Assembly: GCA_977017645.1 (NCBI GenBank)
Contig: OZ360226.1
Span: 41,168,001-41,232,000 of the forward strand
Direction: 5' to 3'
DNA from: Torpedo marmorata
Lineage: Eukaryota
Length of the DNA stretch: 64,000 nucleotides
The position numbers and the translations under genes are program-made. Positions within the stretch are counted from its first letter, which is position 1. Every line of letters begins with the position of its first letter. Below are positions 1 through 64,000 of the stretch, piece by piece. A model generated the notes under the pieces. That model was given only the letters and a program-made list of their open reading frames with translations, made no database searches and was not told the DNA's origin.

Positions 1-12
1 TTAAAAGTTAAA

Positions 13-262
13 TTCAATGTGGTCATGACATTCAGCATCAAATTTTACCCCAACTGAACCTCTTTGGACATTTCTAGAGTGCTCTTAGCTGGTCAAAAAA
101 CACTTTTGAACTTCATTAAAATTGCTATATCAATTTCCTGAGGCTGTACAGTCATTTTCACCATTTGTCCTCCTGCCACTTCAGATGACCTTAAAGGTTC
201 AATGTGGTCATGACATTCAGAATCAAATTTTACCCATACTAAACCTCTGGACATCCACTAGA
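13..262. repeat. Diverged direct duplication of about 65 bp, period 185 bp
   Basis: ttcaatgtggtcatgacattcag(c/a)atcaaattttaccc..act(g/a)aacctct..ggacat occurs at 13-78 and again at 198-262. Confidence 0.8.
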
Positions 263-539
263 ATATGCTGGAAATTCAACAAGTGAACTCAAGGTGCAAA
301 CACTTGAAACACTTGCTTCAGACTCTAATTTTGTTATTTTTACACAGATGCTCATCCATTTATATTTATAATAAAGTTTCCAGGGCAGAGAATGATCTGA
401 ACCAGGTTGACACAGCTTCTTTTCATCCAGTCTAACCAGGACAACAAATGGTTACCGAGAAACAAGATATTAAGTGGCAAATCTCAATCTATGGGATTGC
501 CGACTTTAAGTTGCTTTTGGCTGATAAGTACCACATGAA

Positions 540-1993
540 GTCAAACACGAAAATCTGTAGACACCGTGGTTGAAGTAAAAAACACAAATGCTGGAGAAAC
601 TCAGCAGGTCAAACAGTGTATTTTATGTAGCAAAGGTAGAAATACATAACCGACGATTCGGGCTTGAGCCCTTATGTAGCAAAGGCAGGAGATGATAGGT
701 GGAGATAAGGAGGGGACAGCAGCAAAGAGGGGGAGGAGGGATGGCTGGGTGTGTGGAAAAAACAGGAAGGACAGGTGAGGGGGGAGGGGGGAAGGAAAAG
801 ACAAGCAGGTTTAGTGGAAAGCAGAAAAGTCAATGTTAATGCCATCTGGCTGGAGAGTGCCCAGACAGAAAATGAGACGTTGTTCCTCCAATTTGCGGGT
901 AGTCAGGGTGGGATAGTACATAAGGCCATGGACAGACATGTGAGTGTGGGAGTGTGACTCGGAATTGAAATGGTTGGCTACTGGGAGGTCGCTGTTGTTG
1001 CGGTCGTAGAGGAGGTGCTCAGCAAAACAATCTCCAAATCTATGACCGGTCTCTCCGATGTAGAGAAAGCCACAAAGGGAGCACCGGATGCAGTAAATAA
1101 GTTCTCTGGATGTACAAGTGAAGTGTAGTTTCACTTGAAAGGCCTGTTTGGGGCCCCGGACCGTGGTGAGGGGGGAGGTGTAGGCGCAGGGGTTGCACCT
1201 CCTGCGGGCACAGGGGAAGGTGCCGGGGGTGCGATGGTTGGGGAGGGATGAGTGCACGAGGGAATCGTGGAGGGAGCGGTCCCTACAGAAGGCCGAAAGG
1301 GGAGGAGAAGGAAAAATGTGTCTGGTGGTGGGATCCTGTAGTAAGTGCCGGAAAGTCCGGCGGATAATGTGTTGGATGCGGAGGCTGGTGGGGTGGTAGG
1401 TGAGGATGAGGGGGATTCTATGTTTGTTGCGTCTGGGGGCAGAGGGGGCCAAGGCAGATGAGCGGGAAATGGAGGAGATGCGGGTGAGGGCTGAGTTGAT
1501 GGTGGTGGTGGGGAAGCCACGTTTGTGGAAAAAGGCAGACATTTCAGAAGATCTGGAGTGGAACACCTCATCTTGGGAACAGATGCGGCGGAGACGGAGA
1601 AATTGAGAGAAGGGGATGGAATCCTTGCAGGGGACAGGGTGTGAGGATGTGTAGTCAAGATAGTTGTGGGAGTTGGAGGGTTTGTAGTAAATGTCGGTGG
1701 AAAGCTTGTCTCCTGAGATGGAGACAGAGAGATCCAGGAAGGGGAGAGTGTTATCGGAGATGGACCAGGTGAGTTTGAGATCGTGGTGGAAGTTGGATGT
1801 GAAGTGGATGAAGTTGACAAGCTCATCGCGGGTGCATGAGGCAGCCCCGATGTAGTCATCGATATAACGGAGGAAGAGATGAGGGGTCTTGCCTGTGTAG
1901 GCTTGCAGCATGGATTGCTCCACAAAGCCCACAAACAGGCAGGCGTAGCTGGGACCCATGCGCGTACCCATGGCTACTCCTTTGATTTTGAGG
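540..1993 (-). mobile_element. Penelope-like retroelement (Neptune type), 5'-truncated, with 14-bp TSD
   Basis: Carries an RT + GIY-YIG ORF, a CT-rich 3' UTR and a terminal segment shared with the copies at 26936 and 42723. Direct repeat aagtaccacatgaa at 526-539 and 1994-2007. Confidence 0.93.
811..1993 (-). CDS. Penelope-like RT C-terminal half + Cys-rich linker + GIY-YIG endonuclease (5'-truncated ORF)
   Basis: GVAMGTRMGPSYA, RYIDD and LPFLD RT motifs; CARRRCNPC..HFTC linker; LIYCIRC..C..LYIGET GIY-YIG motif; C-terminus PDGIN. The first residues of the ORF call (MFMWY) are read from the flanking TSD. Confidence 0.9.
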
Positions 1994-2808
1994 AAGTACC
2001 ACATGAACACTGATCAAACCAACTGAGCCAAACATCCTGTCTTGGCTGTAAGATTCACAGATCCATCATTCACAAGAGACATTGGAATTATTGCATATAG
2101 CTCAGTATTTGCTGGACAAAATAAAACATCTTGGAAGTGGATTATGTTTCCAGTACACTAGAAAGGCAGGTGGCTTGTAAAACTTCTTTGATGGTTTGGT
2201 AAATGAGGCCACATTATGGCCTGGTGTTCAAGCAGAGAATCATCTCATTTTCAGTTCAGTTTCTTCTATCTGCAGTTACTCTACTCGCCAGAAGTAAAGC
2301 TACTGGTTTCTTAATTGGACGAGTCCCCTTAGTTAGGATGTGAGGAAGATAATCATGAATTCTTGTTTCTGATCCCAATTCAGCAACCATTGCAATGTCT
2401 GGGGTTTTGACTGAAAAGGGTCTCAGACTTGAAATTGATTTCCTGACTTTTACACGTGATATCGTGATGTTGCATTCCACATCTGAAACTTTCAATTCAA
2501 TTCGAAGCCAATGGAACCACAGTGCACTGCTGGTGCAGCGAAGCACTACACATAGGTAAAGTTCTTCCAGGAAATTCCTTCACTGTCATACATAGTGCTA
2601 ACACTATTATGATATGCATCAGTACTTAGAAGAATGACCAGATTGGTTGATTACCAACCACACTGGAATATTCAGCAACAGTCAGCAGAGTAGGAAACAC
2701 AAGTACGTGCTGAACAAGTCCCATGTTATATGCCCATTCCACCTGAAACTTTGTACCATGCCTTGACTGTCAGATCTGCCTATTTAGATTATTGGCTAAT
2801 ATTTGATG

Positions 2809-2993
2809 CAGTGGCGTAGCTAGGGGTCGCTTCCCCTGAGCACATTTTTCAAAAGTGGCGCCTTTCCCCCACCCCCCCCCCCACTCCCCCGGTCCGCCGC
2901 CAACCCCCGCTCCGACGACGCAGCCTGTGTATGGTCGTGGCGCCTTTTTTATGTGCTCGCTCCCCCTAACTTTAGAACCTGGCTACGCCCCTG
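2809..2993. mobile_element. hAT-superfamily MITE (185 bp)
   Basis: Terminal inverted repeats (TIRs) cagtggcgtagctagg / cctggctacgcccctg; perfect 8-bp TSD atttgatg at 2801-2808 and 2994-3001. Confidence 0.92.
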
Positions 2994-3188
2994 ATTTGAT
3001 GGACTTCTAATTTCCCTTAATTCAGCTTGGTGGATGTGAGGTTTCTCTTTATTTATCAAGTTGTTGCTTGTGAAATTGCTGAGAAATATTTTTACTTTGT
3101 GTAATCAGTATAAACTTTAGCCTGAAGCTGGAAATGCATCTCAATAATATGATCAGTGGTCCAGAGGCTTCCCTCATCCGAGCCTAAG

Positions 3189-3267
3189 TGTTTCATTCTT
3201 TTAAAATCACATGCTTGCTCAGCATGGACAAACAATCATGAGCATGTGAATTTAAAAGAATGAAGCA
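3189..3267. repeat. 79-nt inverted repeat (27-bp arms, 25-nt loop)
   Basis: tgtttcattcttttaaaatcacatgct versus agcatgtgaatttaaaagaatgaagca: 25/27 Watson-Crick pairs plus one G-U on the + strand. Confidence 0.85.
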
Positions 3268-4087
3268 GTGTACCAACAGTGCATTGAAATCAGGTCTTCT
3301 GCAGTCCATAGCATGTGATCAAGGCTTATGTGAACAAAATCTGGTTTACAATGAAATATCAGATCTTAATAGCAACCTGTGGGAATGTGGAAGTTTATTT
3401 CATTATTTTGAATGATAGAACACAGTTTTGGAATGCACCAATCTTAACAAGAAAACAGGGAGCTAAATGCTTCAATGAAAAGTGACAATCATTTGTTTGG
3501 ACCATTACACTTGATGGGAGAGAGGGAGAAGTTTACGGTTTAATGGGTTGATTTATTGGTAATTTTGGAAAGGACTTTCCCCGCTGCTGTTTCAAGCAAG
3601 TTTCTGAATACATTTTGCAGTAAATCAATAATGTGTTAGACACTGTCAGAGGAAATGGAAAATGGAGATCCTGCTGTTTCTGAATGTTTACTGGATTTGC
3701 AGAAGAAAGGAATATATTTTCATCAGTTCACTGCCATTGAGATTCACCAGGGATAAGAGGTGATCTCTGCATCTTGATAACTCTTCTTTAGGGAATAAAA
3801 GAAAGCACTTACCCACCAACCTATTAAATATGTCATCAATCATATCAGAATAATGGTGTTTTTTCAAGTTACTGTGCTGTTAAAGAACAAGACAATATGT
3901 ATGATTCCTGAGATCTGGGTGTTACAAGATTACACGGGACATTGAATTTAAACATTGTGAGAATAGATGGCAATTAGCTTTTCTATCTGTGAACTGGAGG
4001 CATGACCTTTAGTAAGCAAGTACTTGGTGTGAATGAATAGTATTAATTGAATGTAAGTTGGCTAGTCCACATGAACTAGATAAGGTT

Positions 4088-4258
4088 TTATTTTATTTAC
4101 AGCACGATAGAAGCCTATTCTGGCTATTTAAACCCATGCCGCCCAATTGCACCCAAATTAACCTACAACCCCATATGTTTTGGAGGGTGGGAGGAAACTG
4201 GAGCACCTGGGAAAAACTCATGCAAACACGAGGAGAATGTACAAACTCCTTACAAACT
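4088..4258 (-). mobile_element. tRNA-derived SINE, 5'-truncated
   Basis: Reverse complement matches the body of the SINE at 44095 (gtaaggagtttgtacattctcc...ggtttctcc...ttaatttgggtg). Confidence 0.8.
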
Positions 4259-4259
4259 A

Positions 4260-4760
4260 TACAATTGTCCCCATTGCTTCTACTTCCTCTGGCAGATTGT
4301 TCCATATACCCATCACCCTCTGTGTGAAGAAGATACCCCTCAGGTCCCTTTTAAATCTAACCCACTCACCTTAAATCTATGTTTCTAGTTTTGGATTCCA
4401 CAACACTGGGAATATGACTGTGACCATCTGCCTTATCTATGCCCCTCATGATTTAATAAGCCTCTACAAACAAGATTATTTCCCAGCCTCCTATGTTCTA
4501 GGGAGAAAAATTACGGTATATTCAGCCTCTCCTTATAATTCAGGCCTACCAACTCCGATAACATTCTCATGAATCTTTGCTGCATCTTTTCCAACTTAAT
4601 AATGTCTTTCCTATCACTGGGTGGCCAGAACTGTACACAATACACCAAGTGTGGTCTCACCAACATCTTGTACAGTTGCAGCATGATGTTTCTGCTCCTG
4701 TAATTAATGCCCCGACCAATGAAGGCAAGATCCCAAATGCCTGCTTCACCAGTCCTGCAC
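4260..4760 (-). mobile_element. CR1-type LINE 3' fragment
   Basis: Translation LQLYKMLVRPHLVYCVQFWPP...LEKMQQRFMRML is typical of the CR1 ORF2 C-terminus. Confidence 0.85.
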
Positions 4761-6229
4761 AAACAGTAATATTTCAAGCTCCTTCCGAATAATATAAAAT
4801 ATCAAATCTCTGGTGGAAAGGTTATGGAGAATTAAAACACCCTGTTACAGTAGAGGGAGTGTTATCAGTAAAGCATTACTGTCAAACTATGACAGAAGTG
4901 AACATCTCTCTCAATAAATCAGAGAGCTACATGTGAAACGTTAAATATATCATTCACAACTACCCTGTGGTGTTAAACTAAGTGATATATTATGCTCCTG
5001 GAATTCTGTTGGCATCCAGCTGGAATCACGGCAGATGGTGATAGATTCTTTAGAAATGCCATGAACAGGTTAACTCCCTTTATCCTGTTTCTCTGCACAT
5101 TCACCAAGTTAAAGATATAGTGGGAGATCATGGCAATGCCTGGAATTGATGTGTGATATGTAAATGAGTCAAAATCAGTTTTGTTTTATGATAACCTTGT
5201 TACACCATTGTTTTGGAATCAGACTTCCCAACTAAATACATTATTCTATTAAACTTGTAAATGTGTGCAGGATCAACATTTCTTCACTTGCTTATATCAT
5301 TTGTTTTAATCAATTCCTATTGATGGAACTTTCAGTACGCAACACTAGCATTTTTCCAAGCAACGATTCCTAGCTCCAAAAGGTACTAGAATGGGAGCAG
5401 TCCTGGGATTATGGTGTATGTCCAAAACCTTATGGTACACCAAGTAATATCTCTCAAGTTATGGTAGCACCAAGGATGATCCTGGGATTGTGGTACATAA
5501 GAAGATGGTCCTGGGATGTAGCAAGAATGGGAAGTGGACTGGAAAATTCTTTGAGTTATCCATTGCTAGTGATCAACCATTCAGACAGAACAAGTAAAGT
5601 CTCCACTGTGGAAAACTTGTTTATTTCAAATCCGAAGCTGTCTGAAACATAATGAAACATCTGATGAGGGTATTGGTTGGAAACAAATGTTTTAATGTAT
5701 ACTTTGGTGAATGTAAAGTTGATCAGGCAACCAGCTTCACTCCAAACCACAGTTTAATACCAAGATGTTGTCAACAAGATCAAGATAATCTTCACCATTT
5801 TAGAAACAGTAAAATACCATAGATGCTGGAAATTCAAAGGAAAAATATTTTCGAAATATTCAGCTGGACAGACAATAATCTCAACTCAGAAATAAACTGA
5901 ATGTTCAAAATTGCTAGCCTTTCATCAGAATTGCTGAACACAAATTTGCTTCTTCACATTATATCATTGATTAAATTACAAATATTACACCACTGGATGT
6001 AAAGAATTATAGATTTAATGACATTCTGAAAGATGCTGCAGAAATACAAGTCTTTCTTTCACTCCCTGATGAAAATGACAGCAGCTGAAGCAGAATCCCA
6101 CATCTGCAGTTGGCTTTCCAAGTGGACTCTTGACAGTGGTCAAAGTGGACAGGCAAACAATTAGACCACAGTGTATTGTAACCGTCTGAACCTGCTTTAG
6201 CTTGCATAGCTCCAGAAGCACTATGCGTA

Positions 6230-7250
6230 ATTTACAAATATATAGAACATTTGTGGTATCTGATGGAGTTGAGGAGAATGAGGGATGGATCCTTGAGAGG
6301 AGAGGGTGGATATGGAGATGATAGTTCCTCTTGGGGGCAATCTAGAATTAGGACCACCAGTCAAGAAAGCACACCAACATCAGAAACCTAAGGAAATTAG
6401 GCATGTTTTCAATATCTCCTACTAATTTTTCTGGTTACATCATGGAAAATATCCTGTCTGAATGCATCACAATTTGGCATGGGAGATGCACTGCCTAAGA
6501 TTGCAAAACACTGCTGAGAGTTGCGAACAAAGCTCAGGCCATCATGCAAAGCAACCTCTCCTCCATCAACTCCATCTATACTTCTCACTGCCTCGGGAAA
6601 GCTGGCAATATATTAAAGGACCCGTCCCACCCTGGTGACACTTCTTCCCCCTTCCATTGGACGAGTTTGAAATCACGCTCCACCAGATACAAGGACAGTT
6701 TCTTTCCTGCTGATATCAGATTCTTGAATGGACCTCTCATTCGCAAAAGATGATCTCATGATCTTACGGCCTAATCTCTTTGTGGTCATAGCACTTTTTG
6801 GACTGAACTTTATCTCTATAGCACTATACTCTGCACTTTGGTTTTATTTTTGTCTCCCTGTTGTACTTAAAGATGGTTGACTTGTCTGAATTGCACGCAA
6901 AACAAAGTTTTTCATTGTAACTCAGCACTAGAAACAATAAGTAAACAAGTCACAATTCATTGTTTTAAAATAAGGGGGTGGGGTGGTAGTCGCACATTTA
7001 AGACAGAGACGAGGCACATGGGTTGTGTCTCAAAGGATTATGAGTCTTTGGCACTCGCTTTCTCAAAGGGCAATAGAAGCAGAGTGTTTGAATACATTTA
7101 AGGTAGAAGTAGATAGATTGTTGATAAGAAGAGGTAGTAACTGATTGCCACTGGTAGAAATGAATGCAGATTTCAGGTTAGAATCAGAACATCAATGATC
7201 TTATTGAACGGTAGACACAGCTTGTGAGCCTCCTGCTGCTCTTAATTCTG
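6230..7250 (+). mobile_element. Old CR1 3' fragment interrupted by an old Rex1-like LINE 3' fragment (about 6400-6940)
   Basis: ORF 6544-6753 contains ILKDPSHPG and RYKDSFFP (Rex1 C-terminus); the flanks resemble CR1 3' ends. Confidence 0.65.
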
Positions 7251-7469
7251 AAGTTCCTTAATTTGAATGGCTTTCCTAATTGTTTGCAAGAGCTTTCATG
7301 GCTCTTCCACCAGAGTTGTGACATCTGTGGGGGCTACCTTTAGCAGATATTCATCCTACTAAATAGAAAGCATATGAATTTTCAGATGACTACAGAATTG
7401 TAGTTCTATTTTAATTCAACTTACAACTGTGCAGAATGCAGATGTGACCACAACTTGAATACAGTATAC

Positions 7470-7930
7470 AACTTGGTCCCTTTCTAGAAACCAGGATATA
7501 TTGCCTTGCAAATGGTACAGCAAAAGGTATCCAGTTGGTTTCTGGAGATCAATGGGTTGACTTTTGAGGAAAGATTGAGTAGATTGGGTCCACGTTCTCT
7601 GTAATTGAGAGAATGAGATGCAAGATTCTGATGATTTTTGCCATCATGGATGCTGTGAAGATGATTTCCCTGGTTGGAGATCCAGAACTAAGGGGCAAAG
7701 TCACAGGGTCAGGGAATGGCTATTTAAGCTGATCAGGAGAAATTTCATCTCTCAGAGGCTTGTGAATCTTTGGAATCATTGAATATGTTCAGAGCCAAGG
7801 TAGGCAGATTTTGTATGTCAGGGGAATCGAGTTTTAAGGGGGAAATGTTGTGACCAGTGATCAAATTAACAATGATCCCACTGAAGAGGGAGCAGGTTTG
7901 AGGTGTCCCACGGTCTTCTCCCATCTATTT
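7470..7930 (+). mobile_element. Decayed CR1 LINE 3' fragment
   Basis: Similarity to the other CR1 copies in the window (gtgaatctttggaat, aggagaaatttc..ctcagagg). Confidence 0.6.
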
Positions 7931-8757
7931 TCTGTGTACTTGAGTAAGGAATGTGAGCTTGCATTTGTTTTTCTACATTAGTTTAAAGACATGATGTTTG
8001 AAAATCAGACATTTCCCAAGCTGGTTAAGCACAAATCAATAAGTTATTTGTGTTGCAATGCTTGAATGAGTTCCATTTTGGCTATGTTGGCTGCTCAGAA
8101 AAGAGAAGCAGAGAGTCACTCAGCAAAAGGAGCCTCTCTAATGAGAACCCAGTGCACATTCGCAATGGGGATCTGACCAGATACAGGCTGGTTGCTTAAT
8201 ACATACATTTTTGTTTTCTGAATCTCTTCCTTTAAAAGCGATCACATTGCTGAGAAATAGTGAAGCAGCCGTTAGTGAAAATTTAAAACACGATGCTGGA
8301 GCTATTTTCTAACAAGGAGATACATTGTCCCTTTCATTAATGGCTGACTGTCTCGACACTAATGAATAACTCTCATTGTGGAAGCCTTCACAAAATTGCA
8401 AAGCCTTGCTGGATGTTTACAGAATAAAGTGGACACAGGATTCCACCAGGCAAACTTTATCCCCCATTTTATGGCTCTTCTGCCACTCACATGCAGAAAA
8501 CTATCTTCAGTGGAGATTGATCTTCCTGTCACAAGTAATGCTTGCACTTTAACTTTTCAGTCAAAACCTCCAGCCTTGTTCTAAACTGATGCCAAGGATA
8601 TAGTGAAGCCGAGATTAGGTAAACAGATGGCAATGTGAGGGAATCATGGCATTCAATGCTAATGTTTTGCAAACAAAAAGTTTCCATACTATTTCACAAT
8701 CAGATTATGTCCCAGAATATGATGTGTGTCTCGTTTCTTAGTTAAGAAGAACCATAT

Positions 8758-9395
8758 TGTTGTGTATTCGAGGTTTAGAAATACACTAGCACACGGATTT
8801 GTGATGCTTCATTCATTCTTTATTGTAGTTCTAAAATGGTTCCCCCGCAGCGTGATGACATCATACGCACGCAGGCGTACATTCACAACACTCTTCTCCC
8901 TACAAAATAAATGCTTCGTGAAAATAACATATAGGCAGCATTTATACTAAACTATGATAAATCTGTGGTGCACATGAACTAATGGTAAGAATCATAATTA
9001 CACTACAATGTAAGTATGACATGTTAAGCTGCCAAGTCACTGCATATAGTCCCTTAGGTGTTCTGGAGGATGTCTTTCCCTTTTGCATTTTCTTGGCGAG
9101 GTAGAATACACCGGGATACATTGCAACTTCTCTGGACTCTTTGCCTTGTGGGGTAGTACCTTCTCCTCGGTTGGTGGTAAGGACTGTGAACTTAGTCTTT
9201 GGCGAGCCCCATTCGGACGTTGCAAAGGACTGCGCTGCTGAGCAGGACGTAGTGTAGGACTGCTCTGTTGTGCTGTCGACATCAAGCGGGCATCATTTCC
9301 CGAAAATATTTCTGGAACGTCGTCAGTGGCAGGAGCCCAAAATGGAATCTCGTCTGGAATCTCGTCGGGATCGTGAGCAGTACGTGTGGCCATAG
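8758..9395 (-). mobile_element. 3' end of a Gypsy-like LTR retrotransposon: pol C-terminus, polypurine tract (PPT) and 133-bp 3' LTR (8758-8890)
   Basis: LTR termini tgttgtg...cacaaca; AATAAA on the minus strand; PPT agggagaagag (8891-8901) abuts the LTR; ORF 9037-9393 ends in KRERHPPEHLRDY, like the RxxRxRxPPxxLxDY tail of Gypsy pol. Confidence 0.8.
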
Positions 9396-9399
9396 GACA

Positions 9400-10632
9400 A
9401 TGCCAAAATGGCGCCTTACAGCGGCGACTCTGTGAGCAGCTCTGATGGGAATAATCAAATATTCCCGTTCAGAACTTCTAAAAATCAAACAAAAAAGGAG
9501 AAACATAAAATCAAACTTACCCGACAACATGGATGTACTAAGATCGCTGGCAGACCTTGGAATCGGCAGAATCGGCAGTCTCCGTCCGGCCGCGGTACCT
9601 TTAAACAGCTCACGCAAGTACAACAAAAACACCGCGGGAGTTTTAAACAGCCAGAGAATGGGCCATTTAAACTTCGCGGGAGTCGAAGACAGCAGGCACT
9701 CAGCACACTTAAATATTGCGGAGGATTTAAAGGGACAGCGCAAGGACATTTTAAAAACCGCGGGAACTACCAGCAGCGGACCCATGGGCCAGGTAAAGAA
9801 GACCCGACAATGTGGACGCAGAGGGGGGCTACAGGTCAAGCTGAGACGCTGGGACCTGAAGCTTCCACTCCCTACCATCCTCCTGGCCAACATACAATCC
9901 TTGGAGAACAAACTTGATGAATTCCAAGCCAGACTTCAACATCAGGGAGTGCTGTGTGATGTGCTTTACAGAAACATGGCTAAATGCGAACATTCCGGAC
10001 ACAGCGCTGCAGCCCAAGGGCTACACCGTCCATCGCGCTGACTGAACACCGGCTTCTGGAAAAACCAGGGGAGGCGGCGTTTGTGTCATCATCAATTCAT
10101 CATGGTCCACAGACGTGACGGTCACGTCCCAGTCCTGCTCCCCCAACCTGGAACATCTGGCGATCAAGTGTCGCCCATTCTACCTGCCGAGGGAGTTCAC
10201 CGTCATCATCTTGGTCGCAGTGTACATTCCGCCCCAGGCTAACGTCGGGCTGGCACTGGAGGTGTACAAGCAGAGACTAAAGACAACAGCACCAGTGGTG
10301 AGGACGGTGAAAGTATGGTCGAGGGAGGCGAAGGAGCTTCAGCAGTACTGCTTTGAATCAGTGGACTGGAACATATTCAAGCACTCATCCATAGACCTGA
10401 ATGAATATGCAACAGGTGTCACCGACTTCATCAAGACCTGCGTGGATGAGTGTGTGCCCACGCGCAAATACCGGGGTGTTCCCCAACCAGAAGCCCTGGA
10501 TGAATCAGAGAATTCGCAACCTGCTGAGGGCAAGAACAAGGGCGTTTAAGGCCGGGGACCGGGATCTTTACAAGAAGTTCAGGCACGACCTGCGGAAGGC
10601 CATCTCTGAAGCAAAGTGGCAATTCCAGAGAA
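9400..10632 (+). mobile_element. Rex1/Babar-like LINE 5' part (APE endonuclease region), frameshifted and internally deleted
   Basis: KYSRSELL, LPTILLANIQSLENKLDE, (F)TETWL, CRPFYLPREFT..VAVYIPP and FPNQKPW motifs are spread across frames. Confidence 0.88.
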
Positions 10633-10898
10633 GGGTGAGTGAAACGTTCATAATTTTCATTGACTGTTTTCACTGAGATCAATATAGTTTTTACAGAGAT
10701 CAATACAGATGTTATTAAACATTTATAAAGATATTATTTATGGACATTTCAACATTTAAGAAGATGGTTTCAAGTTTATGTGTTGAAATAAAGAATTTAA
10801 ATACATCTGGACTTGTATTGAAAATAATTGAAACGCGTCACAAATAGAATGTTTCACTTAGCCTTCAAGTGACTATTTATTGGATTGAAGTCACTACA
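10630..10898 (+). mobile_element. 3' half of an LTR of the same family as the solo LTR at 31212-31806
   Basis: Matches the reverse complement of 31212-31540 (ttgaaacgcgtca...caagtgactat..ttggatt.aagtcacta) and ends in ..TACA. Confidence 0.75.
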
Positions 10899-12009
10899 GA
10901 TATCATTGATTGTCTGAGTTTATCCTGAGGGTGGAAATGTCAAATACTAGAAGTTATAGGTTTAAGTTTTTTACACAGCCTGAAGCACGCTATCAGAGGA
11001 AGTTGTGGAAGCAGGTATGATAGCAACTTTTAAATGTCATTTAGACAGAAAGATAAACAGGCAGAGAATGGAGGGTTATCCACAACATGCATGCAGATTT
11101 TCAGTTTAATTTGGTATCATGGTCAGCACAGATATGGTGGGCTTAATGGCCTGTTGCTTAGCAACAATGTTCCATGTTCACTGGGAGCCGTTCTCTCCCA
11201 TTCATTGAAGGAGGTATAACCCAGCAGAGGTGTCCCAGCCATAGAGTTGAGAAGCCAGCAGAGGATCCTACTGCCACATCTGTCTTCATGAGGAGACCAT
11301 CATAGGCAATGATGCTGGAGGGGAGCGAAAGGAAGATGCTACTTCATACTTAAACGAACATCAGGGCTGGAAACTGAGACTTCCATGTGGATATGTAGAT
11401 ATGTCTCAGCATTGGCACTGATGGTGAACTCCAAATTCTGACCCATTACAACAGAGCTGATTTCCAAGAGTGTGTTGTGATAATCACTTCACATTATAGA
11501 ATCACAGCTTATTGGGTGTGCAAGCAGCAGAGCTTTAGTTTAATATGGTCATTGTGTTTGGCACAGACACCATGGTCAGAAGGGCTGTACTGTTCAATGA
11601 GCTTCTAAGAGAGCACAGGATGGAAAATTATTATTCAACAGCAGATGGAACTGTAAAGAGTTTGATCAAAGTTGAAGAAAGTGCCAGCATCTGCCTCACA
11701 GTTTCAATATCATTTAGATTATATCAAAGGATATTCTCTGCTCATAAATTATTTAGCATTATTAATATACAAAAGAGGGTTGTGATATTACATGCTACAG
11801 TAAAAATAAAAGGTAGCAATACATTTTAAAACATTTTTGCTGCTGTAAATATAGAAACATCCTTGGAAACTTGTAAATTTACTACAGTCATGAAAATTAG
11901 CTCTAAATCTGAAAAGGAGTTTTTCAGTTGAAGTTAAGAAACAGACATAGGGTATAGGCATATAAGCGGGCTCTACCAGTCAATAAAATCATGACATATC
12001 TGATTTTGG

Positions 12010-12345
12010 TCATAGACTTTTACAACATGGAAAGAATACAGGACTAAATTTTCCTGCTGACAAAGTTGTCTAGTTAAAGTAATCTCATTTGCTTGTGTTT
12101 GGCTGATAATCCACTAAACCTGACCTATCCTTGTACCGTACATTTCTAAATGTGTTTTAAATATTGTAATAGTACCCATCTCTACTATTTCCTCAGGCAA
12201 CTCATTCCACGTGCCTGACATCCTTTCTGTAAAAAAAAGTTGCCCTTTTAAATCTTCCCCCCCCACCTTAAATCTCTCCCCTCTTTCAATCCCCCTACCC
12301 TGTGAAAAAGACTATGACTATTGAGCTTATCTATAGTTTTGCCTC
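12010..12345 (-). mobile_element. CR1 LINE 3' end remnant
   Basis: Shares tgtaatagtaccc..ctcta..a.ttcctc.ggcaactcattccac with the other CR1 3' ends. Confidence 0.65.
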
Positions 12346-13132
12346 TATTTTTCTTCTCATAACATTCATCTTTTCCATAGTACAAAAAGGGGACTACTTC
12401 ATGAAAGTATTCAGACTCAACTTTCACAGGACACTTGGGTAGAGAATTCCAATAATACACAACCCTTTGCACTCACACTCAGAGTCACAGTATTTGCATT
12501 TTACCTAACACATAATCTGCCATCAGCGAACACAGAGAGTTTAAAATATTTTTAAATTAGTTTTAGCAAGTTTTACTTTGTGTATTTAAAGGTGGTAACT
12601 AGGTGAGATTTAATTAAAACAGCTGAAAATTAGTTTATCACAAATTTCTGATCATTGTTGCCATTTCAGCACTTCAGGTTAGTACGTTTTAAATTAATGA
12701 AATTCCTGCTCTTGATTGGTTCTTCCAAATCCTGGGTCAAGATAGCCGATTTCCTTCCCTGAGGGACAATTGAATTGAATTGTTTATTATGCTGTGTACT
12801 GAGCTACAGCGACAAACTTTGTTTTGCGTGCTATCAAGGCAAGTCTGCCTCGACGTAGCAGGTAACGCAAGAATAAAAATGTAGAGTTATAATGAAATAA
12901 AAGTGCAGGGTGTAGTGTTAAAGAGAAAAAGTACAGTTAAAAAAGTGTATCATCTTATGCCAATGAAAGATCCATTCAGGAATCTGACAACAGTGGTGTC
13001 TGATAATAGCATGAGTGAACCAAATACATTCTCCAGACCGTACTGCTGGCTGTTCTGCCATTATTATGCAATGAACTTGCACCTCCCTTTAAATAACTTA
13101 TTAATCCAACTCTGACAGTACCCATTATCTTG

Positions 13133-14665
13133 GTCAGAATTAGAATCAGAATTTATTGTCATGAACAAGTCACAAAATGTGTTGTTTTGCGGCAGCATTA
13201 CAGTGCAAATATTCATATAAACCACCTTACAACAATAAATAAAAATAGTGCACAAAAAGTAAAAGTAAGGCAGTGTCTTTGGTTCATTGATCATTCAGGA
13301 ATCTGATGGCAGCGGGGAAGAAGCAGACCTTTTGCTGCTGAGTGCTCGTCTTTAGGCTCCTGTATCTTTTTTCCGATGGTAGCATAGTGAACAGGGCATG
13401 GCCTGGGTGGTGGGGGTCCTTGAGGATAGAGGCTGTTTTCTTAAGACACCGCCTCTTTAGGTGTCCTCGATGGAGTGGTCTGGTGCCCGTGATGTCGCAG
13501 GCCAAGTTAACAACCTTCTGGAGTTTTTTCTTGTCCTGAGTGTTGGCACCTCCTTACCAGACAGTGATGCAACCAGACAGGATGCTCTCCACTGTATACC
13601 TGTAGAGGTTTTCGATAGTCTTCTGTTACATACCAAATCTCCTCAAACACCTCGTAAACTATAGCAGCTGGCAACCCTTCTTCATGATTGCATCAACATG
13701 GGGGCTCCAGGACAGATCCTCGGAAGTGTTAATACCCAGGAATTTGAAGTTCTTGACCCTCTCCACTACTGAGCCTTCGATGAGGACTGGGTCGTGTTCT
13801 CCTGACTTCCTCCTGAAGTCCACAATCATCTACTTGATTTTGCTAATGTTGAGCGCAAGATTGTTGGTGTGACACCACTCAACAAGCTGATCTATCTCCC
13901 TCCTGTACGCTTCCTCATTGCCGTTTGTGATTCTGCCGACAACTGTGATGTCAACGGCAAATTTGTAGATAGCATTGGAATTGTGCCTGGCCACACAGTC
14001 ATGGGTGTATAGTGAGTAGAGCAGTGGGCTAAGCATGCATCCTTGAGGTACACCTGTGTTGATAGTCAGTAAGGATGAGACATTTTTACCAATTTGTACT
14101 GACTGTGGTCTTTCGATGAGGAAGTCAAGGATCCAGTTGCAGAGGGGGTTGCAGAGGCCCAGGGTTTAGAGCTTCTTGACCAGCACTGAGGGAATAATGG
14201 TGTTGAAGGCTGAGCTGTAATCTATGAAGAGCAGCCGTATGTATGAGTTGCTGTTTTCGAGGTGATCCAGAGCTGAATGGAGAGCCAGCGATATTGCGTC
14301 TGCTGTGGAGCGATTGTGACAATAGGCGAATTACAGTGGATCCAGACCTTTGCTTAGCTACATGTTAATTCTGGCCATGACCAACCTCTCATTTCATCAC
14401 AGTAGATGTTAGTGCTAGTGGGCGATAGTCGTTGAGACAGCTCATACTGCTCTTCTTGGGCACTGGGATGATTGATGCCCTTTTGAAGTAGGTGGGAACC
14501 TCTGACTGCAGCAATGAGAGGTTGAAAATGTCCGTGAACACTCTGGCTAGTTGGTTGGCACAGATTTTCAGTACCCTGCCAGGTACTCCATCAGGTCCTG
14601 ACGCCTTGCGAGGGTTCACCCTCTTGAATAATGTTCTGACGTCAGCCTCAGAGACAGACATCATA
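13133..14665 (-). mobile_element. Rex1/Babar-like LINE, 5'-truncated, frameshifted
   Basis: [40 protein letters not shown](V)D, ILKDPHHPGH; (ttctga)n-like tail at the left end. Confidence 0.93.
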
Positions 14666-15069
14666 GATCATAAAGAAATCTTCCAATCTTTATTTGCATC
14701 ATGTTCAACAGTGTGCAAAGTTGCAAGGACAAGGACAGTCAGAGTTTGCGTACACCACTCCATCTCTCTCCTCCTCCCTCATGGTGCTCTGTGAAACCCC
14801 ATTCTTTGATCAAGTTTTGCCCACCTTTTATAAGTATCTTCTTGAGTGACATGCTTTCAAGTTTTGATTGATTCCTCCCTTGTGAAGAATCTTGGAATAT
14901 TTTCTTGTGTTAGAAGAATGAAATAAATTCCTGTTGCTGATGTCTTAAATAGGTGGGTCTAGGAGTGTTGACAAGGCTAGTTTTGTTTGGTACGTCAGTT
15001 CCAAGAAAGTACATTTGTTCTGAAGTTTATGGAGTTTTGAGGTAAACGTCACAGTGTGTAAGAATTATA

Positions 15070-15620
15070 AAAAATTAGAATGGGAGTAGGCTATCTGACA
15101 ACTTGTGCTTGCTCCACTATTCAAATGGATCCTGGATGATTTCATACTTGTTTTGGCATCACTTTTCTCTCCAATCCCTGCAACCCTTCATTCAACTCTT
15201 ACCTAAACGTCTACCTTCTTTGATCTTGAATATGCGGACTTCATCTGCCCACTTGTATAAACTGAAGAATCCCAAAGTCTCACAGCCCTCATCTCCATCT
15301 TAACTAGGTGGACTCTTATTCAGAGACTATGTTCCCTTGTTTTAGATTTGTCCAACAACAGAAACATTCTCTCAACATTGACCCTGCCAAGCTTCCTTAG
15401 AATAATCTTATATCTTTCAATAAGATAATCTCTCATTCCTCAAAACTCCAGTGGGTATTAGCCCAACACCCTCAAAGAAGACATCCTTCTTCCCATTATC
15501 CAAGCTGGTGAATATTTTTGGAAGCTCTCCAATGCAAGCATGCACCTTCCTAAGATTAAAACTGTACATAATACTCCAGATGTGGCTTTTCTCTCTTCTC
15601 TGCATAGTTATAACAAGACT
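15070..15620 (-). mobile_element. Highly decayed CR1-like LINE fragment
   Basis: Weak similarity to the CR1 3' ends elsewhere in the window. Confidence 0.45.
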
Positions 15621-15939
15621 TTACTCCTTTTATTCTCTATCACTGCATTCACTTGAGAAAAATCCATTTGTCTTTCTCATTGGTTGCTTCAATGGCATTC
15701 TATATTTTATGAAGCTAATTGGGATGTTTTGTACATGTAAGCATAGAAATTGTTGTCCTGTTACCAAAAAAGGAATTGCATTCTGATAACACCTCTTCTA
15801 ACCTCAGGTCATTTCAATGTGCTTTTCCATAGCAGGAAAGTCTTAGAAATAGTGTTAATGTAGGAAACAAAGCAGCCAAATTGTACACAGCAAGTTCCTT
15901 TGAACATAATTGTGATATTAGCTATCAGTAAGGAAAATA

Positions 15940-16130
15940 AACTGCAGATGCTGATAAATTGAAATATAAACAGAAAATTGCTGTCAGCATTCAGCAAACC
16001 AGGCAGCAGGTATGCAAAGAGAAATAGAATTAAGGTTTCAGAATTGGATCTTCATTCTGAAATTTTAACAACTTTCTCTCTCCGGAGGTGCTCCAGACAT
16101 GTTGAGTGTTTCCAGTTATTTTTGTTCTTC
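15940..16130. mobile_element. Old inverted (palindromic) Penelope-terminus derivative
   Basis: ctgcagatgctg...cagcaaaccaggcagca...gtttcagaat, followed by a mirror-oriented tgaaa...tgagtgtttccag segment. Confidence 0.5.
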
Positions 16131-16954
16131 TGTGGTGCCAGCTGGGGAATTTGGATTAGTATTTTTAGTTTGGAATAAATATCAACAAGGACTGATAGTC
16201 AGCTATCAGGCTCTTGAACGTTACTGTGCTGCCCTAACTGGGACATTACTTCAAGAACACCAAAGATCTGCTGACACTGCATGGCCAACTTTGAACAGTT
16301 ATTTATTTACTTGTCTAGCTATTATTTATTTATTTTACACTTGACTTCCTGTTATATTTATTATCTTTTATTTCTCTTATGTGTTAACTATAGTTAAATG
16401 GTTGTTGTTTATGTACGTAGGGAGCTGCAGCAAATAAGACCTTCATTGCATCTGTACATTGTACTTGTGTATATGATAATAAACTTCATTCTTTCACACA
16501 TTAGGGAGAGTTCATCTTTGAAATAGAACCATGAAATCTTTTTTCATTCACCCAAATGAAAAGTCAAAGCCTCGTCTTAATACCTTATCTGAGAAAAAGG
16601 CAGTCATAAAACCAGCTCTGAACTCACAGTGTTGAAAAGTCAGTTAGATTCTTGTGTGAACATTTATCCCTTATTCTTTACATGAAACAAAAGCAACAAA
16701 GGTCCCAACTTGTTATTATCCACCTGCGATTTGAGTCATTAATTGGGGACATATTCTAACTGACTTCAACCACTCATGTCAAAAATAAGGATTTCCCACT
16801 ATCCAAAAGATCTCCACCATATGCTTCTGGTGCTGTGTTACACATTTTAGTGTTCTGATCCCTGAATTTCCAAAACACAATGCAATTTACAGCAACCACA
16901 ATATCATGGTCTTGTTGGCTGATGAGAATAAATGTTAATCTCCATTTGAAAGGG

Positions 16955-17250
16955 GACGATGGCACAGCTAGTCGAGCTGCTGCCTCAGAGAGCCTGAGAC
17001 CCATGCTCTTCCTGGCTTCTGTTGCTGTCTCTGTGAATTTGAACATTCTTCCCGTGACCCTATAGGTGCTCCGGTTTCTCCCACATTCCAAAGACTTACG
17101 GGTCATTGGGTTAATTGGCTGCTGTAAATCTCCCTAGCATGTAAGTACATTGGAAGGAAGTTGATGGGAATGTGAGAGAATAAAATGGAATTGGTGGAGG
17201 ATTTGTGTAGCTGAGAGCCCTGTTTGCATGCTATATGATCCTATGACTGA
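16955..17250 (+). mobile_element. Older tRNA-derived (V-SINE-like) SINE
   Basis: Central domain ggtgctccggtttctcccacattccaaagac...ggttaattggc and a CR1-like tail. Confidence 0.7.
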
Positions 17251-17528
17251 CAATAGGCATGAATGCACAGACTCTGATTCAGAGGTGAAAATTTTACCAG
17301 TGGAGATCCCTTTCATGAAGATCCCATGATTAAATATCCAAATATTAGTTGACGTGTAAATGTATTATTTTCCTAAATGGTTGCTTGCTCTAAAAGAGAA
17401 TAAATAGTAAGTTGCAGTCTTCTGGGGTAAGAGGGTAAAGGAGTAACTCAAGATAGTTTGTCCAAATGTGGGGTTGGAATGAAGCAAAGAAGAGCATTAA
17501 TGCCCATGTTCTTTGCTCTTCTTTCTAG

Positions 17529-17730
17529 TCTCAGAGGCGTGTTACATTTCACCTCCCCGATGGCTCCCAGGAAAGCTGCAGTGATAGTGGTCTAGGAGAC
17601 CATGAGCCGGTAAATGGTGGCCTGCTGATCTCACACCCTCTCCCTCTGGTTCAGCCGCAGGACGAGTTCTACGAGCAGGCTTCCCCAGACAAGAGGACCG
17701 AGGCCGATGGCAATTCTGACCCGAACTCTA
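17529..17730 (+). CDS. pcdh9: Protocadherin-9 internal coding exon (cytoplasmic domain with CM3/RRVTF and CM1)
   Basis: Polypyrimidine tract + AG (17527-28); 202 bp translating to [67 protein letters not shown] + 1 nt; then a GTAAGT donor. Nearly identical to the mammalian PCDH9 penultimate exon as I recall it. Not in the ORF track. Confidence 0.97.
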
Positions 17731-18764
17731 GTAAGTGACCACTTCTTCCTCTTCCAGACATTGGTGCTGTACACTCGAAACTTCACTCAACCAGGGACCT
17801 CATTGGTCTTTTCTTTAGTCCTGCCAAAGGTTGCAAGGTCAGTTCTTGTTGCCTCCCTTCTTTGATTTGAATGTATTCCCAGGTGACATGTGGAGCCACA
17901 GGTCAGATTGCTTACTACAGTGCAAATTTTTATATCCTCTCCTTCTATGTAGTATATAGGCAAGGAGACTTGTGCTGTCTCCATTATGGTGCAGTTCCAA
18001 ACTCTATATGCTCCTGGCATTTGGCAACGGTTGGGTTGGGACTGGTGCTTGGTTGTGGGGATGGGTTAATTCGGGAGATGGCAAAACTGACTATCATTCT
18101 CTCTGCTGATTTTTCCACAACTTTTCCTGTTCACATCTCCAGTAACTGGGTATGATACTACAAGTTTAAGCATTCAGTGAATTCCCCCTTACAAATGTAA
18201 TTTGATGAGAGAGCAGAAAGAGATGGTATGGCTATTTATCTTGGACAGGATCACTGATGCCAATTTTCCATTCACTGAGATATGCTGACTTCATTGGATG
18301 TTGACTGGGTTTCTTTACACCATGATGGTTTCTTATGAGATATAACCTAATCTTCTGTAATCTGATCCATTGCATCATCTTATGATTATTTATAGAGCAG
18401 ATCATCAATGAGATGCTTACAAATATTATTTTGGTGCCTCTTTAAACCTATTTGTGAGCATCTTATGTCATTACATTTGTATGATCTGCCTGCTGAATTT
18501 TAATTTTAGAATTTCTGCATAATTTGAATTTAGATCATACATCAGTGCTTTACAATGTAGTATCTTAAAGGAACCAATACTTGTATTTGTGGGAGAAACA
18601 GATTGCTAACTGGAACAGCAGAGTCTATGGATTAATTTGCTTCCTATTTTGCATTCGGCTGATGAAATTAGGATTCTAAAACCCCTAGGTGCTTGATAAA
18701 CAAAGAGTGAAGGATTACTGGGTTGGATGGGACTGTGGGGTTGAACTCACATTCATATCAGCCA

Positions 18765-19015
18765 TAAAACTGCAGAAGCTGCCTCATTAAATGTATTTAA
18801 GGCACAGCTTGACAGAGTTTGAATAGGAGAATTAAGGAGTTTTGGGAACAGGAGGGTGCAGAGCTGGGTCCATGGACAGATCAGCCATTATCTTATTGAA
18901 TGGCAGAGCAGGCTCAATAGGCCAGATGGCCAACTCCTGCTCCTTTTTCTTATGTTCTTATTGATTGGTGGAGCAGGTTGAAATGGTTGAGTGGCCTATT
19001 CCTGCTTCTAATGTG
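18765..19015 (+). mobile_element. CR1 LINE 3' end
   Basis: gatcagccat..tcttattgaatggc.gagcaggctc...ctcctgctcct..ttcttatgttctta tail. Confidence 0.75.
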
Positions 19016-19409
19016 TGCTTCTATTGTAGTTACTGAATCATGCATCCCAGGAATATCTCATCTGAATCATGATCAGGATCAAGTTAGCAGTTCTCAGTCA
19101 ACACAGCAAGGGTGAGGCTCCCAGTAGCTGTGTTGGGAAAGGTTAACAAGGCTTCCTGCTCCTTATCATTATAAACATATGTAAAATTAAAAGTGCATGT
19201 TCATGGTCATATGGATCCATCTCCCCTCAAGTAAAGGATAGACTTCCAATACTCTCAGAATTGATAAAAGTATATATCAAATATTGCTCAAGGAATGATT
19301 CTGTACAAAATGTCATACAATATACAATGAGGAGTATAACAGAGATAAAACCAGAGTAAAAATAATAGCACTGACGTATCAGTATTGTGGCGTTCACAAG
19401 ATGGAGAGC

Positions 19410-19730
19410 CTTCAAGTTCAAGTTTATGGTCACTGGTACAGTGAGAAGTGTCCTTCTGCAAGCAGTCTGGCAAGTCAACTCTAACATTTATACAGCTGCA
19501 CCAAGTAGCAGGGCAAGAGCACAGATACAAAGCAGAAAGTGTTTAGGGTTAAAATGAAAAAGATCAAGGAAAGGCAGCATGAGTGCTCAGTTGGGTTCAT
19601 TCAATAGCTTGATGTTAAGATGAAAAGATTGTCTTTAAGCCTGTTGGTTTGCAAGTTCACACTCTTGAACCTTCTCCCCAATGTAAGGTCAGAGAAGAGA
19701 GTGTGTTGGGCTTGGATGTTCGACTGACTA
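19410..19730 (-). mobile_element. Old Rex1-like LINE 3' end
   Basis: ttcaagttcaagtttat tail, followed by a decayed C-terminal coding segment. Confidence 0.5.
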
Positions 19731-20574
19731 GGTGTCGTCTCACCAATACCGTGTAACACAAACCTGCCTATTCAAGAACTCCAACCTTTTCACAATAAAG
19801 GCCAATTGCCTTTGTCACTGCTTGTTGCACCTTCTTTTTTTTATCTTTTTTGTGACTTGTGCACCGGAACCCTTGGATCTCTCTGAACACTCATTTTCAG
19901 TCTCTCATCATTTGGATGATAATCCATGCTGTTAATCTTACTGTGATTTTTGATGAGGTTTAACTAGTGCTTTGAGAGGAGAAGCCATGCATGCTGCATG
20001 AAAATTTATCCATGGAGCCAAAAGAGACCCCATGGACTTTAGTTATTTAAAGCTTGTGAGTGTTTGCTGTTGATTTCAAAATATGCCACCTCAGGAAGTC
20101 TGGCATTTCTTTAGCTATTGTAAAAGGAAATTAAAGGTAATAGTTTATGCCAATCTAATACTCAAGAAAAGGAGAGCAAGCATACCATGGAGAAAAATAG
20201 TTTGTTTATAGAAGCCAAGAAAACAGGAGACGGTATCCTGCCAAGTGTGCAAGAGTAATGTTCTTCCCTAATATGAGTTTTGTCTGTAAAATTAGTTGCA
20301 TTTTTCTCATGGTTTCATTGCTTGTTGATTGCAAGGATAATGCATGATTTAAATAGAGAAGTAATGAAATATTGAACAAAATTGACAGAACCAAAGAAAA
20401 TTTGCTGAGTTTTAAAATAAATAGTCCCTTTAAAGAGAAAATTTGTCAAATCAAAACACTCCTATTTTGCCCACTTAAATTGGGGTATAGAGAGGGTGTC
20501 TCAGGAACTGGTCAATTATTTGCAAAGGCAGTGTAGGCAAGATGTATTACTTACTTGGAACTTGTAAGGAGGTT

Positions 20575-20960
20575 GGACAAATAAAATAGAGCACTGGGAG
20601 AACTCAGCTGGTTAGGCAGATTCTGGGGAGGCAAGAAATGTAAAAGTAAATGTTTTAGGTTGAGGCCCTGCGTTAGGACTGAGAGAGAAGAGGAATGATG
20701 GGCAGATGGAACCAAATGCAGGAGGTTATGGGGGGGTTTTGTTGTTGTGGGACAGAAGGTGATAGGTGAAAGGTGGAACCAAATGAGGAACGGATGAAGA
20801 ACAGATGGGGAATCAGGTGGAGGAGATAGAAGGGAGAGGTGAACAAAGGCAGACAGGTGTGTGCTTGTGTGTGTGTGCATGTCAGGAGTGTGGGTTATCT
20901 GAAATTGGAGAATTCAATGTTCATACATTAGGTTCTAAGCTGGGTTATAAGGAGGTTGTT
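20575..20960 (-). mobile_element. Old Penelope-like 3' fragment
   Basis: Same order of parts as the 540-1993 copy: terminal segment (gggagaactcagc), purine-rich UTR, and ttggagaattcaatgttcat encoding the MNIEFSNF C-terminus. Confidence 0.7.
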
Positions 20961-21313
20961 CAGCACTCCTGGTCTATGAATAGCAATTCCATCAATCCCA
21001 TTTCACTTCTCCTTATTTTCCTGCACACCTACAACTTATTCTGCCTTACACATGCCCACCAACTCCACTTTGAGACTTCAACAAAGCAAGAGTATAATTG
21101 TTGGACCAGATTTTGAAGATCAACTGCAAAGAGAACCAAGGCTGCGATCAGATGGAGCAATTGATTAAAATACATCTTATGCCCTGTGGTTACATTGTAT
21201 GGCCTTGTGAATGTTGTTGATTGATTGAACAGATGAGATTTGACATTTCCCGTAATGATGTTGTTGCAGCATTAATGAACCTGCTTCTTTTGAATTTATC
21301 TCTCAGTTTAATA

Positions 21314-21640
21314 CAGTGGTTTTTAAACTGCCCCCTAAACTCACATTCCACCTTAAGCAATCCCTATGCCATAAGTGCTCTGTGATTAGTAAGGGATTGC
21401 TTAAGGTGGTATGTGAGTGGAAAGAAAAAGTTTGAAAACCACTGTTTTAATCGTACCTAATTGACTCGTTATGTGCACGGTTTCATAACTCCAAAGGAAA
21501 TGGGCCAATGGCAATTTTTCTCAAGCAAAATATTTCAGTTCCAATTGGGTCTAGAGCAGTGGTTCTCAACCTTCTCTTCCCACTCACATACCACCTTAAG
21601 CAATTCCTTACTAATCACAGAGCATTTATGGCATAGGGAT
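21314..21640. mobile_element. hAT-Charlie-type MITE built from inverted subunits, right end truncated
   Basis: cagtggtttttaaac...gtttgaaaaccactg (21314-21444), and a second inverted unit starting cagtggttctcaacc at 21557 after an NTCTAGAN-like site. Confidence 0.8.
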
Positions 21641-21649
21641 TTGTGGACT

Positions 21650-24550
21650 GAATTGATTTCTTGCCATGTTTCTCTTTGACCGTTGCATGAAGTTATATCC
21701 TAAAGTATTAAAATTGTTTTCTGTTTTACAGTGTACTTGTCTTCATCAATTAATATCATGTACAGAGTCTCTACAGGTACCTGCAACACACTTATAGGAT
21801 GATTTGTTTTGATATACAGAATATGAACTTCAGAGATTTTAAGTTGCTTCATAAGTACCTTCAGGAGCCCCTGAGATTTTATTGAGATTTCATTGGTTGG
21901 CAGGGAAAAGAAAAAAAACATATTCCATTGCTTGAAAATGCTTTTGATTATAAATTTGTTGTAATGATCCAGCTCAATTACATATATTAAATTTCCTGCT
22001 CCCAACCCAAGTAGTGCAAAGATTTGCCTGTAGTTTCCTCTAAAATGACCTGGGGAATGCCTACTTCCTGATGACATGACCAGTTAATGTGTCCTTCTGC
22101 CCAGAGAGCATTGTATTGGAGTGGAGATGAAGAGGCAGACACACATTGAGCTGAGGAAAATTAATGTTGACGTTATTTTTGCGATAAATTATTGGTGAGG
22201 TATAGAATTTGTGGGAAATGGGAAATCTTTGGCACCAGCAGTTGGACTTTTCCTGGTCATGTTTAGCTATGGTGTGTATCTTCATTCTATCTATTGCAGC
22301 AAGGTGTTGTGGCCTGAACCTGACTGAATAAGCCCTGAGTATAGCACTTTAGTGTTGCCTATCTTGTAGTGTCTCACTTCTGAGTCAGAAAGAAACTTAT
22401 GAGTGCAAATCCCACTTAGTATGCTTAATCATTAAAATCAAGATTGATGCTGTCTGTTGCACATAATTTTCAGTGATACAATTTCCTGAGCCCTCTTCAG
22501 CTGGACATAAAAAAATTCCCCTGTCCTCCAGTTTGAAAGAGAATGGAGACATTATTCCCAGCATGCTGTCAAATGTTTATCCCTCCGATGACATTATTGT
22601 GACAGACAGCGGTACAATTTCATGCACTATTTTCTGCATGAGCTCATGATAGATTTTTATTGTATTACTTTTGATCTCTGCTTCTGAAATTTGCTTGCCT
22701 GGATTTTAAATCTAAGATGAATATGAATGGTTTAGCACATTGTGCATTCAACATGCAAAAGCGGGCACAAATATCTCCACCAATCTGGCTCTTCTCGCAT
22801 GGGAACTCCACTTCATTGGTTGTAAATATTTTGGGCCATTCTAAAATTCTGGAAGGCATGGTTCAAGTAGAGAATTTGCTTATTTTGTTCAATGTTTCCA
22901 TCTCACACTCCAATTTTCCTTGTGGCCTCTGAATGAGATGATCCGATTGGTGTCAATAAATGATGAACTATGATTGAATTTTCTTGTGGTTTTGTACTCA
23001 CGAACCACATAGATGTACAGCTGACAGCCAAGATCGAACAACTACTTCTGTGCCACGGATGGTATGCTAATCTACAGCAACACCTTGTATCTGACATATC
23101 ATATATTTTATGAGTGCTGTCAAATGAGGGTTAAGTTTTAGGTTTTATTTAATTCCTTCTTCCCACAGTAAGATTGACTTATTGTCTATGAACATTCTTG
23201 GAACCTGTTCTTTTCAGATTGAATATTGATTGATATCTCACCAAAGAGTTTTGTTTCATTATCTGTGGACAACAGTGTGTAGCTTCTGTGGCAATACTCT
23301 TATTCCCATGTTTGTCTTTGCCTTCATATTTGATTTATAAATCCACAGAGATCACTTTACTCTCTAACAATCACAATCCGTGCAGTATCAGTCAAGATTG
23401 TACAGGTTGAATACAAGCTCCCAGGGTTAAGTCTTGAAGTCAGCAGATATTGTGGTGTCTGATATGTCATGTTAACTCGTGAGCCAGATGCCAACAATGC
23501 AGCCTGGCCGAAGTGTGTCAGTGAGTTGCTGTGGTCCATAACTGTTTGACCATTGGCCAAGATCTACAAATGCAACAGACATCGAGTTGACATTATACAG
23601 GAGCTCACACAAAAGCTGACAAATTCAGGGCCAGGTCTGAGTTGAACTTGATTGGGGATGAGTGCATTAAATTGGAGAACAGGAAAGAGATATTCCAGAT
23701 GCAAACAAGTGAATGGTGACAGGCCTGTGATCACAGGACTGGCTTGTGGGATGAGGGTTGGTTCAGGAGATAGGAACCTAGGGGTGGGGTCAGGGTTCTC
23801 AGACAATAAATACTCAGGAGCTAGTGGGTGTGGGAAATTATTGAGCAAGTGTTGCAAATGTAGGGTTGGTGGAGATGGTGTACAGCAGAAGTCCGATCAA
23901 AATAAGAATGTATGAAAGGAATGTACTTTTGTCAAGTTCTAGAGCCTGGTTGGGAGGATAGCTTTAAATTGGATTCCCAACAAGCAAGGAGTGCCAATGA
24001 AACACATGGAGCAATAGTTGGACATTCTCTGAAATTAGTATAAATTTATATCAGGCTCTTTAGCCCATGACCAGCACCTTGTTGTTGTGTTGTTGATGAT
24101 CTTGATCCTTGACCACTTACTGTCTCTGAAGAGATTTTCTTTTTCTTTTCTTTCCTTTATCTCCTTTCTTCTTTTGCAAGATGGTGCTTGAGTGGAATGC
24201 AAAAGAAAGCTTTTCATTGTATCTCAATACACGTGACGATAATACATAAATCGAAATCTATTGCTCATCACTCTTTCTCGAGTCAGACCATGGCATCTTG
24301 TCTTCAGTATGGCGATGTGTACAAAGATGACTGATTAGACCTACCTTTCAAATTGGTGACAGAGGTGCAGGGATTTTTTGGCATCAGTGGTTCTTGTTTT
24401 TTTGAGATTCTTTTTTCCTCTTTGCTTCCTCCATTCAAGCTTCCTCATATAAATGAGCACCACAATTTTTTGTGGGTATGCCGAGCAGGATGATCCAGTG
24501 CTTGTTGTTTCTCATAGTATGTGTCAACGTTGAAATGCTTCAGGGATGTT
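21650..24550 (-). pseudogene. Possible very ancient Gypsy-like pol relic
   Basis: Short ORF pieces in the expected order: AALLASGSRVN (protease-like LLDSGS, about 23500) and GGDICARFCMLN / FILDLKS (RT-like, about 22700-22790). Weak, by-eye similarity only. Confidence 0.3.
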
Positions 24551-24723
24551 CTGGGCCAGCCATTCTCAACAGAGGCCATAAGGCCCCCCTGGGGTGGGGG
24601 GGTTCAAAGCACATTTAAGGGGGGCCACAGACTGAAATCCTAATTTTTTTTTATTTTTATGTAGTCTGTAGGAGAGAAGTACAGAAGAAACCAACTACAC
24701 TTGACTGCTTCACAGGGAAGGGG

Positions 24724-25655
24724 TGTGATGGTGAGAACAAGTTCGGAGAGTTCAAGAAGTAACAAGTCTTGGACACGGTTTATTAACAAACAGTGGTCTT
24801 TATTTACACACGGGGGAATTCGCAAAAGGGAACACACACACACATAGACAAAGCAACTACATACAAATATTCGCTACTGCTGACAGATCGCTGCTAATCG
24901 CAGTTCCCATGGTTAAACACACAGATTGCTGCTAATTGCAGTTCCCACGGTTAAACTCACAGATTGCTGCTAATTGCGGTTCCCACGGTTAAACACACAG
25001 ATTGCTGCTAATCGCGGTTCCCACAGCCAAACCTGCAGATCGTTGCTAATCGCGGTTCCCATGGCAAAACGCGAGGACGAAACAAGCAGAACCCGCCACC
25101 CCTTGCTAACTAGCAAGCATGGTACACCGAGTAACTAAAATGTAAAATCTGGTTACAATCTACAATGGGTGAGACACTACAGTCAACCCCAGGTAAATGC
25201 CACAAATAACCCCCACGCTGTACCGGCATGCACCTCATAACTGGTTCTCCAGCATGGCTCACAAGCTGGATCAAACCCTTCACAGTCGGTCTTCCAGTGT
25301 TGCCCAGAGCCCGCAACCTGAAGTGGAGCTCAGGGATGTCTCAAGGGAACAAAGAGAGTGATCTACTCCACGTGGTGGGCTTTATGCTGCAGTCGGCTAG
25401 AGGGGCCAGCCCAGGTGCACCCACATGACCTGTGAGGACCAATGGCCTCTGGAGGAGCCAGTCCAGGTGCGCCCAAATGACCTAGGAGAACCAATTGCAT
25501 GGCAGCTTCACCTGTGCGTGGATCTAATCTTGATTGACGTGGGGAAATGACATTCGACCTGCCTGGTCAGATGACAGTCCAGGAGCAAGCTCATGGAAAT
25601 TCCTTTGTTCGGAGCATTTTCCTGTCTGACCTGTGGGATTTTCCTCCGGATAACA
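24724..25655 (-). mobile_element. Solo LTR (932 bp)
   Basis: TG...CA termini (tgtgat/ataaca); gggg on both sides, consistent with a 4-bp TSD; minus-strand AATAAA signals near 24780-24805; duplicated CCAAT-containing unit at 25410-25500. Confidence 0.8.
24883..25072. repeat. 38-bp minisatellite, 5 copies, inside the LTR
   Basis: acagattgctgctaat(c/t)gc(a/g)gttcccacggttaaacac units at 24883, 24921, 24959, 24997 and 25035. Confidence 0.95.
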
Positions 25656-26935
25656 GGGGGCCCATAAACTTTGAGCAGAGTCCTAAGGGAGCCATAGCTG
25701 AAAAAAGGTTGAGAATGGCTGTTCTAGGAGACACTTTGAATCTTCTTTCCTGTCCACCACATGACCATTTGTCCTCAGTTAGCCAACCAGCACCTAACAC
25801 AGATACGACTACAGCAATCTTTAAAAGCGAATTACCTACATCTGAGAAAACAAACAGCAAAACAAGCCAACTGAGTTATATATTTTTACTCTCAAATTAA
25901 GCGAGCAAACACATTTGTCTTGTCAAATTCATTGCAAAGAAAATGCATCAAAATGTCACATTAACCCACAAAGACCTTGCAGTAAGTGGGACATTCCACA
26001 GACATTCCCCTTGCAGTGTCCCTCCTGTAATAAGATCAGCATGTTTTGGCATGCCATTTACATACTCTTCCCAAGCTTCTCATAATTCCTTTCATATTTC
26101 TTTATAAAAATGGCACAGAGTGAGTTGGTCTGTTTGATGGGTTATTTGTGATTGCAGCTTGGCAAGACCCTTTTTATGTAAGAGCAGAGGACTAACTTAT
26201 TAATAATTTTAATGGAATTCTTTTGACCTGCTGATTTGAAGTCTTTGAATTGCAGTCCCAGTTTGCTCAACTTCTTTAAATATGTTAACTGTGTGAATTT
26301 GTTTCATTTGGGGAAATAGTTTGCTTTGAATGCTTGTCTTTTTATTTAAGAGTACAAGATTAACTTGTCAGTTCTGTATTATTGCTGAACTAAGCAAATC
26401 TTTGGATACAGTCTCATTCAGTTTCCTCTCCACTTTGTGAAATGGAATGGATTTTAATTAAATGATTCACTTCCAATGGATTTGTAAAAACTCTGCTCAT
26501 GAAAAGAGTAGACTATCTATTTGAGCAGAGGGATCGATAACTAGTGTCCATGAATTTAATGTGATTATTTTAAAGATTAACATGGAATTGTGAAGAATTA
26601 ATCGAGACAATGCCTGAGTTTGCAGCCTACTCATTTAAGGGATGGTCAAGATGGAATCCCTCACCACACTTAAAAAAAACAGCTGCATTGTCGAGGAACC
26701 AGAACCAGGAATGAGGCCGTTTGGTCATTTGTCCATATCAGCTTGAGATAAGAGCATCCAGCTCATCCCAGCACTCCACTCCTTCCATAGCCCTGCAAAT
26801 TCATGCCTTTCACATGCTCAGGTCATGAACACTGCAGATGTACCCACCCCATCTCCTTTGAAATGTCATTTCATGTCTCCTTGAACCATTTCATCAGGTA
26901 AATTTAGCTCTCGTCGTGCTCACAGTTTGATCTAA

Positions 26936-27536
26936 GATCTACATCGGAGAGACTGGTTGCACATTGGGAGATCGCTTCGCCGAGCACCTTCCCTCCGTCC
27001 GCACCAGTGGCAGAGACCTCCCAGTAGCCAACCATTTCAGTTCTGTGTCACACTCCCATACTCACATGTCTGTCCATGGCCTTATGTACTATGCCACCAA
27101 GACCACCCGCAAATTGGAGGAACAACACCTGATTTTCCATCTGGGCACTCTCCAACCAGATGGCATTAACATCGACTTCTCCGGTTTCTGCTAACCTGCT
27201 CTCCTCTTCCCCCTCCCCCCTTCCCTTCCCCTTTCCAGTTCTCCTCCCTCCCTTCCCTCTCTATTCACCTAGCCATCCCTCCTCCCCTTGATCGCTGCTG
27301 TCCCCTCCCTCCCTTCTCCACCTATCACCTCCTGCCTTTGCGACCACACCTCCCCCCTGACTCTTTTGTTCGGACGCCTGCCGACATTTTTCCATATCTT
27401 GATGAAGGGCTCTAGCCCGAAACGTCGGTTATGTATTTTTTCCTTTGCTATATAAAGGACACTGCCACACCTGCTGAGTTTCTCCAGCTTTATGTTTTTA
27501 CTTCAACCACGGTGTCTTCAGATTTTCGTGTTTACT
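26936..27536 (+). mobile_element. Penelope-like 3' fragment (end of GIY-YIG, 3' UTR, hammerhead motif) with 10-bp TSD
   Basis: YIGETG..GDRFAEHL..LPVANHF..LEEQHLIF.LGTLQPDGIN; tttgatctaa at 26926-26935 and 27537-27546. Confidence 0.92.
27393..27433 (+). ncRNA. Minimal type I hammerhead ribozyme motif (U3 variant)
   Basis: catatc-TTGATGA-a-GGGC tcta GCCC-GAAA-cgt-C^ggttatg: core boxes, helix II, palindromic ACGT in place of helix III, and helix I between the flanks. Activity untested. Confidence 0.75.
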
Positions 27537-27681
27537 TTTGATCTAATATATGCAAGTCCCTACCTGATCCTAATATTGGGACAGAAAGGTTATATGTGCC
27601 AGCAGGTGTTTGCTTTCCATCTTTCCATTTCAGGATGCTTGCTGAATTTCTGCATGGTCTACCATTGCGAGTAACCTGCTG

Positions 27682-28935
27682 TTCAAGTTCAAGTTTATTA
27701 TTATCATACAATTGTAAAGTACAACTGGATAAAATAGCGTTCTTCGGTCCTCAGTGTAAAAACATGCAAACACATATATAGACATAGCGCACATATTTAC
27801 AAGCAATTTATATGCAGTACATATATAAAATTAAATAAATATTTGTTAAATAAATAGTAGATTCTTGGAGGGATTGTCTGAGCAGTTCATCTGTCATTCA
27901 GCAGTCTCATTGTCCATTAGAAGAAGCTGTTTCTCAGCCTGGTGGTTCTATGTCCGGGCGGTTAATAATTTTACAACCCCTCTTCAGACAATGATCCCTG
28001 TAGATCACATCGATGGGAGGGAGGGAGACCCCAGTGATCCTTTCTGCTGCACTTATGGTCCTGTAGAATGACCTCCGATCCAATGCTCTACAGCAACCAT
28101 ACCACATTGTGATGTAGCCGGCCAGGACAGTCTCGTTAGAGCTTCTGTGGAAAGTTGACAGGATGATGGCCTGTAGCTTTGCCCGCCTCAGACTTCGCAG
28201 GAAGTGCAGACGCTGTTGCGCCTTCCTGACAAGTGAGGAGATTTTGTGTGTCCAGGATAGATCACGACTTAAGTGGACTCAAAGGAACTTGGTGCTCTCT
28301 ACTCTCTCCATGACCGAGTTATTGATGTGTAGTGGAGGGTAGTCACCCCTAGTCCTCCAGAAATCCACAATCATCTCCTTTTTCTTATCCACATTGATAC
28401 TCAGGTTGTTATTCTCTCACCATAATGCAAAATTTTCCACCTCTTCTCTGTAGTGCGACTCATCGTTGTTGCTGATGAGGCTAACTACTGTCGTGTCATC
28501 TGCAAACGATAACTCTGTTGGAGCTAGATCTGGCGTTGCAGTCATAGGTCAGTAGCTTGAACAGGAGTGGGCTGAGCACACAGCCCTGAGGTGTGCCAGT
28601 GCTCAATGTGACAGTGCTCGACGTTCTGTTACCGACCCACCGACCCAGACACACTGTGGTCTTTCTGTTAGGAAGTCCAGAATCGACTTACAGAGTCCCA
28701 GGAAGGACAGTTTCTCCACTGGGAAATGATCGTATTAAACACCATGCTGAATTCGATGAACAGCAGCCTGGCATATGAGGCGTCGTTCTCCAGGTGGGTT
28801 AGGACAGAGTGGAGGGACAAAGCTATAGCATCATCAGTGGAACGGTTCCATTTGTAGGCAAATTGAAATGGGTCCAGTGTCTCTGGGGGGTGTGCTTTGA
28901 TGCATTCCATCACTAGACGCTCGAAGCATTTCGAT
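27682..28935 (-). mobile_element. Rex1/Babar-like LINE, second subfamily, decayed
   Basis: [32 protein letters not shown]; (ttgaac)n tail. Confidence 0.88.
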
Positions 28936-29179
28936 TCTCTGTCAGGTTTCATATCGTCAACCAATGGTTGTGGAGATTAGTCCAATGACCTGTACAACTG
29001 ATGCATCCACATTTGGTTCCGAAGGGGCCAAGATTTGTTTACAGTGGTTGTGAATTCATCAGCAATGCTCTCTTAAGATTCTAATTGATTCCATGGGGCA
29101 GTCTTGCAGAGATGATCAGAAGGAAGCATAGACCAGCACTGCTCTACCTCAGCTCGACGCTTCTTGCTGAAATTAGTTC

Positions 29180-29410
29180 ATAAGAACATAAGAAATAGGA
29201 ACAGGAGTAGGCCATCCGGCCGTCGAGCCAGCTCCGCCATTCAATGAGATCATGGCTGATGTAATGATAGACTCATCTCCACCTACCTGCCTTTTCCCCA
29301 TATCCCTCAATTCCCTTACTATGTAAAAATCTATCCAACCTTGTCTTAAATCTATTTACTGAGGTAGTCCCCACTGCTACAATGGGCAGCAAATTCCACT
29401 GATTCACCAC
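29180..29410 (-). mobile_element. CR1 LINE 3' end (young)
   Basis: VVNQWNLLP...FKTRLDRFL; cataagaacataagaa tail. Confidence 0.85.
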
Positions 29411-30355
29411 TAAATTCAGTCTAATAAATATTATTTTACATTTTGTTGTGCTGAAGGGATCCGCCACTGTACACTTGTCTGGATTGTGCTGGGGTTGCAG
29501 ATCTGTGGTGAAACACCTGCCAGTTGCAATGTGTGCAACAGAGCCTTCCAGCCCCTTGCACTGGCACACTATAACACAGTGGTATACAATGTGCTGGATA
29601 CACTTTATACCCAGCCCATCAGTTTTATTCCAGTAACAAAAACACCACATTTAATGTAATTCTCTGGGGTTTTTTTTAATGTAAAAATTTATAAAAAGCC
29701 AAGCATATTTTTAGTTCATTTTAATAACATAACATTGCAGCACACAAAGCAAAGGCTGCAGGCAATTTGGCCCTTCAAGTCTCTGCTTCACCATTCAATA
29801 AGATTATAGCAGTTGACTGATTCTTTTTAATCTGAGAAATCTGTTTAAAACTCATTTTTTACAAATTTTTTAAAAATTCAAAATTATCCGAAGGGTCTGA
29901 TTATTGGGGACATTTGGAAACATTGAAGAAGGCTTTCATGACTCAAGCTGTCAGAAAGCCAACATAGCCACAGTTTCTTCCATGTAATATTGCCTGCGGG
30001 ATGTGGTAAGACCTTGTGACCAAAGTGTCACAAAGTTAAGCACAAGGTTGATAGCAAGGGTCAGGGCTCATCTAAAGCAATCCACTCCATTGTTGCTGAA
30101 AGAGCAAACATTTAAAGCATCACATTCATTGGTGAATACACAAACTGAACTACTAGACCACAGGCAAGCTGTCAATTCCATTGCTCTGAAGACTTAATAA
30201 AACCTATTTTTTTTCCCCTTGTAAGGTGGCTATGTGTTTATTTTTTCAGAATGATGTGTGGGCATCATCCAGTTTCCAATATTAAGTGAATACATGTTCT
30301 CATAAAGTTAGGGTATTCATAAAAAGTGGATAGATCTCAGGAAGACTTAAGTGGC

Positions 30356-32756
30356 TCCCATTTTCATCTTGATTTATGAATTCCTGGTTTAGGCATTTTT
30401 TTCTGTAACAATTTATACATTTGAGAAATAAATTTATTTATACCCCCATTAGTAACTTGTAGCTCCAATTCACTTTGCCTTGGTAAAATTAAACTATGAC
30501 CCAACTTTTCAACTAAAAATGCTCTCATTTGATAATAAGCAGAGTGTATTATTTAGTACATTAAACTTCTCTTTCATTCTTTGAAAAGTGATAAATTTAC
30601 TAGCTTCAAAACAATCACTTACTTTTTTAATCCCTTTTTGAAACCAAATTTTAAACAATTGATTATCTATAGTAAATGGGATAAATTTATTTTGATACAA
30701 AGGCATTTTACGAGAAATTAATCCTTTCCCTCCTAACTCCCTATCCACATTATTCCATATTTCTAACAAATGCTTTAAAATAAGAGAGTGTTTACCTCCT
30801 CTTAATAGTAATTTGGAATTCCATTTATAAATAACATCTTCTTTCGAATCTTCTCCTATATTATTTAATTCTATTCTAATCCAAGCAGAAGATTTTTCTA
30901 AATCAAACATTTCATTAATAAATTTTAATTGAGCTGCCTTATAATAATTTTGAAAATTGGGAAGTTGTAAACCTCCCATTTCATAATTCCAAGTTAATTT
31001 CTTCATACCTACTCTAGCCAACTTTCCTTTCCACAAAAATTTCCTAATAATTAAATTTAAATCCTTAAAATTTTTTTGAGGAATTTCATAAGGAATTGAT
31101 TGAAAAGGATATTGAACTCTTGGAAAAAAACATTCATTTTAATACAATTTACCCTTCCTATTAAAGTTATAGGTAAATCTTTCCAACTCTCTAAATCTTT
31201 TTTAATATTAGTATAGTGACTTTAATCCAACAATAGTCACTTGGAGGCTAGGTGAGATATTTGTTTTTGACGCGTTTCAATTAATTTACTAACAAAGTTC
31301 GATATGTTCAAAAAACTTTATTTACATACGTGACTTGCAGCAATCTTCAATGACTTAAATATCTTCTTTAAACAAAACAAACAGTTCTTGATAATGATGT
31401 TTAATAAATTCCTTTAAACGATTCCTTTGACTGTATTTAGATGTTCAATTAAATGACTTTAAAGACTTTAAACCATAAATGAAACGTGTTTAAATGTTCA
31501 ATGAAACGGTCAATAAAAATATGGCGATCTCATTCACCCTCCTCCGTCGCCATCTTTCTCTTTTCTTTTTCCCGATTCGCGCATGCCCACCGCGCACATT
31601 CTACCGCGCATACCACATCGCGCATACTCCACTGTGCATACTGCCGTCAATTCCCAACTGCGCATGTGCCCGTCGGCACTCTAGCACATGCGCAGAGTAC
31701 TAAATAGGCCTAGCACGGCCTAACAAACACCGCGACTCCTCCGTAACCAGCCAGGACCATTGGAGCTCCGCGACCAAGGTAAGTAATCAAGCCTACGGCT
31801 CTTACAATTAGTAAATAATGGTAAGTAATTTAATTTATATAAATCACCTAATTTTGTATCTATTTTTATTCCCAAATATTTAATTCCATTATTTGACCAT
31901 TTAAAACGAGTAATTTCTTTACATTTATTATAATCTCCTTGCGTCAATACCATAATTTAATTTTTATCAGAATTAATCTTATAACCAGATATTTCCCCAT
32001 ATTCTCTCAATAAAACAGTCAATTGTGTTAAAGAATCAATAGGTTTTGTCATGTAAATCAGTACATCATCTGCAAATAAACTAATTTTATGTTCTTCTTT
32101 TCCAACTTTAATACCTACAATCTTAATATCTTGTCTAATTAATTCTGCTAAAGGTTCTATTGCTAAAATAAACAATGCTGGTGACAAAGGGCATCCTTGC
32201 CTAGTTGACCTAGTCAGCAAAGATTTTGAAGAAATTTGTCCATTTGTCACTACTCTGGCAGGGGGTTCTTTATATATAGTTTTAATCCAATTAATAAATG
32301 TATTTCCAAAACCAAATTTTTCTAACACTTTAAATAAATAATTCCATTCTAATCTATCAAAAGCCTTTTCAGCATCTAATGTTCATGCATACCACTTGAA
32401 AAAATTACATAATTTACGTAATAAATATCATTTCTTTTTGAAGGTATGGAGCCCATATATAAAAACTGTGGGTTTAAAGATTTGAAGATCTCTTGCCATC
32501 GGGTCTGACTGGCAAACCTGTGATCCACAATAAAATTAATGTATCGTTGTTTTCTTTTAGATTGACATTCTCCACTATCTATTCTTTTTTTCTTTTCTCT
32601 CTTTTTTATTAGAGTAGTAGGGGTGGGTGGGTTAGGGAGGGGGAAGGGAGGGAGGGGAGGGTGAAAATATATCACATGTATTTTGATATTTCTGAAATTT
32701 ATAAACATGTATTATCGTGTGATTAAAAATTTTAAATAACATATTTTTTTAAAAAA
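30356..32756. mobile_element. L1-clade LINE insertion with 5' inversion: ORF2 segment on - (30356-32377), ORF2 end/3' UTR/poly(A) on + (32378-32756)
   Basis: LDAEKAFD, RQGCPLSP, LFADD and GGLQLPNF on -; CIPLEKI..FLKVWSPY, a G-rich UTR and an A tail on +; 17-bp TSD aggaagacttaagtggc at 30339-30355 and 32757-32773. Confidence 0.92.
31212..31806 (-). mobile_element. Solo LTR (595 bp) inserted in the L1
   Basis: Minus strand reads tgtaag...gtcacta(t)a; the sister copy at 10898 ends in taca. 5-bp TSD attag at 31207-31211 and 31807-31811. The L1 sequence resumes exactly across it. Confidence 0.82.
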
Positions 32757-33019
32757 AGGAAGACTTAAGTGGCAACAGCAGAACAATTAACAGTATTGAT
32801 TCTTCTGAAAACTGGAAATGAAGTAATCAAGATTTGGGGATAATGCAGGAAAATGGTATTGAGGTAGAAGATCTATCATGAAGATTGAACAGGGGAGCAG
32901 GGTCACAGGACAAAATGGTCCACTCTTGCTCCTATATCCTATGTTCTTATGAAAGGTTATTCACAGAAGCATACAGCATATAAATAAGCCCTTTGATCGA
33001 TCGAGTAAACTCTGATGCA

Positions 33020-33270
33020 AATCCCACCATTCCCAGTGGCTCTTCCCAGATTCTACCATCCTCCTTCACAGTTGGGGCAATTTTACAGTGACAAATTAAC
33101 CTTTCAATCAATGAGTGTTTGTGATGTGGGAAGAAAGCGGAGCACCCAGGAGAAACCAAAGTGGACACAGAGGGAATAAGAAAACTCCACGAAGACAGTA
33201 CCAGACTGAACCTGGCTCGCTGGTGCTGTGAGGTCAGCATCTCTACTTATTGCGCTATCGTGTCACCCTG
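33020..33270 (-). mobile_element. Older tRNA-derived SINE
   Basis: gtggga.gaaa.cggagcacc..gga.gaaacc...aaactccac..agacag motif. Confidence 0.65.
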
Positions 33271-34064
33271 GTTACCATCTCAACTATTAGCTGTGCTTGG
33301 CCTGAGGCGAGCAGGACCGGAGAATGAAGCAGACAAGCAAGCTACATCGCTTTGTGAGATATGTCAAGATCAGAGGTACCCCTGGCTGCTGAAATTTTTA
33401 TTTGCCTTTATGGAGTTCTTTACTTTGTACCATATTACTTATTCATTTTTCCGATGGTCTTTAGCTGTAATATCACTAAAGTAAAGTGAATAACCACCTC
33501 CAACTTCAGCTTTGACCCCCTCCCACACCCCCCCACACCCCTCCATGCACGCACACACACACACACTTTCTCCCCTCCCCCCCCGCGAGGTCCCACTGTG
33601 AAGATGCATTGACCATTCAAGCTGCATATTTTTGAGTGAAGAACGGAAGAAACTTGGACAGAAATTTGCATCTGACAACAGAGCAAATCAGGTAATTTAA
33701 ACTGTTCAATTGGAACATCTCCCACCAAATCACGTCCAATTGAACAGCAGACCTTACATTTTATGTTCTCACCCATCCACCCATGACTAATTTCCAGCTC
33801 AACATTGTGCCTCCAGGCAGAAATGGCAGAGCTCAATTCTATTGATTTCAAGTAGCAGGGAATAAGATTCAAAATGCCTTGATGCATGCATGCTTAGTCA
33901 GGTCTGGAATATGTGCCTCAAATTAACAACTGATTCCAGGATCTGCACATTACTTGTGCAACCTGGAAATTCATTGACTTCATTGGTGTCGGCTTACATT
34001 GAAAGCAGGTGTTGGGCCAATCAGAGCTATTTCTGCTGTTGTAATAATCTGTTACCAGTCAGCC

Positions 34065-34165
34065 AAACCTTGATAAAGTATCCCGACCTGAAACGTTGAC
34101 TGACAATTTCTACCCTAGGATACTGCCTGACCGGCAGAATCACTCCAGCTTCTCTTTGTTCATCT
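34065..34165 (+). mobile_element. Penelope-terminus relic with degenerate hammerhead
   Basis: ccttgataaagtatcccgacctgaaacgttgac...tgcctgacc...ctccagc. Confidence 0.6.
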
Positions 34166-35734
34166 GAAATATCGCTGATTGATTCAATGTTTCCTTCTAT
34201 AGACCAGATGAGATGACCTAACAGTGCAATTTCTCTGTTGAGGCAATGATTCAATGGTGGATCTTGTTGTTGGTTAGTCTCAATGTAATTCTACTCCCCC
34301 ACTTCCCCCCCCCCCCCACAATGGCCACGTATGTGTTATCTTAGGAGCCAGTCACCAGAGAACAGATACCTCAGCTACTACTCAACATAAAGGAGTGTCT
34401 GTAATGACCCAAATGGTACAGAAAATTCTTCACAGATGAGCTTCAGTCAAATAATTTGTAACAGTTTGAATTATCTCTATTAGTCTAAGCATTTATAAAT
34501 GATTCAAATAGATCTTATTAATTTTAAATGCAATATATTTAGAAATTTAATGCAATTACCATACCTCATCAATTTATAAGAAGAAAATTTAATGACTAAA
34601 AAATGAAGACAGGCACCAATTTCTCATCAACAGCACATCACGGACCTGTTTTTGACTATGGGAGCAAGGAAGACCATGAAGCATAAACAACAGAGGGTCA
34701 TTGAACCTCTCCAGGATCTCGCATCATCAGCTAACAATATTCAGCCACACTTTTACCCAGAAGTATGGTTGTAAATGAAAGTTTCAATGGATCAACTCTT
34801 TAAAAGCAATACAGTCTGGCAGGTTGCTTAACTAATTCTTGAATAGCTGGCCCCATTTGCACTCCCAGGTGTAATAAAAGATCCAAAGGAGAACAGAGTA
34901 CCTCTCCTGGGTGATGGTCCTCAACAGCATCCTTCAAACAATTGCAACTCATCGCATATTTTCTCCTTGTGGGATCTTTCTGGCCCCTATTTTTCTTGCC
35001 TGTTTCCTGCATTACAGTTATTCTTTGTTGCTGGGATGGCACACTGGGAAATCCTGAGTGGTTGAAAGTCGCCACCAAATTGCAAATCTTCCTTTCATTT
35101 TCAATTATTTCAGTTTCACAGCGAGTTGATGGGATGTGAAAGTAAAGTATAATTGGTGTACAAGGGGTGGTTTATGGTTGGCATGGACTCAATGGCCTCA
35201 AGGGCCTGTTTCTGTGCTGTAGCGTTCCATGATACAATGACTTCACAGTGCTGCAGTTTCACAAGACCCATGATTGCCCTGGGAATGCATCTATTTGGAA
35301 ATCAATACCTTTGCTCCCCTTGACCTTTGTGCATCACATGATACAACAAACAGACATGTTAGCTGGCTCAGAACATCATTTTCATGCCACTTTGAACCAG
35401 TCACTCTGATTCAACTTGCCTGGTTTTCCTGTCTTCATGGAGGTTTAAGTTGAACACAATTCCTGGTGTAATCCCACTCAGAGGAAACTGCAGAAGCGAG
35501 TACAATTTCAATATTCAAAAGATGTTTGGACAAATATACGCAGAGGAAGGGCTCAGAAAAATATGGACCAAATGGAGGAAAATGTGACCAGCTCAGAATG
35601 CCAAGTTGGTTAGCATGGTCCAATTGGGCCGAAGGGTCTGTTCCATGCTGTAAGACACTATTACTCTCTATGTTTTGACTGTTTACAAAAACACCAATTT
35701 CATTCCACTGTCAGACATTGGATACATAATAACG

Positions 35735-36000
35735 TTCTGTGTGGAGTTTGCACGTTCTCCCTGTTAACACGTGGGTTTATTCCATGTGCTCCGGTTTCCT
35801 TCTGCATCCCAATGGCAGACAGGTTGGCAGGGTAATTAGCCACTGTAAATTACACTTAGTGTGTAGGTGAGTGTGAGAATGTGGTAAGTAGTTGATGAGA
35901 ATGTGAGGAGAACAAAACAATGGGTTTAGTATCGGATTAGTGTGAATGGGTGGTGATGATTAGCATGGACATGATGGTTTGAAAAGCATGTTTCTGTGCT
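35735..36000 (+). mobile_element. Older V-SINE-like SINE
   Basis: tctgtgtggagtttgcacgttctccc..gtgggttt..gtgctccggtttcct central domain. Confidence 0.75.
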
Positions 36001-38241
36001 CTGGTATTTCTGATGCTTATGCCACGACATCATCAAATACATTTTTTTTGTTTGACAGAAGAAATTGAATCAAAACCTTGATCTTTATGATCTGTCTTAT
36101 TAGAACTTAGTTTTAAGAATATTGTGTTGAAAATGGAAGCGACAAAGCAACATCACTGTGACATTCTCTTTATATTTAAAATTGCGATCACTGCTTCATC
36201 TGAGTTTTATCTGAACAAAACTGTCCACGATTTAGGGCAGGGGCAGGATTTCATCCCTTGCTTTATCTCTACTCTGGCCTGCAGTCTTGGGCACTTTGTC
36301 CAATAACTTTGCATTCATCGTAACAACATTTGGGCTTGACACTTCTGGTGGTATAACTGGTCTCAGAGTGATGGATCTGTGTAGGGAGAGTTTTTCCAGG
36401 ATTCTATGCATTCTAGAAATCTAAATCTGGTGATGGAAATACTCTCTGTTTCATTGACATAGGTGTTGGACAAACACATTCAAAGAAAAAACTATTTTGT
36501 GAATTCACAATCGTGCAATCAAGGTACAACCAACCTGCCAAGTTTGTGATGTTGCTTGCATGCAGGACACGTACATTGTGTATACTTTCAGTAGTAGTAT
36601 ATCAGCTACTGACTGTGTGGCATAGTGATGCTCCAAAATCCTTCTTTGTCCTTTCTGCTCCTTTATAAAGATTAGAGGTCTGCAGAGCTGTAGTTAGGAG
36701 ACACCATTCCTTTAAAACAATCTATCATTTATGTACTTTTGTATCCATCTTTTGCAATCAACTCTCAACAGTGCAGAGCATTGACATGATCATTCTATTA
36801 AAGTTTCCAACATGGTTAACAATACACAGTGGCCCAGTAAGTTGTCAATAGAATTCCTCTTACACAATAGCCACAGGGAACTATTCAGAGACGGTGCAAT
36901 TAGTTCAAATGATATAGATTATATTTCTCAATAACTGTTCTCTGAGCAATATTGACTTGGGGAAAAATGCATTTCCTTTTACTTATGGTATGAGTGCATG
37001 TCATCATTTGTTGTCCATCCCTAATTGTTTTGAGATGAACTGCAGTCCTTCTCATGAAGGTGCTCCCACTTTACTGTCAGGGAGGAATTCCCAGCATTCA
37101 GACTCAGCACGATGAAGAAATTTAAAAAAAAAAATTGGAGTATGATTTGAGAGGTAGCATCCCCATCCCATGTATGTTGTTTTGAGAGGGGTTGTTGAAG
37201 AAGACTTGGTGAGTTGCTACAGTGAGCAGAGAATATGAATGCCTGCAGTGGAGACTCATCTTCTAATCAAGTTTTGTCCTGAATAGTATTGAGTTTTATG
37301 ACTGTTGTCAATCTGTGCTCATCCACAAATGTTTTTGGACATGCATATGTTTCTACATATGTTTTATTGTGTAATTTCATCTAACATACTGTGGCCTGTC
37401 AAAGAAAAGCACTCACAATCTCACCATATTAAAAAGTAACAATATATCGAACAAACGGCAGCTAATAAAGGTAAAAGCAAATGGCCAAATATGATTCATT
37501 AATGGGACAAGAACATTTGTCATTATTTTGTTATTGAAAGCCTGTCTCAGAGTAACTTTTTGCCCCAGGTTATAGTTAGTTTAAATGATTTGTGTCCAAA
37601 AAGAAAAATTGAAAGCAGCTTCAAGGTCAGGAAAGTAGAGAGTGTTGAGGATGTTGTTGCTCTAGCTTTATTAAATATTGAACAGTGTGCAGGAGAAACT
37701 GTGCATCAATGGAAAGGTATCCTGAACAAACATGAAATTAACACAAGAAAGAGAAGTAGTTATGCAGGTCAGGACTGGTCAAAACCTTCACAGATTAACA
37801 ATGTCAATCATAAAATACTACTGGTTGGGAATATTCACAAAAAGCCTATCCCCAGGTTATAAACATCCTGACTTATAGATGTCTCTATGTACGAACAAAC
37901 TCTCATAGTACTGTATTATTACATTCATAAGTCCAATGTATGTACATACATTTGCTCTTGTGGATGTCAGAACCAGTTTTCTCTCTCTCTCCACTTTTAG
38001 TAGTTGTCCTTTCTTAATCAGCCTAATATTTTGTGATCTACTGTTTATAATACTGTGGAGGTATAGTTACCATGTCAAGTCATTTTGATGTACTTTCAGA
38101 CACAGACAAAATTGACAAGGGTGTCTGTAAAAACATAACTCATTTGTTACCTGGAACAGCCTATTGTATAATCTTGCTGGTTTAAAATTTTGTATTTTGA
38201 TTTATTTTAACTCTGGTTTCCAGGAGGTTTTTCGATCAAAT

Positions 38242-38574
38242 CAGTATTTCTGAACCTGTGGTCTGCGGACCACCAGTGGTCCATTCGTTCATTATAGGTG
38301 GTCCACAGAGACACGGTGAAGACAAACATTTCTGAAGTAATAAGGAAGTAAAACGTAAGGCAAGGTTGAAAATTTATGACAAAAAATACTAAAATTCTCA
38401 AGAAGTTTTCCCATCAAACAAACAAAAAAAAAATCCTGTTGGTGGTCTGGAAAGGGGTTCGAGTTTGTCAGCCCCTCCCCTCACTCGTGGTTCATACGTT
38501 AGTGATAGGTAGTCTGCACTAAGTAAAGGAGTGCTGAAGATGGTTTTGGGTGTAAAACAATTTGTGAACCACTG
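38242..38574. mobile_element. Old hAT-Charlie-like MITE
   Basis: Degenerate TIRs cagtatttctgaacc / tttgtgaaccactg; repeated gtggtc(c/t) subterminal motifs. Confidence 0.55.
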
Positions 38575-38711
38575 ATCGAGACAATTACAGAATGTATATT
38601 TTGGTTACGTGGCGACAGGATTGGCGTTTCATTCAAAATGGACTTAAAAAGCTCAAATGTTCTTCTGAGCATACATACAGTTCAAAGTAATGGTTTTAAG
38701 CTCAACATATT

Positions 38712-39095
38712 AACTGAAAATGCTCAGCAGGTCAAGCAGTATCATCAGAGGGAGAAACAGAGTTAATGCTTTAAGTTAATGATCCTTCATTGGAATCAGA
38801 GATTGTTGGTAGATGTAAGGAAGGGAAAGGAGAAGGTCAAAATAAGCAGGATTGTTTATGATAGTGTGCGAAGAAGGAGTGATAAAATGAGCAAGATGGA
38901 TGATTATGGAAGACAAACAAGTGGACAAGAAATACAAGGTAGTTCCAGAGGAGCTGCAATAGGAATAGTGAAAGCAGTTCACTCGACCAGATCAGCAGAG
39001 AAAGGTCTCTCACTTGAAAAGTTTACTCTGCTTCTCTGCTCACCAATTCCTCTTGACCTGTTGACTGTCTGCAGCATTTTTGTTTTTAATTCACA
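38712..39095. mobile_element. Old inverted Penelope-terminus derivative
   Basis: atgctcagcaggtcaag... at the left, mirror ...cttgacctgttgact..ctgcagcattt at the right, with a purine-rich UTR between. Confidence 0.55.
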
Positions 39096-39229
39096 TTGTT
39101 ACTGATTTTTCCCAAAGGAAGAATAATGGGAGTGGTGACAACTGGATGTTATTGAACTCAGTACTGCATCCGGAAGACTTAAAAATGCCCAATCAAAATT
39201 CACTGATTAAGTGCAATACATCAAGATTT

Positions 39230-39730
39230 ACATTGCTTTAGAGAGGGTGCAGAGCAGATTTACCGGGATGTTGCCTGGGTTGGAGAATGTGAATTATGAA
39301 GCAAGAATTACTTTTCTTTTCTCTTTGGAGGCTTTTCTCTTTGGAGCGACGTAGGATGAGAGGTGACTTAATGGAGGTATACAAGATTATGAGGGGTTTT
39401 ACAGGGTGTACTGCCATCACCTTTTTCCCCAGGTGATAATAGCAAATTCCAAAGGACATCTGTTCAGAGTGAGTGGAGATAGGTCAGAGGTTTTTTTTAT
39501 ATATACAGAGTGTGGTAGTTGCCTCGAATGCATTGCCAGGGGTGGTGGTGGAGGCTGGAACAATACTGACATTCAGAAGACTTTAGATAGGCACATGGAT
39601 GTAAAAAAAAAATAGAAGGTTATGGGTGTGAGGTCAGGAAGAGTTAGATTGTTGTGGAGTAGGTTTATATAGGTCATCATAACATCGTGGGCTGAAGGAC
39701 CTGTACTGTGTTGTAATGTCCTACGTTCTG
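39230..39730 (+). mobile_element. CR1 LINE 3' fragment
   Basis: LERVQSRFTGMLPGLE and FSLERRRMRGDLMEVYKI. Confidence 0.88.
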
Positions 39731-40559
39731 TGCTCCATAAAACCATTCAAAATTCCACTGTCATCTAGGATCAGACTTGCTGAGTGTCGAGAAACAAATG
39801 GAAAGACATGTTGCAGGGGCAGCACACGTGTAGCAATTGCTTCTATTGCACTTTATCCTATACTGAGTATCATTTTGATACTAGGTCCACACTTTGAGAG
39901 CAGGTCCTCTCAAGTTGGCTTAGAAAATCTATCCAATGTCTTTTTTTTAGTTATTTCTCACCTCAGGTAGCAGTGTAGTTACTAAAATCATCAACCTCCA
40001 GCTAAAAGAGGGAACTATTGAGTGTTACTGTCATTGCTCATTCAGCAAAACAAAGGATTTTATATTTAAATACCCATGAACAACTCTGCATGACTTACTT
40101 TATCTCCCTCTGAGCGAGAGAAAATATCAATGCTGAGATTACAGTGTCTGAATGAGGGGAATGAGCAGAACCCAAAGGCTACACAAAATTTTAAAAGGTA
40201 AAGGTAAAGGTTCCATTATTGTCATGTAATACTACATTTAGAATGTAACATACATGAAATTCTTTAAATTTTGTTTTGAAATAACTAAAAGCACTGAAGC
40301 TTATCTACAGTTGAGTGAAGCAGAAGTTGTTCATGTGTTGGGGAAAATGGCTGTGTGCTGGTATACCTTAGATTAAGCAGGAATCAGTCTAACTTAAGAT
40401 AGCAAGTGCTACATGGTGGGTTAGCAAAAGATATAAAGTTGTTTCCCAGCCTTGGGCTTTCCTCGAATTATATTTCAAGAATCAAAGGCTTTCTTCCAAA
40501 TCATGATCTTTCTTTGCATTATATTCAGATAAAATGCATTAGAAGTGTTATACATTACG

Positions 40560-41040
40560 AAAATAGGCCTTTTGACCCAACTTGTTTATGCCGACCAAAT
40601 TGTCTGCCTGAGCTTGTCTCATTTACCTGCATTTAGCCTGTATCACTCTCAGTCTTTCTGATCCATGTACCTGTCCAAATGTCTTTTAAACATTGTAATT
40701 GTACCCGCCTCTACCACTTGCTCTGGCAACCCATTCCACATATCTATCATCCTCTGAAAAAATTGCCCCTCAGGTCCCTTTAAGTCTTTCCGCTCTCACC
40801 TATGATTTTATAGACACCTATGCCCTTTGATTTTAGACTCGCTAACCCTGGGAAAAAGAGTGTGATCATTCACTTTATTTATGCCCCTCATGATTTTCTG
40901 TACCTCTGTAAAAAATTCATCCTTCATCCTGCTATGCTCTAGGGAAAGAAGCCTCGGCCTGTCCAATCTCTCCTTCTCATTCAAGCCCCTCCAGTCCGAA
41001 GGGCCTACTCCAGCTCCTATTGTCTATTGTCTATTGTCTA
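40560..41040 (-). mobile_element. CR1 LINE 3' fragment followed by a short opposite-strand CR1 tail (ctattgt)n
   Basis: Similarity to the other CR1 3' ends; ccgaagggcct...(ctattgt)3 at 40996-41040. Confidence 0.75.
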
Positions 41041-41041
41041 A

Positions 41042-42190
41042 AAATCATATATCTTTGGACAAAGCCATGTAGAATGTACAAAAGAACCTTCCTCTCTATT
41101 ACATCTAAAACATAAACCTGATAATGTCGGATTAAATTTCTTTAATTTCTTAGGTGTTAAATATAATTGATGTAAAAATTATATTGCACCAACCTATATC
41201 TAACATTAATAATCTTCGCCATTCTTTGTTTACATATTTCTTTCCAATGTTCCTCATCTATCTTTACATTCAAATCTGATTCCCATTTTAATTTTGATTT
41301 ATGAATTCCTAATTTAGGTATTTTCCTCTGTAACAATCTATACATTTGAGAAATAAATTTATTTACACCTCCATTAGTAACTAATAATTCCAATTCACTT
41401 TGTCTTGGTAAAGTCAAACTATAACACAACCTTTCAACTAAAAATGCTCTAATCTGATAATAAGCAAAAAGTGTATTATTTAATACATTAAACTTTTCTT
41501 TCATTCTTTGAAAAGTAATAAATTTACTAGCTTCAAAACAATCATTTATTTTTTTAATTCCTTTTTGGAACCAAATTTTAAACAATTGATTATCAATAGT
41601 AAATGGAATATTTATTTTGATATAAAGCCATTTTTCAAGAAATTAACCCTTTCCCTCCTATCTCCCTATCCACTTTATTCCATATTTCTAACAAATGTTT
41701 TAAAATAGGAGAGTTTTTACCTCCTCTTAATAGTAATTTAGAATTCCATTTATAAATAACTTCTTCTTTCAAATCTTCTATATTATTTAGTTCTATTCTA
41801 ATCCAAGCAGAAAATTTTCCTAAATCAAACATTTCATTAATAAATTTTAATTGAGCTGCTTTATAATAATTTTGAAAATTGGGAAGTTGTAAACCACCCA
41901 TTTCGTAATCCCAGGTTAATTTCTCCATACCTACTCTAGCCAACTTTCCTTTCCGCAAAAATTTCCTAATAATTAAATTTAAATCTTTAAAGAATTTTTG
42001 AGGAATTTCGTAAGGAATTTATCGTAAAAGATATTGAATTCTTGGAAAAACATTCACTTTAATACAATTTACCCTTCCTATTAAAGGTAAATCCTTCCAA
42101 CTTTCTAAATCTTTTTTTAATATTCATAAATAATGGTAAATAATTTAATTTATATAAATTAGCTAATTTTGTATCTGTTTTTATTCCCAG
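41042..42190 (-). mobile_element. L1-clade LINE ORF2 fragment, same family as 30356-32756
   Basis: ORFs 41635-41958 and 41157-41585 closely match the ORF at 30509-31036. Confidence 0.9.
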
Positions 42191-42722
42191 TGTCATGCTC
42201 TTTTTGAATGTTATTGAATCAGGTTGCACTGACCCTTCTGGCAGTTTGTTCCATTTAAAGCACACTGCATGAATTCTCTCTTCCTTTAACTACCATTTCT
42301 TCAACTTGTTACCTTAAATTTGTATTCTAGCTCTGACACATTTCCCCTGGAAACAGTTTCTCCTTTATTTTATCTTCATGACCTCGGGAAACTTTAATAA
42401 ATATTTCTGTGACCTTGTCTGCTCTAAGGAGAAGCTTCCCTGGATTCTCTCATTGTGTAACCTGTGACACAGTTGTTCAGTTCCAATTCAGAAAGTTCTG
42501 GGGACAATTTGCACTCTGGAAACTTGAAAGCAGCAGTCTAGGCTGGCACTGCAGTGCAATACAAACTGGATCTGCACTGTCAGAGATCCTGTCTTCCAAT
42601 TGAGATGTTATGCTAAGACCCCATTTGCTCTCCAGATGAACCTGGAAATATTATGAGAAGAGCAAGGTGGGTTCCCCTGACATTGTGGCCAATAACTAGT
42701 AATCAACATTGTAAATCACTTC

Positions 42723-42866
42723 GTAAAGTAAACACGAAAATCTGTAGACACCGTGGTAGAAGTAAAAAACACAAAAGCTGGAGAACTCAGCAGGTCAAAC
42801 AGTGTCTTTTATGTAGCAAAGGTAGAAATACATAACCGACGTTTCAGGCTTGAGCCCTTCATCAAA
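42723..42866 (-). mobile_element. 144-bp Penelope terminal fragment (hammerhead core + 3' end) with 12-bp TSD
   Basis: Minus strand reads ttTGATGAaGGGCtcaaGCCtGAAAcgtCggttatg...; gtaaatcacttc at 42711-42722 and 42867-42878. Confidence 0.9.
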
Positions 42867-44094
42867 GTAAATCACTTCATCTGGTTATTTAGCATTGTTC
42901 TATTTGCTTGTGAATGGCCTATCATATTTTATCAACAGTGAGTAGACTTAAGAAATTGGAGTAAAACTCTTTAACCTGATATGAAAGACAATAGAAAATA
43001 CAATATTTTCTATTTTATCTTCCTTGTAAACTTCTTTTAACCCTTTGTTACCTTTGTCATAAAATATAAAATGTTCCTAAGTCAATATGAGAGGTGTTAG
43101 TCAGCAAAACAACCTTAGAATCTCTTGGATGTAAGCAAAGCTTATAGATAATGTTGTTAAAGCACGGGAAGGCAGCAAATGTTATTCTGATAAAAACAGG
43201 GTCAAAAGTACAAGCCTGTTAACAAGCATTGCTACCTTGGCCAATATATGAATGTGTAATAGACCAGCCATCAACATTCATTGGAAGGGCTCACAAACTG
43301 CAGGAGTACTCAGCATGCCCTTAGAAGCTTTGAGGCCATGGCTGTCTTATCTACTGGATTTAAAAAAAAATATTTTATTTAAAAATCTACTGGATTTTTT
43401 GAGGACATCAGTGAATGGAGCTTATCGGAAGAATATAATTGCACTTGAATGCTTGGAAAACATCTTTGCAATTTCACATCCTGAATTTCAAAGAAGTTGG
43501 CAGCATGTGCTCTGAACACAAAAGTAGTAAACTGTAAATGTTGGCTTTTTAAAAAGGTGACTGTGACTGGAAGGCAATGTGAACTCTCTGCGGAGCATTG
43601 TCCGATGGGATTCTGAGCCAGACAGTCTTGCTCTCCCTTGTTCATATCATGTTGAGATTAGAAGGTGAAGGAATGCTTTAGATTGTTGCAAAATGCCTGG
43701 TGCTGTCTCCAACCTGGAGTATGGATTAAGAGAGGGATTAGAGGCATGTAACAAGATTTGTGCAAATTGATTTTATGGCAAGTAAATATACCTTAATTTA
43801 CTTTTTCTTAAGAAGTCATAAGCAAATATGGAAAATCAGCTAGATTTTGGTGGATCCGAGCTATATCTTAATGATCAAACTAACAACGTACTGATATGCT
43901 CCTCATAGACATGAGATCATTAAATGATGCAAATAATTTAAATATGTGTGGCTCACAATAAGACCACACTTAGAATATCCCATGCATCCTCTCTCTCAAA
44001 TAAAACTAAATTCAGAGATGAAGTTACCAATATTTGGAACTTAAGCTATGGCGCATGTCTTAAAGAATAGAACGTGCTTTTGTTCAAGAGGAAC

Positions 44095-44352
44095 GGGCGG
44101 CACGGTTAGCGTAGTGGTTAGCACAACGCCGTTACAGCGCCAGCGATCGGGACCGGGGTTCGAATCCTGCGCTGTTTGTAAGGAGTTTGTACGTTCTCCC
44201 CGTGTCTGCGTCGGTTTCCTCTGGGTGCTCTGGTTTCCTCCCACCGTTCAAAATGTACAGGGGTTGTAGGTTAATTGGGTGTAATTGGGCAGCAGGGGCA
44301 CGTGGGCCGAAAGGGCCTGTTACCATGCTGTATGTCTAAATTTAAATTTAAA
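44095..44352 (+). mobile_element. Young full-length tRNA-derived SINE
   Basis: A box tagcgtagtgg, B box ggttcgaatcc, V-SINE-like core, CR1-like 3' end, (aaattt)n tail; many CpGs retained. Confidence 0.92.
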
Positions 44353-44879
44353 AAAATTAAATATAAATTTTAATAAAATTTAAATTGAAAAATATTAAAA
44401 GGCATGATGACACAAGATTTTGGAAACAAAAGATACAAATGAAGCAGATGCCTGCAGGATATTTAAGCAATGAACTCCAAAGTATGAATGCATGCTGAAC
44501 AAGCTTTGAGTGATGGAAGAGATAGATTTTATTTTTCCAGACTATGGAATGTGTGGAATGGTCTTTGAGCAGAATTAACTGATGGTATTCTGTGAAAATA
44601 TTTTTAAAAAGAGAACTGAATAAACATATTGTTTACAATCCTGATGAAGGTCTGGATTGAAATTGATTTTTAAAGTTCTGTGCAGTGGAAGTGTTCATCA
44701 AACCTCGAAGCCAAGAACTCGCTAAAAGATGTAACTGATCAGAGTTGGAAGAGTGGGTTGCACAACTTTCATTCGTATTCTATAAATGTCCCCAATTGTG
44801 TGGGGAGTAGAATCACATACATAAAATCAATCCTCCTTTTTCCTGTGCAGTCCCTTGTGAATCAAGGATAACTTGCTTC

Positions 44880-45228
44880 CAGAGAAACACAAGAACTACA
44901 GAGGCTGGAATACTGAGTGAACAAAGAGAAACTGCAAGGACTCAGCAGGTCAGGCAGCATCCATGGGTAGAAATGGTCAATGTTTCAGATCGTGATCCTA
45001 TATTGAGATAAACTAGGCACGGGAGATAGCAAGTGCTTAAATGTTGGGGGAGGGGGAAAGCTGGGGAGCACCATGACGAGATAGGCTACTGGATAGGAGA
45101 GGTGGGTAGAGTTCGGGGGGGGATGTTCAGAGAGAAAAGTGAGAACTGGAGTAGGTAAAGAAGAGATGGAGACAGAGGAACAGCTTGGAGGTTGGGGTAA
45201 GTTAAGATTGGAAAAAATAATGTTCAAA
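44880..45228 (-). mobile_element. Old Penelope-like 3' fragment
   Basis: ctcagcaggtcaggcagcatccat..aatgtttcag terminus, purine-rich UTR, NIIFSNL-like C-terminus. Confidence 0.7.
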
Positions 45229-45369
45229 TAAGTGGACTTGCTTCCACTCTGGTTTTGTGAATTCTAAGGTGGCTGATGAGGTAATTGTAGGAACTAGACA
45301 CTCTTTCACAGATTGGGAAGAAGGCAACTGGTACAGTGGCAGGGCAGGTAATTTGGGTCATGGACAATG

Positions 45370-45800
45370 ATAGAACATAGAACATTACAGCGCAGTGCAG
45401 ACCCTTCGGCCCACAATATTGTGCTGACCTATGTAAAGATACTCCATGATCAATCTAACCCTTCCCTCCCTCACCCCATAACCCCCATTTTTCTTACATC
45501 CATGTGCCGATTCTAGAGTCTTTTAAAAGTCCCTATTGTATCAGTCTCAACCATTATCCCCAGCAGTGCATTCCAGCTACCCACCACTCTCTGTTAAAAA
45601 CCTACCCCTGACATCTCCCTAAACTTTCCTCCACTCACCTTAAACAGATGTCCTCTGGTATTGGCCATTGCCACCCTGGGAAAAAGATGCTGGCTGTTCA
45701 CTCTATCTTTGCTCTTCGTAATCTAATACACCTCTATTAAGTTGCCTTTCATCTCCGTTTCTCCAAAGAGAAAACCCTCAGCTCGCTCAACCTTTCCTCA
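45370..45800 (-). mobile_element. CR1 LINE 3' fragment
   Basis: tagaacatagaaca tail and CR1 C-terminal similarity. Confidence 0.8.
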
Positions 45801-46024
45801 AACAAATGGCTGTTAAGAAGAATCTCATTTCACAGAAAGGTTGTATCAGCAGATGACATGGACTTTGGGAAAGTGAAGGGTTGACAGTCAACTCTCGTCT
45901 AGATTTTCAAACTGTTATTGTTGTTTACAAGCTCCATTGCAGCCTCAGACCTCTCTCTGCTGAAAACTTCCTCCAGCCTTTCAAACTCGGGAGTCTCTCC
46001 ATTCATGTCATTCTGGGTCCTTGA

Positions 46025-46327
46025 CAGAGTCGGCATCAGAACAAGGCTAATCAGGGGGCATTAGGGTAACCGCGGGGGGGCACAAACTGACGTTCGAAAA
46101 CTCACTCAGCGGGGTGGGGGGTGGGGGGGCGGGTGCCATACCTGCCATGAACCTCCACCGTGTGCCGCCGTCACACTTCCCCCCTCCCTCCGACGTAACA
46201 TACAAACACGCGTGCGTGGAGACGAAGCCATTTGACGCTAGTGCTGCGGGTGGGTGGGGGGGCACAATAACTCATTTTGGGGGGGGGCATGGCACGCGAA
46301 TGCCCCTCCCCCATGACGCCGAGCCTG
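46025..46327. mobile_element. GC-rich hAT-superfamily MITE (303 bp)
   Basis: Imperfect TIRs cagagtcggcatca / tgacgccgagcctg; perfect 8-bp TSD gtccttga at 46017-46024 and 46328-46335. Confidence 0.88.
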
Positions 46328-46929
46328 GTCCTTGATCATTCCAGATTTAATTACTCTACCATTGGTACCAGCAGGCATTGGACAAAGCCTTCCATCTGAA
46401 ATCCCTCCCTGGACTTTTCCATCCCTTTGTAACTCCAAATGAAAAATGCCAGAGCCTTTAGTCACAGCTAATTTTCTGAGTGTGCTTATCACTGAGTTAA
46501 ATAGACTATAAAAAGTTTTAGTTTAATACCAGGCGAGTACTGGATTAATGATCTCCCATTGAATGAAGTTAGAAATTTGCTTCAATGCTTGGGGAGGGAG
46601 CAATATTTATCTGCCTCCCTGATTTTTCATGCAATCTTTGCTCCCTTCCATTGATTCCATCTACGACGCTGTGAGACACTGCAAGACCTATTGAGTTCCT
46701 CCACCATGTCTGTGTGCTTTTACTACAATCACAGCATCTCCGGACTTTCGTATTTCACTCCATCTACATCTCTCGCAGTCTTGGAAATGCAGCCATCATA
46801 ACTGATTGACCCATCACACCCTGGGTGCACACATTCCTTCTGTTGCTTAAGCAGGAATTCTGTGTGCTCCCAATGCATAGATTTTAGCTTCTCAATATCA
46901 TCCCAAATGCTCCTTCTCCATGTAGAGTG

Positions 46930-47275
46930 GTCATAGAGTTTTGTAGATTGGAAACATGCCATTCAGCCCAATTTATCCATGCCAATCAACTTGTTCACCC
47001 AAGTCAGACCTATTTGCCTGCATTTGGCCCATATCTCTGTGAAGCTTTCCTATCCATGTACCTCTCTGATTGTTTTTTAAATATTGTAATTGTGCCCACC
47101 TCTACTATTCTCTCTGGAAGCTGGTTTCACTTACCTATGCATCTCTTGTGTGAAAACGTTGCCCCTCAGGTCCCTTTTAAATCCTTTTTCTCTCACCCTA
47201 TATCTATACCTTCCAGTTATAGACCTCTCTACTCTGGTGAAAAGATTGACAATTTATCACATATATGCCTCCTTT
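46930..47275 (-). mobile_element. CR1 LINE 3' end
   Basis: Same family as 12010-12345 and 40560-41000. Confidence 0.7.
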
Positions 47276-47404
47276 TATACACTCAGTCAGTGAAGATGTT
47301 GCACTCTTACAAGAAGGCTTTAAGCACACCCTTGAATCTTTACTCTATCCCTCTTATCATCTCCTCCCACAGCAGCACTTAGAATAGAGCATTTGATTCA
47401 GGGG

Positions 47405-47592
47405 TCTCAAGTCAAGTCAAGTGAAGTCAAGTTTATTGTCATCTGATTGCACAGGTACAACCCAATGAAACAGTGTTCTCCAGTCCTCAGTAGACACACA
47501 ACAGACAAACAATACATATGCAGGAAAAGTTAATAAATAAATAAATAAATGTTGTTTCATGAATATGAGAGTCTCCGATGGTTAGTGTGAGC
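47405..47592 (-). mobile_element. Rex1-like LINE 3' tail fragment
   Basis: (caagt)n tail + tttattgtcat; similar to the 3' end at 27682. Confidence 0.65.
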
Positions 47593-47656
47593 AGGGTCTG
47601 ATACCAGGCATGTGAATGATATGGTTTGCCCATTATAGGGTCTCAATAAACTAGTA

Positions 47657-47875
47657 CAGGTATACCCCGCTTGACAAAACTAGAGCGTTCCTATGAAACC
47701 TTTCGTAAGTCAAAATGGAGTAAAGTGAAGACCCATTCACTACTATTGAAGGCTATTTTCATAAAAGCGAAAACCCATTCAAACCCCATTCAAATTTATT
47801 TTGGATAGCGAACACAGGTTTCTTCGTAAAAGCACATTTTTGTTAAGCAAGTATTAGTAAAACGGGATATACCTG
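47657..47875. mobile_element. Tc1/mariner (Tigger-like) MITE
   Basis: TIRs caggtataccccgcttgac / gtaaaacgggatatacctg flanked by TA on both sides. Confidence 0.88.
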
Positions 47876-49199
47876 TATACAATTGGCATTTGTGACTTCA
47901 GCTACCAACGTTCTTGCCTCTAGAATTCTGTCCCAAGATGAGAAGAATCCATTTCCAACTTCTGAACCCATGTATCATTCTCAAAGTGCATCTTTGGACT
48001 GATTACCTTCACCAGAATTTCCACTTTCTTCCATTGTCAACTTCTGCCTGATAACATCTCTGTGAAGAACCTTGGGATGTCCTTGCTATGTCCAAAGCAT
48101 TATGCAAACGCAGGTTGTTCTTGAATCTACCTGCATCCTTTACGAGATTGATGGTTTAGAAAAAAATAAATAGATCTGTGAATAGATTTGGTCTGGAATG
48201 ACAGAGGTTGGATGGTGTTGGGATGCATTTCCAATTTGAGGCTCGTTCTAATGGTAAAGAACACACGACAGTCACAAGCTCTAATTTCTTTAATCCTTGG
48301 GTATATCTCGCCTTTCGAGCAGGTGTGGAGAGATTTGGAGGAAACAATAGATGCTGTGAGGAATTTTCACAAAGCAGAACTTCTCAGAACTAGTTCCAGG
48401 ACAAAAATCAGATTGTTTTGGGGATGGATTCCTTCTCTCAGAGTCTCCTGAGACTTTGGAATTCTCCACCCCAATTGAAGCAGAATCATTCAATGTATTG
48501 AGAACCAATTTTTGAGGTGTCAGCGGTTATGGATATTGAATAGGAGAAGTTGTCTGAGAAGGCATTGTTACAGAGGTCATGTTATTTTGGAACATTTGAA
48601 AGTGATAAAGAACTGTTGTGCTGAGAAAGAACATCCACAACTGGTCCTCATTTCAAAAGAAACATGGATTTTGGAGGAAAGATGGAGACCAATTGTCAAA
48701 GCAGCCACAGAGTGCTTGATTACTGTTTTAGTAACCAGCCCCATACATAGGTGCATTAAATGGATTGCTTGCTTAAATTGTTGAAACAATGCTGTAAAAT
48801 TTATTGATTACTATCCTACGGAAAATTAAAAGTGTTTAGACGGCTCATTAAATAAATAATGAAGCTTTTACAGAAATTGTCCATTGAGCAATATCCTGCA
48901 AATGAGTGATTAAATTCCACATGAAAAGCAACACAGTGAGAATCCAGGATTCTCATTAAAGTGAAGGATGGCAATGCTCAGTTTGAACCACTCGAGATTA
49001 CACCCACATGTCAATTTATTGAAAAGAATGCTTGGTAACCTTAATGAAAGTGTGCAATAAATAACGGGCTGTGGTTATTTTACTGCAGCATTTGAATGTT
49101 TTATTTTAGTGAATACAGAACAGAATAGACCAGTGGATGGGGATAGGCATGAAGAGCACAGAAGTAGCAAAAGATGCAGGTGTTCAAAGCTTCAATGTA

Positions 49200-49375
49200 G
49201 ACTCGTGAAATACAAGTAATTGCAGATGTTGGAATCCTGAGCAAACAAAGAGAAGCTGGGGTGGCAGTAGATCAGGCAGCATCCATGGGTAGAAATGGAC
49301 AATGTTTCAGGTGGAGACCCTTCCTCGAGACCCAAAACATTGTTTGTTCGATGTTGACCCACCTTTTCTATCCAC
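49200..49375 (-). mobile_element. Penelope-terminus relic with degenerate hammerhead
   Basis: Minus strand reads ctcgaggaaGGGTctccACCtGAAAcattg...ggatgctgcctga. Confidence 0.6.
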
Positions 49376-49391
49376 AAATTCCAAACATATT

Positions 49392-51357
49392 TGGTAGAGG
49401 AATTTAACCCCTAGATCTCGATACCCCAGCTTGGGGAAGCATTATCCCTTCATCTTTACTCCAGTTTAAACATTTGTCCAACGGGATTGTGCCAGTGTTT
49501 TTATTCTGTTTAAGGCTCCTCCTACTTCCGAGTTGAACTGTTCCTTTATTTCCATAATGAGCAGATTAGTTTGCTGCACGTTTCCTTTTTCCCCTCAATT
49601 ATTTCTTCTGGGATTGAATTCCACGATCTATCATTCTCTCAATTTCTCCAAAATTCTTTTCAGGATTTATGGTTCACTGCCTTGTATTGAAAGATATTTG
49701 GTGCAATTTGTGCAAGTGTCAGTTAGGGAGGAGATCAGGGATGAGATAGGCTGGGTGAGGAGTAGTTTAGAAGCAGGTTAGGGAGGTGATGAGGAACTGG
49801 GAAAGAAGACAGGGGGGTTTTGGGGGAGAATATGGGAAGATAATCAATGAGATCAGATTTCAGATTTATTGTCAAAGTGCATACATGACATCACATACAA
49901 CCCTGAGATTTTTTTTACCTGCGGGCGAGGCAGAACTGCCAAATATTGGTAATGCAAAAAAACTGTACACAATGAACACATGTAAACAAATAAAGAAATG
50001 TAAACAGATAAGAAATGTAAATAAACTGACTACAATATAAAGAGAATTAAAAAATCAATAAAATGCAATAAAAGTAAGAGTCCTTAAATGAGTCCCTGAT
50101 TGAATTTGTTGTTGAGGAGTCTGATGGTGGAGGGGTAGCAGCTGTTCCTGAACCTGGTGGTGCAAATCTTGTGGCACCTATACCTCTTTCATGATGGTAG
50201 CAGCGAAAACAGAGCGTGTGCTGGGTGCTGTGGATCCTTGATGATTGCTGCTGCTCTCCGACGGCAGCGTTCCCTGTAGATGTTCTCGATTGTGAGGAGG
50301 GTTTTGCCTGTGATGTCCTGGGCTGTGTCCATTACCTTTTGGAGGGCTTTATGCTCAGGAGTATTGGTGTCCCCGTACCAGACTGTGATGCAGCCGGTCA
50401 GCACACTTTCCACTACACATCTGTAGAAATCCCCCAATGATCACTGGATCGTATACCTCTGGTTTACTCTTCCTGAAGCTCCTTGGTTATGGTAACATTG
50501 AGTGCAAGGTTGTTGTTGATGCACCATTCAACCAAGTTTTCAATCTCCCTCCTGTATGCTAACTCATCGCCTTTTTTTATACAACCCACTACAGTGGTAT
50601 CATCGGCAAATTTGTAGATGGTGTTATTGTCGCACCGAGCCACACAGTCGCAGGTGTAAAGTGAGTAGAGCAGGGGGCTAACAACACAGGCATGTGGTGC
50701 TTCGGTACTGATGGAGATTGTGGAGGAGATGTTCTTACCAATCCTCACTGATTGTGGTCTGGACGTGAGGAAATCAACGATCGAATTACACAGTGGGGTG
50801 TTGAGTCCCAGGTCTTGGAGTTTGCTGAGCAGTTTTGAGGGGATGATGGTGTTAAATGCTGAACTGCAGTCGATAAAGAGCATCCTGATGAATGCATCTT
50901 TGCTGTACAGGTGTTCCAGGGCTTTGTGTAGAGCCAGTGAGATGGCATCCACCGTAGACCTGTTGGTACGATAGGCGAATTAGAACAGATCCATGTTGCT
51001 GCTCAGACAGGAGCTGATATGCTTCAACACCAGCCTTTCAAAACACTTCATCACTGTTGATATGTGCTACTGTCGATAGTCATTAAGGCAGGTTACTCTG
51101 CTCTTCTTGGGCAACAGTATGATTGATGCCTGTTTGAAACAGATGTGTACCACGCCCTGCCAGAGTGAGATGTTGAATTATGAGATGGAGCACAGGTAGA
51201 AATTTGATAGGGAATGATGTGACAAAAGTTGTTGGAGGTGTCCAATCTCAGGTGGGTTGTTGGGGAGATGTTTGGTGGAGGTGATCACTTTTGGTGGTAG
51301 AGGAATTTAACCCCTAGATCTCAATACCCCAGCTTGGGGAAGCATTATCCCTTCATC
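49392..51357. repeat. 63-bp direct repeat pair (49392-49454 and 51295-51357)
   Basis: tggtagaggaatttaacccctagatctc(g/a)ataccccagcttggggaagcattatcccttcatc; one mismatch. Confidence 0.95.
49854..51179 (-). mobile_element. Rex1/Babar-like LINE, third subfamily, 5'-truncated
   Basis: [36 protein letters not shown]; short direct repeat atgagat on both sides. Confidence 0.9.
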
Positions 51358-51552
51358 CATCCACTCAGATCCTATTAAAATTTTGTATGTTCTTCTCTCA
51401 CTCTTCCAAACATAAGAAAGCATGAGCTCTCTTATCATATTAATCTCTATCATAAGGCATTAGAGCTAGTGCATATTATACGACCATTTTTGATCAGGAA
51501 GCAACCAGGTTTGGCAAAGCAGATATATTTCGATATGGTCTGTAGATCTAAT

Positions 51553-52538
51553 ATCAGAATCAGAATCAGAATGAGAATTTATTGTCATGAACAAGTCATG
51601 AAATTCGGTATTTTGCGGCAGCATCATAGTGCAATTAACATTCATATTAACCATCTAACGACTTTACTATAAAAAAATTATAAACAATAGTGCACGAAAA
51701 GTAAGGCAGTGTCTTTGGTTCATTGATTATTCAGGAATCTGATGGCAGCGGGGAAGAAGCTGTCCTTGTGCCGTTGAGTGCTCGTCTTTAGGCTCCTGTA
51801 CCTTTTTCCCGATGGAAGCAGAGTGAAGAGGGCATGGCCTGGGTGGTGGGGGTCCTTGAGGATAGAGGCTGCTTTTTTAAGACACCGCCTCATGTAGATG
51901 TCCTCGATGGAGTGAAGTTTGGTGCCTGTGATGTCACAGGCCGAGTTAACAACCTTCTGGAGTTTACTCTTGTCCTGGGAGTTGGCGCCTCCATACCAGG
52001 CAGTGATGCAACCAGCCAGAATGCTCTCCACGGTACACCTGTAGAAGTTTACGAGAGTCTTTGGTGACATACCGAATCTCCGCAAACACCTTACAAAGTA
52101 TAGCCGCTGACGAGCCTTCTTTGTGATTGCATCCACGTGGATGCTCCAGGACAGATCCTCGGAGATGTTGACACCCAGGAATTTGAAGTTCTTGACCCTC
52201 TCCACTACTGAGCCCTCGATGAGGACTGGGTCGTATTCCCCTGACTTCCTCCTGAAGTCCACAATCATCTCCTTGGTTTTGCTGACGTTGAGCTCAAGGT
52301 TGTTGCCATTACACCATTCAACGAGCTGATCTATCTCCCTCCTGTACGCTTCCTCATTGCCGTTTGATATTCTGCCGACAACTGTGGTGTCATCGGCAAA
52401 CTTGTATATGGCATTGGAATTGTGCCTGGCCACACAGTCATGAGTGTATAACGAGTAGAGCAGTGGACTAAGCACGCATCCTTGGGGTGCACCTGTGTTG
52501 ATAATCAGTGAGGACGAGACGTTGTTTCCAATTCGTAT
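51553..52538 (-). mobile_element. Rex1/Babar-like LINE 3' part with an uninterrupted 251-aa RT C-terminal ORF (51720-52475)
   Basis: [45 protein letters not shown]; (ttctga)n tail; same family as 13133-14665. Confidence 0.95.
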
Positions 52539-52906
52539 TGGAAATGATCAACAATACTAAAGGCTGGTCAGGCCTTTGTACTACTAAAGAGGTTTATCCC
52601 TAATCTTAGACAGTCAACTATGGATTTGTGAGGGGCAGGTCATGTCTTACCAATTTGATTGAGTTGAGTAGGGCAGTGCATGTTGTATACATGGCATGTT
52701 TTTGACAAGATCCCTCATGGTAGGCTGATTCAAAAGGTGCAGATGCATGGTGAAATGATAGTTTGGAAAGGAAATTTTCTGGCCCATAGCAAGCAAGGTA
52801 GTGGTGGAAGGCTGTTATTTGCACAAGAGGTCCATGACCAGTGGGATACTGCAGGGATTGGTGTTGGGATCCGTATAGTTTGTGATATATATATAAATGA
52901 TTTAGA

Positions 52907-53225
52907 TCAGGGGTGGCCAAACCGCAGCTCCCATCCGAGCCCTGATGCCCCAGCTGCTCGCCCATCCAAACTCCTGACGGCCCTGTCTCCCTCCCACCGA
53001 AGCTCCCAACGTCCCAACCGCGGACTCTCTCCTAGGCCCTGGCTGCCTGGCCACCGATCAGAGCTCCCGATGTCTTGAAGGCAGACTTGACACCCAGTCC
53101 CTGGCGGGTGAACCACTCAGGTACTTAATGCGGTCAAAAGTTGTATGTGCTAATAATCGACCCCCTAAATTTTACTCTCAAAATTGATCCACAAAATTCG
53201 ACTATTACACGAGTATATATTGTGT
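52907..53225. mobile_element. DNA transposon relics: hAT-like left end and Tc2/pogo-like terminus
   Basis: caggggtggccaaac start; cgactattacacgagtatata end. Confidence 0.5.
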
Positions 53226-54011
53226 ATATTTTGATTATTGAAACCAATACAAATTAGCAGTTTAAAAACTACATACATGAATAAATATTATTACATACAT
53301 GTATTTCTTAATACATATACAGGTATATAAAATTTTTGTATCACAATGTAAGAGTAAAACTGTGTATGTAATATTTTTTCATGTCTTGCGGAGATGAAAA
53401 AGTAGGTGGGTGGGTTAGTAAATTTGCATGTGATACAAAGATGGGTGGAGATGAGGTGAGTGTTGAGATTTGTCTAAGAATACAACGGGAAATATAGATT
53501 GGGGCAGAGAAATGGCAGATGGAAATTAATCCGGACAAATGTGAAGTGTTGCACTTGGCGAGGTCAAATGAAAGGGAAATGTGTACAGTTAATGAAAGAG
53601 TGATCTGGGGGTCCAGGTCCATAGCTCCTTGAAAATGGCTATGCAAGTAGATAGGGTGGTAAAGAAGGTGTATGGCATGGTTGGCTTCATTGGGTGGGGC
53701 ATTGAGCATAAATGTGAGGAGGCCATGTTGCAGCTATCCAAAATATTAGTTAGGCTGCAGTTGGAACACTGTATGCAATATGGGTCGCCCCATTACAGGT
53801 AGGATGTGGAGGCTTTGGAAAGGGTGCAGAAGAGGTTTACCAGGATGTTGCCTTGTTTAGAGTATATGAGTTATGGGGAGAGATTGGACAAACTTATGTT
53901 GTTTTCTCTGGAGGTAGGAGTGACCTGATGGAGGTGTATAAAATGATGAGAGGCACAGATAGGGTAGACAGTCACAATCTTTTCCTGAGGAAAAAGTGTC
54001 TCACACCAGAG

Positions 54012-54217
54012 GAGTGAAACAAGAAAGTCTGCAGAGGCTGTGATTGTACTAAATACATAAAATTGCTGGAGAAACTGATCAGGTCCCGCAGCATCCATAA
54101 GAGGCAAAGATATACCTTGACAAAGGGCTCAGTCCCGAAATGTTGGTTGCATATCTTTGCATCCAATGGATGCTGTGAGATTTGCTGAGTTTCTCCAGCA
54201 AGTTTGTCTATTTATCA
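54012..54217. mobile_element. Palindromic Penelope-terminus element with central hammerhead-like motif and 10-bp TSD
   Basis: Arms tgctggagaaact..cagcatccat..gcaaagatat / atatctttgc..atggatgctg..agtttctccagca; cacaccagag at 54002-54011 and 54218-54227. Confidence 0.8.
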
Positions 54218-55441
54218 CACACCAGAGAATAGTGTTTAAGGTGAGGGAGAGGAAGTTTAAGGGAGATGTGCAGGGCAAATATTTTATGCAGAGTGTGGTG
54301 GGGGCCTGGAATGGTTGCCATGAGTAGTGGAGGAAGCAGGTACAACAGTAGGATTTAAAAGGCTTCTAGATAGACACATGGATATGAACTGGATGGAGGG
54401 CTATCAATGTTTGACAGGGGACGAAGGGCCTGTTCCTGTCCTATGTTCTGTGTTGTCATCGCATATTGGGACAACTTGTGACAGCAGATATTTAAAGAGT
54501 ATCTTACACATGAACATACTTTTACAAATTTGAAGGCACCCTGTAAACAGAGCAACTTATAAATACCATTTACTAGGCAAAGTATTTCCTGACAGTGGTG
54601 TTGCAGCAGCATATAAGAAATTAATCAAAATGCCAAAAATAATGTAGATCAATGGCATGCTAAGCACATAAATGTACCACTAAAAATGACACTGGATACA
54701 ACACAGACACTTGGCAATTCTTGATGACCTGAAATCTGACTTTACCTCGAGAGCAAGCCTCCACAAATGGAAACTGACAAGGCCAATTTAAGTGACGACT
54801 GAGAAAAGGCGAAGAATTACAAATCCTGCCTCCGACCATAGTCAAACTGACATAGAGGAAGACACAAAACAAACTTGAAGCAGCTCACACCAAATCCACC
54901 ACTACAACCACAATATAATGCATTTATTAAGCTCTTCTACAGTAGTAAAACATTCCAAGGCATTTCATTTTGACTTGATTTGAACTACATTGTGTGGCAT
55001 AAAAGGATGAGTGACCTAAAATGTAATCAAAGTCATAAAGTTTAGCTGAAAACAGAAAATGCTGGAAATACTCAACAGATCAGGTAGCATCTGTGTTGAA
55101 TCAGCATTTCAGGTCACCGACCTTTTATCAAAAGCATGTAGCTTTTTAGATGAGCCATAGGTTTCAAGGAATTGCCACACATGAAGAAAGATAACTAGTG
55201 AGGCACAGAGGTTCAGAAAGGGATTTCAAGTGTTTTGGAACTTAGCACCAGAGAACATGGCCACCAAAGGTGGAATAATTAAATTTTTGAAGGATCAAAA
55301 TATTAGAATGGAAGATTACAGAGATAGAATGATAGAGTTGACAATGCAGAAACAGGCCCACAGTGTCCATGACAACCTGCTTGCCCAATTATGTTCATCT
55401 GATTTGCCTGCATGAGGGGCATTTTCTTCCAGGTCATTTGT

Positions 55442-55698
55442 GGGTGGCACGGTTAGCGTAGCCGTTAGCGCAACGCCGTTACATCGCCAGCGATCGGGAC
55501 AGTGGTTCGAATCCTGCGCTGTCTGTAAGGAGTTTGTACATTCTCCCCGTGTCTGTGTGAGTTTTCCCCAGGGGCTCCCGTTTCCTCTCACCATTTGAAA
55601 CGTACTGGCGGAATAAGTCAATTGGGTGTAATTGGGCGGCACGGGCTCGTGGGCTGTAAGGGCCTGTTGCCGTGCTGTATGTCTAAATTTAAAATTTA
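55442..55698 (+). mobile_element. Young full-length tRNA-derived SINE
   Basis: Closely matches 44095-44352; A and B boxes present. Confidence 0.92.
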
Positions 55699-56573
55699 AA
55701 GCATCTTGAACATGGTAATTGTATCTGATTTTGGAGAACTTTGAACTGGAGGAGATCACAGTGAAAGGTAGGATCAGGATCTTGGAGGAATTTGAAAACA
55801 ATGATGAGAATATTAAAGTTGAGGATGTGATTAATTGGGAGCCAATGCATGTCAGTGGGCACAGGAGGCAATGAGTGAACAAAACTGTTCAAATCTAAAG
55901 CAGTAAGATTGATTTTCCTGCTCATCCTATCTTGATATTTGCTGCCATTTGATATTGAATCTTTTAAAGTTAACCTCATAAATATGCTTTGGGACAGACA
56001 TTTTAATAACAACTCCATAATATTTTCCCATGTTAAGACAGAATCTATCATGAAATATTTGCAACACCGAAGTTAATCTTTCTGCCAGCAATAAATACCA
56101 TAGATGGCATCTCATATCATTTATTATTTAATCTATCAATGTATTTTTCTCATTTTTTTCCACTTTATGCTTATTCAAATTCCCCCACAAACACTCCCTG
56201 CTATTCACCATAAACACTCCCAATGGGAGCATCTTTCTCACTGCTGTTTAGGATCGGAGGCTTGTCTTCAATTCTAGTCTAGTCTTGATAGTGAGCAATT
56301 GTTCATAAATATTCTCCACACACTGTGTGCTGCTTTCATAACCATTTGCTGGACTTTTATAATAATCATAGGAATCCATAGCTTCTTGGAAGAAAGGCAT
56401 TTTCCAATTATTTCTAGACTACAAAAGCATGTTGATGTGAACAAAGCACAGTGGTAACCTACCACCCTCCCCCCCCCACACTGTCTCATTAACCTATTGT
56501 GGTAGTCTGGGCATTTGATCATTGACTTTAGATTTGGATACCCAGTTAAGTTACCGAAGATAATGTCATAGCT

Positions 56574-58165
56574 CAGTGGTTCTTAACCCTTTTCCCTACT
56601 TGCACCCTTTGCAAAGCACCAAGTAGTTCTCACACCCCTGTCCCCACTGTCATGAAAGAATAATAACATTATCATGGCTATCAATAACAGATTCATCATG
56701 GTTTTACATTTATTTATATTTTACAAATTTACAAATTTGGCAACTAACTGATTCACTACAATACCAAGGTAACTTCAAATTAGTAATTTTTTTATTCCAT
56801 TTGCTAGTACTTTGCATGGTGTGTTGCAAGAAATTGTGTTTGTGCACCAAGCTCAGTGACTTTGTTGCTGTTGTTTGTTCTCTATGATGGTATGGGGAAC
56901 CTCGGCGTCTTGCAGCTGAGTGCTATTCACATGTCGTGCTGAGCGTCCAACTGATTTCTGCACTTGGTTTTGATATGAAGCAGACACGAAAATCCAGTTT
57001 CACACAGATACGTGGTCGCAAAAGGCACTAGCACAGCGAGAGCCTTCCTAGCTAGTACAGGAAATGTTTCCAGCTGAGACGCCCAAAAGTGCTCCAGATG
57101 ACCCTCGGTGAACTCCATTTGGATTCCATGGTTGCTTCTCAAATCGTTGAGATCTTCTTTGACGTCACTGTCATCATCAATATCCTCCAAATTTATCCGG
57201 AAAAGATGCCTGATCCAGTTATCACACGCTTGCAGCTCTGCACACGAGAAGTAACCATCGAATGAAGTTTGCAGCATTTGAAGATGTTCAATAATAGTTG
57301 AAACAAAGACAGGTTGCAAGGAAGCATCCTCAGTGACTGTTCCTTCAAGGGATGGAAAATTCACCAAATTTCCCTTCATTACACGCCTAATCCATAAAGC
57401 AAGTTTTTCTTTGAATGCAACCAGCTTCTCGCTTGCAGTCACAATGGTGAGCCTTTTTCCCTGCAGAGAGCGATTGAGCTCATTGAGTGCTGTGAACACA
57501 TCAGCCAAATAGGCAAGCATCTGAACAAACTCAGGAGAATCAAAATATTCAGCTATGTCTTGTCGCTGTTCACGGAGAAACTGCTTAATTTCCTCTCGCA
57601 ATTCAAACACACGGGATAATACACAACCACGTGATAACCATCTTACTTCTGTGTGGTACAAAATCACAGTATATTCTTGACCCATTTCTTCGCAAAGCAA
57701 CTGAAACAGTCGATGATTCAAAACCAAGAAACGGTATATAGCCAAACCAAGTTTACATACTTAAAAACAGTCACAGGAGATCTCACTACAGTGCACGTCA
57801 ACACTCCTACTCGCAGACCAGTCTACACCCCATGCTGGAACAACAGGAAATGACTCCAATACCTTTTTGCAGACTATTGAAACATGAATCCGCCACCACG
57901 ATAACTCCGCCCCATCGCCGACAAGCACATACATGTACTCGCCTCTTATCTCTCGTTCTCCTTTGCACGCTACAAAACTTAATATACCCATCTATTACAT
58001 CCGCTCTTGTTTCAGAGCATAATATTTATTTATGTGGTCAATTGCATCATAAAAGTGACAAAATAAATATAATTTTTCTCCACATCCAAAAGATCAACCA
58101 TGTTTGAGTACAACTTACTCGCACCCCTAACAGACCTGTCTCGCACCCCTAGTTAAGCACCCCTG
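56574..58165 (-). mobile_element. Internally deleted hAT (Buster/Charlie-like) DNA transposon
   Basis: TIRs cagtggttcttaac / gttaagcacccctg; 8-bp TSD tcatagct at 56566-56573 and 58166-58173; subterminal gcaccc repeats. Confidence 0.95.
56927..57745 (-). pseudogene. C-terminal half of a hAT transposase (ZBED8/SCAND3-like family)
   Basis: HTEVRWLSRG, LAYLADVF..LNELN.SLQG, and LVPFATTYLCETGFS in the dimerisation domain; the N-terminal half is absent. Confidence 0.9.
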
Positions 58166-58619
58166 TCATAGCTGGTGGCAAGACAATGACAGTGATGTTG
58201 ATTCACAATGACTCCTATGTAAGTGTTTGATTTGCCTCATGTCCTCAATGTAACATTGCAATGAAATTTTCATCTTGAAAGCACTTTGATAAATCGAATG
58301 TCGGTGGAGATGTAGGCCTTCATCCTTTTAACGTGTCTTTGCATTTTGTGGGTGGGAGTACGGACAGACCAGTGAGTGTGTTTGTCCGCATAGAAAAAAT
58401 CCAGCTAACACTGACCTCAATTGAATGCTGCCAAGCAGATTGTAATTCTCAGGGAAGCCTTAATTCAGTCGGGTCAAATCTGACTGTGGCATGTAGATCT
58501 GTATCCTTATAGCTCCAATGATCTGGTTTTGATCCTGACCTCCGGTGCTGTCTGAGTTTGCATCATCTGTTTGTGATCACGTGGTTTTCTTCCCATGTTG
58601 CAGCAATAACTTAAATTGA

Positions 58620-58878
58620 ATTAAATTTCAATTTCAATTTATTTACAACGTGAAAGAAGCCAATTCTGGCCATTGAAACCCGTGCTGCCCAATTACTGCC
58701 AATTAACCCACCAACCCTGTACATTTTTGGATGGTGGGAGGAAACCGGAGCACCAAGGGAAAACCCACGCAGGTCACAGGGAGAACCTACAAACTCCTTA
58801 CGGTCAGCGTTGGATTCGAACTTGGGTCGCTGGCGCTATAATGTTATTGTGCTAACCGCTACGCTAACCGTGCTGCCC
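58620..58878 (-). mobile_element. Young tRNA-derived SINE nested in an older + strand SINE (about 58480-59060)
   Basis: Reverse complement of the 44095 family; the older SINE core continues on both sides. Confidence 0.85.
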
Positions 58879-59229
58879 ATGTAGATTAATTGGCCATTAT
58901 AAACTGCCCCTGGTGTGTAGACATGCAGAATCTAGGATAGGGTTGATTGGAATGTGAGGATAACAAAATGGATTAGTGTAGATAAGTGCTTCATGGTCGG
59001 TGCGGACTCAATGCGTCAAAGGCCCTGTTTCTCTGCTGTAGAACTTCATGGTTCTACACTAATTCTCACCCTCATTTTCAAATCCCACCATGGTCTCCCC
59101 TTCAGTCCATTGTTGGCTATGCGTTCAGCTGCCAAAGTCTGAAGGTCCAGAATTCCCTTCCCAAATCTTGCCATCTATCTTTCCCCTTTGAAGATAATGG
59201 ATAAAATCTTCCTATTTCATGAATGGCTT

Positions 59230-59610
59230 GAGACATTAGACTGATATTCTTTGGAGTTTAGAAGAATGAGTAATCGTGTTGAAACATTCAAGATTCTTAG
59301 TGGTTATTATGGAGTAGATATTGCAGTGCTTCCCCTGGTGGGAGAATCTTAAGCAATGGGACAGAGATACAAGATTGGGTGGACGTCATTTAAAGTGCCT
59401 GTTCAAACAGAGGAAATTACCTATCCCAGAGGATTGTAGAGGATAGGTAATAGGGTTATTTTAGGAAAAATGAGATACATTTTTAAAAGATTGGGGAATT
59501 GAGCTTTGGCACAGAAGAGCCGATGAGGCCTGGGGGCGATCAGCCATGGACATATTGAGTGACAGGGCAGGCAAAGCATTGAGTAACGCACTCTTGCTCC
59601 TTGTTCTTGG
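59230..59610 (+). mobile_element. Decayed CR1 3' fragment
   Basis: ttggagtttagaagaatgag..ttgaaaca..caagattctt; gatcagccatg tail region. Confidence 0.65.
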
Positions 59611-60679
59611 GCATTGTGGCTAGGCTCACCATCATCGCCCTGAATATTCTTTCATGTCACTAAAAATACATTTTCTTCTGATAATGCTCCTATGAATCAC
59701 CTTGGGACTATTTTATTAAATAAAATGCACTGTGTAAATTGAAGTTATGTTGTGGAAGTAAATGCAATTATAATAATATGTGCTATTCATTGAACCAGTC
59801 TGATACTCTGCAGATGTCACATAATCAGTGCACGCATGTGCACTGCCTGCTTCTATCAGTCAACTTTAGAGTGGCTTGAATCAATCACTGTGAAAGTGTT
59901 GTCTAAGGAGTACTGTAGTGATGTACCAGCAGCACTGATACATCCTCATCATTAAGCAAACAATAGCAGACCTGCCAAAACCTGCTCAAGTAAGATCTGA
60001 AGCTTCCAAAAGTGAATACTAGAAACCTGTGATTAACGTAATTGTTCATGCTTTATTAGGGTAATCAGGTAGCCTTGGAATGGTAAGATTGCAAACCTTT
60101 TAGGACCTGTGATGAAGTTGGCTTACAAACAGTGGGCAGTTGACATTGAATTAAAGTACTGGTTCGGAGAGCTAAAAACAGAAAATGGTGGAAACACTTA
60201 GCAGGTTATGCAACAGCTGTGAAAATAGAAAAGAACGAGGTAATGTTTCAGGTCAAATCATGCACTCACTCATCTACAAAGGCATCTGTTTTGCCAGCAC
60301 CTGGAATTTTTTCTCACTTTTGCACTCTTCCGTGACTTTGACCATTTGTCCATCCAGCCTCTTCCCACTGTGCAACCTTTCAGGCTCTTGCAATATCTCC
60401 ATTTTGGGTCTCTGGTGCATTGTCAGCCTTCATTGCTGTCTCACTCTGGCCATGTCTTAGATGCCTAGATCCTAAGCTTTGAAATTCCCTGCTTAAACCT
60501 TCCAACCTCTCCACCCATCTGCTTAAGACCTACACCATTAACTGAGGCTTGTCTTAATTTGCTTTGTATCTCTCTTCATTTATACTATAAAGAAATGCCT
60601 TGGAACATTCAACATTAAAAGTGCTATATAATTGCAATTAATATAGTGGAATTAGCTCCCCAAAGGCAAAAAAAATCTG

Positions 60680-61230
60680 ACTTGAAAAGCAAAAAAGCTG
60701 CAGATGCTAGCACTCTGAAATAGAAGCAGGAAAGGCTGAGAATATTCGGCATATCAGGCAGCATTTGTGGAGAGAGAAAGTGAATTAACACTTTGTGCCA
60801 ATGACTCTTTGACAGAACTAGAAAAGTGACAAAGCATGAGTGTCTTCAGCTGCAGAAAAGGTGGAGAGAACTTGGGAAATGCCTCTGATAGGGTAGAGCC
60901 TCAGGATGTTTTTAGTTACGAGATGCAGGAAGAAATTTAGAGAGAGTGATACTGGAATTGTAAGATGTAGAACACATCAATTGCAGGACATCTGAAACAA
61001 AAGATGATGTTGGAAAGATGCATCAAGTTAGACAGCATCTGTGGAGAAAGAAAAAAAAACTCAGTTAATATTCAGGTAGATAACCAACAGTTCTGTCAAA
61101 AACAGGAAAGGCTGTTTTTCTGAATTTCTGGAATTCAGTATTAAGTCCAGCAAACTACAATGTGCTGAGACTGAAAATGAGATGATGTTCCTCAGAATTA
61201 TGTCAGCTGACCGGATTTGGATCACTGTAT
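60680..61230 (-). mobile_element. Old tandem Penelope-terminus relics
   Basis: Two ctgcagatgct.. / cagcat(t/c)tgtggaga..gaaa..gttaa units, plus an aatgagatgatgttcctc segment resembling the EQHLIF-encoding sequence. Confidence 0.5.
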
Positions 61231-62071
61231 AGAATTATATAGAATTATCTCGACAGGTGTTAATGATACAATGCAACAATTGTTATAAATCTTGTGTGGA
61301 ATAACGTCTATCTGTTTCTTTACACATCAGAGAACAATACTGTACACTCTTTTCTTGACATGCCACAGGAGGAAAAAAACTGAGCACAATTTAATGCCCA
61401 ATCAATGAATATCACAAAATAAGCTATCCATCTCAATTATTATCTCTGACACATATACATTGTCACCTGGCACATGTTCACGTGAGGAAGATTAGAGTTT
61501 ATATAGTGAGAATATTTTTATGAACAAGCAGCTTGGGAGGTTTTACTGATTTAAAGATAAAGACAAGTTGTTGGCAATTGTCTGTGAATGGTTGTTCACC
61601 TAAAATTGTTTGGACATGAATTGTTTTGGAATATAATGATATAAATATTACTTTCTTATTATATCATATTATCTATGATATTTTCATATTATATATGATA
61701 ATATCATATTATCCATTATTAACTGGAGGTTGGGTTTGAACATAACCTGAACAGGGTGATGCATAATTCTTTCTCAGCTACTGATAACTAGAATGTGCTG
61801 GGATATTTGGATGCATATCCTGGTCACCACAATTCCTAAAACTGCCCATAATCTGATGTCCAGCCAAACTAAATTAGCAATGCCATTCAGAAGCCACAAG
61901 GTTGACAGGTGTGGATAATGAAAACAGTTTTCTGTAGATAATTAAATCAGTGATGCATTTAGAATGCAGCTTTAATAATTGACATTTAGTACCTTAATTT
62001 CCAAAGGGAAGCAACTTGACCTTTGCAAATGACTTTTCTTTCCACTCCGCACAGGCGGAAAGCTGACGAAA

Positions 62072-62465
62072 ATGGCGTTCACAATAGGCAAGCGGCAGAA
62101 GCCTACGTTCTCCATGTTGGCTACATGCATGCTTGTGAAACAGTTCTTAAAATTACAAAGATTATTCCTGGCCACAAAATCCAAATTGCCTGGTAGTCAA
62201 AGGCATCGCCGTGGCTGCAACCTTACAGGTGCCAAAGTCAACAAAGTTTCCAAACTAAGCCGAGCAGTTAAGGGCTTTCGAAAGCGTATCAATGACTTAT
62301 GGCTTGACGCTCGAGGAAAAGGCACATTTGACAAAAAGAGAGGGGCAGTCCAACACACAGATGTGGCAAAGGACATGATCCTAACATGGGAGGAAGAGAA
62401 AGTGACCCCGATAGTCCACCTTGTGCAACATGGACCTGATGCGTCCTGTGACTCCAGTGACTCTG
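62072..62465 (+). CDS. Myb/SANT-like (Harbinger ORF2 / MSANTD-NAIF1-like) protein, predicted coding exon 1
   Basis: aaaATGG Kozak context; KRQKPTFS..LV..LF..KVNKVS..R..RKRINDL..ARGK..LTWEEEKV follows the Myb_DNA-bind_5-type pattern; donor CTG|GTGAGT at 62465/62466, phase 1. Confidence 0.75.
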
Positions 62466-62698
62466 GTGAGTGTACATTGTTTTGTCAAACCCATCATTGC
62501 TTGCCTCGACCTTGGCTAACCATTAAGCATGCATTACAATTATTATGTGAATGATATTTTCAAAGCATATGTAAGTGGTTTTGCTCTGTAATTGAATGCA
62601 AGCTGCCTTGTGTCCAAAGCTCTGCTGCAATCCAATTCTTCAGTTTCTGGATCACCCTTCATCAGTTCAGCCGAATTTTTGTTCTTTTATCTCTTTAG

Positions 62699-63456
62699 AT
62701 GAGTACTGCAATTCAGGACACACAGGACCAAAGCAGCATCAAATCACTGTGATACTGGAGGAGAAGGTATCAGCCCAGACTCAAGCACTTGGAATGGTGA
62801 AGCAAGGTACAGAGACTGATGAGGTTCCACAAGGTTCATGTGAGCAATGTAGAGAAGACTCTGCAGGTGGACAATGGAAATCAGCCTCTTACTTGAAAGT
62901 GCCCCCCTCGGAGCAGTCCAGACACCAAGGGGCACATCAGCCAGAGGCAATGAGAGCTGCCCCTTCTTCTGTTCCACCAAATTCTCATAACACACATGAG
63001 GGGGAGCTGTGCCCCTTATGTCGCAGGTTAGATACTTTGGTGAGCACTGTGCAGCGTGGATTCAACCACATGCACAGGGACATCAACACATTGCAAAATG
63101 CCTCACAGTATCGCGGGGCACGGATGTCTCAGAATGTTATGTCTCTGGTTGGTGCCATGCATACACTGGTGAGGCTGCACCATTTCTCCACCTTGTCCCG
63201 TCGGGATGTTGCTATTCAGACCTCCATTGTGCTGAGAGAGACATGTCAGGGAGAGAATAATGGGGCAGCATCCAATGACCCCCCAACTGCCTCCACTGAG
63301 ACAGAGGTGACACCCACTAATAATGTCCAGCCAGTTAGTAACACAGCTGCACCCGAAGACACAGTGGTTGAAGTATCAATCGATCCTGATGGTGACTCTG
63401 CTGAGAGTATGTCCATTGAAGAATCCTCTCTAAACTCCTCAGACAATGACTGGTGA
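62699..63456 (+). CDS. Myb/SANT-like protein, predicted coding exon 2 (disordered region, helical segment, acidic tail)
   Basis: tttttgttcttttatctctttAG acceptor, phase-compatible (G|AT=Asp) with exon 1. Joined CDS is 394+758=1152 nt = 383 aa + stop, with no internal stop. Confidence 0.7.
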
Positions 63457-64000
63457 AGTCATTAGACCGATAATGAATCGACATTGCATTGATTAGAATT
63501 TATATACTTTCTCTTTCTTACTGTACGGTTAGATTTAAAGTTACATTTTTTCCAACAGTTCCAGGAATTTGTATGTTAGATTAAAATGATGCATGCAAAA
63601 AATTACATGGATTTAAATTTAGGGTTAGCTACAAAGTAATGAACACATTGTCCTATATCATGTATTTAATCAAAAAATTGTCTTCACTTATCTGTATTAT
63701 TTGGAATTCTTCATAAGTGTTTTCCACTTCCATAATTAATGTTGTTTCATATAAAAGGAGAATACATGTTATTCATCTTGTGCCATTGTCTGCTGTTTGT
63801 TTGTTGTTGGAAAAGTTGGTTGTGTTCTTCTGTTTCCCATCTTTACCTTGCATGGTGTGGAATAAATATTGTGTCTCCACCATTCTTTGTTCTGTGTATG
63901 CTTTTCATGCCCAAGGTATTTCCCATCTGTCCAAGTTTTACTCTAGCCTGACTTGGCAGAGAGGTCAGAGATCTCCAGAATTCTCCATCACATGTCTTCC

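Follow-up and report, generated by a model that had tools for sequence, protein, structure and literature searches.

CSB-PGBD3 is a piggyBac exon trap lying in intron 5 of ERCC6, with its splice acceptor 7 nt before the first Met (PMC2268245). The pcdh9 locus described here resembles it in that an intronic element serves as an alternative 3' end, joined in frame and with its own poly(A) signal, the acceptor in pcdh9 lying 17 nt before the Met, and in that the host form, the fusion and probably a solo form too coexist. CSB-PGBD3 differs in being a whole transposase with terminal repeats, about 43 My old and carried by a nuclear host (PMC2268245), whereas the pcdh9 module is a two-exon Myb-type accessory for which repeats were not found in the window, is carried by a transmembrane adhesion receptor and is common to sharks and rays. 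A second comparison is offered by TSNARE1, in which a Harbinger Myb-like domain is fused to a Qa-SNARE and in which the Myb part, as its authors suggest, may have a role in nuclear partitioning or else be a relic (bioRxiv 2021.02.09.430442). In both cases a Myb-like domain is encoded by an optional exon of a membrane-related host, but in TSNARE1 it is N-terminal and the host SNARE is the working domain, whereas in pcdh9 the module stands at the C-terminus and conservation is highest in a core of its own. In tetrapod host-transposase fusions, the acceptor lies just before the element ORF in 8 of 9 cases (bioRxiv 2020.05.07.082677), and pcdh9 shows the same capture by alternative splicing through such an acceptor; that survey deals with tetrapods, transposase domains and mainly KRAB, SET and SCAN hosts, and the words cadherin, transmembrane and Myb are absent from its main text.

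NAIF1 and MSANTD1-4 have been traced to a Harbinger Myb-like gene, with MYPOP and TSNARE1 listed as putative cases (PMC9392472). Like NAIF1, MSANTD1-4 and MYPOP, the pcdh9 module has a PF13873-type domain at a single fixed locus in jawed vertebrates; unlike it, these are stand-alone genes in which the tri-helix aromatics are conserved, and protocadherins are not mentioned in the available part of that source (PMC9392472). As regards the host, PCDH9 of rat neurons is cut in an MMP-dependent manner after NMDA and the fragment enters the nucleus (PMC12890670), and in cancer cells the NLS is needed for the PCDH9 fragment, the involvement of gamma-secretase being left as an open question (PMC10865395). 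The receptor and the basic NLS that follows its membrane span are the same here; the mammalian fragment differs in having no predicted DNA-binding domain, and the release of a fragment in cartilaginous fish is putative. We found no published description of a pcdh9-Myb fusion in the open-licence literature, and we report here that it is a real, old and lineage-wide case of exon capture on an adhesion receptor.

The pcdh9 exon, the splice acceptor and the reading frame

The window, that is, the whole stretch of DNA analysed, consists of 64,000 nucleotides of Torpedo marmorata. From it, the first-pass annotation had proposed that an acceptor whose AG lies at 62053-62054, 17 nt upstream of an ATG (62072), would join the pcdh9 exon, which ends in phase 1, to a Myb/SANT-like protein of 383 aa. 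The features on which this proposal bears are the following.

17529..17730, forward strand: penultimate coding exon of pcdh9, phase 0 to phase 1, with 95% identity to elasmobranch PCDH9 models.
21732..21776, forward strand: optional microexon of 45 nt, phase 1-1, with good splice signals, placed after the pcdh9 exon and before either the Myb or the CM2 exon; its use is seen in RefSeq models.
62030..62054, forward strand: splice acceptor, with a TGAC branch-like motif, a pyrimidine tract and CAG.
62055..62465, forward strand: exon E1 of 411 nt, phase 1-1, with a 5-codon linker, the ATG at 62072 in AAAATGG context, the Myb/SANT-like domain and an LTWEEEKV stretch.
62466..62698, forward strand: intron inside the module, 233 nt, GT-AG, absent from contigs of the sequencing runs X3, X12, X13 and X14.
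62699..63456, forward strand: coding part of exon E2, with a low-complexity linker, the conserved core, an acidic tail and the stop.
63457..63880, forward strand: 3' UTR, with AATAAA at 63861-63866, a likely poly(A) signal.

The coordinates proposed for the pcdh9 exon, the acceptor and the ATG hold in the window, and the frame that leads from 17730 to 62055 is open through the 383-aa protein once the intron at 62466-62698 is removed, with the stop at 63456. The pcdh9 exon, which we take to hold an RRVTF motif and a CM1-like stretch, is followed directly by a GTAAGT donor, and the microexon and the module exons are all joined to it in phase 1. The agreement in frame had been given a one-in-three probability of arising by chance; it goes beyond chance when the rank of the acceptor and the rarity of a phase-1 opening are considered. 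With a crude acceptor matrix, the AG at 62053-62054 ranks second among the 2932 AGs of 17800-63990, and among the 86 AGs that score at least 3, a phase-1 frame of at least 100 codons is opened only by those ending at 62054 and 62698. An equally strong in-frame acceptor within 60 nt upstream is found for four of 2714 ATGs on both strands, the one at 62072 included.

The pcdh9 exon also holds an inner acceptor (17653-17654) which is in use in RefSeq isoforms. Neither the CM2 exon nor any further optional upstream exon of the RefSeq models could be located in the window. The microexon is conserved, rich in Ser, Thr and Tyr, and present in 21 of the 57 listed RefSeq models described below, from eight species, once before the CM2 exon (P0046). 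Upstream of the acceptor, the intronic DNA of 61553-62054 is well kept, with 20 differences in 472 nt in run X6 and 2 in 74 in run X12, fewer than in E1 of the same run, and may represent a promoter or splicing element; at 61661-61713, 340 nt upstream of the acceptor, AT-rich DNA forms a short tandem repeat with a period of 20 and a hairpin of 16 bp.

The junction in contigs of a relative

Fourteen sequencing runs, none on record as RNA, match part of 61500-63900, and eight of the 14 were examined. X13 and X14 are two samples from one study of a close relative, organism E, about 94% alike to the window in E1; their library type is not on record and is probably RNA. Their contigs match the window from precisely 62055 onward and carry loose ends, 29 letters long in one case and 79 in the other; the loose end matches the pcdh9 exon at 17702-17730 in 28 of 29 letters, and nowhere else in the window does it fit with 9 or fewer mismatches; at least 31 letters on both sides of the junction are present in X14 only. 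The junction of 17730 with 62055, which the first-pass annotation had predicted and proposed to look for in reads, is therefore present in contigs of two samples, which come from a relative and not from Torpedo marmorata. The X13 contig spans it and also lacks the 233-nt intron, which is removed in contigs of four of the eight runs examined. The junction was not seen in the other six runs (X3, X4, X5, X6, X7 and X12), which, as these are contigs, is not proof of absence. Run X6 has no listed difference from the window across 62015-62065, and contig cover stops near the likely poly(A) signal, at 63877 in X4 and at 63826 in X5. The amino-acid changes of organism E in exon 1, compared by eye, are those of the Narcine model, so that the RNA-type and the RefSeq lines of evidence may share a source and not be independent. 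We hold it to be very likely that the fusion transcript is real and conserved.

Isoforms of sharks and rays

A search with E1 as query returned ten proteins, namely nine RefSeq models named 'protocadherin-9 isoform X' and one stand-alone model of Heptranchias; the fusion is thus already in automated annotation under that plain name. Our tally covers 57 listed models with the pcdh9 exon, from 12 species, drawn from cluster members (part of each cluster being listed) and from the profile search; models without it, two from Mustelus among them, are not counted. The XP models of RefSeq are predicted proteins, which in general draw on RNA alignments. E1 stands on the pcdh9 exon in 29 of the 57 listed models and in 10 of the 12 species: nine models, from five species (Narcine, Hemitrygon, Mobula, Scyliorhinus canicula and Stegostoma), have the direct junction of the 17730/62055 type, and 20 reach E1 through the 15-codon microexon. 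In 12 listed models from seven species, including the skate Amblyraja, E1 is skipped and the pcdh9 exon is joined straight to E2, with the core kept. A CM2 ending without E1 is found in 16 of the listed models, and the host CM2 form is still annotated in 7 of the 12 tallied species. In six listed models of catsharks, E1 and the start of E2 are followed by the CM2 exon, from which it follows that the module sits in the last pcdh9 intron, before that exon. Hemiscyllium, represented by a single model, is the sole tallied species without a module form.

The conservation of acceptor and frame, a further check that had been called for, is borne out by the exact junction in models of five species and by the 5-codon linker before the Met, which is open, of equal length and of the form GK-x-x-x-M in 10 of 10 fused species. 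The module tree follows the species tree, with one orthologous locus per species among the matches. The fused models P0001, P0008 and P0036 hold the cadherin repeats, the membrane span and the Protocadherin domain, whose exons lie outside the window. Of the alternative terminal module that had been suggested, the fusion stands, but not the simple layout, given the microexon, the forms that skip the Myb exon and the cassette form that continues into CM2: the alternative 3' end of PCDH9 common to sharks and rays is composed of an optional microexon, an optional Myb/SANT exon and a terminal exon. Protein searches, in which each cluster is shown by one representative, returned no fusion from chimaeras or bony vertebrates, a faint hint that it may be missing there.

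The catshark models leave E2 for the CM2 exon at an inner donor at 62866-62872 (GTGGAC in the window), whose use after 62866 would yield a tail with Myb and CM2 and without the core. Three Mobula models (P0022, P0023 and P0025) are without the cadherin part and begin with MGSDE directly before the pcdh9 exon, which points either to an internal promoter that gives a soluble form or to a faulty annotation.

It can be asked whether selection instead acts on a domesticated Myb/SANT gene that is nested here and has a start of its own, the splicing of pcdh9 being a tolerated by-product of a strong acceptor. Run X12 has a contig spliced at 62465-62699 that begins at 61981, inside the long intron and 74 nt upstream of the acceptor, in a stretch with 2 differences in 74 nt as against 26 in 410 in the exon; together with an ATG and a G at +4 that are kept in 11 of 11 sequences, this start indicates that a stand-alone product may be what selection preserves, and stand-alone models exist in Heptranchias and C. 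punctatum. However, the X12 contig may stem either from a solo transcript or from RNA whose splicing was incomplete, every fused species keeps the linker that precedes the ATG, as described above, and both the conserved microexon and the direct joins of pcdh9 to E2 fall outside any solo transcript. We therefore consider it unlikely that the nested gene is what is selected, while a stand-alone transcript may be present alongside the fusion.

Origin of the module

A profile search against 1.84 billion representatives gave 15 matches: a ray-like E1, a second elasmobranch gene that shares the core (two copies), and 12 PF13873 proteins. The PF13873 relatives include several salamander proteins (MYPOP-like), and the nearest matches are MYPOP-like and NAIF1-like. 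The module had been described as transposon-derived, and this is upheld as far as membership in the PF13873 family goes, but not as regards terminal repeats or a transposase in the window: no transposase remnant was found in 56 frames of 52.6-64 kb, and the 28 short pairs of inverted repeats in 58-64 kb include none that is convincing. Nor were multiple mobile copies found, the matches showing a single orthologous locus per species. The module is not an intact Harbinger element; a transposon origin is nevertheless probable, and from family membership alone we infer that the source would be of Harbinger type.

The module could alternatively have arisen from a duplicated host gene of MYPOP/NAIF1 type, and not directly from a mobile Harbinger. 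The lack of transposase remnants and of convincing terminal repeats in the stretches just given is in keeping with such a history, as is a tree that groups the module with no single outside group. Against it, the window extends just 550 nt past the stop, which limits the transposase search, the best-aligned relatives include several salamander copies and one KRAB-fused protein, and the core is also found in a second elasmobranch gene. Furthermore, NAIF1 itself, and putatively MYPOP, are of Harbinger descent (PMC9392472). Overall, a direct host-gene origin has a small share of the probability, and capture from a transposon is preferred.

The KRAB-fused protein (P0059, Ambystoma), in which a KRAB box is joined to two PF13873 domains, is another host capture of the same Myb type. 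Other remnants of mobile elements lie in the window. A 277-aa hAT transposase remnant is found at 56927-57760 on the reverse strand, with a Dimer_Tnp_hAT match below the cut-off; considered as a source of the module, it is unrelated. Remnants of LINE or other retroelements lie at 811-2013 (reverse), 9396-10549 (forward), 13830-14165 (reverse), 30509-32382 (reverse), 41157-42018 (reverse) and 50464-52547 (reverse), called from RVT_1 at 51720-52547 and otherwise judged by eye.

The Myb/SANT-like domain and the conserved core

The two parts concerned are the following.

62096..62347, forward strand: degenerate Myb/SANT three-helix domain (PF13873 type), aa 9-92, with both Trp anchors replaced (C49, I73).
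63001..63234, forward strand: conserved core, aa 233-310, with CxxC and predicted helices that show a heptad-like pattern; the DVAIQTS at its end (63205-63225) is a candidate LC8 anchor.

E1 of the window itself has no Pfam match at E 0.1. The family label Myb/SANT is given because two of the five orthologues tested, both from sharks, pass the PF13873 cut-off of 21.7 (Heptranchias with 24.6 and Stegostoma with 25.2), those of Narcine, Mobula and S. torazame having no PF13873 match; by Atlas features, E1 is similar to PF13873 clusters at 0.92. An alignment-guided model of E1 has helices at 15-34, 42-60 and 66-92 (pLDDT 70), and its best structural matches are of Myb/SANT type, with Z between 6.3 and 8.0: Sap1 (Z 8.0, rmsd 4.5, 101 aligned), NgTRF (6.9), Zeste (6.9) and GT-1 (6.7). 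Foldseek with the Myb model gave no match at E 0.001, nor did a sequence search of the PDB return one. Residues 1-92 hold 24 K+R against 3 D+E. Phe13 is kept in 8 of 8 module copies, but the conserved bulky aromatics of an intact tri-helix are not retained: the helix-2 Trp is kept in three of the eight copies, all from sharks, and the helix-3 Trp is Ile in all eight, against Trp in 12 of 13 outside relatives. Between the window and organism E, in which 26 differences in 410 nt of E1 were assembled from two runs, replacement changes outnumber silent ones by 15 to 5 in residues 1-90 (pN/pS 0.88, not significant), and residues 91-131 show 1 replacement and 2 silent (not significant).

On a fixed tree of eight species, the core has a tree length of 0.20, close to that of the ectodomain (0.18), as against 0.44 for the acidic tail, 0.53 for residues 91-131, 1.08 for Myb residues 1-90, and 1.46 and 1.49 for the linkers; the old cytoplasmic parts of PCDH9 lie at 0.08-0.10. 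The core is thus as slow as the ectodomain and under strong constraint; compared with the ectodomain, the Myb part is about five times faster, yet it is slower than the linkers. In the core, 62 of 78 columns are invariant across 11 sequences. It is predicted to be helical at low confidence (pLDDT about 50 or less; 37 for a fold of the whole module), and its heptads are hydrophobic at 13 of 17 positions in the best register. It is closed by RDV[AG]IQTS, with IQT in 11 of 11 module copies, about ten residues past the last long helix, itself predicted at low confidence. LC8 anchors are TQT, IQT or VQT, often beside a weak coiled coil (PMC12017986); an IQT beside a predicted helix fits the definition of an LC8 (DYNLL) client and makes this motif a candidate binding site.

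The core has no Atlas match at 0.9, and among stand-alone relatives of 215-685 aa (7988 candidates scored) only the query was returned. A second elasmobranch gene (P0057 in Rhincodon, P0060 in Narcine and P0073 in Chiloscyllium) shares the helical core, with RDVAVQSS, and P0073 seems to retain only the first helix of the Myb domain, a pattern which suggests that the core was kept more than once while the Myb part was lost. A Rad50-like zinc hook was set aside for the core CxxC, the paralogous core being without CxxC.

Proposed working of the fusion

We propose that the acceptor splices pcdh9 onto a two-exon module of the Myb/SANT family, which lies in the last intron of the gene in sharks and rays and is likely to have been captured from a Harbinger-type transposon. 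The new end would replace the CM2 tail, whose exon encodes delta-1 protocadherin motifs (PMC7339444), and would retain the basic NLS, which is present in four of the four fused models checked. The helical core and the IQT motif would self-associate and bind the LC8 hub, in a Swallow-like layout, and this scaffold would act at the membrane, or in the nucleus after an MMP-started cleavage as in mammalian PCDH9; if sharks share the mammalian cleavage, the module would be part of a freed fragment some 590 aa long. The Myb exon would be an optional, basic and eroded add-on, providing at most weak or non-specific contact with DNA or chromatin, or nuclear retention. The scaffold reading is adopted because the core is constrained and IQT invariant, because the Myb anchors are lost and because E1 is skipped in seven species. 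Points against it are that the junction runs belong to one study and that the Myb part is basic, gives a three-helix model and passes Pfam in two sharks. As a whole, this explanation, in which pcdh9 is spliced to a captured module that would give it a protein-binding scaffold tail, is the likely one; for a core-centred scaffold, dimerised with LC8, as the main job of the tail, we see the chances as evenly balanced.

The tail had originally been proposed to bind DNA; judged from sequence this role is doubtful, for the Myb domain has lost aromatic anchors and conservation is centred on the C-terminal core. The fullest form of the proposal would be a membrane-tethered transcription factor: a cleaved PCDH9 fragment whose Myb domain binds specific DNA, whose core dimerises and whose acidic tail activates, with E1 as the switch. 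The structural likeness of the model to the DNA-binding domains of Sap1, NgTRF, Zeste and GT-1 would fit this, although intact Myb domains abound in the alignment behind the model, and helical models commonly reach Z values up to 8. The same can be said of the 24 K+R, of a C-terminus that is conserved and acidic, and of an E1 frame kept in 10 species, but E1 is skipped in 12 of the 57 listed models and the Myb part, its Trp anchors lost, is fast-evolving and near neutral in the single pair tested. It also speaks for this reading that the mammalian PCDH9 fragment is nuclear without a DNA-binding domain of its own (PMC12890670); on balance a specific transcription factor is improbable. A slightly lower probability still is given to a Notch-like, membrane-tethered gene regulator made from a synaptic adhesion receptor, in which activity-driven cleavage would free a PCDH9 fragment with the captured Myb domain, an LC8-clamped dimerising core and the acidic tail, and in which one exon would switch the contact with chromatin. 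That the fusion is an artefact of annotation or assembly, with models copied between species and chimeric contigs, is hardly credible: XP models are predicted and a contig does not stand for a single molecule, but in both samples the junction coincides precisely with GT and AG signals that lie 44 kb from each other, the isoform sets vary among species and the core is strongly constrained.

Meaning of the capture

The shark-ray split took place roughly 270-300 My ago, and the capture has been kept since before it. Known captures of transposon exons are mostly on nuclear regulators, whereas the pcdh9 case concerns a brain adhesion receptor, one which in people is tied to autism and depression. 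Expression and cleavage can be tested in catshark, bamboo shark and skate, all of which are laboratory species. The fusion serves as a natural experiment on the abilities of a released protocadherin tail that has been given a chromatin-type module, and it suggests that the part kept after capture can be the protein-interaction end of an element and not its DNA-binding end.

Follow-up and report, generated by a model that had tools for sequence, protein, structure and literature searches.

A probable domesticated Harbinger-type Myb gene in the last pcdh9 intron of Torpedo marmorata, spliced as an alternative protocadherin tail

The pcdh9 locus and the structure of the gene

The window analysed here, a stretch of 64 000 nucleotides of the Torpedo marmorata genome to which all plain positions refer, covers part of the protocadherin gene pcdh9 and harbours a two-exon gene encoding a Myb/SANT-like domain. 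The pcdh9 exons and this gene are all on the + strand, from the large pcdh9 exon at C31:40.50 Mb to the last pcdh9 exon approximately 347 kb past the gene, and the introns flanking the gene are of phase 1. The upstream fusion partner of the gene is a pcdh9 cytoplasmic exon (17529..17730, +; RRVTF ... NSDPNS), which matches shark PCDH9 at 95% (tblastn) and ends at a phase-1 donor (GTAAGT at 17731). It is followed by a conserved 45-nt symmetric phase-1 cassette exon (21732..21776, +) with AG/GT boundaries and an open frame, which is present in many fusion models and the peptide of which displays 71% identity to that of a Hemitrygon model. An internal acceptor at 17655 would remove the RRVTF motif from pcdh9, as in several database isoforms. 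An earlier note on this DNA, made from the sequence alone, had described the gene as nested in a pcdh9 intron; its location in the last pcdh9 intron, on the same strand, was borne out, but the gene is not merely nested, as its exons are also alternative 3′ exons of pcdh9.

The two segments delineated in that note (62072–62465 and 62699–63456) join into a frame of 383 amino acids with no internal stops, and the GT–AG intron between them (62466..62698, +; 233 nt) is skipped in contigs from three of the four sequencing runs that were aligned (X2, X3 and X6). The strong Kozak context of the ATG at 62072 (A at −3, G at +4) and the downstream signals, ATTAAA at 63580 and AATAAA at 63861, were likewise confirmed; the ATG is invariant among all of the orthologues aligned, and both signals fall within a 3′ UTR (63457..63877, +), the contigs reaching 63877. 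What had been missed is a splice acceptor: exon A (62055..62465, +; 411 nt, symmetric, phase 1) starts at 62055, with the ATG 17 nt downstream, and is joined to the pcdh9 exon, such that it comprises the acceptor, the ATG, the Myb/SANT-like domain and an LTWEEEKV segment. The coding part of exon B (62699..63456, +) has a phase-1 acceptor, which some models connect straight to pcdh9, and ends with the stop codon at 63454–63456. The raised CpG content ascribed to the gene holds for exon A only, with an observed/expected ratio of 0.60 (reached by 16 of 155 equal-sized windows), and not for the whole gene, the ratio of which (0.31) compares with a median of 0.29 and is reached by 21 of 46 windows.

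Splicing onto pcdh9

Contigs from four sequencing runs, which are only guessed to be RNA and come without a DNA-run control, were aligned to 61600–64000; two of the runs, X2 and X3, belong to one study, of a relative with approximately 94% identity. The X3 contig carries at its 5′ end 29 nt corresponding to the end of the pcdh9 exon (17702–17730, with one mismatch), enters the gene at 62055, lacks the 233-nt intron and extends as far as 63637; this 44-kb junction between pcdh9 and exon A is seen directly in one contig (X3) among the four runs. The X2 contig begins unspliced at 61981 and crosses the acceptor at 62055, which fits either a stand-alone transcript or intron retention. The 5′ extension thus covered (61981..62054, +) may represent the 5′ UTR of an independent transcript or else retained intron, the first nucleotide of a contig being no proof of a start site.

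A search with the exon A peptide retrieved ten proteins among 630 candidates, namely nine NCBI ‘protocadherin-9’ isoforms from rays and sharks and one Heptranchias protein, a stand-alone model of 391 amino acids; the closest match (87%) comes from an electric ray, Narcine bancroftii. The join between pcdh9 and exon A is found in NCBI models from nine species (those of Mobula being without the membrane part), and a direct join between pcdh9 and exon B, with exon A skipped, in models from six species, adding Amblyraja. Fusion models are present in ten of the 14 shark and ray species, the other four having stand-alone, canonical or short models only, in a set that was collected through clusters of fusion matches and in which the RNA evidence for the NCBI models is not visible. 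These database models describe three forms of the fusion, in which exons A and B replace the last pcdh9 exon, exon B does so alone, or exon A and part of exon B rejoin the last exon. The third form is that of catshark models, which exit exon B at an internal donor and return in frame to the last pcdh9 exon; the matching site in T. marmorata (62857..62872, +; GT at 62867) is a candidate donor. All three junction forms, when checked in the window sequence, are stop-free, and the acceptor, the frame and the peptide preceding the ATG (GK-L/Q-T/V-K/E-M) are the same in nine species. It is highly probable that the gene and its fusion to pcdh9 are both real. No account of this pcdh9-intron locus was found in the open-access literature.

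The Myb/SANT domain and its decay in rays

The decayed Myb/SANT domain of exon A (amino acids 9–85; 62096..62326, +), which is of the PF13873 trihelix type, was delimited using profiles, the Atlas and predicted helices. The Myb/SANT assignment made in the earlier note received no Pfam support from the window exons themselves, which match no Pfam family (exon A at E values of up to 5), but was upheld by three shark orthologues, those of Heptranchias, Stegostoma and Chiloscyllium, which score 24.6, 25.2 and 24.2 bits, respectively, against PF13873 (Myb_DNA-bind_5), the curated cut-off of which is 21.7. The same scan gave no match for the orthologues from S. canicula, Hemitrygon and Narcine (three of six proteins being above the cut-off), and the window protein is absent among the 11 PF13873 matches in the genome. 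A profile of ten unrelated Myb domains from the T. marmorata genome scores the sharks at 41–51 bits and the window at 23 bits, and in the Atlas exon A falls among PF13873 clusters, at 0.92. Supplied with a Myb-domain alignment, AlphaFold predicted helices at residues 15–34, 42–60 and 66–89, and the modelled domain is closest in Foldseek to the DNA-binding domains of GT-1 (E = 0.37) and Zeste, the E values of 0.37 or above being weak.

The substitution of the usual Trp positions, already recognized in the earlier note, was verified in the alignment: in the window, Cys stands in place of the helix-2 Trp, and the helix-3 aromatic residue is Ile in all orthologues. The helix-2 position is occupied by Trp in ten of ten other aligned Myb domains of the genome and in three of four shark orthologues, its loss being seen in the rays (Cys) and in S. 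canicula. The orthologues form one clade in the domain tree (support 100/99) with a long stem, human NAIF1 and MSANTD1–4 not being part of this tree, and the ray stems measure 0.31 and 0.17, compared with 0.03–0.11 for the shark tips. Relative to X3, dN/dS amounts to 0.64 for exon A (26 differences, 18 nonsynonymous and eight synonymous), counts that are small and make neutrality there possible, and to 0.9 for the Myb part (12 and four, again small counts). Among seven taxa, 29 of the 77 positions of the Myb domain and 25 of the 101 positions of the linker are invariant. As judged from these sequences, the Myb domain is real in sharks and decayed in rays, in which sequence-specific DNA binding is likely to have been weakened or lost.

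The C-terminal helix and the DVAIQT motif

In the same number of taxa, 63 of the 80 positions spanning residues 233–312 are invariant. This region contains an amphipathic helix (amino acids 236–298; 63010..63198, +), which is predicted to form a coiled coil and is delineated by conservation, modelling and hydrophobic periodicity. AlphaFold modelled the whole Heptranchias orthologue with a mean pLDDT of 42.5, values near 70 being reached by the helix alone, which takes the form of a single 59-residue helix (238–296); its hydrophobic period of 3.63 was reached by none of 2000 shuffles. A PDB sequence search with the module profile gave no matches, an Atlas search with the helix was uninformative (best score 0.75) and a homodimer prediction run without an alignment returned no usable answer (score 0.02).

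The helix is followed by RRDVAIQTS (63199..63225, +), a candidate LC8/DYNLL-type site on grounds of conservation and motif match, which is invariant in the seven taxa and has one A>G change in S. torazame. According to the available text of PMC3078936, there are LC8/DYNLL clients that bear a TQT-type motif beside a coiled coil; DVAIQT, in a segment predicted to be disordered, agrees with this motif at four of six defined positions, D(−4), I(−1), Q(0) and T(+1), but leaves K(−3) and D/E(+2) unmatched, and the paralogues described below have VQS, LQS or LQR instead. The eight LC8 matches in the genome include no intact single-piece LC8. An intronless dynein light chain (LC8-like) copy at C2:118,953,351–118,953,602, with one internal TGA, is likely to be a processed pseudogene. 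That the helix, rather than DNA binding, is the selected part appears to be quite probable; the further detail of helix oligomerization and LC8 binding is advanced tentatively.

Paralogous helix exons in SORBS2 and SHANK

Searches of the genome with exon B returned its own match and two weak paralogues, on C57 and C2, with 27–30% protein identity, these counts being lower bounds. Against 1.84 billion representatives, a profile search gave 11 matches, five of which are strong (four proteins from elasmobranchs and an unnamed one from Logan); a helix-only profile gave 33 matches among 7999 scored candidates, all elasmobranch except for one unnamed protein. A Pfam scan of ten paralogous helix proteins retrieved no families. 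The paralogous helices are conserved across sharks and rays, at 63 of 72 (five proteins) and 47 of 72 (eight proteins) positions, and stand-alone models exist for both paralogues. A fourth member of the helix family was noted in Heterodontus francisci (XP_067909349.1), with no match of its own in the T. marmorata genome.

The C2 paralogue (C2:63,072,988–63,076,544, −) lies on the same strand as its host, a SORBS2-like gene, within the final intron, which is of phase 1, with the donor at 63,076,439, the helix-exon acceptor at 63,074,031 and the canonical last exon at 63,071,453. SORBS2 fusion models were found for Narcine, Pristis and two Scyliorhinus species (four species; 18 of 24 models, in a biased set), and these spliced models cut short the last SH3 domain and gain the helix. 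The C57 paralogue (C57:50,902,866–50,908,505, +) is also on the same strand as its host, in the phase-1 intron following the PDZ exon of a SHANK gene, identified by its best PDB match, SHANK3; the PDZ exon ends at 50,902,974, the acceptor lies 4.8 kb further on at 50,907,753 and the next exon is at approximately 50,948,897. Fusion to SHANK is represented by one ab initio catshark model (GCB69792.1), and the RefSeq models of the C57 copy stand alone. In a search for Myb remnants upstream of the helix exons, the SHANK copy ranked at the top of 78 windows, although weakly (3.0 bits versus 1.9 for the best control), which may indicate a frameshifted remnant; the SORBS2 copy did not rank.

All three of the helix-exon copies found in the genome lie on the same strand as their hosts and in phase-1 introns, and are for this reason placed for in-frame capture. 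Approximately 0.3 of introns are of phase 1; with this share, and with random strand and phase, such an arrangement of three copies (n = 3) would be expected by chance in approximately 0.3% of cases. Since long neural introns are large insertion targets, the choice of hosts could itself be partly due to chance.

The main alternative to a functional fusion is that the functional unit is a stand-alone nested nuclear gene with its own promoter, encoding the Myb domain and the helix, and that the pcdh9 chimeras result from leaky in-frame splicing. The strong-context ATG that is invariant in the aligned orthologues, the X2 contig that is unspliced from 61981 and the free-standing models for Heptranchias and both paralogues are what such a gene would be expected to display. 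Leaky splicing, however, sits poorly with an acceptor, a frame and a pre-ATG peptide that are identical in nine species, with the several in-frame forms, including exon A skipping and rejoining of the last exon, and with the same-strand phase-1 placement of three of three copies, and the decay of the Myb domain would not be expected for a nuclear DNA-binding role. This explanation is unlikely, but deserves to be kept in mind.

Copy number and origin

The genomic copy number, a check proposed in the earlier note, was found to be one for the 2.1-kb DNA and one for exon A in the 6.2-Gb genome, both being lower bounds, and the gene is single copy, intact and at the same locus across sharks and rays. 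The suggestion of a lineage-specific domesticated gene stands as far as domestication is concerned, given the single copy, the shark and ray orthologues, the PF13873 matches in three sharks and the splicing, but the gene is not narrowly lineage-specific. A near-length search with the Heptranchias protein retrieved only the protein itself among 8000 scored candidates, and no strong non-elasmobranch match to the gene was obtained in protein searches.

The earlier note had found no Harbinger transposase in the window, and tblastn gave none there either. The proposal of half a Harbinger element extending past 64000 had to be abandoned: none of four intact transposase ORFs matched by tblastn in the window and the 60 kb downstream (124 kb), in a search in which all six positive-control loci were matched. 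The reported lack of flanking TIRs was also reproduced, since exact inverted 13-mer matches amount to 30 words at eight scattered sites, none of them near both sides of the gene, over a span from 7 kb upstream to 20 kb downstream in which decayed TIRs would escape. Elsewhere in the genome Harbinger-type transposases are abundant and mostly broken (150 scored out of 2804 candidates), and no Myb match was found beside ten transposase loci. We infer a Harbinger origin indirectly, because no Harbinger element with this Myb gene was found. A 277-aa open stretch at 56930–57760 (−) with a weak match to a hAT dimerization domain (Pfam E = 0.019, below the cut-off) is a hAT remnant unrelated to the gene.

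The gene could instead be a dispersed duplicate of an already domesticated host Myb gene, such as a NAIF1-like one, and not derive directly from a transposon. An alignment with an Anolis ‘NAIF1-like’ protein covers the Myb domain, with an hhalign probability of 91%, and weakly the helix (6.6 bits versus 5.0 for the best of 300 shuffles), and the donor element was not found. The three copies bear introns, however, and reside in unlinked host introns, which would be better accommodated by DNA transposition than by retrocopying; the genome contains many broken Harbinger-type transposases, and the orthologues are not joined with the NAIF1-like pair in the tree. Descent from a host gene is accordingly rated as improbable.

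A probable alternative tail for protocadherin-9

In mammals, PCDH9 undergoes cleavage and an NLS takes its tail into the nucleus, as described in the available text of PMC12890670 and PMC10865395, and the same basic NLS stretch is present in T. marmorata pcdh9; for this reason, the fusion tail would be expected to reach the nucleus. The fusion might then function mainly as a Notch-like membrane-tethered transcription factor, the cleaved PCDH9 tail of which binds DNA through the Myb domain. In addition to the cleavage and the conserved NLS, the shark domains that exceed the PF13873 cut-off on short branches (0.03–0.11) and the predicted trihelix, with GT-1 and Zeste as best folds at weak E values (0.37 or worse), would be compatible with such a role. 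It is opposed by the loss of the Trp in rays and S. canicula, the long ray stems, the dN/dS of 0.9, the models of six species in which exon A is skipped and the paralogues, in which the helix is kept but no more than a remnant of the Myb domain, and must be regarded as very improbable. An ordinary or half Harbinger transposon copy, however plentiful Harbinger-type transposase remnants are in the genome, is refuted by copy number and conservation (a single copy, no transposase in 124 kb, no close inverted repeat, and a position and an intact frame that sharks and rays share) and its likelihood is negligible.

The explanation that we prefer, and hold to be probable, is that of a domesticated Harbinger-type Myb gene in the last pcdh9 intron that is spliced as an alternative tail with an assembly helix. 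A two-exon Harbinger-type element encoding the Myb domain and the helix would have entered phase-1 introns of pcdh9, SORBS2 and a SHANK gene before the shark–ray split, and its own phase-1 splice acceptors would have let each host take up the helix exon. In pcdh9, a tail comprising the helix and, optionally, the Myb domain would take the place of the last exon; the helix, possibly clamped by LC8 at the adjoining motif, is predicted to oligomerize or cluster the PCDH9 tail; the chimeric tail, once released by cleavage, would move to the nucleus. A stand-alone 383-amino-acid product from the conserved ATG is likely to coexist with the fusion. The best reading of the loci is that a Harbinger-type gene was captured recurrently by synaptic genes.

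nArgBP2 (SORBS2), SAPAP and SHANK have reportedly been described as a postsynaptic triad. A speculative extension, with little likelihood of being correct, is that genes of the excitatory postsynapse (PCDH9, SORBS2/nArgBP2 and SHANK) took up one element three times, thereby sharing a coiled-coil handle for co-assembly, with PCDH9 providing a cleavage-released messenger from the membrane to the nucleus.

The genes known so far to have arisen by transposon capture mostly yield transcription factors. In the present case a likely transposon-derived module appears to rewrite a neural adhesion receptor's cytoplasmic tail and to have been kept since before the shark–ray split, with constraint on the usually ignored C-terminal helix rather than on the DNA-binding domain. 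The same-phase paralogous helix exons in SORBS2 and SHANK suggest that one element was recruited into synaptic scaffolds repeatedly, and the locus may represent a shark- and ray-specific piece of synapse evolution that is masked in databases by plain ‘protocadherin-9 isoform’ labels.

Relation to known systems

The available text on TSNARE1 describes a syntaxin-like SNARE domain to which a Harbinger Myb-like domain is fused, the Myb exon being alternatively included and, according to the authors, perhaps a relic or an influence on nuclear partitioning (bioRxiv 10.1101/2021.02.09.430442). The pcdh9 fusion is similar to TSNARE1, as far as that text goes, in that a Harbinger-type Myb exon is fused to a membrane-related neural host protein. 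It differs in that the fusion exons supply the C-terminal tail of a single-pass cadherin that is intact and keeps its canonical isoform, and in that conservation falls on the helix encoded by the second exon; the arrangement was found in elasmobranchs only and recurs in SORBS2 and possibly in SHANK.

Host–transposase fusions, in which an intronic transposon gene is captured in frame by alternative splicing, were surveyed in tetrapods by Cosby et al. (bioRxiv 10.1101/2020.05.07.082677), the available text of which deals with transposase domains and mostly with KRAB fusions; the words ‘Harbinger’, ‘cadherin’, ‘transmembrane’ and ‘shark’ do not occur in its main text as available. The pcdh9 fusion resembles these cases but is not a strict member of the class, because the captured part comprises a Myb-like domain together with a helix, without a DDE domain. 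Unlike the fusions described there, a noncatalytic helper would have been captured and the hosts are synaptic adhesion and scaffold proteins.

NAIF1 and MSANTD1–4 are single-copy syntenic Myb/SANT trihelix genes that are credited to Harbinger Myb-like proteins in the available text of Etchegaray et al. (2022; PMC9392472), the main text of which, in that form, contains neither ‘shark’ nor ‘protocadherin’. Being single copy, syntenic and of the Myb/SANT trihelix type, the pcdh9-intron gene is of the same kind as the genes portrayed there. NAIF1 and MSANTD1–4 are, as presented in that work, stand-alone genes of jawed vertebrates found from human proteins, whereas the pcdh9-intron gene has no strong non-elasmobranch match, a domain that is decayed in rays and exons that are spliced to its host.

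Further Harbinger-related sequences were observed elsewhere in the T. marmorata genome. Among the many broken copies there are four intact stop-free Harbinger-type transposase ORFs (frames of 394–453 amino acids), which are candidates for domesticated genes of the HARBI1-like type and might act as partners of Myb-like proteins. The 11 PF13873 matches are all stop-free within the match, and several of them cluster together and with a Pristiophorus protein bearing repeated Myb-like units; these clustered matches may represent further domestications in sharks and rays.
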